The notes: generated by a model not told the origin, from the sequence alone. Shown: positions 1-58,484, numbered from the whole stretch's first letter. The stretch: 58,484 nt of DNA, filler included, from Asterionella formosa (GCA_002256025.1; 4 parts of 4 records of this genome joined end to end with filler, not necessarily neighbours in it), one strand, 5' to 3'. Program-made: numbers and translations.

Positions 1-860
1 GTAGAATGTGTTTGTTTACGGGTTGATTGGCGAGATTGTCATGCTGAAGTGGACAAAACGGATATACTTTGTGCGCTGTGTGCGGAAACATTACGAGTTC
101 GAATGGTTTCTTCTCTCCTGTAAACTCTTAATTGAATGATTATGAACAAAGGTTCACTGCACATGACGATTATTTGAAGATATAAAGATCACTTGACCAA
201 CAAATTGAAGACATTATCGCAAACATTCATTCCGCTTGTCTTCGCTAGTATTTCGTTGTTGTTGCAAAAATCGGAGTGATGAGGGGCGGATGGCAATGAC
301 GAGCCAAATTACATTACTTGAACTGCTACATTATCCTGCCAAGAAATTCGAATACAGGAATCAAATAGAAACAATACATATAATAATTAAATATATGTAG
401 TCAAAAGGGTTAATATTTAAATTACAAAGGCATTTATCAAAATTATAAGATGATATAACGAAAAATTATGATCAGATGATCACAATCCTATGATGCATCA
501 TGGAAATATGATAGCTTTTATTTGGTCTCTTCATTGTTGTTTGCTCCTGGAAAAGTCGGTGTCCGTGTCCGTGTCATCCTCATCAATAGAGAGACAAGTT
601 CTTTCGTTGGAAAAATTGGTACCCGTGGTATCATCATTCGCTCGTTGGAACCACTGTCCGTTGCCTCAAACCTGATTAGCGTGTGAGTACCGGCATGTGC
701 ACTGTCGACTTTAGTACATTACAGGCGGAGTGACTTCGCTACTAAATTGCGTGATATAATAATATACCCTGTAGCATGTCGCAGAATACATTTGCATCCC
801 AATCCTCTCATCATGATTGATAAGATGATACTGTGATATCATGATAAGGTTACATAGATT

Positions 861-1370
861 CATACATCACCAAAGTATGATACGTAATATTGAATAAAGT
901 ACATCACAGAACTATGATACACTGATCATAAAATTATGATGATTTTATGAAATGTTTATGATATATTTTTGATCAAAATATGATTATGTTAAAATAATAC
1001 AATGATAATAAAATACGATAAAATATGTACGCAAGTGTTACCAAGACATCATAGAAAATAAATCAAGCAATTATAAAGTATGTTAATTAATATATGTGTT
1101 TGTCGTTTAATGTATACAGTTAAAGTCAACAGTTAATATGATAGTATTATACAGTGGATAGGATCTATGTATATGGATGCGTTGATATGTACATCACTAT
1201 AATATGATTTGTGATATGGATTGATGCATATCACATACCGGTGTTCTCAACAGCCGGCCATCACATTCATTGTCGTGTCGTCTTTCCTTGTTTTAGCTAT
1301 ATACCGGCATATACCAGCATGTGTATTGTGTAAACACTACGATGGCGGAACATGCATATTACACTGTGCT
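861..1370. repeat. Left arm of ~500-bp inverted repeat (partner ~10640-11123)
   Basis: catacatcaccaaagtatgatacgtaatattgaat (861) is the reverse complement of ~11090-11123. The similarity continues to ~1370 vs ~10640. ORFs 1221+ and 10568- translate to near-identical peptides (MMHITYR.QQPAITFI...CKHY.GGTCILHC). Confidence 0.9.
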
Positions 1371-3576
1371 GTATCGTCATGTTCAAAAGGATCTCTTCCC
1401 AAAAATTCCCGACATGCAATACCTATGGCAATGTTTTCGATTATTCGTTGTCCAGATTGAAGGTCCATTAGGTGATGTCGTTTTTGAGATGTTTTAGCTG
1501 GTAACTTGCAAAGGAATTTTAAATTCTTTTCCATTGGTCCCCCATTGAAAACTTGCGGACTGCCAAACCGTTCGATATTTCGGACAGTATGCATCTGCTG
1601 ATGAAACTTTGTCATTTTCCAGCCTTGCTCTGTCGTTTCTCTTGGGAAAATCTTGACTAATTTTGTGTAGTACTTGACAATGGATCGACAATCAATTTCC
1701 ATCAATCGATGTACGTCATAACTTTCTTGGCTGAACCAGGAATTAGAACAAACCATGCCCTCGAAAAACATTTGGATGTCTTTTATTTCCTGCATTGACA
1801 TTCCAACTTCATCCTTGCAAAGCTTGATTCCGGCGTCTGTAGCCATTACCAAACAAGCAACAAGCATTACCCCAACAGTTTCATTTCCTGTTATCTTTGG
1901 AAAACATCCATGGAATCCACCATGAAAATTGCACCTTGGCATATCCCGATCGCTTTGATGTTGCATCATCTTTGACACTTTTATGAATAATGTATCAAAA
2001 GCGGTTCTATTTTTCAACCCCTGAGCAGAGGTAACAGTGCCGAACTTTATCGAGAACAGAAGAATGAGATAACGAATCATTCCCTCATGTATTGAGTGCA
2101 ACTTTACAGGAGGGCAATGGCCATTGATTCCCAATGGATCTCCACCAAAATCCAACGCATACCAGCAAGGTGTAATAAAACGTTGTGACACAGCATCCAT
2201 TAGTGTTTTGTCATTCATTCCTAATAGGGCAGCATAACCCACTTGCCCTACTGGAGAGCATTTGATTGATGGTTTATCTAATTTGTCGTATGAACAATCA
2301 CATTCCCAACAGAGACGAAAAGTTTTCAGGTAATTTTTAATCCTCCTACACTGATTGTCCAATCCTTCCGCATCGCCAAGCACCAACCCGACCGGTACCT
2401 TTACAACCAGGCTATGCTGTTTGCCATGGAAATTGAAATTATACTTGAAGCCACCAGATCTCTGAGTCTCTTGAACTCCCGACAATATAATTGCCAAAAT
2501 TGTGTGATAATCCTTGCACTTATCGTCGGCAGTCATATTTTTGTTCAATGCAAGACTCTGACCATCAAGTTTTGCTATTAGACCAAGGGGGCGCCAAGCA
2601 ATGACTTTGTTCCTTACAGTTGTACGGAAAATCCCAAGAGAAAACAAAACTGGCTCCATGGTGAATTTAGAATTTTCTACAGTATGTGTTCTATCAATGA
2701 AAAACATGAGATGGACGAGAAAATCATTGGGTTGAATGCACAGACAGTTGTGAGCGTCAATCCACCAACTCCCGGTGTGTAATTCTGAACGGACATCAGA
2801 CGGTTGTGGAGCCTTGCAGGGATCAGAAAAATCGAATGAAGCATTATTGGGATGCATTAATCTGGGATTGGAAAGTAAGCTCTTGATTGCAACAATAAAA
2901 TCAAAGCAAACAACGTCGACACTTCTACCACAGTAGAGGGTGACTGCATTATCACATGGCTTTTGGTCTTCCATCTCAAACCGGGTAAACAGATCTTTCA
3001 GATATGTGTTTCGACGTTGAGGAATAGCTTCTAAAATCGTCATTCCTGCCATTTGAGAAGAGACATGCCATTTAAGAATTGCATCATAAAGATATAATGG
3101 TGACCTACTACCAAGTAAAATGCTAAGTAGCTCCGTTTTTACAACATCCTTTTGTGTGTAGGCTGTACCTGGATCTTCTTGGCAAAATCGGAAGTTGGTA
3201 GGGTTTATAATGTCGTTTATTTCTCCATTCTGAATGATTGGACTATTAATAGCAGCAGCATCATGATCTACTAAACTATCAAGGAATGAACCATTATCAT
3301 AGTCATCGGCATCAAAACAAAACAAACTGTTTGAACGAAATCAATGGCTGCTCGCGATTGTTTCAGGAATTTTGCAAGGGGGTCATGAGAGTGGTGTCGT
3401 CCATCTCTTGGCGAAGTCGCTACCATTAATGATGTCTGCGATGCTTGAATCTGAGATTGAATCATATATTGTTGCCCACACGAGGGGCTGTGTCTGTGAT
3501 GACCACGAATTGATTTAAAAGGACCTTTACCGCAGAATTTACATTTGTCCTCGTCGTTATTGTCACACAGATCCAT
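1337..3576 (-). mobile_element. Plavaka/CMC (CACTA-related) transposase with N-terminal C2H2-like Zn finger; frameshifted and 3'-truncated
   Basis: The 662-aa ORF has ELHTGSWW, FFIDRTH, PVLFSLG, AWRPLGLI, YHTILAIIL, LGDAEG..CWECDC, LHSIHEG and KFHQQMH...IERFGSPQVFNGGPMEK, motifs typical of Plavaka/EnSpm-like transposases. The upstream frame (ATG 3576) carries CKFCGKGPFKSIRGHHRHSPSC and needs a frameshift at ~3271-3340. The ORF runs into the inverted repeat at ~1370. Confidence 0.8.
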
Positions 3577-3999
3577 GATATTTACTGTCGTTGCAGTGCT
3601 GTGTTGGCGAGAGAAAAATAAGGATAACCGGTAGCTAAAATAATGGACCTTGTTCGGCACATATTTGGCAAACAATACTACCATCCTTGTCAGTAGACAT
3701 AATTCCACCAGTGTTGATTTTGAGTAATAATAATCACGTAAAAAATTGGGTTGCCTACCACTGGCTAGTACTATTTCAGTTACCTATTAACGGTAATAAC
3801 CTACATAACATGAAAACTGGGAAGAGGGAGCTTTTTTACCGGAAAGTGTGAGTTCTTGCTTCATGTGATGTGTACAACCGTAAAACTTTGATCTCAGATG
3901 GAGGATGACATTAGACACCACAAATATCCTTACTATTTCATTAAGTAAAATGCGTGTTGTGAATGTATTAGCCTCAAGAGCAGGATCTTAGTTGAACTT

Positions 4000-4354
4000 T
4001 CAAATGAATTATTTGAAACATCAACTAATTCAGTCTCGCGTTCAAAATTCATTGTGAAAACTTCACTTGAAACAGTTAAAACTTCACATGAAACCGTTAA
4101 AAGTAATCTTTTTACGTGAAGAGTGGCATCAATCCATGTGAAGTACCACATAATTAACACTCGTACTTAGACGAAATTTCGAAAAGTCAAATGAATTATT
4201 TGAAACATCAAATAATTCAGTCTCGCGTTCAAAGTTCATTGTGAGAACTTCACATGAAACCGTTAAAAGTAATCTTTTTTAAGAGAAGAGTGGCATTAAT
4301 GCATGTGAAGTACCACATAATTGACACTCCTACGTAGACGAAATTTCGAAAAGT
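4000..4354. repeat. Tandem duplication of ~170-187 bp
   Basis: tcaaatgaattatttgaaacatcaa...gacgaaatttcgaaaagt occurs at ~4000-4186 and again at ~4187-4354. Confidence 0.9.
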
Positions 4355-4384
4355 GGCGTATTTCGCGGCTTAAAAGGAACTACG

Positions 4385-5975
4385 TATCTTTTCATGAAGC
4401 AGCAGGCATTGTGTGTTAACATGACAGAACGATTTCAAAAATATATATGCCATGAATATAGTTATAAAATTTGTAAAAATATAAATATATCAAGTGTCGA
4501 ACATTTATAAAAATCAAAGGCACTCTCAATATGGAACGTCTGGTATTGTTGAGATGATCATATTTGCATAAAGATAATTCGAAAAAATTCAATGCACTAG
4601 CTATATGTCCATTGTTTTCCACGACTTCATGTACCGGTACTGTTTTTTTGAAAATTGTTTGCATCAATATTTTCTACGTCCGTTGGAACTTATTATTTAG
4701 ACCATTCAATTGATGTACTAAGCCGTAACCCATTTGTATCATTATTTATACGCGAGGATTTTGGTAGCAAATTGTTTAAGCCCCTTTTTTGGGCGGGAGT
4801 TCTTCATGTGTACCGGTACATCATACAACAATAACATTTTATCATATATATACAGAGTACCAGTAGCAGGTAGGAAGTGATGTACTGGGGGTACCAGATA
4901 GTCAGAGTACCAGGTAGTAAGCGAGCAACAGAACACCATATGTTTATGACTGTTGCTACGGCAATGGGACAATAAATCATCATAGTCTTAGGATCATATG
5001 ATCATAAAATTGAAAAAGAATAGTCAGAGTAGTGAGCGAGCAACAGAGCACCATATGTTCATGACCTTAAACATACTCCATTCTTTGAAGGCGCAATGTG
5101 TCAAAGCCACAATGTTTTTCGTTATTGCGTAAACTTTCCTTGTCATATGCTTTACTACGATATTTCTTTTCATGAAGCAGGCATTGTTTGTTAACATGAC
5201 AGAATGATTTCAATTATATTTGCCATGTATATAGCTATAAAATTTGTCAATGTATAAATTATCAAGTGACGTACATTTATAAAATTCAAAGGCACTCTCA
5301 ATATGGAGCGTCTGGTATTGTTGAGATGATCCTATTGTTTCGAAAATATTCAATGCACAAAATGTCCATTGTTTTCCACCACTTCGTGTACCGGTACTGT
5401 TTCTGAAATTTGTTTGCATCAATATTTTCTACGGCCGTTGGAACTAATTATTTAGACCATTCAATTGGTGTAAGTCATAACCCATTTCTATAATTATTTA
5501 TAAGCAAGGTTTTTGGTAGCAAATTTTTTAAGATTGGCTGGAGTTCTTTATGTGTACATCATATGACAATAACATTTTATCATATATATACAGAGTACCA
5601 GTAGCAGGTAGGAAGTGATATACTGGGGATAGTCAGAGTAGTAAGCAAGCAACAGATCACAATATGTTCAGGACTGTTGCTACTGCAGTGGGACATTAAA
5701 TCATCATAGTTTCAAGATCGTATGATCGCAAAATTGGAAAAGGATAGTCGGAATAGTAAGCAAGCAACAGAACACCATATGTTCATGACTGAAGCTGCTG
5801 CAGCGGAACAGTAATTCATCATAGTTTCAGGATCGTATGATCGTAAAGTTGAAAAGAGGGTAGTCGGAATAGTAAGGAACCGACAGAACACCATGATATG
5901 TTCAGAACTGTTGCTACTACAGTGGGACCGTAAAGCATCATAGTTTCAGGATTGTATAATTTTGAAATTGAAAAC
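4385..5975. repeat. Duplicated ~700-800-bp module containing a ~120-bp tandem subrepeat
   Basis: cttttcatgaagcag..ggcattgt.tgttaacatgacagaa starts at ~4388 and ~5166. The subunit gcaacagaacaccatatgttcaggactgttgctactgcagtgggac..taaatcatcatagttt recurs at ~4925, ~5650, ~5765 and ~5880. Confidence 0.9.
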
Positions 5976-6176
5976 AAGATATGCTTTTACTCAAACTCAG
6001 TTCTGATTTAGTATATGATAATATAAATAGCACTGTTGGTTTTATGGTATCATATCTAGACAGAGTAAAATATAAAATGTAGTGGCTGATGATTCATTTC
6101 ATTGTAGCAACACCTGATTTTAAGATCATCGAACTTTAAGGAAAACCATAAAGAGGTTCATGGAAACAAGCGACAT

Positions 6177-7781
6177 GTGGCAAATACTGCCGGTATGGAA
6201 CAAAGAAGCAAGTACCAAAATGAGTTAACAAAGAAAAAGCGAATCGGCGATTATCCAAAGGAACCCAATTTGCCACAGGGAGTTCGTGGGGGTCTGTCCC
6301 CATTGTTGATGGAGACACCATCAGCTACTAGTACAAAAGATCCCGTCATTGATACTGAAAGCGATGATGACGATTCTTTCTCAGTTGTTGATACAAGAAA
6401 AATGGCTCCTGTTGATGATACCATTAATATCTCCTGGATGCAGATGGACGACATAGTACCATATCATATATTTTCTAATTGCAAGGACCAACAAGTACAT
6501 GACAAGACACTGAGGGAAAAACATTTTGCACTTGCCAAAGGATATTATCAATTGGTCAATGAACTCAATCACTACAAAGATCATAATTCGGTTAAAAACT
6601 CGTCCATACGAGGTTATCAAGAATCTTCAATTTCAGCAGCCTTATCAGCACGTCGTTCTCTATTAGCTAAAATTTAACCGATCCATCAATTGTAACAAAG
6701 GTTGTGATTTTTATTTGCTTTCAAGACCAAGAAGTTTTGCTGTGAACATGTAAATTTGAGGTTATAGTTCGCGAATTGCAGGTACTGTAAAACAGAATAT
6801 CAATCTAATGTGCTTTTTTCTGGTCCCAAAAGAGAATCAAACATCCCGCCCTGCCTATCTGGTCCAAGTAGTATGAAAGGCATTTCCAATCACAAACAGG
6901 ATTGGTTTGCCTAATGTTGCCTAACTCGGCTATACACAGTGAAACCGGAATCAGGCAAAGAAGTGGAGAGTGACCGAGAGCTTGCCGATTTCATATGGAA
7001 TGGTTCTGATGCACTACTTCCGATGAAAACTTACAGACTATGGATATTGATGACTTGCTTTATTAGGTGGGTGTTCACGCTTTATCGTTTTGCTTAGTCA
7101 AAGGACATTGACAGGGGAAGCCAAGCCAAGGATACCAAGTCTGGCGTGATGTTCTTGCTCCTGTGTATTTTATAGGCAGGACAAGCCGTGGAGAACCAAT
7201 TTTTAACAGGAGACCAATCTGGTGTGACCAAGCCAAATTTCAACTCAGTCTTCGGGCACAGTGTGAATTGCAATCACGTTTTGTTGGTTCGCTGATCAAT
7301 GCCAAACAGAAGCATTTTGCTTTTTGGCGCGGTGCTGAAAGGAAAATTCCGATTGCAACAAAAATATTTGGTTTTCAATCCAGATACGCATGAAATTTCA
7401 GTTCTACTGATTTTATCGAGCGACATTAATGGGAAACCACTTAACAAAAAAGTGTGAGCAAGGGAAGAAAGTTCAGTTTCAAATGGTCTCACTGATCAAT
7501 GGACTGATGATTTACTCGTTTATTATAAGGAAATCTACACTGGACTTTCACTAAAGAATCGATCTGAATATGAAAGGAATCCTAGTGGAATTGCTACTTC
7601 CATCACAAAAATCACCTACCCACCCTCATACTTCTCATTTGCCAATGTAAGTGAAGAGGATATGCATCAATATGTTGAACCCCTTCAACCAAGAAGTGTT
7701 CCTGAGAAGAATATTGCTGATTATAATGACCGCATTAATCAACGGGACATTGATGACCACGTTGATTTTGAATGGATCTAA
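6177..7781 (+). pseudogene. Degenerate repeat-borne ORF of unknown function
   Basis: A 166-aa ORF is followed by stop-interrupted coding-like sequence. Both ends are homologous to the ORF at 57271-57672. No domain recognised. Confidence 0.35.
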
Positions 7782-8782
7782 TAGAATCCTAGTGTGAGAC
7801 ATCTAAAATGCAAACCATAAAATGATAGATGTTAGGAAAACATTGACGCTGCTCTATAGTACTAGTAGTGGCGCCTGTACCATGTGTAGCGGTATACATC
7901 CATTTTACTACTATGGTGGAGTGATGATTTCACGACTCTGTATTGTCCAGCACAGCATGTTTGGGGTGATGCTAAATTTATTATTATTAATTCATTTTCA
8001 TTTTATCCTGTTCATATCCTGACTTGGTCATCATTTGATATTTGCAATGTCTTTGCGGACATTGCAATGGTGTTTTCTGTGTAACTACAAATTTCGGAAG
8101 AACAAATCCCCATCTGAGTCTCACAATCAAAATTGTAGCAACCGTGTTTTTTTGCATAAAATCACAGCCAACATTGCATGCAAGAACATCGAGTTCCTGG
8201 AATATATAATGAAACTATGTATTGCGGGAGTGCATAGAATCATTCAAGGAAAGAAGGTAATGGCAGTGTAAATGCTGCAGCATTTAGGGAGAGTAGACAA
8301 GAAGAGATTATGTTTTCTATCCTTGAATCAGGTGGCTGGCTATAATCATCCATTTCATGACGACAGCGATGATTCAGTTTATAACAATATTCAGTCACAA
8401 CCAGACGAACAATTGAGACCAAAAACTCTTCAAGAAATGAATTCAGAAACCATGCAATATTCAGATTTTCAAGATCACACCGGCTTCTTCCCTGAAAATA
8501 CAATGGAAATGCCCGCCTCTTCCTCCTCAATTTCAACTTCCAAGTTAACATTCTGTAAATATGCGTGCATCCAATCGAATTAGAACTCATGTTATTCCTT
8601 CACGAGAATTACCTACCTTTCACCAGTATACTTTGATAATCTAATGAAATGTCTGTTCAAGGCAAATGCAAGGAGCTCAAAATTTCGTCGATACAAAATT
8701 GAAGAACAGTTATTTCCAACTGAAACATATGCTCAAGAATGTTTGTTGTTTTCACTTGAGGCCAAACTGTTCCAATATGAGA

Positions 8783-10503
8783 CTATGTTGACTTGGTTGG
8801 CGGGTCAGATGTAACAGATAACAAATTGTCTGTTCGATCTGATGATACCACCTGACGTTTTAAAACTATCCAGGACTCCATCTCCAAACTGAATTGTGCC
8901 TGGTTGCCAAAAAATTTGGTTTTGCTGTTCCTTTCTTGTTGCAATAGAGTTTCCAATACTTTCAAAATTGTAAATGGTTCACATGACCATCCACTGTCAT
9001 GCATCTTCTGGTTGAAATAACACGGAATCATGTTCAGTGGCCATAATGATCTGCAATGGTGCTTTGGTGCCAGTATAGAAAGATTCCAATAAACCAATTT
9101 CTTCAGGTGTATGGGATTCTTGTGGAAGATATCCTGTATCGGTGCATACCAATTCCAATTCTTTTCTGCATCCGGGGATGATGCAGTACCAGTACTTACG
9201 GGCAAGGTGAAATACTTGATCAAAATGTTCATCCAAACTTACATCTTTTCCTGGATCACGGACTTGACATAATCCATCATTTTTAGCAAAAAGATAATGC
9301 ACAAAATGGTTGTTTTCCTTGCTACTCAACTGATCTTTTGCAATAAACAATTAGCACATAGTTACTGTCATGATGAAGTGGATGACAATCACCTTGGTAT
9401 CTATAGCTACGGTTTGTTATTACCCTTTTCTGGGTTCTCATCGAGATCAAATACAACCTTTACATCACTTGGCTGAAGTTCATGAATTATATAATGGATC
9501 ATAGAGGTAATTGTTTCAAGGTCCCAATATGCAAGATCTTTAAAATTTGAAGATGATCTTTCGAAAACTTTGACTCCATAAAATACAGTGGCGTAATTGC
9601 ATATTTCTTGCGGGGTACGAGTGTACAAATCTTTCCACAATTTTAGTTGTCCATACGATTTCGGCAAACTCAAGGAAAATGCCGTTTGCTTTGGCATAAT
9701 AACTCTACACATTTCACATGCCGACTCTTCACAAAAGTAGCTAGCTGCCTTCGGGATTGTTCTCGATGATTTTACAAAGAAAATCTTTTTCTTTCATGTA
9801 TGATTTGGAAAAAGATTCAATTTTGTGCTTCAAACTTAGTTCCTGACTCAGTGCATCAACTGCCTTAGCCAGCATCACATCTCTGTCTGCATTGATCTTC
9901 TTGAATTCGAGGTCTTGATCTAGCTTGGACTTTTTCTTGAATATCTTTCCTTTTCTTTTAGAAATGCAATGGTTTCTCTGCTTTCATGATGTTCATCTTG
10001 ATGTTCTGGACGAATAGGCCTAGTGAGACATATTTCTTGGTTTTGCAACTTTTCAACCATTTCTACTGAAGAAGTGATGTCTCCCACATTTCCGCCGGTA
10101 TTTTCATTCATAGCATGAATTTGTTCATCAAATGAATGAGAATCACTGAGTTCTTCGTCATTATCAGCAATTTCAGGAGAATTAGCAAAATACGACACTG
10201 GATGGAACTGTGACTCTGTAGGAATAGAGTCTTCATCCGTGAAGGGTTTCCTTGGTGCTCTTTGAAAGCAACCTTTTCTCTGCCACTATTGTATCGGCAT
10301 ACTTGCTTCATTATTTTTTCTGGAGTATTATGAATCTGTTCAAATTCATCTGTTATTTGAGAGTATTCAAAGGAATCTTCAATTGATTTCATAAGTTTCT
10401 TCATCTTCTTTTCCGAAAACATAAAGTCGTGTAGTGTAAACAATGGAAGTAAGTCACGTTTCTTGTTTGACTGATCCTTTGCATGAAATCCATGAAATGC
10501 CAT
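8783..10503 (-). pseudogene. Fragmented ORF, with the C-terminal part resembling a Ulp1/C48-like cysteine protease
   Basis: Overlapping minus-strand fragments, in order YWDLETITSMIHYII, NNHFVHYLF...QVRDP and HDSGWSCEPFTILKVL, resemble the Ulp1 WLxDxII, NxHW...YYDS and QxDGxxCGxF motifs. Confidence 0.4.
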
Positions 10504-10639
10504 TTGGAAAGCAAGTTGTCAAGGGCCAGAAGACTATGATGTAAAACAGCGGAAGGGAAACGCGGAGCTAGCTTTTGCGGCGCTTGTGGAGGTGTAGCTG
10601 GTGTGATGGTAACCTAGTGTAGTAATTGTTGAACAGAGC

Positions 10640-11123
10640 ACAGCAGTGTAATATGCATGTTCCGCCAGCGTAGTGTTTACACAATACACATGCCGGCATA
10701 AATACAGCTATAACAAGGAAAAACGACATGTCAATGAACGTGATGGCTGGTTGTTGAGGATACCGGTAAGTGATATGCATCAATCCATATCACAAATCAC
10801 ATTATGGTGATGTAAATATCAACTCATCTGTATACTTAGATCCTATCCACCATATAATACTATCATATTAACTGTTGCAAGTCGAATATATAGATTAATA
10901 ACATACTTTATGATCGATTTATTTATTTTCTATGATGTATTGATAACACTTGTGTACATATTTTATCGTATTTTCTTATCATTGTATTATTTTAACATGA
11001 CCATATTTTGATTCAAAATATATCATAAAATTTTTAAGAAATCATCACACTTCTATGATCAATGTATCATAGCTATGTGATAAACATCATTCAATATTAC
11101 GTATCATACTTTGGTGATGTATG
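10640..11123. repeat. Right arm of ~500-bp inverted repeat (partner 861-1370)
   Basis: Reverse complement of 861-1370 with scattered substitutions and indels. Confidence 0.9.
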
Positions 11124-12402
11124 GATGATATAACGAAAAATTATGATCAGAAGATCACAATCCTATGATGCAGCCATCATGGAAATATGATAGTTTTTAT
11201 TTGCAGATGATACTCTAATCACTCTTTTAACAAACACAGCTTCCAATCTCCTTTTGATCTTGTCAGGTTAGTTATTTGACTCCCCTCCTCCCTCGTCTCC
11301 TTGTTTAAGAAATTTCGAAAAACAATCGAGATGGGAGAGGGATAGGCTAAGATTCCTTTTAGATAGATTCCTCTTTTACGTGATGACGTGTTTTCAGCAC
11401 TTTTTATCAGGACTCAAAGAAAATTTAACCCGGATATACTCCTATTTACTGTACTGTATTTATTTCATGGGCGGTTACATTATTTGATTACCGGTATATT
11501 CCTTATCCGGGCTGCATGTTCGGACAAATTTAACTTCGGATATACTCCCATATACTTTATTTATTTGGGTTTCCATTGTTTGATCACCGGTATAGACGTA
11601 CCGGTACAGTACCTCGTCTGAATGTTCGGACAAATATACGCAAAATTCGGACTTTCCTGGAACTGCTCCCTGAAAATAGGACAGCTTTGTTCCAATTTGG
11701 TTTTTTTACATCAGATTACTGTACATGGTACTGTAATGCCAAATTTAAACTTGAACAAAAAAGCCGGCCGGGATGGTGGATAAAATGCACGTGATGTTGA
11801 ACTTCTTAGAATTTGAATCACTAAATTTTTTGGCGGGCACAGTAAATACATGTGCCTTGTAGTACTGGTAGAATATAGGATGAAGCAAAATTACTTTATG
11901 TACCACAAAACCAGCCAACTTGCTCGTACAACGGCCAAGCAAATCCCCACGATATAGCGGAGGAATTGCAGGTATGTCAATCAAGCCATTCGTTGCGACC
12001 TTCCTTCGGAAACCTCCTGACGAAGGATTCGTCGATCGTGAGCATCCCCTGGCCGGCGCAGACAAGATCTTTCACCAAAAGTATCTTTACCGGTAGGGCG
12101 GTACAATCAGGTACACGTGTGTACTGCGCAGTTAGAAAACAATGTATGTACCGTACCGTGGTACCAGGTACTAGAGTCCGACGATCTAACAACACGCACC
12201 GGCGAAGATTGCTCTGGTAGTCTTTGTATTTTCATTCCGCTAGTGTCAATCATTCCCTTCCGCTTCCTCTGTGTCCGAAAGGTACCTGTATGTTGCTTGA
12301 CTTCTTCTTCTTTCTTTAGTGGCTCGACTCGTACCTATCAAGCATCAGCATCACTCACATGGACTTTCGTTTCCCTCCCAATCTGCAGCAGCATCTTTTA
12401 CA

Positions 12403-13610
12403 ATGAAAATGGTGCTTCTTCGTCTCCTTACCATGGCAATCTTTGCGGTTGCTTCCACCCTGGCGCAAAACTGCTCTGTGTGCAAGGATGGCTCTGCTGT
12501 GCCAAACCCAAGTTTGCCACTGGCCCTTCCGGACTTTCCTCAACTTGCTAACACGACATGTGGGATTGTTGAATCGGGCATCAGCATGTTCCCGTTGGAT
12601 AGCGCCGCATGTACTGGTTTTGTCGGAGCTATTAATTTTGACTTTTTGTGTGGATGCCCTGGCTCTGTCCAATTGTGCACCTTGTGCCCAAATGGAACCT
12701 CACCTGGAAATCCTGATTCATCATTCCCTGGATTGAATTTGACCTGCACGGACATAGATGACGGTCTTGCATTCCTTGGTGAAACATCCTGTTCTACGAT
12801 AGGCGCGAACATATCCATATTTCAAAATTTTTGTGGTTGTCCTGGCGTCATGCCGAGCTGCCCTCTATGTGAGGATGGCTCTATGATTCCTGATCCAACC
12901 CTCCCGGTTTTGGGTGCTGATTTTACTTGTGAATTTTTGCAACTTTTCCCTACCAATTCCACAGCGGAGTGCACTGCAGTGCAGGCCACTGGTGGTGTGT
13001 ACTGGTACGGACATTCAATTTCAATGGCATTTTCTGAAAGTCATTATCCTGCTCTAACCATCTTCTTCTCATCCATTTCCACCATATCAATACTGACAGT
13101 GGGTGTAACAACCCCACCGCTTCGGCAAGTGCTTGTCGAATCTGTGGTGGTTCCACTCTCCTTCCTGACCCATCACAGCTGATCTTGGATACTAGTTCGG
13201 ATTTCTATGATACTCCATGCGGAGAGATCGAGTTTTATGCAACTCAAGAGATCAACTATACATGTGCAGAATACCAATCCATGCTTGCGGAAGGTTGCTG
13301 TGGAAAGGGTTCAGACCAGACAACCATGGCTCCTGATACTACGGCTCCTGTGGCTACTGATACTATGGCTCCTGTGGCTACTGATACTAAAGCTCCTGTG
13401 GCTACTGGAAATCCTTCATCTGCAGCACCTGGATCCGCTGCAACTTCACAGCCAACTTCTTCTGCTGCAAGTGGCTCACCAGCAAGCACTCCTCCTACTA
13501 CCAAGGCCCCAACCAAGACCCCAAGCACCAGTAGTGCAATGATGCATTACAGCAATGCCATGACTGCCACTTGCATTGCATTTCTTGCTGTTGCAGTCTT
13601 TATCTTTTAG
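12403..13610 (+). CDS. Secreted Cys-rich repeat protein, probable GPI anchor (2 exons; intron 13005-13099)
   Basis: Signal peptide MKMVLLRLLTMAIFAVASTLA. Four CxxCxxG...TC...C...CGC-type repeats. Splicing the GT..AG intron restores GGVYCGCNNP. Thr/Ala/Pro stalk (MAPVATDT repeats) and a hydrophobic C-terminus. Confidence 0.85.
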
Positions 13611-14429
13611 GGTATAGCTCTCACCAGTCAGTACTGTGCTGACTGTTCTTGTGGGTATTATTCATGCTTATAGTGAAAGGTGTTGTTGTGCAAAATCTTT
13701 GCATGAAAGTAGTACAGTTAATAAGTGATTAATTCATGGACTATCTTATGCTTACTGGCACATCCTGGTTGGTTGTTCTACATCAGCAGTAGTCTCACTG
13801 TCCTAGAAAGGCATATCCATGTAATGGCACACATGTTGCTGCAGTTTTAGACAGGACATTGCTGTCAACTGAATCTACAGTGTACTGGTTTAAATGATAA
13901 TTGGTTTTATAGCCCATTCCCACTCCCCTTTTTCAAGGCAAGTATTCATTGTGCTGCTTGCCAACAAGACCTGTACTTCCCTAGTTTTGTTAGCATTGGT
14001 GAGCTGTTGTGTAATGTACGAATAGTTGAATACGAAAAATATTGTCATCAACTCTGTCAAGGGAACTGAGAAAAGAAAATGATTGGAAGAAAGTTCAGGC
14101 AACGTCTGCAAATAGAAAACATCTAATTCGTGTGATGCATCTTATATTGGCGATCATATGATCATATAAATTCGAATTATCATCTAATCTGAATAATATT
14201 TATCGTGATAGAGAATATTGTAAGTATATATATATATATTGATGCATGAATTTTTGTATGTTTACCATCACTAGCTGCAAACATCAACAACCCCTCAATC
14301 TGAATTTGAATCATTCATGTTGCATTCTTAGTACACTCGTACATGGGTATGTACATATGTGTAGCTATCTATAGTTTAAAAGAGATGATAGTTATTCATA
14401 TATATGGATATGCATGCTGTGCAAGTCTA

Positions 14430-14554
14430 CCGTATACTTCATTGTCCTGGACCCCCCAATGTACACTGCCGTGACTGAATTTGACTGATTTTACTTAAGG
14501 GGGGCCCAGGACAATGAAGAGATTTCCCTTATAATGGACCTAAGTAAATTTCTT
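14430..14554 (+). mobile_element. Terminus of a TA-flanked pogo/Tc2-like element, running into a gap
   Basis: TA|CCGTATACTTCATTGTCCTGGACCCCCC...GGGGGGCCCAGGACAATGAAG with an internal inverted repeat. Identical to 28944-29068. Confidence 0.6.
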
Positions 14555-14654
14555 NNNNNNNNNNNNNNNNNNNNNNNNNNNNNNNNNNNNNNNNNNNNTT
14601 AATTAATTAANNNNNNNNNNNNNNNNNNNNNNNNNNNNNNNNNNNNNNNNNNNN

Positions 14655-15365
14655 GTCTCAAGATGGATCGACATGGAAAGAAGAACACAATAGAGCGGCG
14701 ATATGGCTCCAAGGAGAATTTGTTTGGGTGCCTCTCTCTCCTCTTTCACATTCTTAGACCAGCACAGCTGGCAGATCAGAGCAAAGGGGAAGCGCACACA
14801 GGGCAGTAAATTTTCTTTTTTTAGTTGACAACAATCATCAGTGCGGCCAACCATTTGAAACTGGAATGTGCAAAGTGCAGGCATCTGGTAGCGCCGGACG
14901 CCATCAGAGCATGATCGAAGGCAAGTAATAGTGTTGGTGAACTCATCCGACTCCAGAGGCCGTACTGCTGCTGATTTTTTCCCTTGTTTTCTCACCTCTT
15001 TCTTTTTTCACTGCCTTGATCAGTTCATTGACAGGAATTGACCTGGTTGGGTTGCCACACCTGATGAGACTATTCCAACTGGCAAGTTTGTTTGGCATAA
15101 AGTATGACAGTGCTTTTTTATAGTACTGCAGGGAAGTTGATCGGCCTAATGTTGGATTGTCATCGCCATTTGGGTCTGGACGACCATACACTTTGAACGC
15201 CATCCATTTGTAGATGTCCTCGGGCTGCAATTCACCTATCTGCTCTTGACTAAATTCAAAGTTGAAATCATAGTCCATTCCATCTCTATAGGACATCATA
15301 GCAGCTAGTATCCTCTTATATTGAGCCCATTGTTGAGGCTCGTTCATTCCTCTTGTCCTTGTCAT
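14655..15365 (-). mobile_element. Crypton-like tyrosine recombinase, 5' part (frameshift ~14990, cut by gap)
   Basis: RSTSLQYYKKALSYFMPNK...GNPTRSIPVNELIKAVKK, then in another frame RKQGKKS..RPL...EF...QFQMVGRTDD...WSKNVKEEREAPKQILLGA...YCVLL. This is the pattern of stramenopile Crypton YR proteins. Confidence 0.7.
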
Positions 15366-16725
15366 GATGATTTTATTATTATATTATTGTACACCCTTAT
15401 CTGCTACAGGAGGTATTCTTGATTCACAAGGCATGATAGGCATGATGGTTGATAACAATACAATGGGTAGAATTTTCGCCCTGGAAAATATCACTGTTAA
15501 CCCTAACCTAGTTATTATGATTGGTAGAATATACTACCAAAACGAGATAACAAATTCTACCAAAAATTCTACATGGTAGAATTTTGAGCTGTTACATACC
15601 TCATACTGACCACGTAAATATTTGCCAATACCTTGGAGGTATTTTCTGTCCTCAGTAGAAGACTACCGAGGCCTACGAGAAAATACTACCTTGCTAGAAT
15701 TTCGGGACTATTATACCGGTAATAGATGGGAGTTTTGTCTCCCCAAAAATTGTACTATCAAGAAAAGAGGACGCTTGTACGAACCGCTTGTTTGTTTGAT
15801 CCTGTGAATCATTTGTCGTCGCATGCACACATGTACCGGTACCGCTATATTTCGTTCGGCCAATAGTAAACTGCTGGTACTGCCGGTAGTTACCAGGTAC
15901 CAGGTACAAGTCACTCAGTCCCTAGCTGGTACCTGGTACCTGGGAATGATGTACCAGGGTACCAGGTACCTGTTACCAAGTATTGCGAAAATCGAATGAC
16001 AGCCATAGAACATCGAACCGGTAGAGTCATTCATAATCATTGTACTAGCTCACCTTTGTTAATGACAACAAGGTTCCCCTCAACAACCTGCACCTATCAT
16101 AGATTATAGGTATACCAGTATATGTACCACAGTACACGCACTTACAATGGAAGTATCACACTGCCCAGTAAGAACAATAGTATGCTGCATTTTCTCATGG
16201 TAGACAATATGTATCCGTAAATCTTTCTATGGTATTAGTCAACTCTATAAAGCTAGTTGGTTTCAAAATTATCATTTCTTACTTTTTATCATGAATATAT
16301 ATTGAATCTAGCAATCATCATACATTTGCACATTCTGAATTTAATTAAATTGAAATATGCAAATTATCCTTGTTAGATAGACTACCAGTATAGTTAGTTA
16401 TACTACTAGTATATACAAATAAATATCAATTTCGATTAGCTAAACCTCCTGCCTCTTGAGCCCCCCCCCTTGGTTGCTGAAAACGATTATGTGCAGGTTG
16501 TTGTTGATCGTTTGGCATCAGCTTAAAGACAGTGGACCATCATTGAATCCCAGCAATCCGCCTGATTCTACCCTTTGGTGTCAATGGCGAAATTCCAAGG
16601 CAGTCCTTGGATTGTTCCAATGCAATCAGGACCTTCTCTCGAGACAAAGGCAGCTGAAGGAAGCCCCAACTCTTTGCAGTCCCATCCAACCTTTTCATCA
16701 AAATCCTAAATTCGTCTAGATACTA

Positions 16726-18580
16726 CTACATTCCTCTTTTACATCCACACCAAATAACCTTATTGCCATCACTTATGGTTGCAAAAGATACATCCCGATT
16801 TTCCAAAAATTTTATTGGGCCTATCTTCTTCACTTGATCTCCAAAATGCCACAAGCAATATTCAATTGCCACAGTGCACAGTGGGAACTGCCAACCAACC
16901 GGAACACGCCGTAATATTCCATCGTGTGGATGCAAAACAATTGTGACTCAAATGAAGACTGCCTGGATGTATCAACTTTGTCAGCACCATTGTGTTCATT
17001 GTTTATCATCATTTCATTCCTCATTCCATTTAACTGGTCCTTAATCCCCTCTATACTTGACCCAACAACCTTCTGAATTAATTCAACCATTCGAGACTCT
17101 GACAATACACCTCCAAATGTCCAATCATCAAGCATTTTTTCGAATTCCTTTAGCATTGATGGCCCAAGCGCCTGTAGTTTGCCTCGCATGCTCCTGATGG
17201 CTGCAAGATGGGCAACATGAGGACGTATACCTGTCAACTTCACAACAAATGAGGATTATTCCTCGCATGAAAGATATCGAACAACAATATGTTCATCGAG
17301 TGCAAAAAACTCCTTTGATGTGTAGATAGTAGCTAGTCTTACTCACTGCCGACTTTTCAGTACGAAGTTGTTAAAGATGTTTTCTGTGGTGCAGGATACA
17401 TGCTAGTCCAACACAAAGAAATGGAAGCACCATAACATGCCGGCAAATCACATCACCAAACAGGGAACGTAAAGCCAGAATCACTTTTCCATCAAGCTCT
17501 GTTTGCTTTACTCGTGCATTTGCATCATTGGGGTTTCGAATCCAAAAAATTGGTTCTGAAACCGCAAAACGAGCAGATAGCACTGGCAATCCTGCCAATA
17601 TTCGACCAACATAGTGGTCACCTGCCTTTTCATAAAGCATATAGACATCTTGGACAGTGCCTAATGTCCAACCACCGCGATTGCTGATTGCTACACTTGA
17701 TGGACTTGCTGTAGAGCTACTCGATGCATATGGTGTTGCACCCTTCCTGATGCTGTGAGTACCAATATCCTCCACCTCATATCCATCTAGATCGCCTTCA
17801 GCATGTCCATGTAGCAACCTCTTGATAATTTTTCTGAATCGATCCTACTGCTCTGCACCAGGAAACAATAGACCATGATCTGTATCTTGTAGAATTTCCG
17901 AAAAGCATGTCATGTACTCAAACAATGCAGTTATTGGGCACAATGCAAAATCTTCAGGGTTGGTGTAGTAGTGTCGGGGCTTGAAATTCTTAGAGCCATC
18001 TTGATCATTTTTTGTATGAGAAGAAAATCGAATCCCCACAGCATCTTGACTCCAAACCAAATGCTTGATACAGACACCATCAGTGCTATCAACACGGTAC
18101 ATCAAATTCCAAGTTAGACATGAAAATGCACGTGCAAAAACAGCTGAAGGAGAGCCATCTTCAATCAACCGTATGTTTATTTTTCGGTACAGGTCGATTG
18201 TCAAGTCACGTTTTCCCTCCTCAAGACTACCCATCCCATCTTGTTTTGCCTTACTTGCAATTCGTTTCCGCCAGCAATGAGATTTTTCAGCTCATCATAA
18301 CCCTAATACTGCCTCGTTTGTCAATCTCTGGTGATAAAATGCTATCCATGATTACTGCTACTATGCCCTCCTCTTGTCCTTGATTGGAATGATGTCTCCC
18401 CTCTTCATCTTGTTGCAGTTGTTGCAATGCAGTTGCATCATCTGGATCCATCAGGGCGCGACCGGACTTTTCATAGCAATGGAAGCAAGTTTTTTTGAAC
18501 TGAATATCTGCTTCTTCATGCCAATGACCGCAAAGAGCATGAATGCTATACCCACATCCAAGGCAGTAATGTTCAGTTGA
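16726..18580 (-). mobile_element. Second Crypton-like tyrosine recombinase pseudogene (different subfamily)
   Basis: EGKRDL...LTWNLMYR...WSQDA...HTKNDQDG...PRHYYTNP....CPITAL...LFPG, then IGTHSIRKGA (HxxR), RGGWTLGTVQDVY (catalytic Tyr region), AGDHYVGRILAGL, LTGIRPHV and RRVPVGWQFP. Several stops and frameshifts. The 5' limit is approximate. Confidence 0.85.
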
Positions 18581-18989
18581 CCTTTGCAGTTGACCTTTTA
18601 AGCTCCTTCACCATGCATCTCTCTTTAGATGCACAAACTATTTCTTCATTGTTTTGATGTGGCAGTGGGTCGCTTCCATAGGTATATTGTTGATTGTTGT
18701 TGTTCTCAATTGATGTTCATATTTGGCTGAGTCGGAACCACTAGTACTACCGGTATAGCTATTAGCAGTAGCTACCATGCATGTACTGTCAACGTGAATC
18801 CTACGATGGTGCAAAAATGAACGCTGTTTCTACATGTTTTTGGGGAGAAAAGTCTCCCCAAAAAGCCGCTGCTGACGGGGCCGCAGAAAATATACGTGTT
18901 AAAAGCTAATGGGGAATAAACTTCAGCGCGGTAAAAGGGGAGAATTTCTTCCCAAAAATGTAGCAGGATCTCCTACATTCGAAAGAATA

Positions 18990-19993
18990 CATTTTTTGCA
19001 TAAAAGTGTCGGAAAATTCATAATCCGTCAGTCAGGGGAGTTCGTGATCGTTTCCGCGATGCGAAGTTTTTATTCGCGTAAAGAACAAGCAGTCTATTGT
19101 TGAATGACTTAAAGTATGTCTATAGTAAGCTGTCAAATGAACTTATCAAGATTCCATAGAAATATGAACCACGACAATTAGTGTGTACATGAAAGTCACT
19201 ACAAAATTGACGTGGAGGAAATTGTTGCATCTTGATATGTTGATCCCTCTCCGAGAATACTGTCGCTCAGGTTTTCTCATCTATTTCTACAAAACATAGA
19301 AAACCTTATCTAGTCAAAGTTATCAAGCTAATCACCGAGGACTCAACACTGTCGCTAGTTGGTCATATCTTCAAAACTGAGCAAATGACGACCTAAAACA
19401 ACTTTTAGCGCCGATTTTAAGTTTTTGTTGTCAATACTAGTGCAAAAAAATTATTATTTTAACGATAATCTCGTCTATGCTAGTCTTCATACACCTGCGA
19501 AATAGGAATTTTTCATTGTCAATGTTCGTGAAGATATTCAACTCAATAATTTCGTCATGGTCAAGATGGAGTTGCTGTCTCATCGACCCCATACCACAGG
19601 CAGCTGTACAAACACACATGAAAGAACTGCCTGATGGTATCTGGTACCAAGCATGTATACATAATATTAAACGCTATACATACAGAATGTACAAAGTATA
19701 TAAGAGGTTTGTTGTAGTATGTATGATGTGTTCCATGTCGAAAAGCTAAGTACATCTGATACAATATGCATCCCATTCTTGACAAAATGTACAGTAGTAC
19801 ATATATATATTTATTTTTCGATTTTCAATATACTAAGTAAAAAAGTCATTGAAAATTTAGTTAGGAAAAGTTTCTATCATTGATAAAACTTATTATTGAT
19901 TTGCTACAAATTTAGTCAAAAAAGTAATCCCGAGTTCCCCTGACTAGTAACTCGCCTCATTATGTATTTTCGGACACTTTTATGCAAAAAGTG
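18990..19993. mobile_element. Non-autonomous Tc1/mariner-like element (~1 kb) with TIRs and TA flanks
   Basis: Left TA|CATTTTTTGCATAAAAGTGTCGGAAAATTCATAAT and right ATTATGTATTTTCGGACACTTTTATGCAAAAAGTG|TA, plus an inner agtcagggga / tcccctgact match. Confidence 0.7.
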
Positions 19994-20441
19994 TAATGGA
20001 CCTCCTACATTTTCCCCATTTTTCCACGCTTCAGACAACGACTAGAAATTTCTGACAGCCAATAGAAACTGGTTAGCGACTGGAAGTTACCACTGATTGG
20101 TGAACCAATTAAGGTTGTGGCCCCGGCTTAACCCTAGTTTGGAGAAAACGTCGCTAGGGTTGTAAAAACGGCGTGGAACAGGGAGTTTCCTACTATGAAT
20201 TTCCATGATTCGAGCATTGATTTGAATATGTGAGTTAAATAGGAATCGGCGCCAGATTGATAGAGTTCCATTTTATGGTTGCTACATTTGAAACCCTAGG
20301 CAAAAATTAAAATATTGCTTAGGGTTGCCAAAATTCCCTGGAATTAAGAATTTAATTAGCATTTTTGAATGACGTGATTCCATTTGAAAAATTTAAATCA
20401 GTGAAAATTTGCGAATACGTACATAGATTCCTTGTCGAAAT

Positions 20442-20670
20442 TGCTAAATATATAGAGACACTCTTAGTCGCTCGCTTTATGTATACATAAGCTAAAATAC
20501 GATCAACATGTATGCATGGACATTCTATACTCCGATTAACGATTTTATATGCTATGCTAAATATATAGAGACACTCTTAGTCGCTCGCTTTATGTATACA
20601 TAAGCTAAAATACGATCAACATTTATGCATGGACACTCTATACTCCGATTAACGATTTTATATGCTATGC
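20442..20670. repeat. 113-bp near-perfect tandem duplication
   Basis: tgctaaatatatagagacactcttagtcg... at 20442 and 20555. Confidence 0.95.
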
Positions 20671-21233
20671 ATTGAATCCGTTTGACATATTCAAATCGTT
20701 TAATACATATATATATTTAGATTCTACATCGTTTCATGTGCATACACCAATACTACAATCTATACTCCGATCGACGACTATGTGTCATGTATATGACCCG
20801 GGGGCTCGGCAAATAATGGAAGGTGCACTCAAGGAGCGGTACGTGTATGTCCAATGATGATCATCAACTGGAACCCGTCGTGAATATAGAACCGGACTGT
20901 CAGTACACCGAAGAAAATGTTACATGTTTATCCAATGTGGCCGGCGTGGGTTTGCAAGACCTCGCAAACCAGGCCAATCAAACAGAGGAATGTAATTCAC
21001 GTTCACCTATCATATTATATATGTGGAAGCGGGCACATACAATGGAATTTTTTGAAAAGGAGATTTCAGGACTAAAATTTCCGGCACATGACTACCATTC
21101 CGATGATGACGTTTCAGCACTTAATAATTCTGATTCTGATTTTTTAGCGACCGTAGAAAAGGCCAATTTTTTCGAGTTTTTGGACAATGATAGCTAAACG
21201 TTGGCTGGGTCTTACGGCGATTTAGATACTACA

Positions 21234-21432
21234 TAGGTAACTTTCAAATAGCATCAGTATATAACTTCTGGCAAAAAACTGCAGAAAGGAACTTCGGTTT
21301 TTTTACTATACCAAATAAACAGATTTCCTCCGAATTTTCGAGTCTTTTTAGCATAGCTAGTTAAAGAAACGAAGTTCCTTTCTGCAGCTTCTGACCAGAT
21401 CCTATATACTGACGATATATTGAGTGGACCTA
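21234..21432. repeat. Short foldback / MITE-like inverted repeat
   Basis: cagtatataacttctggcaaaaaactgcagaaaggaacttcg pairs with cgaagttcctttctgcagcttctgaccagatcctatatactg. Confidence 0.7.
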
Positions 21433-23489
21433 CACCCCTGCTTTGTCCGAAGACTGTATTTAAGCATATGGAAAGGGTGTGTATTGGTGAAAGCTCCGTT
21501 GAGTGTTATACATATTTGATTTATATGTGGAAAGTATGTGTTTGATTAGTCTGACTCAATATTATCTTGTTTTTAACCCTACCTCGAGCTAGGGGTTCAA
21601 ATGCAGCAGCCTTAAACAAAAAAAATTGATATTGAAGCGTTTATACTGTATCGACATTGCTGTGTGTAGACATGATTTTGCTCAACGCCAAACACATAGC
21701 GGTATATAAATCAGGAGCATGCCAACATGTATGCTCATGGTACGTGTTTATACGTTATATTGAATCTACGCTGCTGGATGTAGTTTCAAAATTTCTCGAT
21801 GCACAAAGGTATATATAAAAATCAGTGCGGGGGAGTACTGGTACCAGGTACTGAAGTACCAGAGTACCGGTGTACCGGTAGAACACAATCTTGGTTCATG
21901 ATGATCGAAGACTGTGTGAAACTAGCACCGGTGTACCCCATACTGATTTTACCTTCTAGTATACAGTACATCTAATACATGTGGTTCAAGTGTGGCTGGC
22001 GTGATTTTTACAAGACCGGAAAACTTCAGCCAATCTGGAGCAGGTGAGAAAATTCAATTGTAGTGACGCGGCAACTTTCCCTGGAATCTTTTAAGATTGA
22101 GAATTATGCAGCAAAACATACCTACGCAAGACTTTAAGTATACGAGAACGTTTTGCACATACAAATTCCGATTCCAATATTTTGGCGATTGTTGAAAAAG
22201 CCGATCGGGTCGACTTTTTGGAAGGGGATTGATTGCTCTACATCTTCGGGGTTTCATGAAGATTAAAGTAGATAGCCGTGTACCCTATAACGTCAGGAGT
22301 TAACTTCTGGAGAGAAACTGTAGTTATGTGTCGTAGATTTTTAGAAAAGCTTCGTAGCCCCTTTTTTTGCATTGATAATTTTACGGAATAGAAAGTTACT
22401 CAAGAGAGTTTGGAATGGAAATCCGGCCTGTCCTTTCTGGTTGGCATCATGAGAAAGATCATTATTTCGGAGTGAGTTGAAACTGAAAAGGTGCACATTA
22501 CATGTACTTTACCACATCTTCCAGGAACTGGTAAATCATCGCCTGCAATTTATGACCTTCTGACAAAACAATTTTGACCTTGGAAGTATTTAGGCAGACA
22601 ACCACAGTGGGTACCATGATTTAACATTCATCCATCAATTGAGAATGCTGGATTGCATGCAATCGGCAACTTACAAGCTTACACAGCTGCACAAGCGCAG
22701 GACTTCATCATCTGCTGTGTTTGTTTCAAACCTAATGTAATTTGCTTACTTCCGCCATTGTATCATTCAGGCATCAAACAAGCTTCGTGATTTATAAACC
22801 TAGTGTTATTTTACATGCATGTCTACACTCATTGACATCAAGTCTTCACTGCCCTGTCATAGTTCATTTGTTTTCGAGGGAGAGGCGACTAATATATTGG
22901 TCTGACCATTTTCATGTGCTTCTCCAGTGGTGGAGTGGCAGCTTTTTGCATCCAAATTCATCAAAATATCACCACGTGCTTGGTGTGGGGTCAAGATCAA
23001 TGATGAAAATGGCTGTGGGCTTCTAGAGAAATGTCAAAACACGCCAGGGCAGCAGATATTGCCCCTGTGTGCGTGATGTCCCCCAGCCCATGCATCGCAC
23101 TGGGATTTGTGGAATGCAAGAAGCGTAAAATGTCACCAAATCAATGGAGGATGTTAAAAAAAGCGTGCATAAGCAAATAAAATAGACAACAGGACATCTA
23201 TTCACCCTTGGTACATGTTTCACTTTGTATGGAACATATTTTACCTTTTTGTATGGTGCATAGTGCCTGGTGGTACCTTTGTATGCATGGTATATACCCG
23301 GTTTTAAATTTTGATGGTGTATGTATATTACCGGACGCGCACATGCTCTTTTTGGCACAATATTCCCGTCCATCATATGATCAACTTAGTGCACCCTATA
23401 ATTGACAACGATAATTGAAGTCGCCGCTGGTACATTTTTTCATGTATTAATTTAGGGAGGATGCGCAACTTTTAAACAACAATGATGCT

Positions 23490-23933
23490 GTTAAAGTGAG
23501 CTCATCTACGTAGTTAGGACTCGGAGTCAAACGATTCGAATGAGTCCACTTTGATGATTCAAGCTCTCATCAACCACACATTATACCTTGTTACTCCGAC
23601 TATAATGAGCTGGACAATATAAGCTATTTCGGAAGACCGATAGTTTGAAATGAATGATCATGGTTAAAAACCTATGATCAGTAAGAATGATCATGATTAA
23701 AAACCTATGATCAGTAAGTGTGAGATAGAAATGGCTCTATCTATGATTGTATGTTTCTAGAAATGCAAACAGCATTTGGAGAATAGTTCGTTTTGTTTGT
23801 TCAAACAGAACAACCTAAACTAGATTAGTAAACTCACAATAAGAATATAGAAACGGAAAGAGAAACGAACGTCTCTATCTATAGTCTTCTTTGTCTAACG
23901 ATATAGATCTATACAAAAAGGTAATACTTTAAC
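23490..23933 (+). mobile_element. ~440-bp non-autonomous element with GTTAAAGT...ACTTTAAC ends (copy 1)
   Basis: An inverted, diverged copy lies at 45839-46240 with the same ends. ATGATGCT is directly repeated on both flanks of this copy. Confidence 0.75.
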
Positions 23934-24890
23934 ATGATGCTACAAGTAGATACGACACTTTTACTGTATCCACACAACAAATATGACTACGAATACAGCA
24001 GTAACATGAATAATCGAAGCAAAAGATGTGAAATGACAAGGTTATTATCGACTCGATTGATTGCGAATTGGCGGTAGTCCTCGTGGAAGACAACACATGT
24101 AAGGATACTCTCTGGTATGCATGATGTCATCAAAACTACCGGTAATGCCCTATGCATAGACGAGTCGTAGTAATGTGCAGCAGCCCATTTCTATATGCCG
24201 CTACATATGAAACATGGTCTACTTTAGTATTAAAGACGAGTGAAACAGATGATGTGAACGAAGCGCACATTGAAACCAGGGGAATGACGAACAACTTCTT
24301 GGAGCAGGTGTTATTTGATGTAGAGGAGAAGTTAGCAACCAGGGGAGCTAATTCTGTCTAGCCAAAATTGAAGATGAGGTTCGATGGCTAACGAATGACA
24401 GTAAACCACACAAGAGAAGGTCATGGAAGAGTCGATTGGCCAATGAACAACCACGCAAAAGGTTTCAAGTCAGAAAGCTCACAATTCTTTGAATTAGCTA
24501 GCTTTCAGCAAAGCAATGTCGTTGACCTCCAAGCCGTGCAAAATTTATAGTTGATGGATAAAATTCACCCTCCCTTAGTCCCATCCATGGCTACTAAAGT
24601 GCAAACTCTACAGCAGCTAGTACGGGGACCCAGAGGAGGGAAATGAATCATACCACAAAGAACCAAAATAAAAAATCCCAACTGTGCATCTAAAGATTAG
24701 TTAGAACAGAACAAACCAAACCAACAAGCTATCGAAGAGAAGCGAGAAGCATCCTGGTGTTGCAGGCCCTATCTTGAAGCCGTAACTGGTCAAAAAGAGT
24801 CTTCAATCCTTCAAACTCAGCAGCTCTTTATTGAGAGTGGCCCAGGTGAGCGCTTTTTTTCATCAACACCTCCTGCCTCTGAATCAAATA

Positions 24891-25088
24891 TTATCCCTGC
24901 AGGGGAATCTCCGCCACCTCTGCCGGAACCAAAACCATTGCACCATCCAGCATAGACTTCCAGCTCGGGATCTGCTTTGGCAGAACCAAATATGCCCTGT
25001 CGGTTGCTTTGATATTGTTGGGCTTGCTGTATGATTCCACAACAATATTTTGCTTCTGTCTTATGTAGAGATATTTTTTCGTTGTCAT
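24891..25088 (-). pseudogene. Possible relic of a pogo-type transposase N-terminal HTH (Brinker-DBD-like)
   Basis: KKYLYIRQKQNIVVESYSKPNNIKATDRAYLVLPKQIPSWK resembles Y...K..IV..A......ATAR.Y.V...QIR.W. No DDE domain is readable downstream. Confidence 0.35.
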
Positions 25089-25456
25089 GCTGATGACTCC
25101 GTAGAAAATGATTTGGTTGGCTTATCTCAATTTCTATCACAATCAATGTTGTAGAACCTACACAATTTATTACATTGTAGAATACGGTGCAAATTGTACA
25201 AACTCTAGAAATTTCTCTTGAAGTCATGACGAAATTCTGGCGCACCAGTGCTCTAAAAATAGAAATTGAATTGATCCTAGAAGCCGATTGAACCTAAAAC
25301 AATATATCTTTTATTGATGCTATTTATGTTTTAGACTAAAGAGAAAATGGTGGTGAAGTTGGTTTTTTCGTAATGTTTGACAATCAAAAAAGGGCTATGT
25401 CTTGTACTCGCTCCCCTCAAAGTAAAATCAGTCGTTGCTGCGTACATTGAGGGGTA

Positions 25457-26263
25457 CTCCCTCTGTCCAATAATTGTTGCATCGATAATTCAAATTTATC
25501 TAGGGCTATTTTGACTTCTACGATTTTCACCGGCTCAATTGCCCTATTGTGCAGCTTGCTCTAAGCTACGGATCCATTTATGATATGTATGTAGTACATT
25601 TAAAATTGGCAACTACCGGTACATATCAAAAAAGGTTTTGGGGCTTTTTCGATTTTCATTTATGGCCATCTATAGCAAAATGCAGATGCATGAGGACCCA
25701 TTTTTCTTCGAACGATCTATTCTCAGCATACATACTACAAAGTGCGATATAACAGTAGGACTACTGCAACTTGCGTTCAATTATGGAATGTGCAACCTCC
25801 AAAGTGACAATGGTGGGAAGGAAGAAAACGACGGTATGCTCGTTTTGATGATTGTACCCATTAAATATCCGGCAGTATGGTTAATTTAGGTTGAACAACC
25901 GTACAAAATGTACTGAATGACAATTATTCTATTCATGTTATAATTATTAAAGTGGCTTGTTTTATTCGGTTTCCCACAAATATTTGAGTGACTGGCCGAT
26001 TTAAAAAAGCATTTGGTGATATGTACATCTATACAATGTATATACCTTTTATTAAATTGGTTTCGATTAATTTAACTTATGTTTTATTAGTGATTGCGAG
26101 TTCCGGTATATGTTCACTTCTATGTAACTCATAAAAACATTTTTCCGAGTAAGCCGAGCCTCACATAGAACGATGGCATGTTCGCAGCGTAATCCTTTAT
26201 ATGCGAATATTTAAGACACTAGGGTGCCGGCGAATCGATGCAACTGTTACTGGACAGAGGGAG
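25457..26263. mobile_element. Stowaway-like (mariner-derived) MITE, 807 bp
   Basis: TA|CTCCCTCTGTCCAATAATTGTTGCATCGAT ... ATCGATGCAACTGTTACTGGACAGAGGGAG|TA. Confidence 0.85.
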
Positions 26264-26833
26264 TACGAGACACCAGGTTTTAGGGTGCACGAAGAAGCAA
26301 AATTGATGCAACTTGCTGGTGTAGGTACTCCGAATGCGTTTTACGAAGGTGCACCTATCACCAGCTCGGCTGGCAGAAGTCTTACCAAATTTTCCCTATT
26401 CGTGCTTGAGACAAAATGTTTTTTCGCAACTAATTGAGCAATGAACGTCCCTATCTGACATCAAATACGACTCATTTAATGTTGGTAATTAGGCCAGTTC
26501 TGTGTATACTAAATATAATTCTGTGCGATGGTCAGCACGGTCAATCGAAATGTTCATACTTTTGTAACTCTATCTGTTTGTATGGAGTGCATCTAACTAA
26601 TCATTGCTACCTACCGGGTATGTCCACCAAGCAAGGCTGAATTGACGGTGTGGTACCAGGAAACTAGCTTGTGGCCTAATTATTTAGTACGTTGAAATCC
26701 GGACAGGGTCGCACGACTTGACGTCTCCGACCATTTCTGCCTGCCGGCATGTAGTAGGCGCTCCGTTACCACTCACTGAACAAACAAATTCCTCCATGAC
26801 ACAATCTACATTGTGTCATTGGACTAATTCACA

Positions 26834-28369
26834 ATGCTTCGTCTTTTGAGCTTTGCTCTCCTCGCAGTAACCTGTAGTGCTGATTGTTCCCTTTGCCTCA
26901 ATGGCCAGGCACCTACAAATCCAGGGGCAACTGTTGACGGTGGATCCGGGATCCTTTGCGGCTATTACTACGAAAACCCTGGACAAATTTCTCAAGCCCA
27001 GTGCGATGATGCTCATTTGTCTGCCAATCAAGCTGTTTGTGGATGTGGAACTGACGCCCCTGTCGCTGTTACAGCTGCGGATACACCTGCCCCTTCCGTA
27101 ACTGAGACTGGAACCCCAACTGCTCAACCATCGCTCGCTGTAACCACTTCACCATCATTCACTGCTACCACTTCATCTCCAACGGCTGCACCAAGCATTG
27201 CCGCGACGCCGTCCCCAACGTCATCCCCGTCAGTTGTAACCGGTTCTCTGACCACCAATCCATCTGAGTCACCATCTGCTATCGTGGCAGGGGGGGCCGT
27301 CACTTCGACCCCAAGTGCCTCGCCATATCGTACAGTTTCAGAGATTCCTACATTTGTAGTATTCGCAGAGACTCCGGCTCCTATTATTACTGCTACTATC
27401 ACTCCTGTTGCTGGAAACGAAACTCCGGATCCTGTCAATTTCCCTGTATCCAGTGCTCCTGTTACTCCTCCAACTGGTGATACAGTTCCATCCCCTATTC
27501 TACCTACAGTTCCTTCGCCAGTTACGCCGACAGTTTCTTCACCAGTTGCTCCAACAGTTCCAGCGCCAGTTGTTGCAACAGTTCCCTCGCCAGTCGCTCC
27601 TACTACTCTAGTTGTTCCATCAACTGATGCTCCAGTGGAAGCGCCTTATACTTCTGCTCCAATCGGACTTATTGCTCCCAGTTGCACTGGCTTAAATGAA
27701 GATCCATACCAGTTTTTTGGCAACGGCTCGCGCATTTCTTGTTGCAACACTGTGGACCAATGTCTTGATGACTGGAATAACAACTCTGTGGTATACTATC
27801 GATGCGTTGAGAAAGGCAGTTGTCCTAATAACTACCCAGGCCTCGAGCCTGAAATTCCTCCTGTCTGCACCGGATATACTGAGGATCCCTACCAGGTGTA
27901 TGGAAATGGTTCTTTTATTCCTTGCTGCAACCCTACATATCAGTGCCTGAACACTTGGGATGGTGATCAACGTACCTACTTTAAATGTGTGAACCAGTGT
28001 AAACCAAATCCTATTCCCCCTCCAGTCTGCACCATTCAGGACAACGATCCATTTCAATTCTTTGGAAACGGAACGGTGAACAAGTGCTGCCCTGGTCTTG
28101 GAAAATGCTTGGATGACTGGAACCAAAATAACCGATTTTATTATCGTTGTCTTCCATGCTGTGCCGATACGTGTGCAGCCGGAACGTTGCCTTCTCCAAC
28201 TTCTACCAAGACAGGAGTTTCGGCCGCCGAACTTGGCAACTTTGCTCCGACTGGCGAGCTTGGTATATACTCGTACCAGTCAATCCCAGTCACCTCTCGA
28301 GCTTTCACTATGGGAATGTCGATGGTTGGAATCCTTTTGACAGGATATCTTTCTCTTCAGTTGCTTTGA
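26834..28369 (+). CDS. Secreted mucin-like (Pro/Thr/Ser) protein with three Cys-rich repeats, probable GPI anchor
   Basis: 511-aa ORF with a signal peptide and an N-terminal CSLC..CGC module. A long PTS stalk precedes 3x CT...DP[YF]Q..GNG....CC.....CL..W......Y..C, then a hydrophobic C-terminus. Confidence 0.9.
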   Translation: MLRLLSFALLAVTCSADCSLCLNGQAPTNPGATVDGGSGILCGYYYENPGQISQAQCDDAHLSANQAVCGCGTDAPVAVTAADTPAPSVTETGTPTAQPSLAVTTSPSFTATTSSPTAAPSIAATPSPTSSPSVVTGSLTTNPSESPSAIVAGGAVTSTPSASPYRTVSEIPTFVVFAETPAPIITATITPVAGNETPDPVNFPVSSAPVTPPTGDTVPSPILPTVPSPVTPTVSSPVAPTVPAPVVATVPSPVAPTTLVVPSTDAPVEAPYTSAPIGLIAPSCTGLNEDPYQFFGNGSRISCCNTVDQCLDDWNNNSVVYYRCVEKGSCPNNYPGLEPEIPPVCTGYTEDPYQVYGNGSFIPCCNPTYQCLNTWDGDQRTYFKCVNQCKPNPIPPPVCTIQDNDPFQFFGNGTVNKCCPGLGKCLDDWNQNNRFYYRCLPCCADTCAAGTLPSPTSTKTGVSAAELGNFAPTGELGIYSYQSIPVTSRAFTMGMSMVGILLTGYLSLQLL

Positions 28370-28796
28370 GCAATAGTGAGCAACAATTCAATAGCACAAT
28401 ATTCATATTTAAATAGGCTGGGAAAGTATATGGCAATGATTTTTGCGTTTTTGTGATGATAATTGTGATAACCTATAAGAAAAAGTTACTGCGCTTCAAG
28501 TGTGAAACTCACCGGTACACCCGGGTTCCTGGTAGATTCTTTCAAAAGGAGGCAAACGTCGATCATTACCGTACTGCACTAGTGATGCTCATTCAAAATA
28601 AACTCACCAGGGTACCCTGGTACCTACGAAACCGAAGCAAACTACCGTACCGGTACGGATATTGGTCCCTGTCAGTACATACATACCTGCATATGTACCG
28701 GTACTCTGGACACCATTCCCACGAGCTAAGCAGGGTAATAAATATCTACGATAGGCATGCACTCCGAGTGCAACCAGGATAACGCAGTACCAGGTA

Positions 28797-28943
28797 CTCC
28801 CTCTGTCTAGTAACAGTTGCATCGATTCGCCGGCACCACCAGTGTCTTTACTGTTTGCATATCAAGGATTATGTAGCCAACATACGAAATTTCTACGTGA
28901 GGGTCGGCTTACTCGAAAAAATGCGTTTTTTATGAGTTACATA
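28797..28943 (-). mobile_element. Second Stowaway-like MITE copy (inverted), interrupted at a TA
   Basis: TA|CTCCCTCTGTCTAGTAACAGTTGCATCGATTCGCCGGCACC...tatgagttacaTA is the reverse complement of ~26121-26263. Confidence 0.85.
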
Positions 28944-29203
28944 CCGTATACTTCATTGTCCTGGACCCCCCAATGTACACTGCCGTGACTGAATTTGACT
29001 GATTTTACTTAAGGGGGGCCCAGGACAATGAAGAGATTTCCCTTATAATGGACCTAAGTAAATTTCTTTAGTTCTACAGGATAGCGCACATTTTTCTAAG
29101 ATGTATTAATATGACAATTATTTCCGTCTTGTGAAAAATGAGAGAGTTCTTCCCCTCGCAAGAAAAACGCGACTTCATGTGTTATCGGCGATCTCAATTT
29201 TCG
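28944..29203 (+). mobile_element. Terminus of pogo/Tc2-like element inserted into the MITE, running into a gap
   Basis: The first 125 bp are identical to 14430-14554. The element starts immediately after a TA of the MITE. Confidence 0.65.
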
Positions 29204-29667
29204 NNNNNNNNNNNNNNNNNNNNNNNNNNNNNNNNNNNNNNNNNNNNTTAATTAATTAANNNNNNNNNNNNNNNNNNNNNNNNNNNNNNNNNNNNNNNNN
29301 NNNATGGACAAATAAGATTGATTTATGATGGTGCAGTGGTTGAATTTCCCAAGAGGTTACAACAATATACGACTAATCTGAGTTGAAAATTCAACCAAAA
29401 GAAGAGGAAAAATTCAACCGCCAATGCAACCGGGTTGAAATTCTTGGAGGTCAGTACCTAATTTTACCACGGTAAAATGTTGTCAATACTGTCAAGGTAC
29501 CATCATGTCCCGAGTAGGACAATACCAGGGGTCTACAGAAAAATACAACTTGGGTTGAATTTTACCAATAACAGGTAGGTACCAGGTAACCGGTATACCG
29601 GTATCATTCCTTGTGTTGGATGATGCTCTCTACATACCGGTAATCAAATACGGTACATTGATTTCGA

Positions 29668-30847
29668 ATGAACACCATGTTGTTTGCCAGGGCTTTTCCT
29701 CGCTCTGCTACCTTCATGGTTCGAGTGGCACAGCAACAATTCATCACACCAGCTGTTACGACTTTTGCGTGTCAATCAATAACACCCAAAACAACAATAG
29801 CACCAAAAAAAAGACTATTGACTTTCTGTTCAAGATATTTTACCACCACTCCCGCCGTCATCACTGACAATGAACCCACCAGGCTTTCCAAACTCTTGGC
29901 TCAATCAAACAAATTCAAAATCAGCCGCCGCGAAGCAGAACGATTGATTAAACATGGAATGGTTACCATTGCTGGGCAGGTTGTAACATCTCCCTTCATC
30001 ATGGTCACGCCCTCGGAGGTTGCCAACAGCATCAAAGTACAGGGCAAACTGTTGCAACCACAGACGGCTCATGAAGCAAGACCTAGAGTATGGATCGTTC
30101 ATAAGTTAATAGGAGAAGTGATTTCGGAACAAGACCCACAAGGAAGACCGTCTCTGTTGGAACGATTGATGCGAGCGGGGGTGGGAAAGAATTTGCATCT
30201 CAAAGCCGTGGGACGATTGGACATGTCCACCGAAGGACTGATTTTGGTCACTAATGATGGGGGATACAAGAGAGAGATGGAATTGCCGTCTAATAGATTG
30301 CATAGAACCTATCGAGTCAGGGTTCATGGAAAATTGGCGCCCTACAAGTTAAAGGCAATGAGGCAGGGACTTACTATTGAGAACATACACTATCGAGGCA
30401 TGATGGTCCAGATTGAAAGTAGAAAGACAGAGGGTACCAATACGTGGTTGAAATTGACATGTGTGGAGGGCAAAAATCGACAAATTCGTAAAGTGTTGAA
30501 TCACCTTGGTTGTAAGTTAGTGTGTTTGTTCGTTTCTTCCCAATAAATGTTCACCCATGTGTGTATATATACATCATCCCAAACACATGGAACTCATGAA
30601 GCACATGTTTGCCTACAATACAGTGAACGTGACACGCTTGATTCGAATCGCCTACGGAGATTACGATTTGCAAACAATTCCTCCTGGTATGGCCATGGAA
30701 GTTCCTATCAAGCCGTTGGACTTGCACAAACGACGAGGCAATTTGGTGACAACGACGACCAACAATAGCAAATCAAAGCCAAAGGCGCTTTCTCCTTCTG
30801 CCAAAGAAGAAAAATCTACTCCTGTTCAGTGGGTGAGGCACTCATAA
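29668..30847 (+). CDS. RsuA/RluB-family rRNA pseudouridine synthase, probably mitochondrial (intron 30512-30623)
   Basis: S4 domain RLSKLLA...SRREAERLI..G.V.I.G, catalytic VGRLDMSTEGLILVTNDG, EGKNRQIRKV, and spliced L|NVTRLIRIAYG. The basic, hydroxylated N-terminus resembles a transit peptide. Confidence 0.92.
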
Positions 30848-31998
30848 AAGCCATTGATCTTTCAAAAATGGTGAAGTTCTCCATTCCCGGTAGTTTGTAC
30901 TGATCAATGATTATGAGTAGAACGTTGGAAACAATGGTTACGTGTGTTCATAATGCTAGATCGCTCAACCGACAGTGCTGTTGGAAGAAATCCTTCCATC
31001 CCTCCTGTAATTTGATTTTTTTGTTCATCATCATGCGACAGACATAGATGTATACGCTTGATGCAATTTTTGTTGATGGACCAAAGGTTGCAAGACTATT
31101 TATTGACGCACTGAGACAACATGGTATTCCAGGGAAAATAGGAATGTAGACGCAATTGAAGACTGAAAAAACTACTATCATGCAGTTCACAGGTATGGTT
31201 GTGAGTACACCCGACAGCTCCACCTACTTTTAAATATATCCTCCTTCTTGTAATGTGAGTTGACCCATCAATCCATTTTTAAGTATAGAAAAAGAAACGC
31301 ATCTCCATTCTGCAGTATTGGACCAACAGTTAACTCCTGAGCATATGTATAGTCCCTTGCGTTTATAACATGTGCAAATGGGCAGCAATATTGAAACTTC
31401 TGTCTATGAACTTCATGCATACAGAGATGTTCTTCATTCATGTAAGTTGTCGTTAAAAAATAACATAAACCCTACCAGCAGGTAGCTCGTGCTACATACA
31501 TACAAGAAAGATAACAAGGGTTGAAAAAGCCTCAACTTTTAGTCCAAAACGTGAATTTCCTCGATGTTTCCACGTGGTCGCGCGTCGGCTCTCAGATTTA
31601 TAGTACTGGATACTACGATTTGCATAAAATTTGTTTTCAGAAATACCGGTTGTCTGCCTACCAGCATACACGGGCGATGATCATCAGTGTCGTCTGAATA
31701 CATTCTGTGTGATGATGAGGAAATCATAAAATACTTCATGCACATGACTGATTCCAACTAGTCGTTTTTGGATCCGCTATTCGACATAAACCCCGCCGAG
31801 GATCGATGATCCTGGAGTCGTCTCATCTTCTCTCCTCTCCTCTCGTCTTCTCTCAACCGGTGCCACATCATAGCTTTTTTCATTCTACACTGCATTGTCC
31901 TTTTCCTTAGTTGAATAGACTGTTATTCTATTCGAGAGAGAGAGATCAGACTACCAATAGTTTCTTATTCTCTCAACCGAGATTTATCAACTTGAAGG

Positions 31999-34900
31999 AT
32001 GTACGGCAATTTGCATGAGGAGAAACTGCGAATTTTGGAGCTCTGCAGCCTTGATCTCTTGGAGCAAGAAGTCACGCCACTGCTTATGCAAATAGGGGTA
32101 CAGAAAGGTGCAGACAACTGCTACAGGATTTGGTACGAACACGATACCAAGAAGTATCCGTCCCTCAAGGCACTTGCCAAGCACTGTTTGGAGTGCCAGT
32201 TGAAAGTGGCCAAGGAAAGATTGACGGGGATTGATGGAGAGTTGGGAATCTTCAAATTATCACATTGGATCAAGTCGGCGCTCGTCCCAGAAGATCGTAT
32301 CGCTGACCTGTTTTTTTTTCTCAGGCCTCTTACTAAACCCATGAGTCACGCTACAGCTAAGTGGCAACTAGATAGATTGAAGAATTTATTAGCTGGAGTT
32401 GTGCAATGGAATTGGGAAGACTGTGGAAAGCTGGGTTTTCCTGTTGAGTGCTGGGCAGAGAATGAATCTGGAATTACTCCGCAAGACAAGGTTAGGATTC
32501 TCCTCAACTATCACCATACAGAAAGTAATCGAGTGTGAGTCATGTTCACATGTGTGCATGTATTTACATTGGAAGTAATATTCTGCAACTCACAGTTCCA
32601 GTTTTCAGAATTGTTCGGTCCACCATTGCATGTGAGAATCCAATTCTCAAAGAACGCAACGGAAATACCGAGCCATCCTTCCAATCATCGACTGAATTGT
32701 CCACTCAAAATGATCCCATTTATCTTGAATCGAGCGAAAGAAAGCAACCTTCTATCCAAACATTGCCGGAATTGGTGACCAACAATGATCCCATGCTTCT
32801 TAAACTGATAGAAATGCAGCAACCGTCAACTGTTTGCACTAATAATGATGCCATTAGTCGTGGATCGAACAATACAAAGGCACCGTCTATTCAACCAATA
32901 CCTGATTTCTTCACCAATAAGGATCACATGCTTCTTAAATCTAGCGAAACAAAGGAACCATCAAATGAAGTGTTGACAAGCCCTTTTCTACCTTCCTCCT
33001 CAGAATTCACAGAAACGTCGACACCGTTGTTAAAGTCGGAATCATTGTCAGCCCCATTGCAGGTGCAATCCCAAGTTTCGACCCATTCGTCGAGACGGTC
33101 CAAACGGGCAGGCATTCCTCTTTCTGATGGCCAAAACTTGTCGAAGAAGCCCAAGATACGGTCGTCTGCTCGATTTAGTCAAAATTTTGAAACTCAAGTT
33201 CCAATCATTGAAGATAGCTTAGCTTTGAAATTACTCAGAGCATGCAACCATGGGTTTGAAAACAAGCATCAGGAATACAACATCCCTTATATTAATCATC
33301 CTGTAAATGGCATAAGCTCTTTGAAAGAAATGAGATCAATACTATGCAAGAATGGAGTTCCTTTGGCACCTGGTGTTGATAATGTCAGAACTTCGTTAAC
33401 AGAAAGTGAGTCCGAAAAGTTGAAAGTTTGGGTGAGATTGGCGATTGCACCAGATTTGCGGTCATTTGTTCAACCTTCTTGTGCTTTTGGTATCAAGGAG
33501 GCTCAACTGGCTTTGATGGCATCAAGCGTGGTTACAAATGAATGTGGTTGGAAATTAGGTGACTTGACTTTTAGTACTTTCTCTCAATTAAGTAGTCATA
33601 TTCACTATCATGGTTTGGGCCAACCAATAGTGAGCAGCCCAGAAATGGAGAAAGCCATGGTGTGTATTGCTCTTGGTACCAGTACTCCTTCGTCAACGTT
33701 GTAAGTTCCAATCCCTACATGCATGTATTTAAATGTCCATACCTGGTTGTTGTTTACTAACATTATTGTTCATCAGCGTCATCCAGGAAGTGCCCGTCAA
33801 AGTTGAGCCTGAGCTGTCAGTTAATCTGCTTTCTGAGAAGAACCCATACGTCAAGAGGGACTTATTTGCCAAAATTCCTTCTACTGGTTTAGATGAGATT
33901 CCCCTCCCAGTAAGAATATGCCAAAAGAGAAAGAGGTTGGATCGCCCCATTCAAAAATTGAGTTTTGATGAAATTGACATGATGAGCCAAGTTAAATCCA
34001 GCTCAGATAGCATTTACTACTACGAAACTCTCGGCTCACTTCGAAAGCCACCTGAAGTATCCTTCAAATGGGGAAAGCAGCTGGGTTGTAGACGAACAAT
34101 GGGGCGGCAATATTTTGACTCTTTTGTTTTGCACAAACAACATTTGACCGTTGGAGATTTTGTTGTCCATAATGCGAATGATGGAACTAATAAACTATTC
34201 AAAATTGTATCAGCATTTCAAGCAATTCATTCTGTCCATGGAATTTGGACAGGCACTAGCCGTTCTCGTGAGTGCTTGCAAAAACGAGGTGAGCAATAGT
34301 CAGAGGGCATGTTCCAATTTTGGTTGGGGTTTGGGATCTCATCTCACATATCAGCTGTTTACAGGCGAACCCTATGTTGAGGTAGTCCCATTCGAAAATA
34401 GGAAGAAGTTGGGTAGCAAAAACGAAGTTTTTCTCCATGTTGCGGATTCCTGGCATGTTGGACATGTTCAAGCTGTCCCCTTGGCTCTCATAGAGGACGG
34501 TGAAAGTTTCTCCCGAGTTCGTGTACAAATTTACCCCTCAGAGTTGGAGGAATCCTTTGAATTTGTTTGTGTTGGGCTCCCAGGGAAAGTCCCACTGTTA
34601 TATGCCCAAAAGGTTTTTCTAGCTGAAACTTGTCCGCAAAGGCTGCAAGACTTTGTCTACGGAGAATGGGCTGATGCATGCAAGGCTGAGGCAGTTCAAC
34701 TTCTACGCCGGGAGCGAGTATGCAGTTACCACTTCAAAGGCTATGTGCTTCCAATAATTGAGACAAAATTGAGCAGCGATGACAGTGATAGTGATGAATG
34801 TGATGAAGATGCATCACTGGACATATCCCTGGTTTCAGTAGCAAGATTTGATTCCAAGGAGCTGCACGAGCTACAGAGAGTACAAAATGGTCTCAAGGTA

Positions 34901-37900
34901 GTTAAGCTTCGCAAAAAAACTCCATTGCCCACACTTTCAATCAGTGGAAGTATCTTTAATCTCAGCCAACAAATTAAGAAGTGCAAGGACGATTCTTCAT
35001 TTGACACTGGCGCAAAATTGCTTGAGCTGTTACAAAAAGCTCCAATTATTAGCTCCAATGCTCAGCTTGCTGAAAATGCAACGAAATTGCAGTATGATGT
35101 CTCCATGGCGATTAGACAACTCCAACCACTCAGAACGTTTTTCACAATCTATCCTGAATCAGAGTTGCAAACTAGCGCATTTGAACCAGAGCTCAAATCC
35201 GAGATTGGGAGGATTTTACGTGATGACCTGAATTTTCCCAAACGCCTGCATTGTCTTCAATCTGAATTTATTATGGAGGCTTTGTCAGAACCACACATTG
35301 ACACAGTGCTGGTGGCACCATGCGGATTTGGAAAGAGCCTTTGCTTTGCTGTGCCCGCACTTTTTCGTCGTGGAGTAACATTTGTCATTGAACCATTGCG
35401 AGTGCTAGTCGAAAATCAGTACAACACATTCGAACCAAATGCTAGAGCCGGGAAGTTTGATGTGCATCGGCTGTTGTCCCGCCATCTAGCAGCGAGCCTG
35501 AGGGAGAAGGATCATGATGCAGTGCTACTGGAGCTTAGAAACCGTTGCCGGAGTTTGAACTCAAAAAGCACATTAATTTTTTCCACTCCTGAGTTGATTG
35601 ATCACCATCTTGCTGCCATATCATGGCTGAAGAATGCTGGTGTCTTGGTATCCATCGTCTTTGACGAATTTGACATACAAACAGAAACCTATGAAGATTT
35701 TCGCGAAGTCTACACAAATCTCCTTCCGAAGTTGCGAGAAAGCTGCCCCGATGTTAGTTTTATGTTTCTATCTGCAACTGCGTCAAAAAGGGCACTGTTG
35801 TCAATTGTCCCAAAAGTTGCAAGTCCAAAGCGAAAGATCAAGCTGTTTGTGGCTAGTAGAGCAATCTCCGATAACCTCATATTTAAGGTGGAACGAAAGG
35901 AAAACCCTGGGCAGGTGAGAAAATGGTTGGATCTTGACTATAGGTGGATGTGTTATCACTGGCGCTCATTTTTTTTCATGTTTCAGGTTGCGATGAGAAT
36001 CAAAGAAATAATTGGGCCGACAGAGAAAGGGAAAAATGCACCCAAAGCATTATGCTACTGCCTGTCAAAGAAAGAGTGCCGTGAGATGGCAGGTCGACTG
36101 AATGTGCTTGGGATTCATGCCATTGCCTTCACAAGTGATAATAATGATGATGGAACTGCTCCTGACATATTGAGATCGTTCTTGAAACCAAATGACAATA
36201 CTTATTCCTTGCTTTGTTGCACAACAGGTAGGTTCATAAGAAATTGCAGAAGATGTCTACATCAAACCCATGTACTAACCTCATTCTCCACACAGTACTT
36301 GGTCGTGGATTTCATCATCCCAGCATTCGGTTTGTCTTCCATGCATACATTCCGCATTCCCTATCAAATTACATTCAAGAAACGGGACGAGGTGGACGGG
36401 ATGGGCATGCAGCTACATGTGTGCTTTTCTACCGTAATCAAGATATATCGTTAGTGGAAAGCATCAAGGGTAGCCTGGGCAAGAAACTTCCTCATGCACA
36501 ACGTTTGCTTCTCGATGAAGATATGATGTCAATCGCTACCTATTGCTTTTCAGACAAATGTCGGTATGCCTTCTTGACTGCCGCTGCAAGATCATCTGAT
36601 GGTGGCAGTGAGTCAAAATGCCTTCCCAAGTTCCCTTGTGACAATTGTTGGAAAAGGGGTGCAGGATCACGATTTGTTAAAGCAGATTTAAGCCCAATTG
36701 TCAGCAAATTCCTCGGCTCGGTGGAGGATGACATGCGCCAGCACCTTACTGCAACATTGACACATAAGCACATTGAGTACTTGCTGAGGAGAGCCATAGG
36801 GCGTCAACCTGTTCAAGCCATTGTTCCATTCTTGCGAAGGCTTGATGATTGTTCCGAGGGAGAAACACCGTTGTGCGTTGGTGATATAGAACAGAACTCC
36901 CCAGCAAATGACTTATTGAGGTATTTGCGAATATCTGGAGTCCTAAACTACAACAATGGATTGAAGGAGTATGCAAAGGGCGACAACTTTGAAGTATTTG
37001 AAAACCAGCTTGTGTCCAAAAGTGTCAGTATATTTGTTGAGTACATGCCAGTGACCCTGCCAGCTTGCCAAGTCCCAGTCCATAGACATATTTCAAAAGT
37101 TGAAGATGCCGTAAATCTGCAGAATTGTGTTGGAGATGATCGGACGGCACTAGGAATGCTTCGGCATCAGTCTAGTAGTCATTTTGTGAAGCGCAATCAG
37201 AAGAGTGTGATTCAGTTGCATGGAGATGATTCTACCTTAGACTCCATTTTATTCGATCTTCCCTTTTTCCTGCAATTTGAGGTGTGTCGCGCCCTTGGAT
37301 TGGTGACAGATGCCGATGTCCATGTCGATAAAGACAAACTGAAAGAGTTGATAAATGAACAAGTTATGCTAGGCATAAATCCTGTGAAGTTTCTGAATTC
37401 TGTACATGACCTGTTTGGCTCAGTCGCAACAATGTCACCTTACCTGAGCAGAGATGGCAAAACTATTCGCGAATCTCTGTACTTTCAGGCGAATTTGAGA
37501 CCTGATGGTGTTATCAAGCTGATTTGCCCAGAGGTGGGAATTGATCGCAGGATCTTTAGAAAGTTTGGCTCAAATCGATTCCTGCACATCAATGTTTGCT
37601 CTGATAATATTCCCAACTGGTTCCAAAAAGGATTCAACATCTTTGGTAGATATTGGCGGTTTCTCTGGTGTAAAACCACGAAGTCTCCACAATGCTACAT
37701 TTTTTTTGCAGAAAAGGGAGTTGGGATAAGTCAAGACAAGGCAATAACAGTTGAGAAAGTGCGAAATTGGTGCATTCCAATTGAACTGAACAAGGGTCTA
37801 ACAATTGCAAAGGAATTCAAGAGACTCAAATTGTCATTTTCAAAGACTACGCCAAGTGGGATACTACCACACAGATGCGTTGAAATAATAGATGATATTG

Positions 37901-40048
37901 TGAATCTAAAAGGATCAAAGACGGACAGCTCCATCATGACCGATGGATGTGGCCTCATCTCAAGAGATGGAATCGACTATATCTGGCGAGCATTTCATGG
38001 TATCATCAATGAATCGGATGCACAATCAAAAGAAATTGAATATCATTGTCCATGTGCCTCATTCCAAGGTAGAATTGGAGGCTTCAAAGGAATGTGGGTT
38101 TATGACAGCATTCTGGGGTCAATGGATCAGGGAATAATTCTTCACTGTCGTCGTAGTCAGCTGAAATACAATTTACCAATGAGATGTTTGACAAACAAAG
38201 CATGGGAACAGCTTGGACTCAAGCTGGATGAAAGTATTGTTGACGACTGCTATGATACCGTCGATGTCAACAGTTGGGATGACACCCCGGAAAAAGGGCG
38301 TCTTAGTATTCGGGCAATTCAGTTGCTGGAAGAAAGGGGTGCATGTTATGACATTGTTGAACAATGTGCAAAGGACGGCACCAAGGAACTTGAAGAATTC
38401 ACGATTGATAAGTCAGCATTGCCAATGCAGATTTTTCGTCGGCATGCGAACATGGTAGCTGGTGATGTTATTGGCGATGATCTTCTCTTTGAAATGCAAG
38501 CCGCCAGTGTAAATCCTAACGAACCTATTTTTGCTGGGCTGCGAACTAATTTTATGAAATCTAATGCAGAGAAAATGCGGTTAAAGGTGAGAAAGGAATG
38601 TTGCATTTATTACTATTGTTCATTTCCCAATTGGCACTCATGCTACCACAGGGTCAATACCCCTTACGTGACTGTCTGAACTTGAGGATGATCCCAGATC
38701 ATCTTGGACTGTTGGAGGAAGGGGAAGTTTTTATAGCAATTGGGCAGGGGAAGGATGTAAGGCATGCCAAGCAGGCAATATTGATGAGGAATCCTTCATA
38801 CTTTTCTGGAGACTTACGAAAGCTCAATGTTATCCCTTACGAAATCCTGCATGAACGATCACTTCGAGAATGTTCACTTGGCAGTTCGCAAAACCAATGC
38901 ATCGAATTTTTTAGGTCGCTCCTCAGCAGTACAGGTGGTGCAGTGGTTTTGTCCACTAAGGGTGATCGAAGTGAAGCGCACAGAATGAGTGGTGGTGACT
39001 TTGATGGCGACAAAGCGTGGGTGTGTTGGTTTGAAAAGCTTGTCGATCCTATTGTGTCGCTACCTGCTGAAGATTTCGATGCATTCGAAACGGTTCCAGT
39101 CAATGCATCTGACATTCCACATCATTCTTCAAGCACTGCAACAATAAATGACAGAATCCAATATTCTTGGCACTTCCGAAGGCATCAGTCGCATCTAGGC
39201 TCTCTGGCTAATACATTGGACAAAGTCATTGACAGATTCGGGTTTAAGGATAGCGCTGAAGCTGCAGAGGTGGGCATGCAAGCTTTTCTTCAGGTAAGAA
39301 GCCAATTGTCATATTTCCTTCATGACGCACATGAGCGAAATGAATTTGACTTACTCACTAGAAAACTTAGGTGGACGACCCTTATGATCTTTGCGAGATT
39401 AAAGCATGCGTGAACGACCAAGTCAAGAAATTGAATGACCCCCATTGGAAGGGCAAAACTAACTTTTCCCCTTCGTCAAAGCAATATTTTGTCGGTAAAC
39501 TCTACGACTTTGTGGGTGCCGCCATCAACAAGGCTGTTGAGGCTGGCAGTGTTCAGGTACGGATTCCAGATCAGCGCATTGAGCGTTTCATCAAAAAATC
39601 ATTCACGTTGGACAATCTTGAGACATTGTCTCTCTTGAGAGGGAAAATGAAGAAGGTAGCAAATAATTACGACAAGGAACTAGCCAAAACACTAGAAAGA
39701 GCTAAACTTCACGATGGGGACGCAGATGCATTCATCAAGACTTGGAAGAGTTGTTTCATTCAACAGCTAAAGCGCGATATTTTTCAAGGCCTCGATGATA
39801 CTGAAAGCATGGTATATGCAGCTGTCTTGTATGAACAAACGTTCCAGCTCGCCCAAGATAAGGCTGCTGGCCGTGCAACTGTGGCAAAACAAAGGTCGAA
39901 GATCGATTCAGCTGATCTGGCATGGAGAGTGGCGTCCGATAAGCTGTGTACTGTTATTGCCAGGGCAAGCCCTGGATTATGGCCACTTGTCGTGACGAAA
40001 GATTCAGAAAGGCTGATGTTTGGAAAGAAAATTAAGAAGAATAGGTAG
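31999..40048 (+). CDS. BAH-like / RecQ-type helicase / RNA-dependent RNA polymerase (RDR) fusion protein, 8 exons, ~2513 aa
   Basis: GT-AG introns 32535-32608, 33701-33776, 34289-34364, 35915-35986, 36228-36295, 38587-38651 and 39294-39370 join the ORFs in frame (7542 nt). Helicase motifs: APCGFGKSLCF, VIEPLRVLVENQ, VFDEFD, LSATA, YCLSKKEC, TTVLGRGFHHPSIRFVFH, YIQETGRGGRDG, and RQC-like CRY...CDNC. RdRP motifs: TDGCGLIS, FQGRIGGFKGMW, PDHLGLLEEGEVF, RNPSYFSGD, MSGGDFDGD. The start codon and first exon are the least certain parts. Confidence 0.88.
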
Positions 40049-40847
40049 ATTTCCCACTATTTACAGAAATCAGCCCACCGTTTGTGTACGATAATATGAG
40101 TCACCCTAATTGGTTAATGTCAGTTGGAGGTGGTCTCTAGTCCAGCGCTATAAAAATCCTGTTCCCACTAGGCTCATCTAGAGAGTGAAACAAAAGGTTG
40201 CCTCCAGCGTCCTTTTAGTAAATACAGCATTTGTTGTGGGTGTTCACCATCCTATTTTGACAAAACACAATTGCATAGTCAATGTTTACTATTTCCACAT
40301 CTCTTATGTGACGCCATCCACTTTCAAACTAAAACAATGCCGTTCAATCACAAAAACCTGAGAAGCTGTAACTCTCGAAGGTAAAACTTTTATGACAACG
40401 TCTCTCGTCGTCCTCATACCGTCGATAGTGCTCAGTCCTTTAACTGCCGTCGAAAACAGTGGCCCTTTCTCCAACCTCATTGTTTTCCCATTCCCAAACA
40501 TAAAAGGCTCCCAACTCGAATCCCCCGAATCTTGGCATGTTCGGATTGCCCAATATTTGACTTGATTCGGACGGCACCTTCTATCACGCATACCCAAAAT
40601 ATATTAATATGTTTGTACCTTGATTATATGACGCAATGGGGACACTACCTGTACAACACCAAGAACAGCACGGAAATACAATGAACCACAGAGATTCATG
40701 TGAATAGGACGATACATTCAAATCCGAATGCTGCTGGCTGTCACAGCAAACTCTAGTCTATCGATATACACTACGCTTCTTGACTTTTCCGTGATATTGT
40801 CGTTGCTGCAATTAGTATATATTTCAACCGCTTCATGGGTACATGAA

Positions 40848-43121
40848 CTATTTCGACGGTACATTTCTCAGCCGAGTTTCCATTGCCGACTCTTCATAAT
40901 CATCCAACAAAGACCGACCAGAGGAGGCTTTAACCCCAACGGATGGTCGTCCCAATGCTGGTGGCCCCATACCCAGAGTCGTTCCAGGATGGAGACAAGT
41001 GCCTTGTCCCATTCCGGAATTCAAACCCATTCCCATGCTTTCGTTGCCAAAGACGTTGCTTGCTTCGACTTGATTCTGCAAAAAATTGCTAGACCCGCCT
41101 AAATTTTGAATGCTAGTTTTACCACTTATTCCCATGCTTGTAGGGATACCAGAGGTCATGGTTGACTGCACTTGTTGCGATGATTGGCCGCGGTCAAAGA
41201 ACATTGATAATCCAGATAAAAGACGTGAAGGACTAGATGCCAATTTCAAAAAGGTTGATGACACTGTAGGAGCCAATACTGGTGGTTGTGGAGGGCCGTC
41301 CGTGCCATTATCGGACAAAAGATGGTGACCTTGTTGTTGTTGTTGTTGTTGCTGCTGCTGTTGCAAGTTACTTCCTAGTTGATTTTGCTGTTGAGCTACT
41401 CTTTGCATCGCATTTTGATTGTGATGCTGAATTTGTTGTATCTGCATGCTGTTGGGGGGCAGGTGTATTTGCTGCATGACATCTTGTTGCATCTGATGTT
41501 GCGCCATATCGCTTGATGATTCCCGGTTGAGAGGCCAAAACGACGCAAGCCAGTCTGAAACTTGCGTTGTAAAACGCGTCAATGAAGGGACATCAGAATT
41601 TGGCTTGAAATCACCGGAAGTGTCTAATGGCCGAGGTTCGTAATCTTGTGGCAAGTTAAAGTTGGGCATCTTATCCATTGAATGTGGATTGGAAGAAATA
41701 GTGTCCGCTCGGTGATTAAACGATTGCTGCTGGAAGCCTGCCGATAAGTTTGACTGATATTGCGAGGAAAAAAGATTCAACGACGTGGCCTGCTGTTGCT
41801 GATACATATTACCTTGGTTGAAGGTGGAGTTTTGGTTATCGTTAAACGTCGTCGTGGGCATCCCTTGTGGCGTGACTCCTTTGTCATGAAATGTAGGAGG
41901 CAACTGCTCCATCGACTGTGTCAGTCCGAAATTACGCACGTCTTGAGCAGCACTGTCGGCCATTGCTTGTCTGAAGCTTTGATCTGGCATTTTTTGCAAT
42001 CCCGATCCTGTCATTTGGTCGAACTTGGGCGGTGTTGCCATTTGACCATAGCTTGCAACTGAGATTTGCGACAAGGAATGATCAAAAATCGGTGCATTGA
42101 GAAGTGAGCTTGTCGATGTGATTGGATCGAAGTGCAGCGGTCTCGATGGCGCCATCGGCTGTCCGAAACTTGGTGCTACAATATGAGATTTATTGGAAGA
42201 TTGATCGCTAAATGCGTTGGCACCAGATGATTGCGAGGCGAAGTTCTGGTACCCTCCATTTTGTTGTGTTTGAAAATTCCTCATGGCTGGAGCTAGAGCG
42301 GGAGGCTGGTGTTGCGAACCACCGAAGAGAGCCGACTTTTGAAAGAATCTAAATACAGAGCTAGCGCGCTGCTGAAGTGGTGCAGTAGGCATCGGCATCG
42401 GGTCTTCTTCTATCTTTTGACGTTTCGCTCCAAAACTGAACCACGAGGACCCCCGCTCCAAGGGACGCTTGCCCCCTCCAGGAGGCGGAGGCACATGCTC
42501 CGAGGCAGAATCTTTTGTCAGATCTCTGGATGGCGGAGGAGGCAAGTCAATCTGCGGCTGCGCAAGTTGAGACTTCGCAATGGCCGCCTGTGCTAGATCC
42601 GACAGATTAGGTGGCAACCCCGTGTTGCCTTTCAACACAGGCACCTCGTCATCATTGTCATCGTCGCGATCGCGCTCCCTCAGCGCCTGCGACGTCTTGT
42701 CGACTGCTCGCTTGTAGGGAACAGGATACCAGAGGCCATTGGTCTTGTGACATTCCAAGAATCTGCCTGGCGGGTTTTGCGACAGCACGTGGTGCACAAT
42801 CGCCTTGCTGACTAGGAGCTTGGTATGTTTCGGCGACTTTTTGTAGAGGCTTCGGTTGGATCTAACCAAGCGACGGTACCATGAGTTCCCCGGATGGCTG
42901 GGGGCAGTGGAGGTGGTTTGAGAGACAGTGGCAGTGAGGGTTGGCGTACATGATAGCCGCAAGGAAAGCATCTGCGAGAAAGTCACTTACTGGTTGGTCA
43001 GACCGCCGCGACCGCAGAGAACGTCGTGATCATGAGGATGCAGCACATGCTCCGCTGGTGTGTGCTCCTGCTCGTTCCTAATAGGGAGTGTACCATGGTG
43101 CGAGGACAGGTGACTTTCCAT
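40848..43121 (-). CDS. DUF6824-type diatom protein with long Gln/Ser/Pro-rich tail (intron 42898-42990)
   Basis: The spliced N-terminus reads HPHDHDVLCGRGGLTNH|HPGNSWYRRLV...K..VSKAIV..V....PPGRFL......GLWY.V....AVDKTSQALRE, the conserved diatom DVLxGRG domain. PolyQ further downstream. Confidence 0.88.
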
Positions 43122-45049
43122 GACCTGAGCTGAGCTGAGCGGATTCAGAGTGCGACAGCGATGAACTGCAACAACGAGTAATGGGAGCAGGCTCGCGCGG
43201 ATCAGATTGGAAGGGAGTTTATCAAAGTGTATAAGTGCGATGCTTTCGTCGCTAATGGTCGCGTTTTCTCAGCTGTGTCTCGTTGAGGGGCTGATGTAGA
43301 GATGTATATAAGTGAAGCGACTATAGCGTCCAAGGGTGAACGGAAGGAGAAGAAAGCGACCTGTGCCTCGTGACTTCGTGGGACTAGTCAATTGCTAATA
43401 GTTGATGCAGTGACTATCGGTTGAAATTAAATCGATCTATGTATTATACAGTAGGGATGGCGGCTACCGGTAACACAGTTCATCCATCGAAGAACACCGG
43501 TATGTTGCTTGTCTATCGTGCTGCGTACATTGGCATTCTTGGACGTAGACTTGTGTACTACATTGATTGTATACTTGCTCGCTCGTTCCTGGGACCTGCC
43601 TGGTACCACTTAAAAACTGTAAGCCACCGCTATTTTACTCTATCTTTCGACTAAAAATATTTATGTAATTCAACGATCAAAACTTGACGCAAGTACAAAG
43701 CTTATGTTAGACAATGCTCTCTGCTATACTATTAAGGAATCAGTTTTGATTCAGTGTATCTAGCCATGAAGAAATAATTTTTCCAAAGTCACTAAGATTA
43801 TTGCATAGCGGTGGCTTACAGTGCATATTTTTCTATCTGTACATNNNNNNNNNNNNNNNNNNNNNNNNNNNNNNNNNNNNNNNNNNNNTTAATTAATTAA
43901 NNNNNNNNNNNNNNNNNNNNNNNNNNNNNNNNNNNNNNNNNNNNACATATTAGTCGTCGTCATGCATAATGCATTACATAGAAATACGGTTTGCACACGA
44001 CCTCACTTTAGAAGTGTTGTAACCTGGTAGGAGTTGTGTCTGCACCGTGGTATGGTACCGTTAGTGAGCGAGAATGACAAGAAGCGTTGAAGTTCTTTTC
44101 ATTGGCTGTGTATGTAGATTTCTATGTATTGCTTGTTGCTCTCGTCTCGAACGAGCGAACCGCCATCACGATTCCACCTACACATGTAGAATGATGCATG
44201 CAGCTGTCAGCTACCATTTACTCCCAGGCAGAGCAGGGTACCGCCCAGGTGCGATGCATAGGACTAACAATCAATTACATAATAGCTACCAGTATGTAGT
44301 GTACTTACCGTACCTGGTACCTGGTACCTGGTACCAGGTACCGAAAAAGTCCATGCAGTCGGTGCATAATAAATACCGGTATGTACCCGTACGTTACATA
44401 TAAAGTACCTAGTACCACTATCTTCGCTTGTCAAATGTACCCATTCTTTACATATACCAGTACCGGCATCTTCGCTTTTCATGCTGGTTACTACATATAG
44501 CAGGTAACGGTAATTATTAGAAGAAGCGCTTCCCGGCGCGCCACATTTCGTTCTGACTTCCATACATGGAAGTGCAGGAATCAAAGAACAGAACAAGCTG
44601 TCAATTTTTGGATGATGTACCTGGTCCCGGTAGCTATGTACAGTACCGGTACTCTACCATTAGAGTTTCCGGTGGCGCGCCATTTTTCTCAGGGTATATA
44701 TAATTTGTACCATTGCATGTAAAGAAGGCCACTGGTACTTACCGTTGACACCTGTTGGCGCGCCATTTATCTCAGGGTAATATAATTTGAACCTGGTCCA
44801 GGTACCGGTACCCTTGCATGTAACTTTCACTGGTATGTTCTCCACCACCCACCACCTAAGAACTGATACCGGTAGCTTGCGTTACTTCCATATTTAGTCT
44901 CAAAGGTTGCCTTAGCTACCGGTAGATGAGAAATGGAATGGAAAAGCTAAATTAATGTTTACTCCATTCAGCTTTTTTTGTCAGTACAAAATTTGCAATG
45001 ACATCAATGACGTTGTTTTGCTTACTCCTTTACCATATTGTGTACAATT

Positions 45050-45370
45050 TTTTTATCAACAAACTTGTTTTCTTGATGCACCATCATACAATTGAAATCA
45101 GCGATGTGAAGAAGATCTTTTGTTAAATATTGACATCAGTCACGCTTGTTTTCTTGATGCATTATATGATTGCCTTAAACTTCAACAATATAACGACAAT
45201 CTTGTGTTAAAAATTTGTCACCAGTCACGCTTCAAGCGTGACTGGTAAAGTTATTTTCTTGATGCTTCACATGATTGCCTTCAACTTTAACTATCATATA
45301 AGGACAATCTTGCGTTAGAAATTGACACCAGTCATGCATGTTTTCTTGATGCATCACATGATTCTTGCCT
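45050..45370. repeat. Diverged ~80-110-bp tandem repeat
   Basis: ttttcttgatgc...tgattgcctt...acaatcttg.gtta...ttgaca.cagtca.gc recurs about four times. Confidence 0.7.
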
Positions 45371-45838
45371 TCAGTGAACACTATCTTGTTTTATGTTTGA
45401 AACTCATGCTTGGTAATGTTCTTGCGATAATATTTAAATGATTATTGACTGTTGAAGTAAATCAAAACCAAGGGAATGGATTGGTCAGTATCTTTCATTA
45501 TATGATTCAATTCCAACACTCTTTTGAATTCAAAGTGAAGTATCTAACTAGAAGTAGTATTTGTTGAATATATGAGCTTATTAGTTAATCCTTGCTTGTG
45601 TGCAATGCGATCTCCTAGGTTTACACTAAAGTATTCAAATAGGTGTTAGTCGAGTTCTCTCCTGATCGAGTTCTGTTTTAATCTATGTTAACCTTACCCT
45701 ATAGGTGTGTCTGTAGTTGAGCGAGATCACTCACCGGGTACAGGACATTTCATTGCGTAATACTGTGGTACTACTCTGGGGTACCTGCCTAGACTACCAG
45801 TAGTATCAGGTAAAAACCAGGTACCAGGGTACTGTGTT

Positions 45839-46240
45839 GTTAAAGTATTACCTTTTGAGATAGTTCTATATTGTTAGACAAAGAAGGCTATAGATAGATA
45901 GAGACGTCCATTTCTCTTTCATTTCAATTTTCTTATTGTGAGATACTAAATTAGTTTAGGTTGTTCAGCTAGAATGAACAAACAAACTATTCTCCAAATG
46001 CTGTTGTCTTTCCTAGAAACATGCAGTCATAGATAGACCCATGTCTATCTAACACTGACTGATCATAGGTTTATAACCATTGATCATTAAATTCAAACTA
46101 TCAGTCTTCCAAATAGCTTACATCATCTGGCTCATCATAGTAGAGTAATAACATGTGGTTGATGAGAGCTTGATCCATCAAAGTCGACTCATTTTTACTA
46201 TGAGTCGTAACTACCGGCACATAGATGAGCTCACTTTAAC
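45839..46240 (-). mobile_element. Copy 2 (inverted) of the GTTAAAGT...ACTTTAAC element
   Basis: Reverse complement of 23490-23933, e.g. tggttgatgagagcttga and tagatgagctcactttaac. Confidence 0.75.
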
Positions 46241-46539
46241 CCCGTGGCTTATACGGAATACCAAATGCATGTGTGAATGTATTTAATGTACATTGTACGG
46301 AGTTCTTTACATGGTACCAGGTACCAGGGTACCGGTACTCTAACACCATTATGTAAGGTAATCATGTATGTAGCATATTACCGGTATTTTTTGCACACAA
46401 GATGTAAAAGGTAAAAACTGTTCAGCAAACTGTCATAAAACAAGAAGTCTACCGAATACAATATATTTTATCTATACAAAACCTTTTCTTTATCAACATC
46501 AACCTTCCGTGACGGCATTTATATATCACTCATTGCCTC

Positions 46540-47871
46540 ATGTCAACAGAACTTGCTATCGATGCTGCATCTCCTCCTGCTTCTGCCGATCTAGGCAGCG
46601 GCGGCGACGTGAAGAATCAAAACAACCGCCGCAGAGGACGCAAGGGCAAGGCATCGTTGGTCAAGCCAACCACAACCCCAACGGAGGATGCTGCCAACAA
46701 GGACGATGTTGTGATGGGGACGGCAGACGACATTGATAAAAAGCAAGCTCGACGCCGTCGTCGTGGAACTGGAAGAACGAACAAAGCAACGGCAAATGGC
46801 GAGGAAAAGATTGCGGTGGCACCTGAAGTATTAGCCAATGCTGCTGAGCCTACCATCCCCACTACCACCGCTGCTCCCATGGAGGTGGATGATGTAGCCA
46901 AGGAGGAATCCAAGAAGCAAGCTACTGTGCTACCTCAACGACGTCGAGGCCGAAAGAAGCCTGGAACCAAAATTGACGCAGCGGTGGCGAGTCCAACTCT
47001 TGTTACGACGGCGCCGGCTGACCTGCTGAACGAAGCTGTCCCAGCCCAAGGAACAGACGCACCATTGGACACATCCTCGCCAGTCAAAAAGGCAGCGACG
47101 AAAAATCGTCAGAGACGTCGTGGACAACGAACGGCAGTGGTGGCTGCGATTAGGACGGATCAAGACATACCAATGGTGGAGACCCCTGTGTCACCGGTCA
47201 AGAAGGTCACATCGAGTCAACAACAGAGATGTGCCGCAGTGGGTGCTCCTGCTGATACAACTCCAACCGATATTGCAGAAGCTACCGTCGATCTTTCAAC
47301 AACGACTGCCATCCCTCGCCGTCGTCATGGTGGTCCTCGAACACAAGTCGCAAAGATGGCAGAGTCGTCCACGATTGCGAAACGAGTCAATAAAAGACTC
47401 TTCACTCGAGCAAAAGGGTTTGATATTTGGAAAACTGACGCTGCCATCAAGGCCCAATCGCTTCGTTCAAATCAGGAGGAGGGCAGTACTCTTTCCGTGT
47501 CCTTTCATAATGCAACATCCAAGGATAATGTTGTGGTGTGTTGGATGGACACTCAAGGAATTCCCAAGCGATACGACCGTCCTACAATGGATATCAGTCA
47601 AGACATTCCATGTGGTCAAGTCATTTGCTTTGCCGTGTGCAATAATTTAGAACAGTGCAAAAATGACACTACAATGGATATGATTCTAGCTGCCTATCGA
47701 CCACGAGTGCCTGTCAAGGACCTCCAAATTGTGACTTTGGTGGAGTCGACGAAACAAGGTCCCGACAGTGCAACTCCGATCTACACCATTCAAGTGAAGT
47801 CGGCAAATTCTTCCAGGGATGAGGATGCAGTAGTTCCCATGGATGTGACGGATGAAACCGAAGCTGAGTAA
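46540..47871 (+). CDS. Low-complexity protein with repeated Arg clusters and C-terminal VHL-beta-like domain
   Basis: 443-aa ORF with five RRR(R)xG-type basic clusters. LRSNQEEGSTLSVSFHNATSKDNVVVCWMDTQGIPKRY resembles the VHL beta-domain start (LRS......V.F.N.S...V...W....G....Y). Confidence 0.7.
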   Translation: MSTELAIDAASPPASADLGSGGDVKNQNNRRRGRKGKASLVKPTTTPTEDAANKDDVVMGTADDIDKKQARRRRRGTGRTNKATANGEEKIAVAPEVLANAAEPTIPTTTAAPMEVDDVAKEESKKQATVLPQRRRGRKKPGTKIDAAVASPTLVTTAPADLLNEAVPAQGTDAPLDTSSPVKKAATKNRQRRRGQRTAVVAAIRTDQDIPMVETPVSPVKKVTSSQQQRCAAVGAPADTTPTDIAEATVDLSTTTAIPRRRHGGPRTQVAKMAESSTIAKRVNKRLFTRAKGFDIWKTDAAIKAQSLRSNQEEGSTLSVSFHNATSKDNVVVCWMDTQGIPKRYDRPTMDISQDIPCGQVICFAVCNNLEQCKNDTTMDMILAAYRPRVPVKDLQIVTLVESTKQGPDSATPIYTIQVKSANSSRDEDAVVPMDVTDETEAE

Positions 47872-48833
47872 TGGACAAATTTAATCAATGGGAGAATCAT
47901 GAAAAATAGTTATACCCTGCTTGACTAAATTGTGAAAGAAACATGCAATATACATTTCGGGTTTTCGCATTGCATCTTTTGGGTTGTAGTTAACATTTAA
48001 AGCTTCCTAATAATCATTAATATTTTTGGGGTTACCATTTAGGTTTGTTAAACTGGTAATTGTTTATTAAATGCAGCGGGTCTTATTGTTTTCTGAGCCA
48101 AACAAGTAACATACAAGGGAGGATATCATTACACAGTACTGGTAGACTACCAGCAGATGCAAGTTTAAAATGGAATTCTTGAGCCCCCAAATGGGATATT
48201 TTAATTTTGCTTAGCTCTCATGCATGCATGTTTTATAAATTGAAGTTAGAAATTTTTTTCATGGTAGAACGGAATTTTTCTGGCTCTTGTTGTACTTTCT
48301 ACAACATGCCAAAGTACTTTCGCATCATCGATTCACGAAGTTCTCAAAGGTTTGTGGGAACGATCCTGTCATTTTTTGTGATGCAGGAAATGTTATCAGA
48401 CGAAAAGTCCGAAAACGGCAAGACTTTTTGAAATCCTTGAAAAAACTAAAGCTTATGACACCAGAGTCATTGATCATTGTCACCAGCGCGACATCCCAAT
48501 CCAGTACTTGAAGGAAAGCAATGAGCTAGATGAGGTGGGGAGTTAAAAGTCGGAAAATTCAATTCCTTTTCTGTCATTTCTCTGAAATTGAAATGGTTTA
48601 TAGTACAAAATGTAGTAAGATTACCCCGTTATAAGGGTCTAAGCAGTTCATTGTGGTCTTGAGCAGTTTTTGACTGGTTGCCTGTCTCGTCCTATGCAAG
48701 TTTTTATTCACAATAATAATGTTATAGGTCGATTTCGAAATATATTGTGAAATATTTAATAGTTAGTTGTCTTGTGTATTCATTTTCTACTGACAGCATG
48801 GGCGGATTCCATCCAGTTGGGGGGCTCTGGCAC

Positions 48834-49787
48834 TCACGCTGCGGGCGACGAATCCTTGTGACTAGGTGGTGGAGCAGATGCTGCACCCATATTCCCCGAG
48901 GAACGATTCGATGGTGACTTCATATAGTCGGCATTCCTCTCTGTTTCCAGTTGCAACTCCTTAAAGAGTTCAGCAATTGAAGCAGCCCTTTTCAAACGAG
49001 GAACAGTGGAACTCATCATGCTCCAATCATCGTCACCGCCAAGACTCTCGCCTTCGTCAGACGTCTTTATTACAATGGAATCAATTTCCCGTTGAATGAT
49101 ACCCCTTCTCTGTCGCCTTCGTCCTCCAAAAGCATCTTCGTCGAAAGGCAGACTGGCACTAAGCTTTCGTTCCGACCCAACATGATCTTTTTTTCCTTCA
49201 TCACCTTGCCCTGATTTTCCCGAGGACTTACTTGAATACCAACTAGTGCTGCGTCGACTGAAGGAATCACGAAGTTCCTGGACTGGTGTTCGTTCATTGA
49301 AAGACAATGAATTGCGATGACGTCGCAATCGTTGTGGGGGGACCTTGAATAGAAACTCGACTTGAGTAGTACCACTCCTTTCCTCGTTGCCTATTGAAGT
49401 CGACTCCAGGATATGTTCGTCTATTCCTGCTTGAACTGATCCCAAAGAATCGTCACCACTCCATGATTCAAGAGAGTGAAAAGACCGTGCCATGAGCGGA
49501 GCAGACAGTTCTAAAGACGATTTTGACTTCTTGATGCCGCAAACACTAGGAGTTCGTGTTGGCATCATCATTGCCGTTAAATCAAACGAGCCTCCTCGAG
49601 ACTTAGTATAGTCCACGAGGCGCCTTCTGGGGGTATCCACACTAGTTACCAAGGACGCATCCAGCATGCCTGGCAACCGAGAAGATATCATGCTGTTGGA
49701 GTTGCTGTTGGAGTTGTTATTATTTGTGCGCTTATTACATTCGAGTTTGTCATCAGAGCGGTGATTGGATAGATTTGATGAGAGCAT
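48834..49787 (-). CDS. Ser/Arg-rich, probably disordered hypothetical protein
   Basis: Uninterrupted 317-aa ORF in GC-richer, CpG-retaining sequence. No recognisable domain. Confidence 0.7.
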   Translation of the reverse strand: MLSSNLSNHRSDDKLECNKRTNNNNSNSNSNSMISSRLPGMLDASLVTSVDTPRRRLVDYTKSRGGSFDLTAMMMPTRTPSVCGIKKSKSSLELSAPLMARSFHSLESWSGDDSLGSVQAGIDEHILESTSIGNEERSGTTQVEFLFKVPPQRLRRHRNSLSFNERTPVQELRDSFSRRSTSWYSSKSSGKSGQGDEGKKDHVGSERKLSASLPFDEDAFGGRRRQRRGIIQREIDSIVIKTSDEGESLGGDDDWSMMSSTVPRLKRAASIAELFKELQLETERNADYMKSPSNRSSGNMGAASAPPPSHKDSSPAA

Positions 49788-52700
49788 TCTGCTTCAATGA
49801 CTAAACCACGATAGTGTACGATAGAGTTTTGGTAGCGACTTGATGATGATTGGATTGTCAGTGGTGAGAGGACACTCACAACGAACGAAAAGAAATCTGA
49901 CTATTACAATGATCGCGCAGACCAGATGATGAGGATTTGAAATGGATAGCTCGCCTTTCTTTGGTGTTTTCGATTGTCCCGAAGTGAGATAGATCTGTCG
50001 CACTCGTACCTTTTAATCTAATTGTAAGATTGATCGTTGGTGCTGAGATCAATAACGATTTCAAGGGGATTTCTTACCGGTAGTCATGCCACCACAAACA
50101 CCACATCAGGTAGGCAGGCCACATCTGGCAGATCGCTTCTGATTCATGCTTTCGCTTTTGTTACACTTAATTATCACCGGCCACTTGGGTTTTATCGATA
50201 AATGACCGATAAAGTCATCAGCACCACCAATTAATTCCTTTGATATTTATACAGATTTGCTTCATCGGGGGTTAATGTTCTTATATATTGCAACAATTTC
50301 ACGATTACTCCAGACTGTAAGAAGGTGGCTGGCTAATTGAATCCGATCCCGTGCCACGTCGAAATATTGAGCCCACAAATATTGGTTTAAGGAGGCCGTT
50401 TGGTTGTATCATAGGAAATGTAATAATAAAACAATAACCAACCGAATTCGATTGCATGATATGGTTTCTACAGTTTCTTTCACGAACAAATTAGTTTCTA
50501 ACGTAAAGTGGTCCAAGTTATTTTGCATGCTAAATTTAAGTTTTCATCAAGTTTACCGGTAGTGTGTATCATAGGAAAGTTGAAATTTTCCTCGCCGATA
50601 CATGTATGGGTGCCGGTATGGTAGCAGCAGACGACAAGGCAGAGGAGCAATAATTTGGCTCCACTTTTGTTGAGATACGCCTGTGAACCGTTGTTGTGCA
50701 GGAGATATTCCCTCTCGATTGCTTCCTCAAATATCAGTAGAGGACTACCGGAACCAGGTAGTACCGGTAACTACATTAAGAATATCATGCGACTCGTTTA
50801 GCTACATAACAGTACACCAATGAGAACCAGGTGGCTATTGTTGGCCCATGCATAGGGCAAACGCTATTCTATACATAACAAGCTATAGTCAGTGGAATGG
50901 ACGCTCGACTCACTTTTTATGGTTCTACTCCGAAGTAATACATATTTAACATATGGTGACTCACAACATTTTCAAAATAGTATCGGCAATGCATCTCGCG
51001 AAAAATGCATGAAATATCGTATGTAATATTTAACATAATTACTTACATTATATTTTTATGAGTTGAATGATTTGCTTTCATATATATAGCATGTGCAAAA
51101 CAAAGTGAGACATGTATTAGACAAATCAATTTATCGTTTGTCGAATTGATTCGTAATATACATTTGATAAGTGTTTTACAATGCTATGTGCCTCAATATG
51201 TCCAAAGTGGGGACGGAGCAATTCGGGGACACACCTCATTATGACAATCATCTTCAATATATATATACATCTATATAAGCAGAATAGAAAACGACAGAAA
51301 ATATCCTCCCAGTCATTTTGGCACCTTGCCTTTCTCAACAATATATATTGCATAGGAACAAAGATGAAGCGGATACCAAAACCAATTTGGATTGCCAATC
51401 CCTTGTCGGAAAGCATTTTGTTATGTCGGCCGCTTCGAGGTGAATACCGGTAAAAGTGGTCAACCAAACTCCGCCTGCAATTTCTGTTAGAAGGCTCCAA
51501 CTTCGGACATGAAGATTTTGCCCGTTTCTTTGCGGGTTGCCAGGACTACTTGTACTAGGTACATCAGGCCTATGTTGTGCGTGTATGAATGTACTGGTAA
51601 TTGAAATTACAATGTTGACTACTTAGAGTTACAGGTAACAAAAACCATCAGGCATTTCAAATCCTCTACTGTGGCGGGAAAGCAAATATCGTCATTTCGT
51701 CACATGCTGGTTGGTAGTATTTGGTAGGAGTATCAGTTAATACCTGGTATATTACCCAAGCTACCAGCTGTGTTTCTGGTGCTGATTGCAATTAAACCAG
51801 AGATCCTACCATATGTACCTAGATATCGGTTCCTGAGGAGTCAGGAGGCATTTGTAGCATCAAAACGAAATGTTAGTGAATTCAATAAGCTAGTGATGCA
51901 TACTGTAATGGGATAACAACAAAAACCTTTTCGATCACCATGTGAAAACAAATATGCTTTCTATCTGGTTACTCATCTGACATCCAAACACTCGTGATCA
52001 GGGAGGACATGAATGAGAAATATTGCGGTCTTCGTCGCCGACTTGACTTTTTTGTGACCTAGTACTACTCCTTCGTAATCTACAGTTAGTAGTCCTAGTT
52101 GTTCCCGCCTTTACTTCCTGTCCATCGAAATCCCGCAGCATTTCAGGCCTTTTTTAGAATGCAATTCTTCTAGGTACTCCATAGGTCTAAATGTACCTTC
52201 TATCATAGTCTATCTCTAGGTACCACCCATAAAAACGACTGAAAAAACTCGGGAAGGACAAAAGTAGTAGCTAGCATTCAATCGCCCACAGGAGGCTTCC
52301 TAGGATCCCCAATTTGTGCGAAGAAAAGATATTTGTCTCGCTCGCCAGAGTCATTGACGAGAATTAAGTGATGATTATAGTGCCACTGCCTGTACACATA
52401 ATGTTTCAACCCTAGCTACTCTGTATGAAGAAGTCAATATGAGTCTAGAGGAATTTTTCGCCGAATACTTTCTAGCAACAGCAGCCCTGCTGATTCATTG
52501 TCGCTTGACCGATTTTAGAAGAATTTATCCTGCACGCCGAATTATTTTTGGTCCGAGGTAAGATGTTTGGAAGAATTAATTCGTATTTCGTTGCGTTTAC
52601 GGCTTCATGATGCATCTGGAAATACTGTTGAGCTGTAAGCGGATATGTGATGTGCCATCTATCGCGCTTCTGATTTGACTTTACCATGTCATAAGTGTCG

Positions 52701-52797
52701 ATATAGTTAAGGACGACTACCAATAATAAGGTCAAGTCACTCAAATGAAGGAATAACGTAAAATAACCATAACTAGAATAAGATGAGCAAGCAATTA

Positions 52798-53947
52798 TTA
52801 GAAGTCGGCGAAGAAATTGCCATTCATTGCACTCAACTTGGCCATATTCGACTCCAGAGTCGACACCTTAGGTTTCGGAGGTTCCACTGGCTTAGGAGCT
52901 GCAACTGGAGAGGGCGCCACGACAGGAGATACTGGATTCAGAGCGTCAGTGCCACCGCTTTCAGCTTCCACTTCGCCATTTTCAACTTGCTCCTGAACTT
53001 TTCTCGCGTTTTCTGCTTCTGCCTTTGCTCGCTTTAATTCCTCTTCGGCTGCCGCCGCTGCCTTTTGGGTTGTTTCAATGTCTTCAAACCCAACATCAGA
53101 TGTCGTCATCTTGAGCGAAATTTTGTTGACTCGCAGTGACGTTTTGGCGGTGATTGGCTTCTTCGACATTTGATATCCAGACGAGCCCGATTGAGGCTTT
53201 CGCAACATTCCCGTCGTGTTGATACTTAAAGTGCCCTTGGCTGACGAATTTTGCGAGGCCAAAACGGCCGAAGGCGTCAAGGTTCCTACTGATGTTCGAG
53301 CGGCACTCAACTTTGCTCGCGCTTCTGCCTGCTCGTCTTCCTTCACCCTGAGCTCCAAATTTTCCAACAAGGTCCCCGCCTGTCCCAAGGGGTCGGCAGT
53401 AGTTCCTTCCACAAATTCACCACGTTTGACGGCGTCGGCATCAACTAGCTTTTTGAGTTCTGCTTTATAGGCGATGGCCGCCTTGGACTTGTACTTCTTT
53501 TCCGACTTGCCCTCAAAATCCGTATAACCGTGTTTTCGGAAAAAGGCCTTGGCATTTCCATTCCCTCCTAGTCGCATGGCATCGATTTGGCGCTGGGTCC
53601 ATTCATCAAGATCAGTGCTTCTAACGAATGTGAGATGCACGCCCATACTACGGTGGGTGGACGAGCAGTCGAGGCAGAGAAAGACTCCTGAACCAAGGGC
53701 GAAAAGTTGTTAAAAATTGAATCAAGCACTTGAATAACCCGGATGAACTCATTGAAAACGTACCGTAAGTCACACTGGCCCAAGTCGGTCTTGAATTGGA
53801 GCAATCGAAGCATTGGGCGTTCTCTTTCAGCGCTAAGAGCTTCCTAAACTGCAGCCGGCGATCGGCAGAGGGCACGCAAACAGCGCCTTTTCCAGCAGCT
53901 GTTATCGTACCATCAGCTTTGAAATTGCCGCTGTTGGGGGTCGACAT
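52798..53947 (-). CDS. ADP-ribosylation factor GTPase-activating protein (ArfGAP2/3-Glo3-like; intron 53688-53763)
   Basis: [46 protein letters not shown]...MRLGGN...FF...KYKSKAA, the canonical ArfGAP zinc finger. Confidence 0.95.
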
Positions 53948-56279
53948 GGTGACGAGACGAATGGAAGAAAAATAACAACAATGGATTATTTCATATACTA
54001 CATACAGGTATAATACTGATACGCAACCTACTCGGAACGTGCCGGTACCATGGTACATGGTAGCCTGGTTTAGCTATTTCATTTAATACATAGACCGGGA
54101 AGTATGTGTGTAGACAGAGTATCAGGAGAACCAGTACCTAGTAATGATGTAGAACGGCTCGTGTGCCAGTTACACCAGCACATGTTTGTAACGGTAACAA
54201 TGAATATAGATGAACAAAATAATAATGATACTTCTTTACATGTACCCTACATATTACCGGTACATCTGTACAGTGGATGAGCCATCAGGTACCTACCAGT
54301 GTACCGGTACTCCAGAGTCCAGAGTAGTACCAGGTACTAGTAAGTCATGAGTGGACCTCGTGGCCGCGCTTTCAAAACGAAGAAATTAACTCTTGTTTGG
54401 ACTTTATTACTGGTACGCATGGAGTACTTTCCGTGTGCAAACTCGAACTAGATGCCGGGGCACTTACAACACGTTCTGGACTAGCACCGTAGATTTATAC
54501 GCCAATCCCGTAGATGCTCTCCCAATTTTGAGATCACGAGAAATTGGAGAGTCTGCCTTATCTAGGAACCTTAGTGATCATCTAACATGCATCGTCAACA
54601 GTCTAGAACTTCTGGTAATATTTCTTGAGCAGCCTCCCTGTAACCAGCACAGGAGGAAATGCTTCACCAGAATTTCTATACTTTTGACATAGTTACATTT
54701 TCATCAAAACAACAAGCTGATATGCTGCATAGTACGTCATGAATCAAAATATGGGCTACAGTATTGTATATTGCTATGTAAAATAGTAAAATGTGATCCC
54801 TATCAAATTCTCCTTAGTAGATTTATTCAAAATCATAAAAACTCATCAAAGTCGAACATACCATGGCATCATTATGCGCTATCCTCTTGCAATGTTTGCA
54901 CTGGCACACCACAAAGTTCCAACATTGCTGCATACTACTACTCCATCGAAGGTAAGATTTGAATTGGGTCTCTCCTTTTTGGCTGACCACGCTTGCATGT
55001 ATGAAAATCGGCCTTTTGTGATGAACTTGCAAGTTGTCAACGTTGCATGAGTTTGTTGTGTTGAAATTTTTATCCCGAAGCCTTGCTTCTATTGCTTTCT
55101 TAGAACCCTTAAAAGGAGATGTCATGGACCAAATAAGCTGTAGATATGAACAACAAATGTGACTGTGCTCGTCTGTAAATAAAAAGTATCATGCATATAG
55201 GATCAAGGGTATCATACACTAAGTGGCACAGGATTTTCGTATATATGATAATTTTTGGATCAAAAATATGATCAAGGTATCTTGTATCTATGATGATTTA
55301 TTAATATGTTACCGACCTTGAAGTATAATGATAATAAGAGCATTATCATCACACAATGTATATAAACTGATCAACAACTTTTCTCGTCAATATCATAAAC
55401 CTTCTCATATTATTTTCACTTCTCGTGATCGCCCGATGTAAATCATTACTACAACGCATCCTAAAATCAGCTCAACTCTATGCTATCATGTGAATTTTTT
55501 AATCGTAAATCTATCTTAAATATGATCATAATTCTAATCACAAGCATTGTTCAAAAGGATTGGAATAGATCGTAATTTAATTAACAAATTTAACAATGAT
55601 ATTTCTGTTTCGACAGCTAGTACCCGAGGAATGTTTCTCACCTCTTCACTCGTCTCCATGGATATTCCTTTCTCGCTCTTTCTTCCTCCGTTCTGAATCG
55701 TGTGCGAGGCAGTGCCTTAATGATGCTGCGTCTCTTTCCCTGCTGTAATTGTCATTCTGAACTTGCCGACTATTCCGTTGTTTGATTGTTTTTATTGTCC
55801 TATGCATGCAGTTACAGTTACAATGAGAAGGAATGGTTTGTTAGCTAGTCATGTTACATTGACACAAGAACACTCAATTCCATCGTATCCTCTTGCTTCA
55901 CTTGCCACAAATCAATGCAACTGAGGATGCATAAGTCTGTAATAGTAACTTGTCAGTAAGCCAAATTCTTGAATAAGTAAGTTTCGGGTATCCAATGTTG
56001 TCGAATAAAACTTACCGGTTCATTTTTGTCAGCTTAACTTTGAGAGAAGGTCAACTTTTTGTCAGTTTTGTTCCAACAGAAGTGAATAGGTCCAACGAGC
56101 GACAAGAGAACTTACGCAATTTGGTTTTGTTTTGTTTTACATTGGTGCTCCCCAACAAGCGAAACGAGCTGTTGAATCAACAGAGAAAAAAGGAAATGTG
56201 GCTGCGTTTAGTTAACAATTTGTTGTTGTGCTGCCTGCCTCCCAATGATTGTCATCCAAGTAGCTACCACATTGATGGC

Positions 56280-58050
56280 TTCATTACCTTAAACATTCTC
56301 CATCCTTCGAAGGCGCAATGTGTCGAAGCCACAATGTTTTCCGTTATGTATTGCGTAAACTTTCTTTGCTTATCATGTGCTTTACTACGACGTATCTTTT
56401 CATGAAGCAGCAGGCATTGTTTGTTAACATGACAGAACGATTTCAAAAAAATATATTCCATGAATATAGTAATAAAATTTGTAAATATATATATATATTT
56501 ATATTTAGTGTTATACATTTATAAAATTCAAAGGCGCTCTCGATATGGAACATCTGATATGGTTGGGATGATCATACTCGCATATACATAATTCGAAAAT
56601 ACTCAATGCACTATATGTCCATTGTTTTCCACGACTACGTGTACCGGAATTGTTTCTTAAATTTGTTTGCATCGATATTTTCTATGTCCGTTGAAACTAA
56701 TTATTTAGACCGTTCAATTGCCGCAAGGGTTTTGGTAGCAAATTGTTTAAGCCCCTTTTTTGGTTAGGAGCTCATATGACAATAACAATATATCATATAT
56801 ATACAGAGTACCAATAGCAGGTAGTAAGTGATATACTGGTGGTAGTCGGAGTAGTAAACTAGCAACAGAACACCATATGTTCAGGACTGTTGCTACTGCA
56901 GTGGGACAGTAAATCATCATAGTTTTAGGATCGTATGATCGTAAAACTAAAAACCAATAGAACACTATATGTTCAGGATTGTTGCTATTGCAGTGGGACA
57001 GTAAATCATCATAGTTTTAGGATTGTATGATCGTAAAACTAAAAACCAATAGAACACCATATGTTAAGGACTGTTGCTATTGCAGTGGGACAGTAAATCA
57101 TCATAGTTTTAGGATTGTATGATTGTGAAACTGAAAAGCGGTAGTCAGAGTAATAAGTAAGTAATAGAACACCATATGTCTATGACTGCTGCTACTGCAG
57201 CGGGACAGTAAATGAATTTTAGACCATCGAACTTTAAGGAAGACAACGACAACAGTTATACAGTAGTACAATGTCTTCAAGAAACCATAAAGAGGTTCAT
57301 GGAAACAAGCGACATGTGGCAAATACTGCCGGTATTGAACAAAGAAGCAAGTTCCAAAATGAGTTAAAAAAGAGAAAGCGAACAGGCGATTATCCAAAGC
57401 AACGCAATCGGCGATTGGGAGACATTGGGGGTAATACTGGACTTTCACAAAAGAATCGATCTGAATATGGAAGGAATCCTAGTGGAATTGCTACTCCCAC
57501 CACAAATATCATCTACCCACACTCATACTTCTCATTTCCCAACGTAAGTAAAGAGGATATGCATGAATTTGTTGAATCACTTCAACCAAATGTTCCTGAA
57601 AAGAATATTGATTATAATGACCGCATTAATCAACGGGACATTGATGACAATGTTGATTTTGAATGGATCTAATGGAATCCAATGCATACTTAGTAGTTAC
57701 ATAATAATTATAGTTAGTGTGAGACTTCTACAAATGCAAGCCATATCATAGATGATAGGAAAACATTGATTCTGCTCTATACTACTATTACTATTAGTGC
57801 CGGGTGTACTACATGTAGCGGTATACCTCCATTTTTTCTACTATGGTGGAGTGATAATTTCACGACTCTGTATTTTCCAGCACAGCATGTTCGAAGTGGC
57901 GCTCAATTTATTATTATATATTAATTCATTTTCATTCTATCCTTTTCATATCCTGACTTGGTCATCATTTGCAATTTGCATTGTCTTTGCGCACATTGCA
58001 ATGGTGTTATCTGTGTAACTACAAATTTCGGGAGAACAAATCCCCATCTG
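56280..58050 (+). repeat. Internally deleted copy of the ~5060-8115 segment of the left element
   Basis: 56285-57240 matches ~5060-6140, including a ~91-bp subrepeat in about 4 copies. 57283-57400 matches 6143-6260, and 57438-58050 matches 7540-8115. Confidence 0.9.
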
Positions 58051-58246
58051 ACATCTAAGCCGCGTATTACGTGAAGTGACCATCACATAAATAAGCCTAG
58101 TTGATTTTGAATGCATCACATGAATTAGTTGAATACATCAAAATACGTAGTTGAATATATCTATATATTATCTGAATACATCACGTTAAATATTTGATCA
58201 AAGTATCATGCATGCATTCCTGATCATCACTATATTATGTGATCAC

Positions 58247-58390
58247 CTTCACATAATTATTTGAAATACTTCACATAATTATTTGAAATACTTCACATAA
58301 TTATTTGAAATACTTCACATAATTATTTGAAATACTTCACATAATTATTTGAAAATACTTCACATAATTATTTGAAATACTTCACGTAAT
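58247..58390. repeat. 22-bp minisatellite (CTTCACATAATTATTTGAAATA) x6 plus a partial unit
   Basis: Six direct, almost perfect units with no spacers. Confidence 0.95.
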
Positions 58391-58484
58391 ACTGTAATTT
58401 CGTTCACATAATTCTAGAATAAAGTTCACTTAATATGTAACATTTGTTTACGTAATTTTCTGGAGTTCATTCAACTAAATTAAA

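Follow-up and report, generated by a model that had tools for sequence, protein, structure and literature searches.

A spliced gene of the diatom Asterionella formosa joins a predicted RecQ-type helicase to a putative cellular RNA-dependent RNA polymerase

The window analysed here, a stretch of 58,484 nucleotides (filler included) from Asterionella formosa (GCA_002256025.1), contains a gene of eight exons in which a predicted RecQ-type helicase and a putative cellular RNA-dependent RNA polymerase (RdRP) share one reading frame (Table 1). Its start ATG lies one codon past an in-frame stop. When the exons were joined at the RNA-supported joints, the frame ran for 2513 residues with no stops, and all seven introns were GT..AG. 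Three RNA contigs from three studies, X1 (7720 nt), X2 (9096 nt) and X3 (7881 nt, library type a guess only), each carried all seven joints in one record, spanned the gene from 5′ UTR to 3′ UTR and differed from the genome by 0-2 letters per exon piece. A fourth study (X7) gave six of the seven joints, on short contigs. The gene model of the sequence-only reading (eight exons, seven GT-AG introns, no stops, 2513 residues) matched these joints exactly. Past the 3′ end of the gene, the X2 contig extends into a convergent neighbour.

Table 1. Features of the fusion gene, in positions of the window
Feature	Position	Strand	Remarks
CDS	31999..40048	+	8 exons, 2513 aa; spliced frame computed, all joints in RNA contigs
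Exons 1-4	31999-32534, 32609-33700, 33777-34288, 34365-35914	+	
Exons 5-8	35987-36227, 36296-38586, 38652-39293, 39371-40048	+	
5′ UTR	31747..31998	+	Reach of RNA contigs: X2 from 31747, X3 from 31776, X1 from 31910
3′ UTR	40049..40164	+	Covered by X1 up to 40137 and by X3 up to 40164
Intron 1	32535..32608	+	74 nt, GTGAGT..TTTCAG; in 4/4 RNA runs
Intron 2	33701..33776	+	76 nt, GT..AG; in 4/4 RNA runs
Intron 3	34289..34364	+	76 nt, GT..AG; RNA contigs and spliced frame
Intron 4	35915..35986	+	72 nt, GT..AG; within helicase
Intron 5	36228..36295	+	68 nt, GT..AG; within helicase C-lobe
Intron 6	38587..38651	+	65 nt, GT..AG; within RdRP; joint carried by X1, X2 and X3, not by X7
Intron 7	39294..39370	+	77 nt, GT..AG; RNA contigs and spliced frame
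N-terminal ~600 residues	31999..33966	+	Exon 1 structured-looking, exon 2 Ser/Pro-rich
Conserved N-terminal domain, BAH-like by homology	33967..34549	+	aa 607-775, across intron 3
RecQ-type helicase core and zinc-binding subdomain	35246..36699	+	aa 1008-1445; introns 4 and 5 inside
Walker A / motif I, GFGKS	35324..35338	+	aa 1034-1038
Motif II, DEFD (RecQ: DEAH)	35663..35674	+	aa 1147-1150
Motif VI, QETGRGGRDG	36376..36405	+	aa 1338-1347
Four-cysteine zinc site	36556..36648	+	C1399, C1419, C1425, C1428; invariant in 10/10 aligned fused proteins
Winged-helix (RQC-type) domain, predicted	36670..37047	+	aa ~1436-1561, after zinc site; AF2 model
Eukaryotic RdRP domain PF05183	37525..39508	+	aa 1721-2334; introns 6 and 7 inside
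TDGCG, RdRP N-terminal motif	37939-37953	+	In exon 6
QGRIGGFKG, RdRP N-terminal motif	38065-38091	+	In exon 6
Catalytic DFDGD	38997..39011	+	aa 2190-2194

The fusion was independent of splicing, as had been claimed, for exon 6 holds motif VI, the zinc cysteines, TDGCG and QGRIGGFKG in one uninterrupted frame. A single stop-to-stop ORF (36232-38679) matched both RdRP (1.1e-41) and Helicase_C in Pfam, the latter at 2.5e-4, under the cut-off because the ORF has only the end of that domain. No break in the transcripts was found between helicase and RdRP, which X1, X2 and X3 each span, nor any sign of misassembly in 36300-37900, through which the RNA contigs of the three studies run. Over 1800 residues, the public JGI model of the gene (P0003) and the window's protein share 99.7% identity; the model runs into intron 3 and begins at a false ATG. 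Its Pfam matches were DEAD (6e-17), Helicase_C (1.6e-09) and RdRP (7.7e-73). We conclude that the fusion is a real expressed nuclear gene, transcribed and spliced as one mRNA. The RNA contigs are assemblies, and transcript ends and rare shorter isoforms lie beyond their reach.

By its sequence the polymerase is a eukaryotic cellular RdRP with an intact DFDGD motif. The Pfam match on P0003 reached 246.5 bits, the gathering score being 23.8, and covered profile positions 10-580 of 582. The QDE-1 likeness noted earlier held, QDE-1 being the nearest solved structure (phmmer against the PDB, 5.8e-13), with Arabidopsis RDR2 at 7.7e-05.

Sequence and predicted fold indicate that the helicase is RecQ-type and not Dicer-type, in line with the original assignment of a RecQ-type helicase and a cellular RdRP to one chain. 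The PDB search detected BLM (1.1e-38), RECQ1 (1.9e-32) and E. coli RecQ (1.5e-27), and the best 38 distinct PDB sequences were all of the RecQ family, including WRN and RECQ5. DEAD-box RNA helicases entered only from 2e-06, and the list of 60 PDB sequences with E<=1e-3 contained no Dicer or RIG-I chain. The top NCBIfam model was TIGR00614 (1.2e-56), at 192.5 bits against a curated cut-off of 219.8. Among the profile matches that had been expected, DEAD, Helicase_C and PF05183 were obtained and RecQ_Zn_bind (PF16124) was not, even at E<=1; the zinc site is visible by alignment only, its region aligning with that of BLM through CDNC. Pfam RQC and HRDC (PF00570, E<=1) likewise gave no match on P0003. 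HRDC domains occur in many RecQ helicases, though not in all.

Beyond the zinc site, the predicted winged-helix blocks had pLDDT values of 75-90, in a whole AF2 model with a mean of only 62.9. The model of the zinc and linker region aligned with Cronobacter sakazakii RecQ (Z 9.3, rmsd 4.5, 200 aligned; VIA), model 1-252 against chain 227-516 and continuing through the winged helix; the winged-helix chain 7nyw_D gave Z 9.0 on model 130-239. In the fold search with this piece all rows listed were RecQ structures, with 24 matches at E<=1e-3. In RecQ helicases, a motif II of the form DEAH/DExH is by definition followed by an aromatic-rich loop, whose role is to link ATP hydrolysis to the binding of DNA. 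Here motif II is DEFD, followed by IQTETYEDFREVY: the D and E are retained, and the motif II His and the loop Trp/His are absent. A changed substrate, or an RNA substrate, is therefore possible. With DEFD for DEAH, without the aromatic-rich loop and below the curated cut-off, the helicase is, as read from its sequence, divergent from canonical RecQ.

The N-terminal ~600 residues gave no Pfam match at E<=5, nothing below 0.06 in the PDB by phmmer, Atlas scores of at most 0.86 with few shared features, and no match among the stored homologues. The conserved domain that follows was detected by phmmer in relatives P0011 (aa 555-727, 7.5e-12), P0072 (aa 621-775, 3.4e-9) and P0161 from Corethron (aa 607-735, 1.5e-4). 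When the P0161 domain was modelled, ranks 1-13 of 48,161 chains were all BAH domains (Z 11.1-6.2), and the top Foldseek rows were also all BAH, with a best E of only 1.5e-3. Mean pLDDT of this fragment model was 44, and 70-80 inside the BAH-fold domain. Pfam BAH gave no match on the conserved domain of the window's protein, which is tied to the Corethron fold only through the sequence alignment and is thereby a candidate BAH-like domain. An acidic linker separates it from the helicase core.

The search for the same architecture elsewhere was successful. It was found in Corethron hystrix (UniRef A0A7S1FNS1 and A0A7S1FME2, named "DNA 3'-5' helicase"), Epithemia clementina (KAL7568845.1 and KAL7560756.1, filed as "hypothetical protein"), Picocystis salinarum (EukProt P001767) and many environmental or metagenome proteins, those from JGI carrying the name "RecQ family ATP-dependent DNA helicase". 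All are unnamed or automatically named, and none of the unnamed database relatives bears a functional annotation mentioning the fusion. The nearest named relatives fit a diatom origin of the gene. The relatives have in common the order DEAD, Helicase_C, (RecQ zinc), RdRP, and about 20 protein clusters of other origin have the same helicase/RdRP junction. TIGR00614 was the best NCBIfam model in all ten relatives tested; five pass its cut-off (P0098, P0116, P0087, P0099 and P0102) and five fall short. PF16124 does match P0099, P0046 and P0010.

In an alignment of ten fused proteins (21-34% identity with the window's protein), the DE of motif II, Q..GR.GRD of motif VI and the four Cys were invariant, as were the G.D.DG positions of the RdRP motif GGDxDGD, P0116 ending at DYDG. 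None of the ten kept the RecQ Trp/His pattern after motif II. P0098 has DEFD, as does the diatom clade, whose members also have the linker and the conserved N-terminal domain in common. N-termini vary among the fused proteins: PHD (Picocystis), SET, AP2 with RAMA, and BAH-like. Two proteins of the same RdRP clade, P0190 and P0038, have an RNase H domain as N-terminal partner in place of RecQ. Ten of the 11 fused helicases, with two short fragments, clustered on one side of a branch in the helicase tree (SH-aLRT 97), and the fused helicases form, by this phylogeny, their own lineage.

The Neurospora facts given in the sequence-only reading agree with the available text of PMC2950127, in which QDE-1, QDE-3 and RPA act in quelling and in qiRNA biogenesis, including small RNAs induced by DNA damage. 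The two enzyme families are the same, the RdRP half being nearest to QDE-1 and the best solved relatives of the helicase half being BLM-type RecQ, to which family QDE-3 likewise belongs. However, QDE-3 and QDE-1 are separate interacting proteins, whereas the coupling here is covalent, within one exon and one mRNA. DEFD instead of DEAH, the absence of an HRDC match and the putative BAH-like domain upstream further set the fusion protein apart. In the heterochromatic siRNA pathways of fission yeast (RDRC, composed of Rdp1, Hrr1 and Cid12, with RITS/Chp1) and plants (Pol IV-RDR2 with CLSY and SHH1), an RdRP likewise operates at silent chromatin together with an SF2 ATPase and a protein that reads histone marks. 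Unlike the fusion protein, these are multi-protein systems, with helicases of unrelated families (Hrr1 or SNF2-like CLSY) and chromodomain or SAWADEE readers; in the fusion protein the three activities would share one chain, the helicase being of RecQ type and the putative reader BAH-like.

Helicase-RdRP fusions have been published for Dictyostelium RrpA/B/C, peronosporomycete RDR1 and RDRs of Hydra and Nematostella, and, in the portion of PMC4791657 available, that survey found none outside these groups. They resemble the present protein in having an N-terminal SF2 helicase (DEAD and Helicase_C) and a C-terminal PF05183 on one polypeptide, and include a stramenopile. [quoted passage not shown] The suspected novelty thus stood in one respect, no printed description of a RecQ-type helicase-RdRP fusion having been found in the literature, and fell in another: the architecture is already in public protein sets, and fusions of the Dicer-like type are published.

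The chain consists of an N-terminal stretch of ~600 residues, the putative BAH-like domain, the acidic linker, two RecA lobes, the zinc subdomain, the predicted winged helix, a linker and the RdRP. The best explanation, which we regard as an even bet taken as a whole, is that this is a single-chain enzyme of 2513 residues, tethered to chromatin and making dsRNA for silencing, and that RecQ-RdRP fusions are an old, conserved family of diatoms and other protists. The N-terminal reader would tether the enzyme to marked chromatin, for example at repeats or transposons. The RecQ module would spend ATP opening DNA or an RNA:DNA hybrid and so bare a single strand, an activity proposed because of its RecQ family membership and its conserved ATPase, zinc and predicted winged-helix parts. 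The RdRP domain would turn the bared strand, or nascent aberrant RNA, into dsRNA, for which QDE-1 with QDE-3 and RPA provides a Neurospora precedent (PMC2950127, in part), and Dicer and Argonaute would process it into silencing small RNAs. The BAH-like domain upstream, with the PHD, SET and AP2 modules of relatives, suggests a role at DNA or chromatin, and the replacement of RecQ by RNase H in P0190 and P0038 suggests a link to DNA or hybrids.

An alternative that we consider possible, though on the unlikely side, is that the RecQ-descended helicase now works on RNA, without a DNA template, remodelling the RNA template or freeing the dsRNA product while the RdRP amplifies small-RNA triggers from transcripts. 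Separate helicases assist RdRPs in fission yeast (Hrr1), nematodes (DRH-3) and plants (SDE3). Dictyostelium and oomycete RDRs have such a helper in their Dicer-like helicase, and these fusions have been interpreted as RNA-pathway enzymes (PMC4791657, in part). DEFD is of the DExD form, and with the loss of the Trp/His pattern from every fused protein aligned it would fit such a role. However, the strong sequence and fold matches are all to RecQ DNA helicases, the DNA-binding zinc subdomain and predicted winged helix are kept, and the BAH-like, PHD, SET and AP2 modules and RNase H variants point to DNA or hybrids, although an RNA amplifier tethered to chromatin stays compatible with them. It is improbable, in our view, that the protein serves genome maintenance without a role in transposon control, with RecQ acting at stalled forks, breaks or R-loops and the polymerase making short damage-induced RNAs or primers for repair. 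RecQ helicases function in DNA repair and replication, and the nearest solved helicases are BLM, WRN, RECQ1 and RECQ5. The Neurospora route yields damage-induced small RNAs too (PMC2950127, in part). The reader, SET and PHD modules nevertheless fit targeting to a chromatin state better than damage sensing; silencing and repair overlap in Neurospora, and the present data do not tell the two roles apart.

A mobile-element or giant-virus insertion in place of a host gene is highly improbable. A Plavaka-transposase-like ORF lies at 1337-3340, and Nucleocytoviricota are abundant in some RecQ-like clusters of the Atlas (scores 0.82-0.84, leads only). About 29 kb, however, lies between that ORF and the gene, whose direct neighbours are ordinary cellular genes encoding a pseudouridine synthase, an ArfGap and a DUF6824 protein. 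The gene is present in poly(A) libraries, its seven introns are short and spliceosomal, and the window holds no second copy. We give almost no credence to a false fusion, in which misassembly, chimeric contigs or read-through would have linked two neighbouring genes, or to a pseudogene in decay. Contigs, being assemblies, do not prove single molecules, and X1 may share source material with the genome assembly. Against this, the helicase ends and the RdRP begins within a single exon and a single genomic ORF, three to four studies gave the identical spliced form with 2513 stop-free codons, the junction recurs in other clusters, and the catalytic residues are conserved.

Under the preferred explanation of a chromatin-tethered, dsRNA-making enzyme, the layout of the fusion hints that cells with such a gene may produce silencing RNA directly at chromatin.

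An ORF survey found successive long open frames on the plus strand at 31996-40048, and RNA contigs from four public runs, belonging to four studies, were placed on positions 31000-41000. All seven joints were present in a single record in each of three contig sets, X1 (poly(A) RNA-seq, 7720 nt), X2 (a lake metatranscriptome, 9096 nt) and X3 (7881 nt; the library type is a guess), and six of the seven were found on short contigs in X7. Cut at GT..AG, the seven introns measured 74, 76, 76, 72, 68, 65 and 77 nt, and the spliced frame had 2513 codons and no stops. An in-frame stop immediately precedes the ATG at 31999, and 40048 is the last base of the stop codon. With these seven RNA-supported joints, the gene model of the sequence-only reading was reproduced to the base: one mRNA carries one frame. 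That reading had also claimed that the fusion does not depend on splicing guesses. This held, as helicase and RdRP features lie in one frame of exon 6 (see table). Moreover, the unspliced ORF 36232-38679 alone matched Helicase_C (2.5e-4, end of the domain only) and RdRP (1.1e-41) in Pfam, making the fusion independent of any splice.

Positions of features in the fusion gene and elsewhere in the window
Feature	Position	Strand	Remark
Helicase motif VI	36376-36405	+	exon 6 (36296-38586)
Cysteine cluster	36556-36648	+	exon 6, same frame as motif VI
TDGCG	37939-37953	+	exon 6, same frame as motif VI
QGRIGGFKG	38065-38091	+	exon 6, same frame as motif VI
Pseudouridine synthase	29662-30546		neighbour, ordinary cellular gene
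DUF6824 protein	40848-42986	-	convergent; 1.5e-19; ordinary cellular gene
ArfGap	52798-53709		ordinary cellular gene
Plavaka-transposase-like ORF	1337-3340	-	667 codons; match 2.5e-08

Part of the stretch was contained in 16 of the 18 listed runs, of which 15 were recorded as RNA (13 studies, mostly freshwater); RNA evidence was counted from X1, X2, X3 and X7 only out of the 16. Environmental and culture RNA contigs differed from the window at 12 coding-region sites, seven synonymous and five non-synonymous, a number that does not permit a selection test. The four that fall at codons 1824-2301, in the RdRP, change no amino acid. The variant positions include 32233, 33861, 35117, 35759 and 39815. 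Readings of the fusion as an artefact, as two genes or as a pseudogene were rejected, and an artefact is close to excluded.

A public JGI model of the gene (P0003, 1842 aa) shares 1800 residues with the window's protein, of which 5 differ, and stood in for the latter wherever the whole protein was required. In the region 34238-34364 it begins at a false ATG inside intron 3 and reads through that intron, and it lacks 713 N-terminal residues backed by RNA contigs, including most of a conserved BAH-like domain. The truncated public model is thus corrected here.

In Pfam, P0003 matched DEAD (6e-17), Helicase_C (1.6e-09) and almost the entire RdRP profile (7.7e-73), as the sequence-only reading had expected; the RecQ_Zn_bind match that it also expected was not obtained, and neither RQC nor HRDC matched the fusion protein. 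The best NCBIfam model was TIGR00614 (RecQ family; 1.2e-56), at 192.5 bits below the curated cut-off of 219.8. When solved structures were searched by sequence, the best 38 distinct sequences among the 60 listed were all RecQ-family helicases, including BLM (1.1e-38), RECQ1 (1.9e-32), E. coli RecQ (1.5e-27), RECQ5, WRN and RECQ4. DEAD-box RNA helicases appeared among those listed only from 2e-06, and no Dicer or RIG-I chain was among the 60. The RdRP half matched QDE-1 (5.8e-13) and Arabidopsis RDR2 (7.7e-05). The BLM alignment extends through the zinc subdomain as far as CDNC. The piece after motif V (36298-37521) was folded from an 18-row alignment (mean pLDDT 62.9), and all Foldseek rows listed for it were RecQ structures, with 24 matches at E<=1e-3. 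VIA-align superposed residues 1-252 of this model on C. sakazakii RecQ 227-516 (Z 9.3, rmsd 4.5, 200 residues), an alignment that extends through the winged helix. The helicase is of RecQ catalytic-core layout, and a predicted winged helix after the zinc site is only moderately supported by the model. Unlike canonical RecQ, motif II reads DEFD, and the stretch behind it is without the Trp/His of the aromatic-rich loop.

Residues 555-775, which cross intron 3, matched the N-termini of other fused proteins (P0011, 7.5e-12; P0072, 3.4e-9; Corethron fragments, 1.5e-4). One Corethron fragment, P0161, was folded from an 8-row alignment, giving a mean pLDDT of 44 with 70-80 at residues 65-156. In a Foldseek-independent search of 48,161 representative chains with this model, ranks 1-13 were all BAH domains, led by ORC1 (Z 11.1), DNMT1 BAH1 (11.0), MET1 (10.7) and TNRC18 (10.4) and followed by AIPP3, EBS, ZMET2, Rsc2, ASH1L and ORC1b. 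The top Foldseek rows were likewise all BAH, none as good as E 1e-3. The window's own copy is linked to the BAH fold through its sequence similarity to this homologue, and we call it BAH-like; the Pfam BAH profile did not match the fusion protein. BAH domains read nucleosomes and methylated histones. For the first ~600 residues there was no Pfam match at E<=5, and the best phmmer match in the PDB was only 0.061. Bacterial transposase-like Atlas clusters (scores <=0.86, <=115 shared features) were treated as noise.

Relatives were collected by an exhaustive HMMER search of the exon-6 ORF against 1.84 billion representatives, which yielded 7779 matches at E<=1e-3, 162 at E<=1e-10 and 41 at E<=1e-30. 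From 150 matches listed, 24 were chosen for Pfam (long proteins, those with the RdRP match deep in the chain, and the closest matches). DEAD, Helicase_C and RdRP occurred together in nine of them, Helicase_C with RdRP in one, RecQ_Zn_bind with RdRP in two and RNase H with RdRP in one; nine had RdRP alone, several being plainly fragments, and two had the helicase alone. TIGR00614 was the best NCBIfam model in all ten relatives tested, exceeding its cut-off in five. HMMs built from the family matched both halves in 54 of 212 collected proteins, or ~20 representative clusters beyond the window's own, three of which were weak on the helicase side (18-21 bits). Named relatives came from Corethron hystrix (UniRef 'DNA 3'-5' helicase'), Epithemia clementina (two 'hypothetical proteins' of about 2430 aa each) and Picocystis salinarum, and one cluster included Picozoa single-cell assemblies. 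Metagenomes supplied the remainder, in part under the automatic name 'RecQ family ATP-dependent DNA helicase'. Word-index protein searches gave few relatives (6, 15 and 21 proteins), mostly ordinary RecQ helicases. Within the length windows covered, none came from Phaeodactylum or Thalassiosira, which does not argue that these diatoms lack one. With the whole of P0003 as query, the Atlas returned generic RecQ/DEAD clusters only (0.82-0.84).

The catalytic residues are conserved across the family. An alignment of ten proteins, 21-34% identical to that of the window, showed no variation at the DE of motif II, at the motif VI residues, at the four cysteines or at G.D.DG of the RdRP, and almost none in Walker A. 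DEFD was common to the four diatom-type proteins and P0098, the others having DE[A/C/D]H. The BAH-like domain is the N-terminal module of the diatom-type members; Picocystis (P0077) has a PHD, the fused protein P0116 a SET, and P0098 an AP2 with a RAMA domain. Chromatin or DNA-binding modules are repeatedly recruited at the N-termini of RecQ-RdRP proteins.

When 66 helicase cores were placed in a tree, a branch with SH-aLRT 97 had two short fragments and 10 of the 11 fused proteins on the same side; Picocystis, with a long branch and odd composition, lay outside. In a tree of 35 RdRP domains the window's protein fell within a clade of 14 (support 100), comprising ten fused proteins, the RNase H-RdRP protein P0190, two fragments whose start falls inside the RdRP (P0020, P0101) and P0031. 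A branch with SH-aLRT 87 separated 15 ordinary RdRPs plus Picocystis from all other fused proteins. The label 'fused' required seven changes on this tree, at least four of them forced by starred branches, owing largely to truncated proteins and Picocystis, and the RdRP tree by itself does not show a single origin. The two trees came from quick searches and a sample biased towards the query. They are consistent with a single old fusion that later diversified, Picocystis possibly being separate, but fall short of proof. P0031 (1912 aa, from an 877-kb ENA contig) was 56% identical to the Epithemia fused protein over the linker and RdRP, with a low-complexity N-terminus of 1337 residues. No helicase was detected in it: either the gene model is at fault or this is a variant that lacks one. 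In the same RdRP clade, RNase H / RVT_3 takes the place of the RecQ helicase in two proteins from metagenomes, P0190 (1234 aa) and P0038 (888 aa). Their alignment with the window's protein starts at its residue 1598 and reaches its C-terminus (1598-2508 for P0190), so that the N-terminal partner in this RdRP clade is either a DNA helicase or an RNA:DNA-hybrid enzyme. RNase H adds another kind of nucleic-acid enzyme to the fusion partners of this polymerase lineage.

The neighbours of the fusion gene are ordinary cellular genes (see table), and the window holds no second copy of it. The Plavaka-like ORF, probably a transposon relic, lies about 29 kb from the fusion gene in window positions. A mobile-element or viral origin was rejected and is close to excluded. 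Over 40049-41000, one X2 contig continues from the 3′ end of the fusion gene into the DUF6824 gene, placing the two 3′ ends near each other or overlapping. Six runs of 44 Ns, in three pairs near the window's quarter points (14555-14598, 14611-14654; 29204-29247, 29260-29303; 43845-43888, 43901-43944), seem to be masking and not biological, and they leave the fusion gene untouched.

Helicase-RdRP fusions are known from Dictyostelium, peronosporomycete oomycetes, Hydra and Nematostella, and the accessible text of that study names no further group among those examined (PMC4791657). Their helicases are described there as Dicer-like DEAD-box, whereas the one reported here is RecQ-type and is set apart by that description. 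Diatom RNAi papers list RdRP genes, with no helicase mentioned in their accessible parts (PMC2724275, PMC4247016, PMC3155517). RecQ helicase and RdRP are mentioned only separately in the available portion of PMC6896033, and the main-text portions of PMC4839659 and PMC3155517 describe no RecQ-RdRP fusion; supplementary Figure S2 of the latter (RdRP domain schemes) and the sequence sheets of PMC4791657 might show diatom RdRPs with helicase domains. No description of a RecQ-RdRP fusion was found in the full-text literature, a scope without subscription journals and PDF supplements. The sequence-only reading knew of no description of the architecture. It is already visible in public protein sets (Corethron, Epithemia, Picocystis and metagenomes), and databases therefore contain the gene already. 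What seems not to have been described before is that the helicase is of RecQ type, that there is a BAH-like reader, and how broad the family is.

How repeats are first recognised and the initial 'aberrant' RNA is made in silencing is a long-standing question. On the best mechanistic account, single-stranded DNA is passed by a RecQ helicase and RPA to a DNA-copying RdRP; to our knowledge this account draws almost all of its support from Neurospora. There, as PMC2950127 reports, ssDNA is a template that QDE-1 copies more robustly than it does RNA; with RPA the enzyme produces dsRNA from ssDNA, and its interaction with RPA depends on the RecQ helicase QDE-3. In Neurospora these are two proteins, QDE-3 and QDE-1, whereas here the two enzymes are covalently joined. 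In the mechanism that we propose, the reader domain would tether the enzyme to marked chromatin, the RecQ core would open DNA or a hybrid, the QDE-1-like polymerase would turn the exposed strand into RNA and dsRNA, and the product would go to Dicer and Argonaute; we put the scheme as a whole at about even odds.

In the main rival, the helicase now works on RNA in aid of the RdRP, a task that falls to separate or Dicer-like helicases in other systems. The DEFD motif II points this way, as does loss of the aromatic-rich loop, which couples DNA binding to ATP hydrolysis in RecQ helicases, but the zinc and predicted winged-helix parts are retained and the family carries chromatin modules. We consider this reading unlikely. 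A repair-centred role, which overlaps with the chromatin-silencing model, seems quite improbable. The preferred chromatin-silencing model can be extended to the whole family: RecQ-RdRP proteins may be ancient, widespread single-chain initiators of RNA silencing, in which a chromatin or DNA reader, of BAH-like type here and of PHD, SET or AP2 type elsewhere in the family, parks helicase and polymerase on marked DNA; unwound genomic DNA would serve directly as the template of the dsRNA, and no separate aberrant transcript would be needed. This extension is tentative and, in our estimation, somewhat doubtful. If true, it would be Rosetta-stone evidence that the DNA-templated QDE-3/QDE-1 route of Neurospora is a general eukaryotic mechanism rather than a fungal oddity, and the fusion would supply the RdRP arm that is missing from transposon silencing in diatoms.

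The fusion, conserved in diatoms and other protists with intact catalytic residues and repeatedly combined with chromatin or DNA-binding modules, provides independent evidence from comparison for an old and functional partnership of helicase and polymerase. Being a single polypeptide, it lends itself to expression and to assays of dsRNA synthesis on DNA templates. Diatoms are major primary producers. They have DNA methylation and transposon-derived small RNAs, yet their RNAi machinery is poorly defined, as far as the accessible parts of PMC2724275 and PMC4247016 go. The RecQ-RdRP protein is a testable candidate initiator of diatom silencing, a function that we infer throughout, and would give diatom RNAi a concrete candidate for its initiating enzyme.
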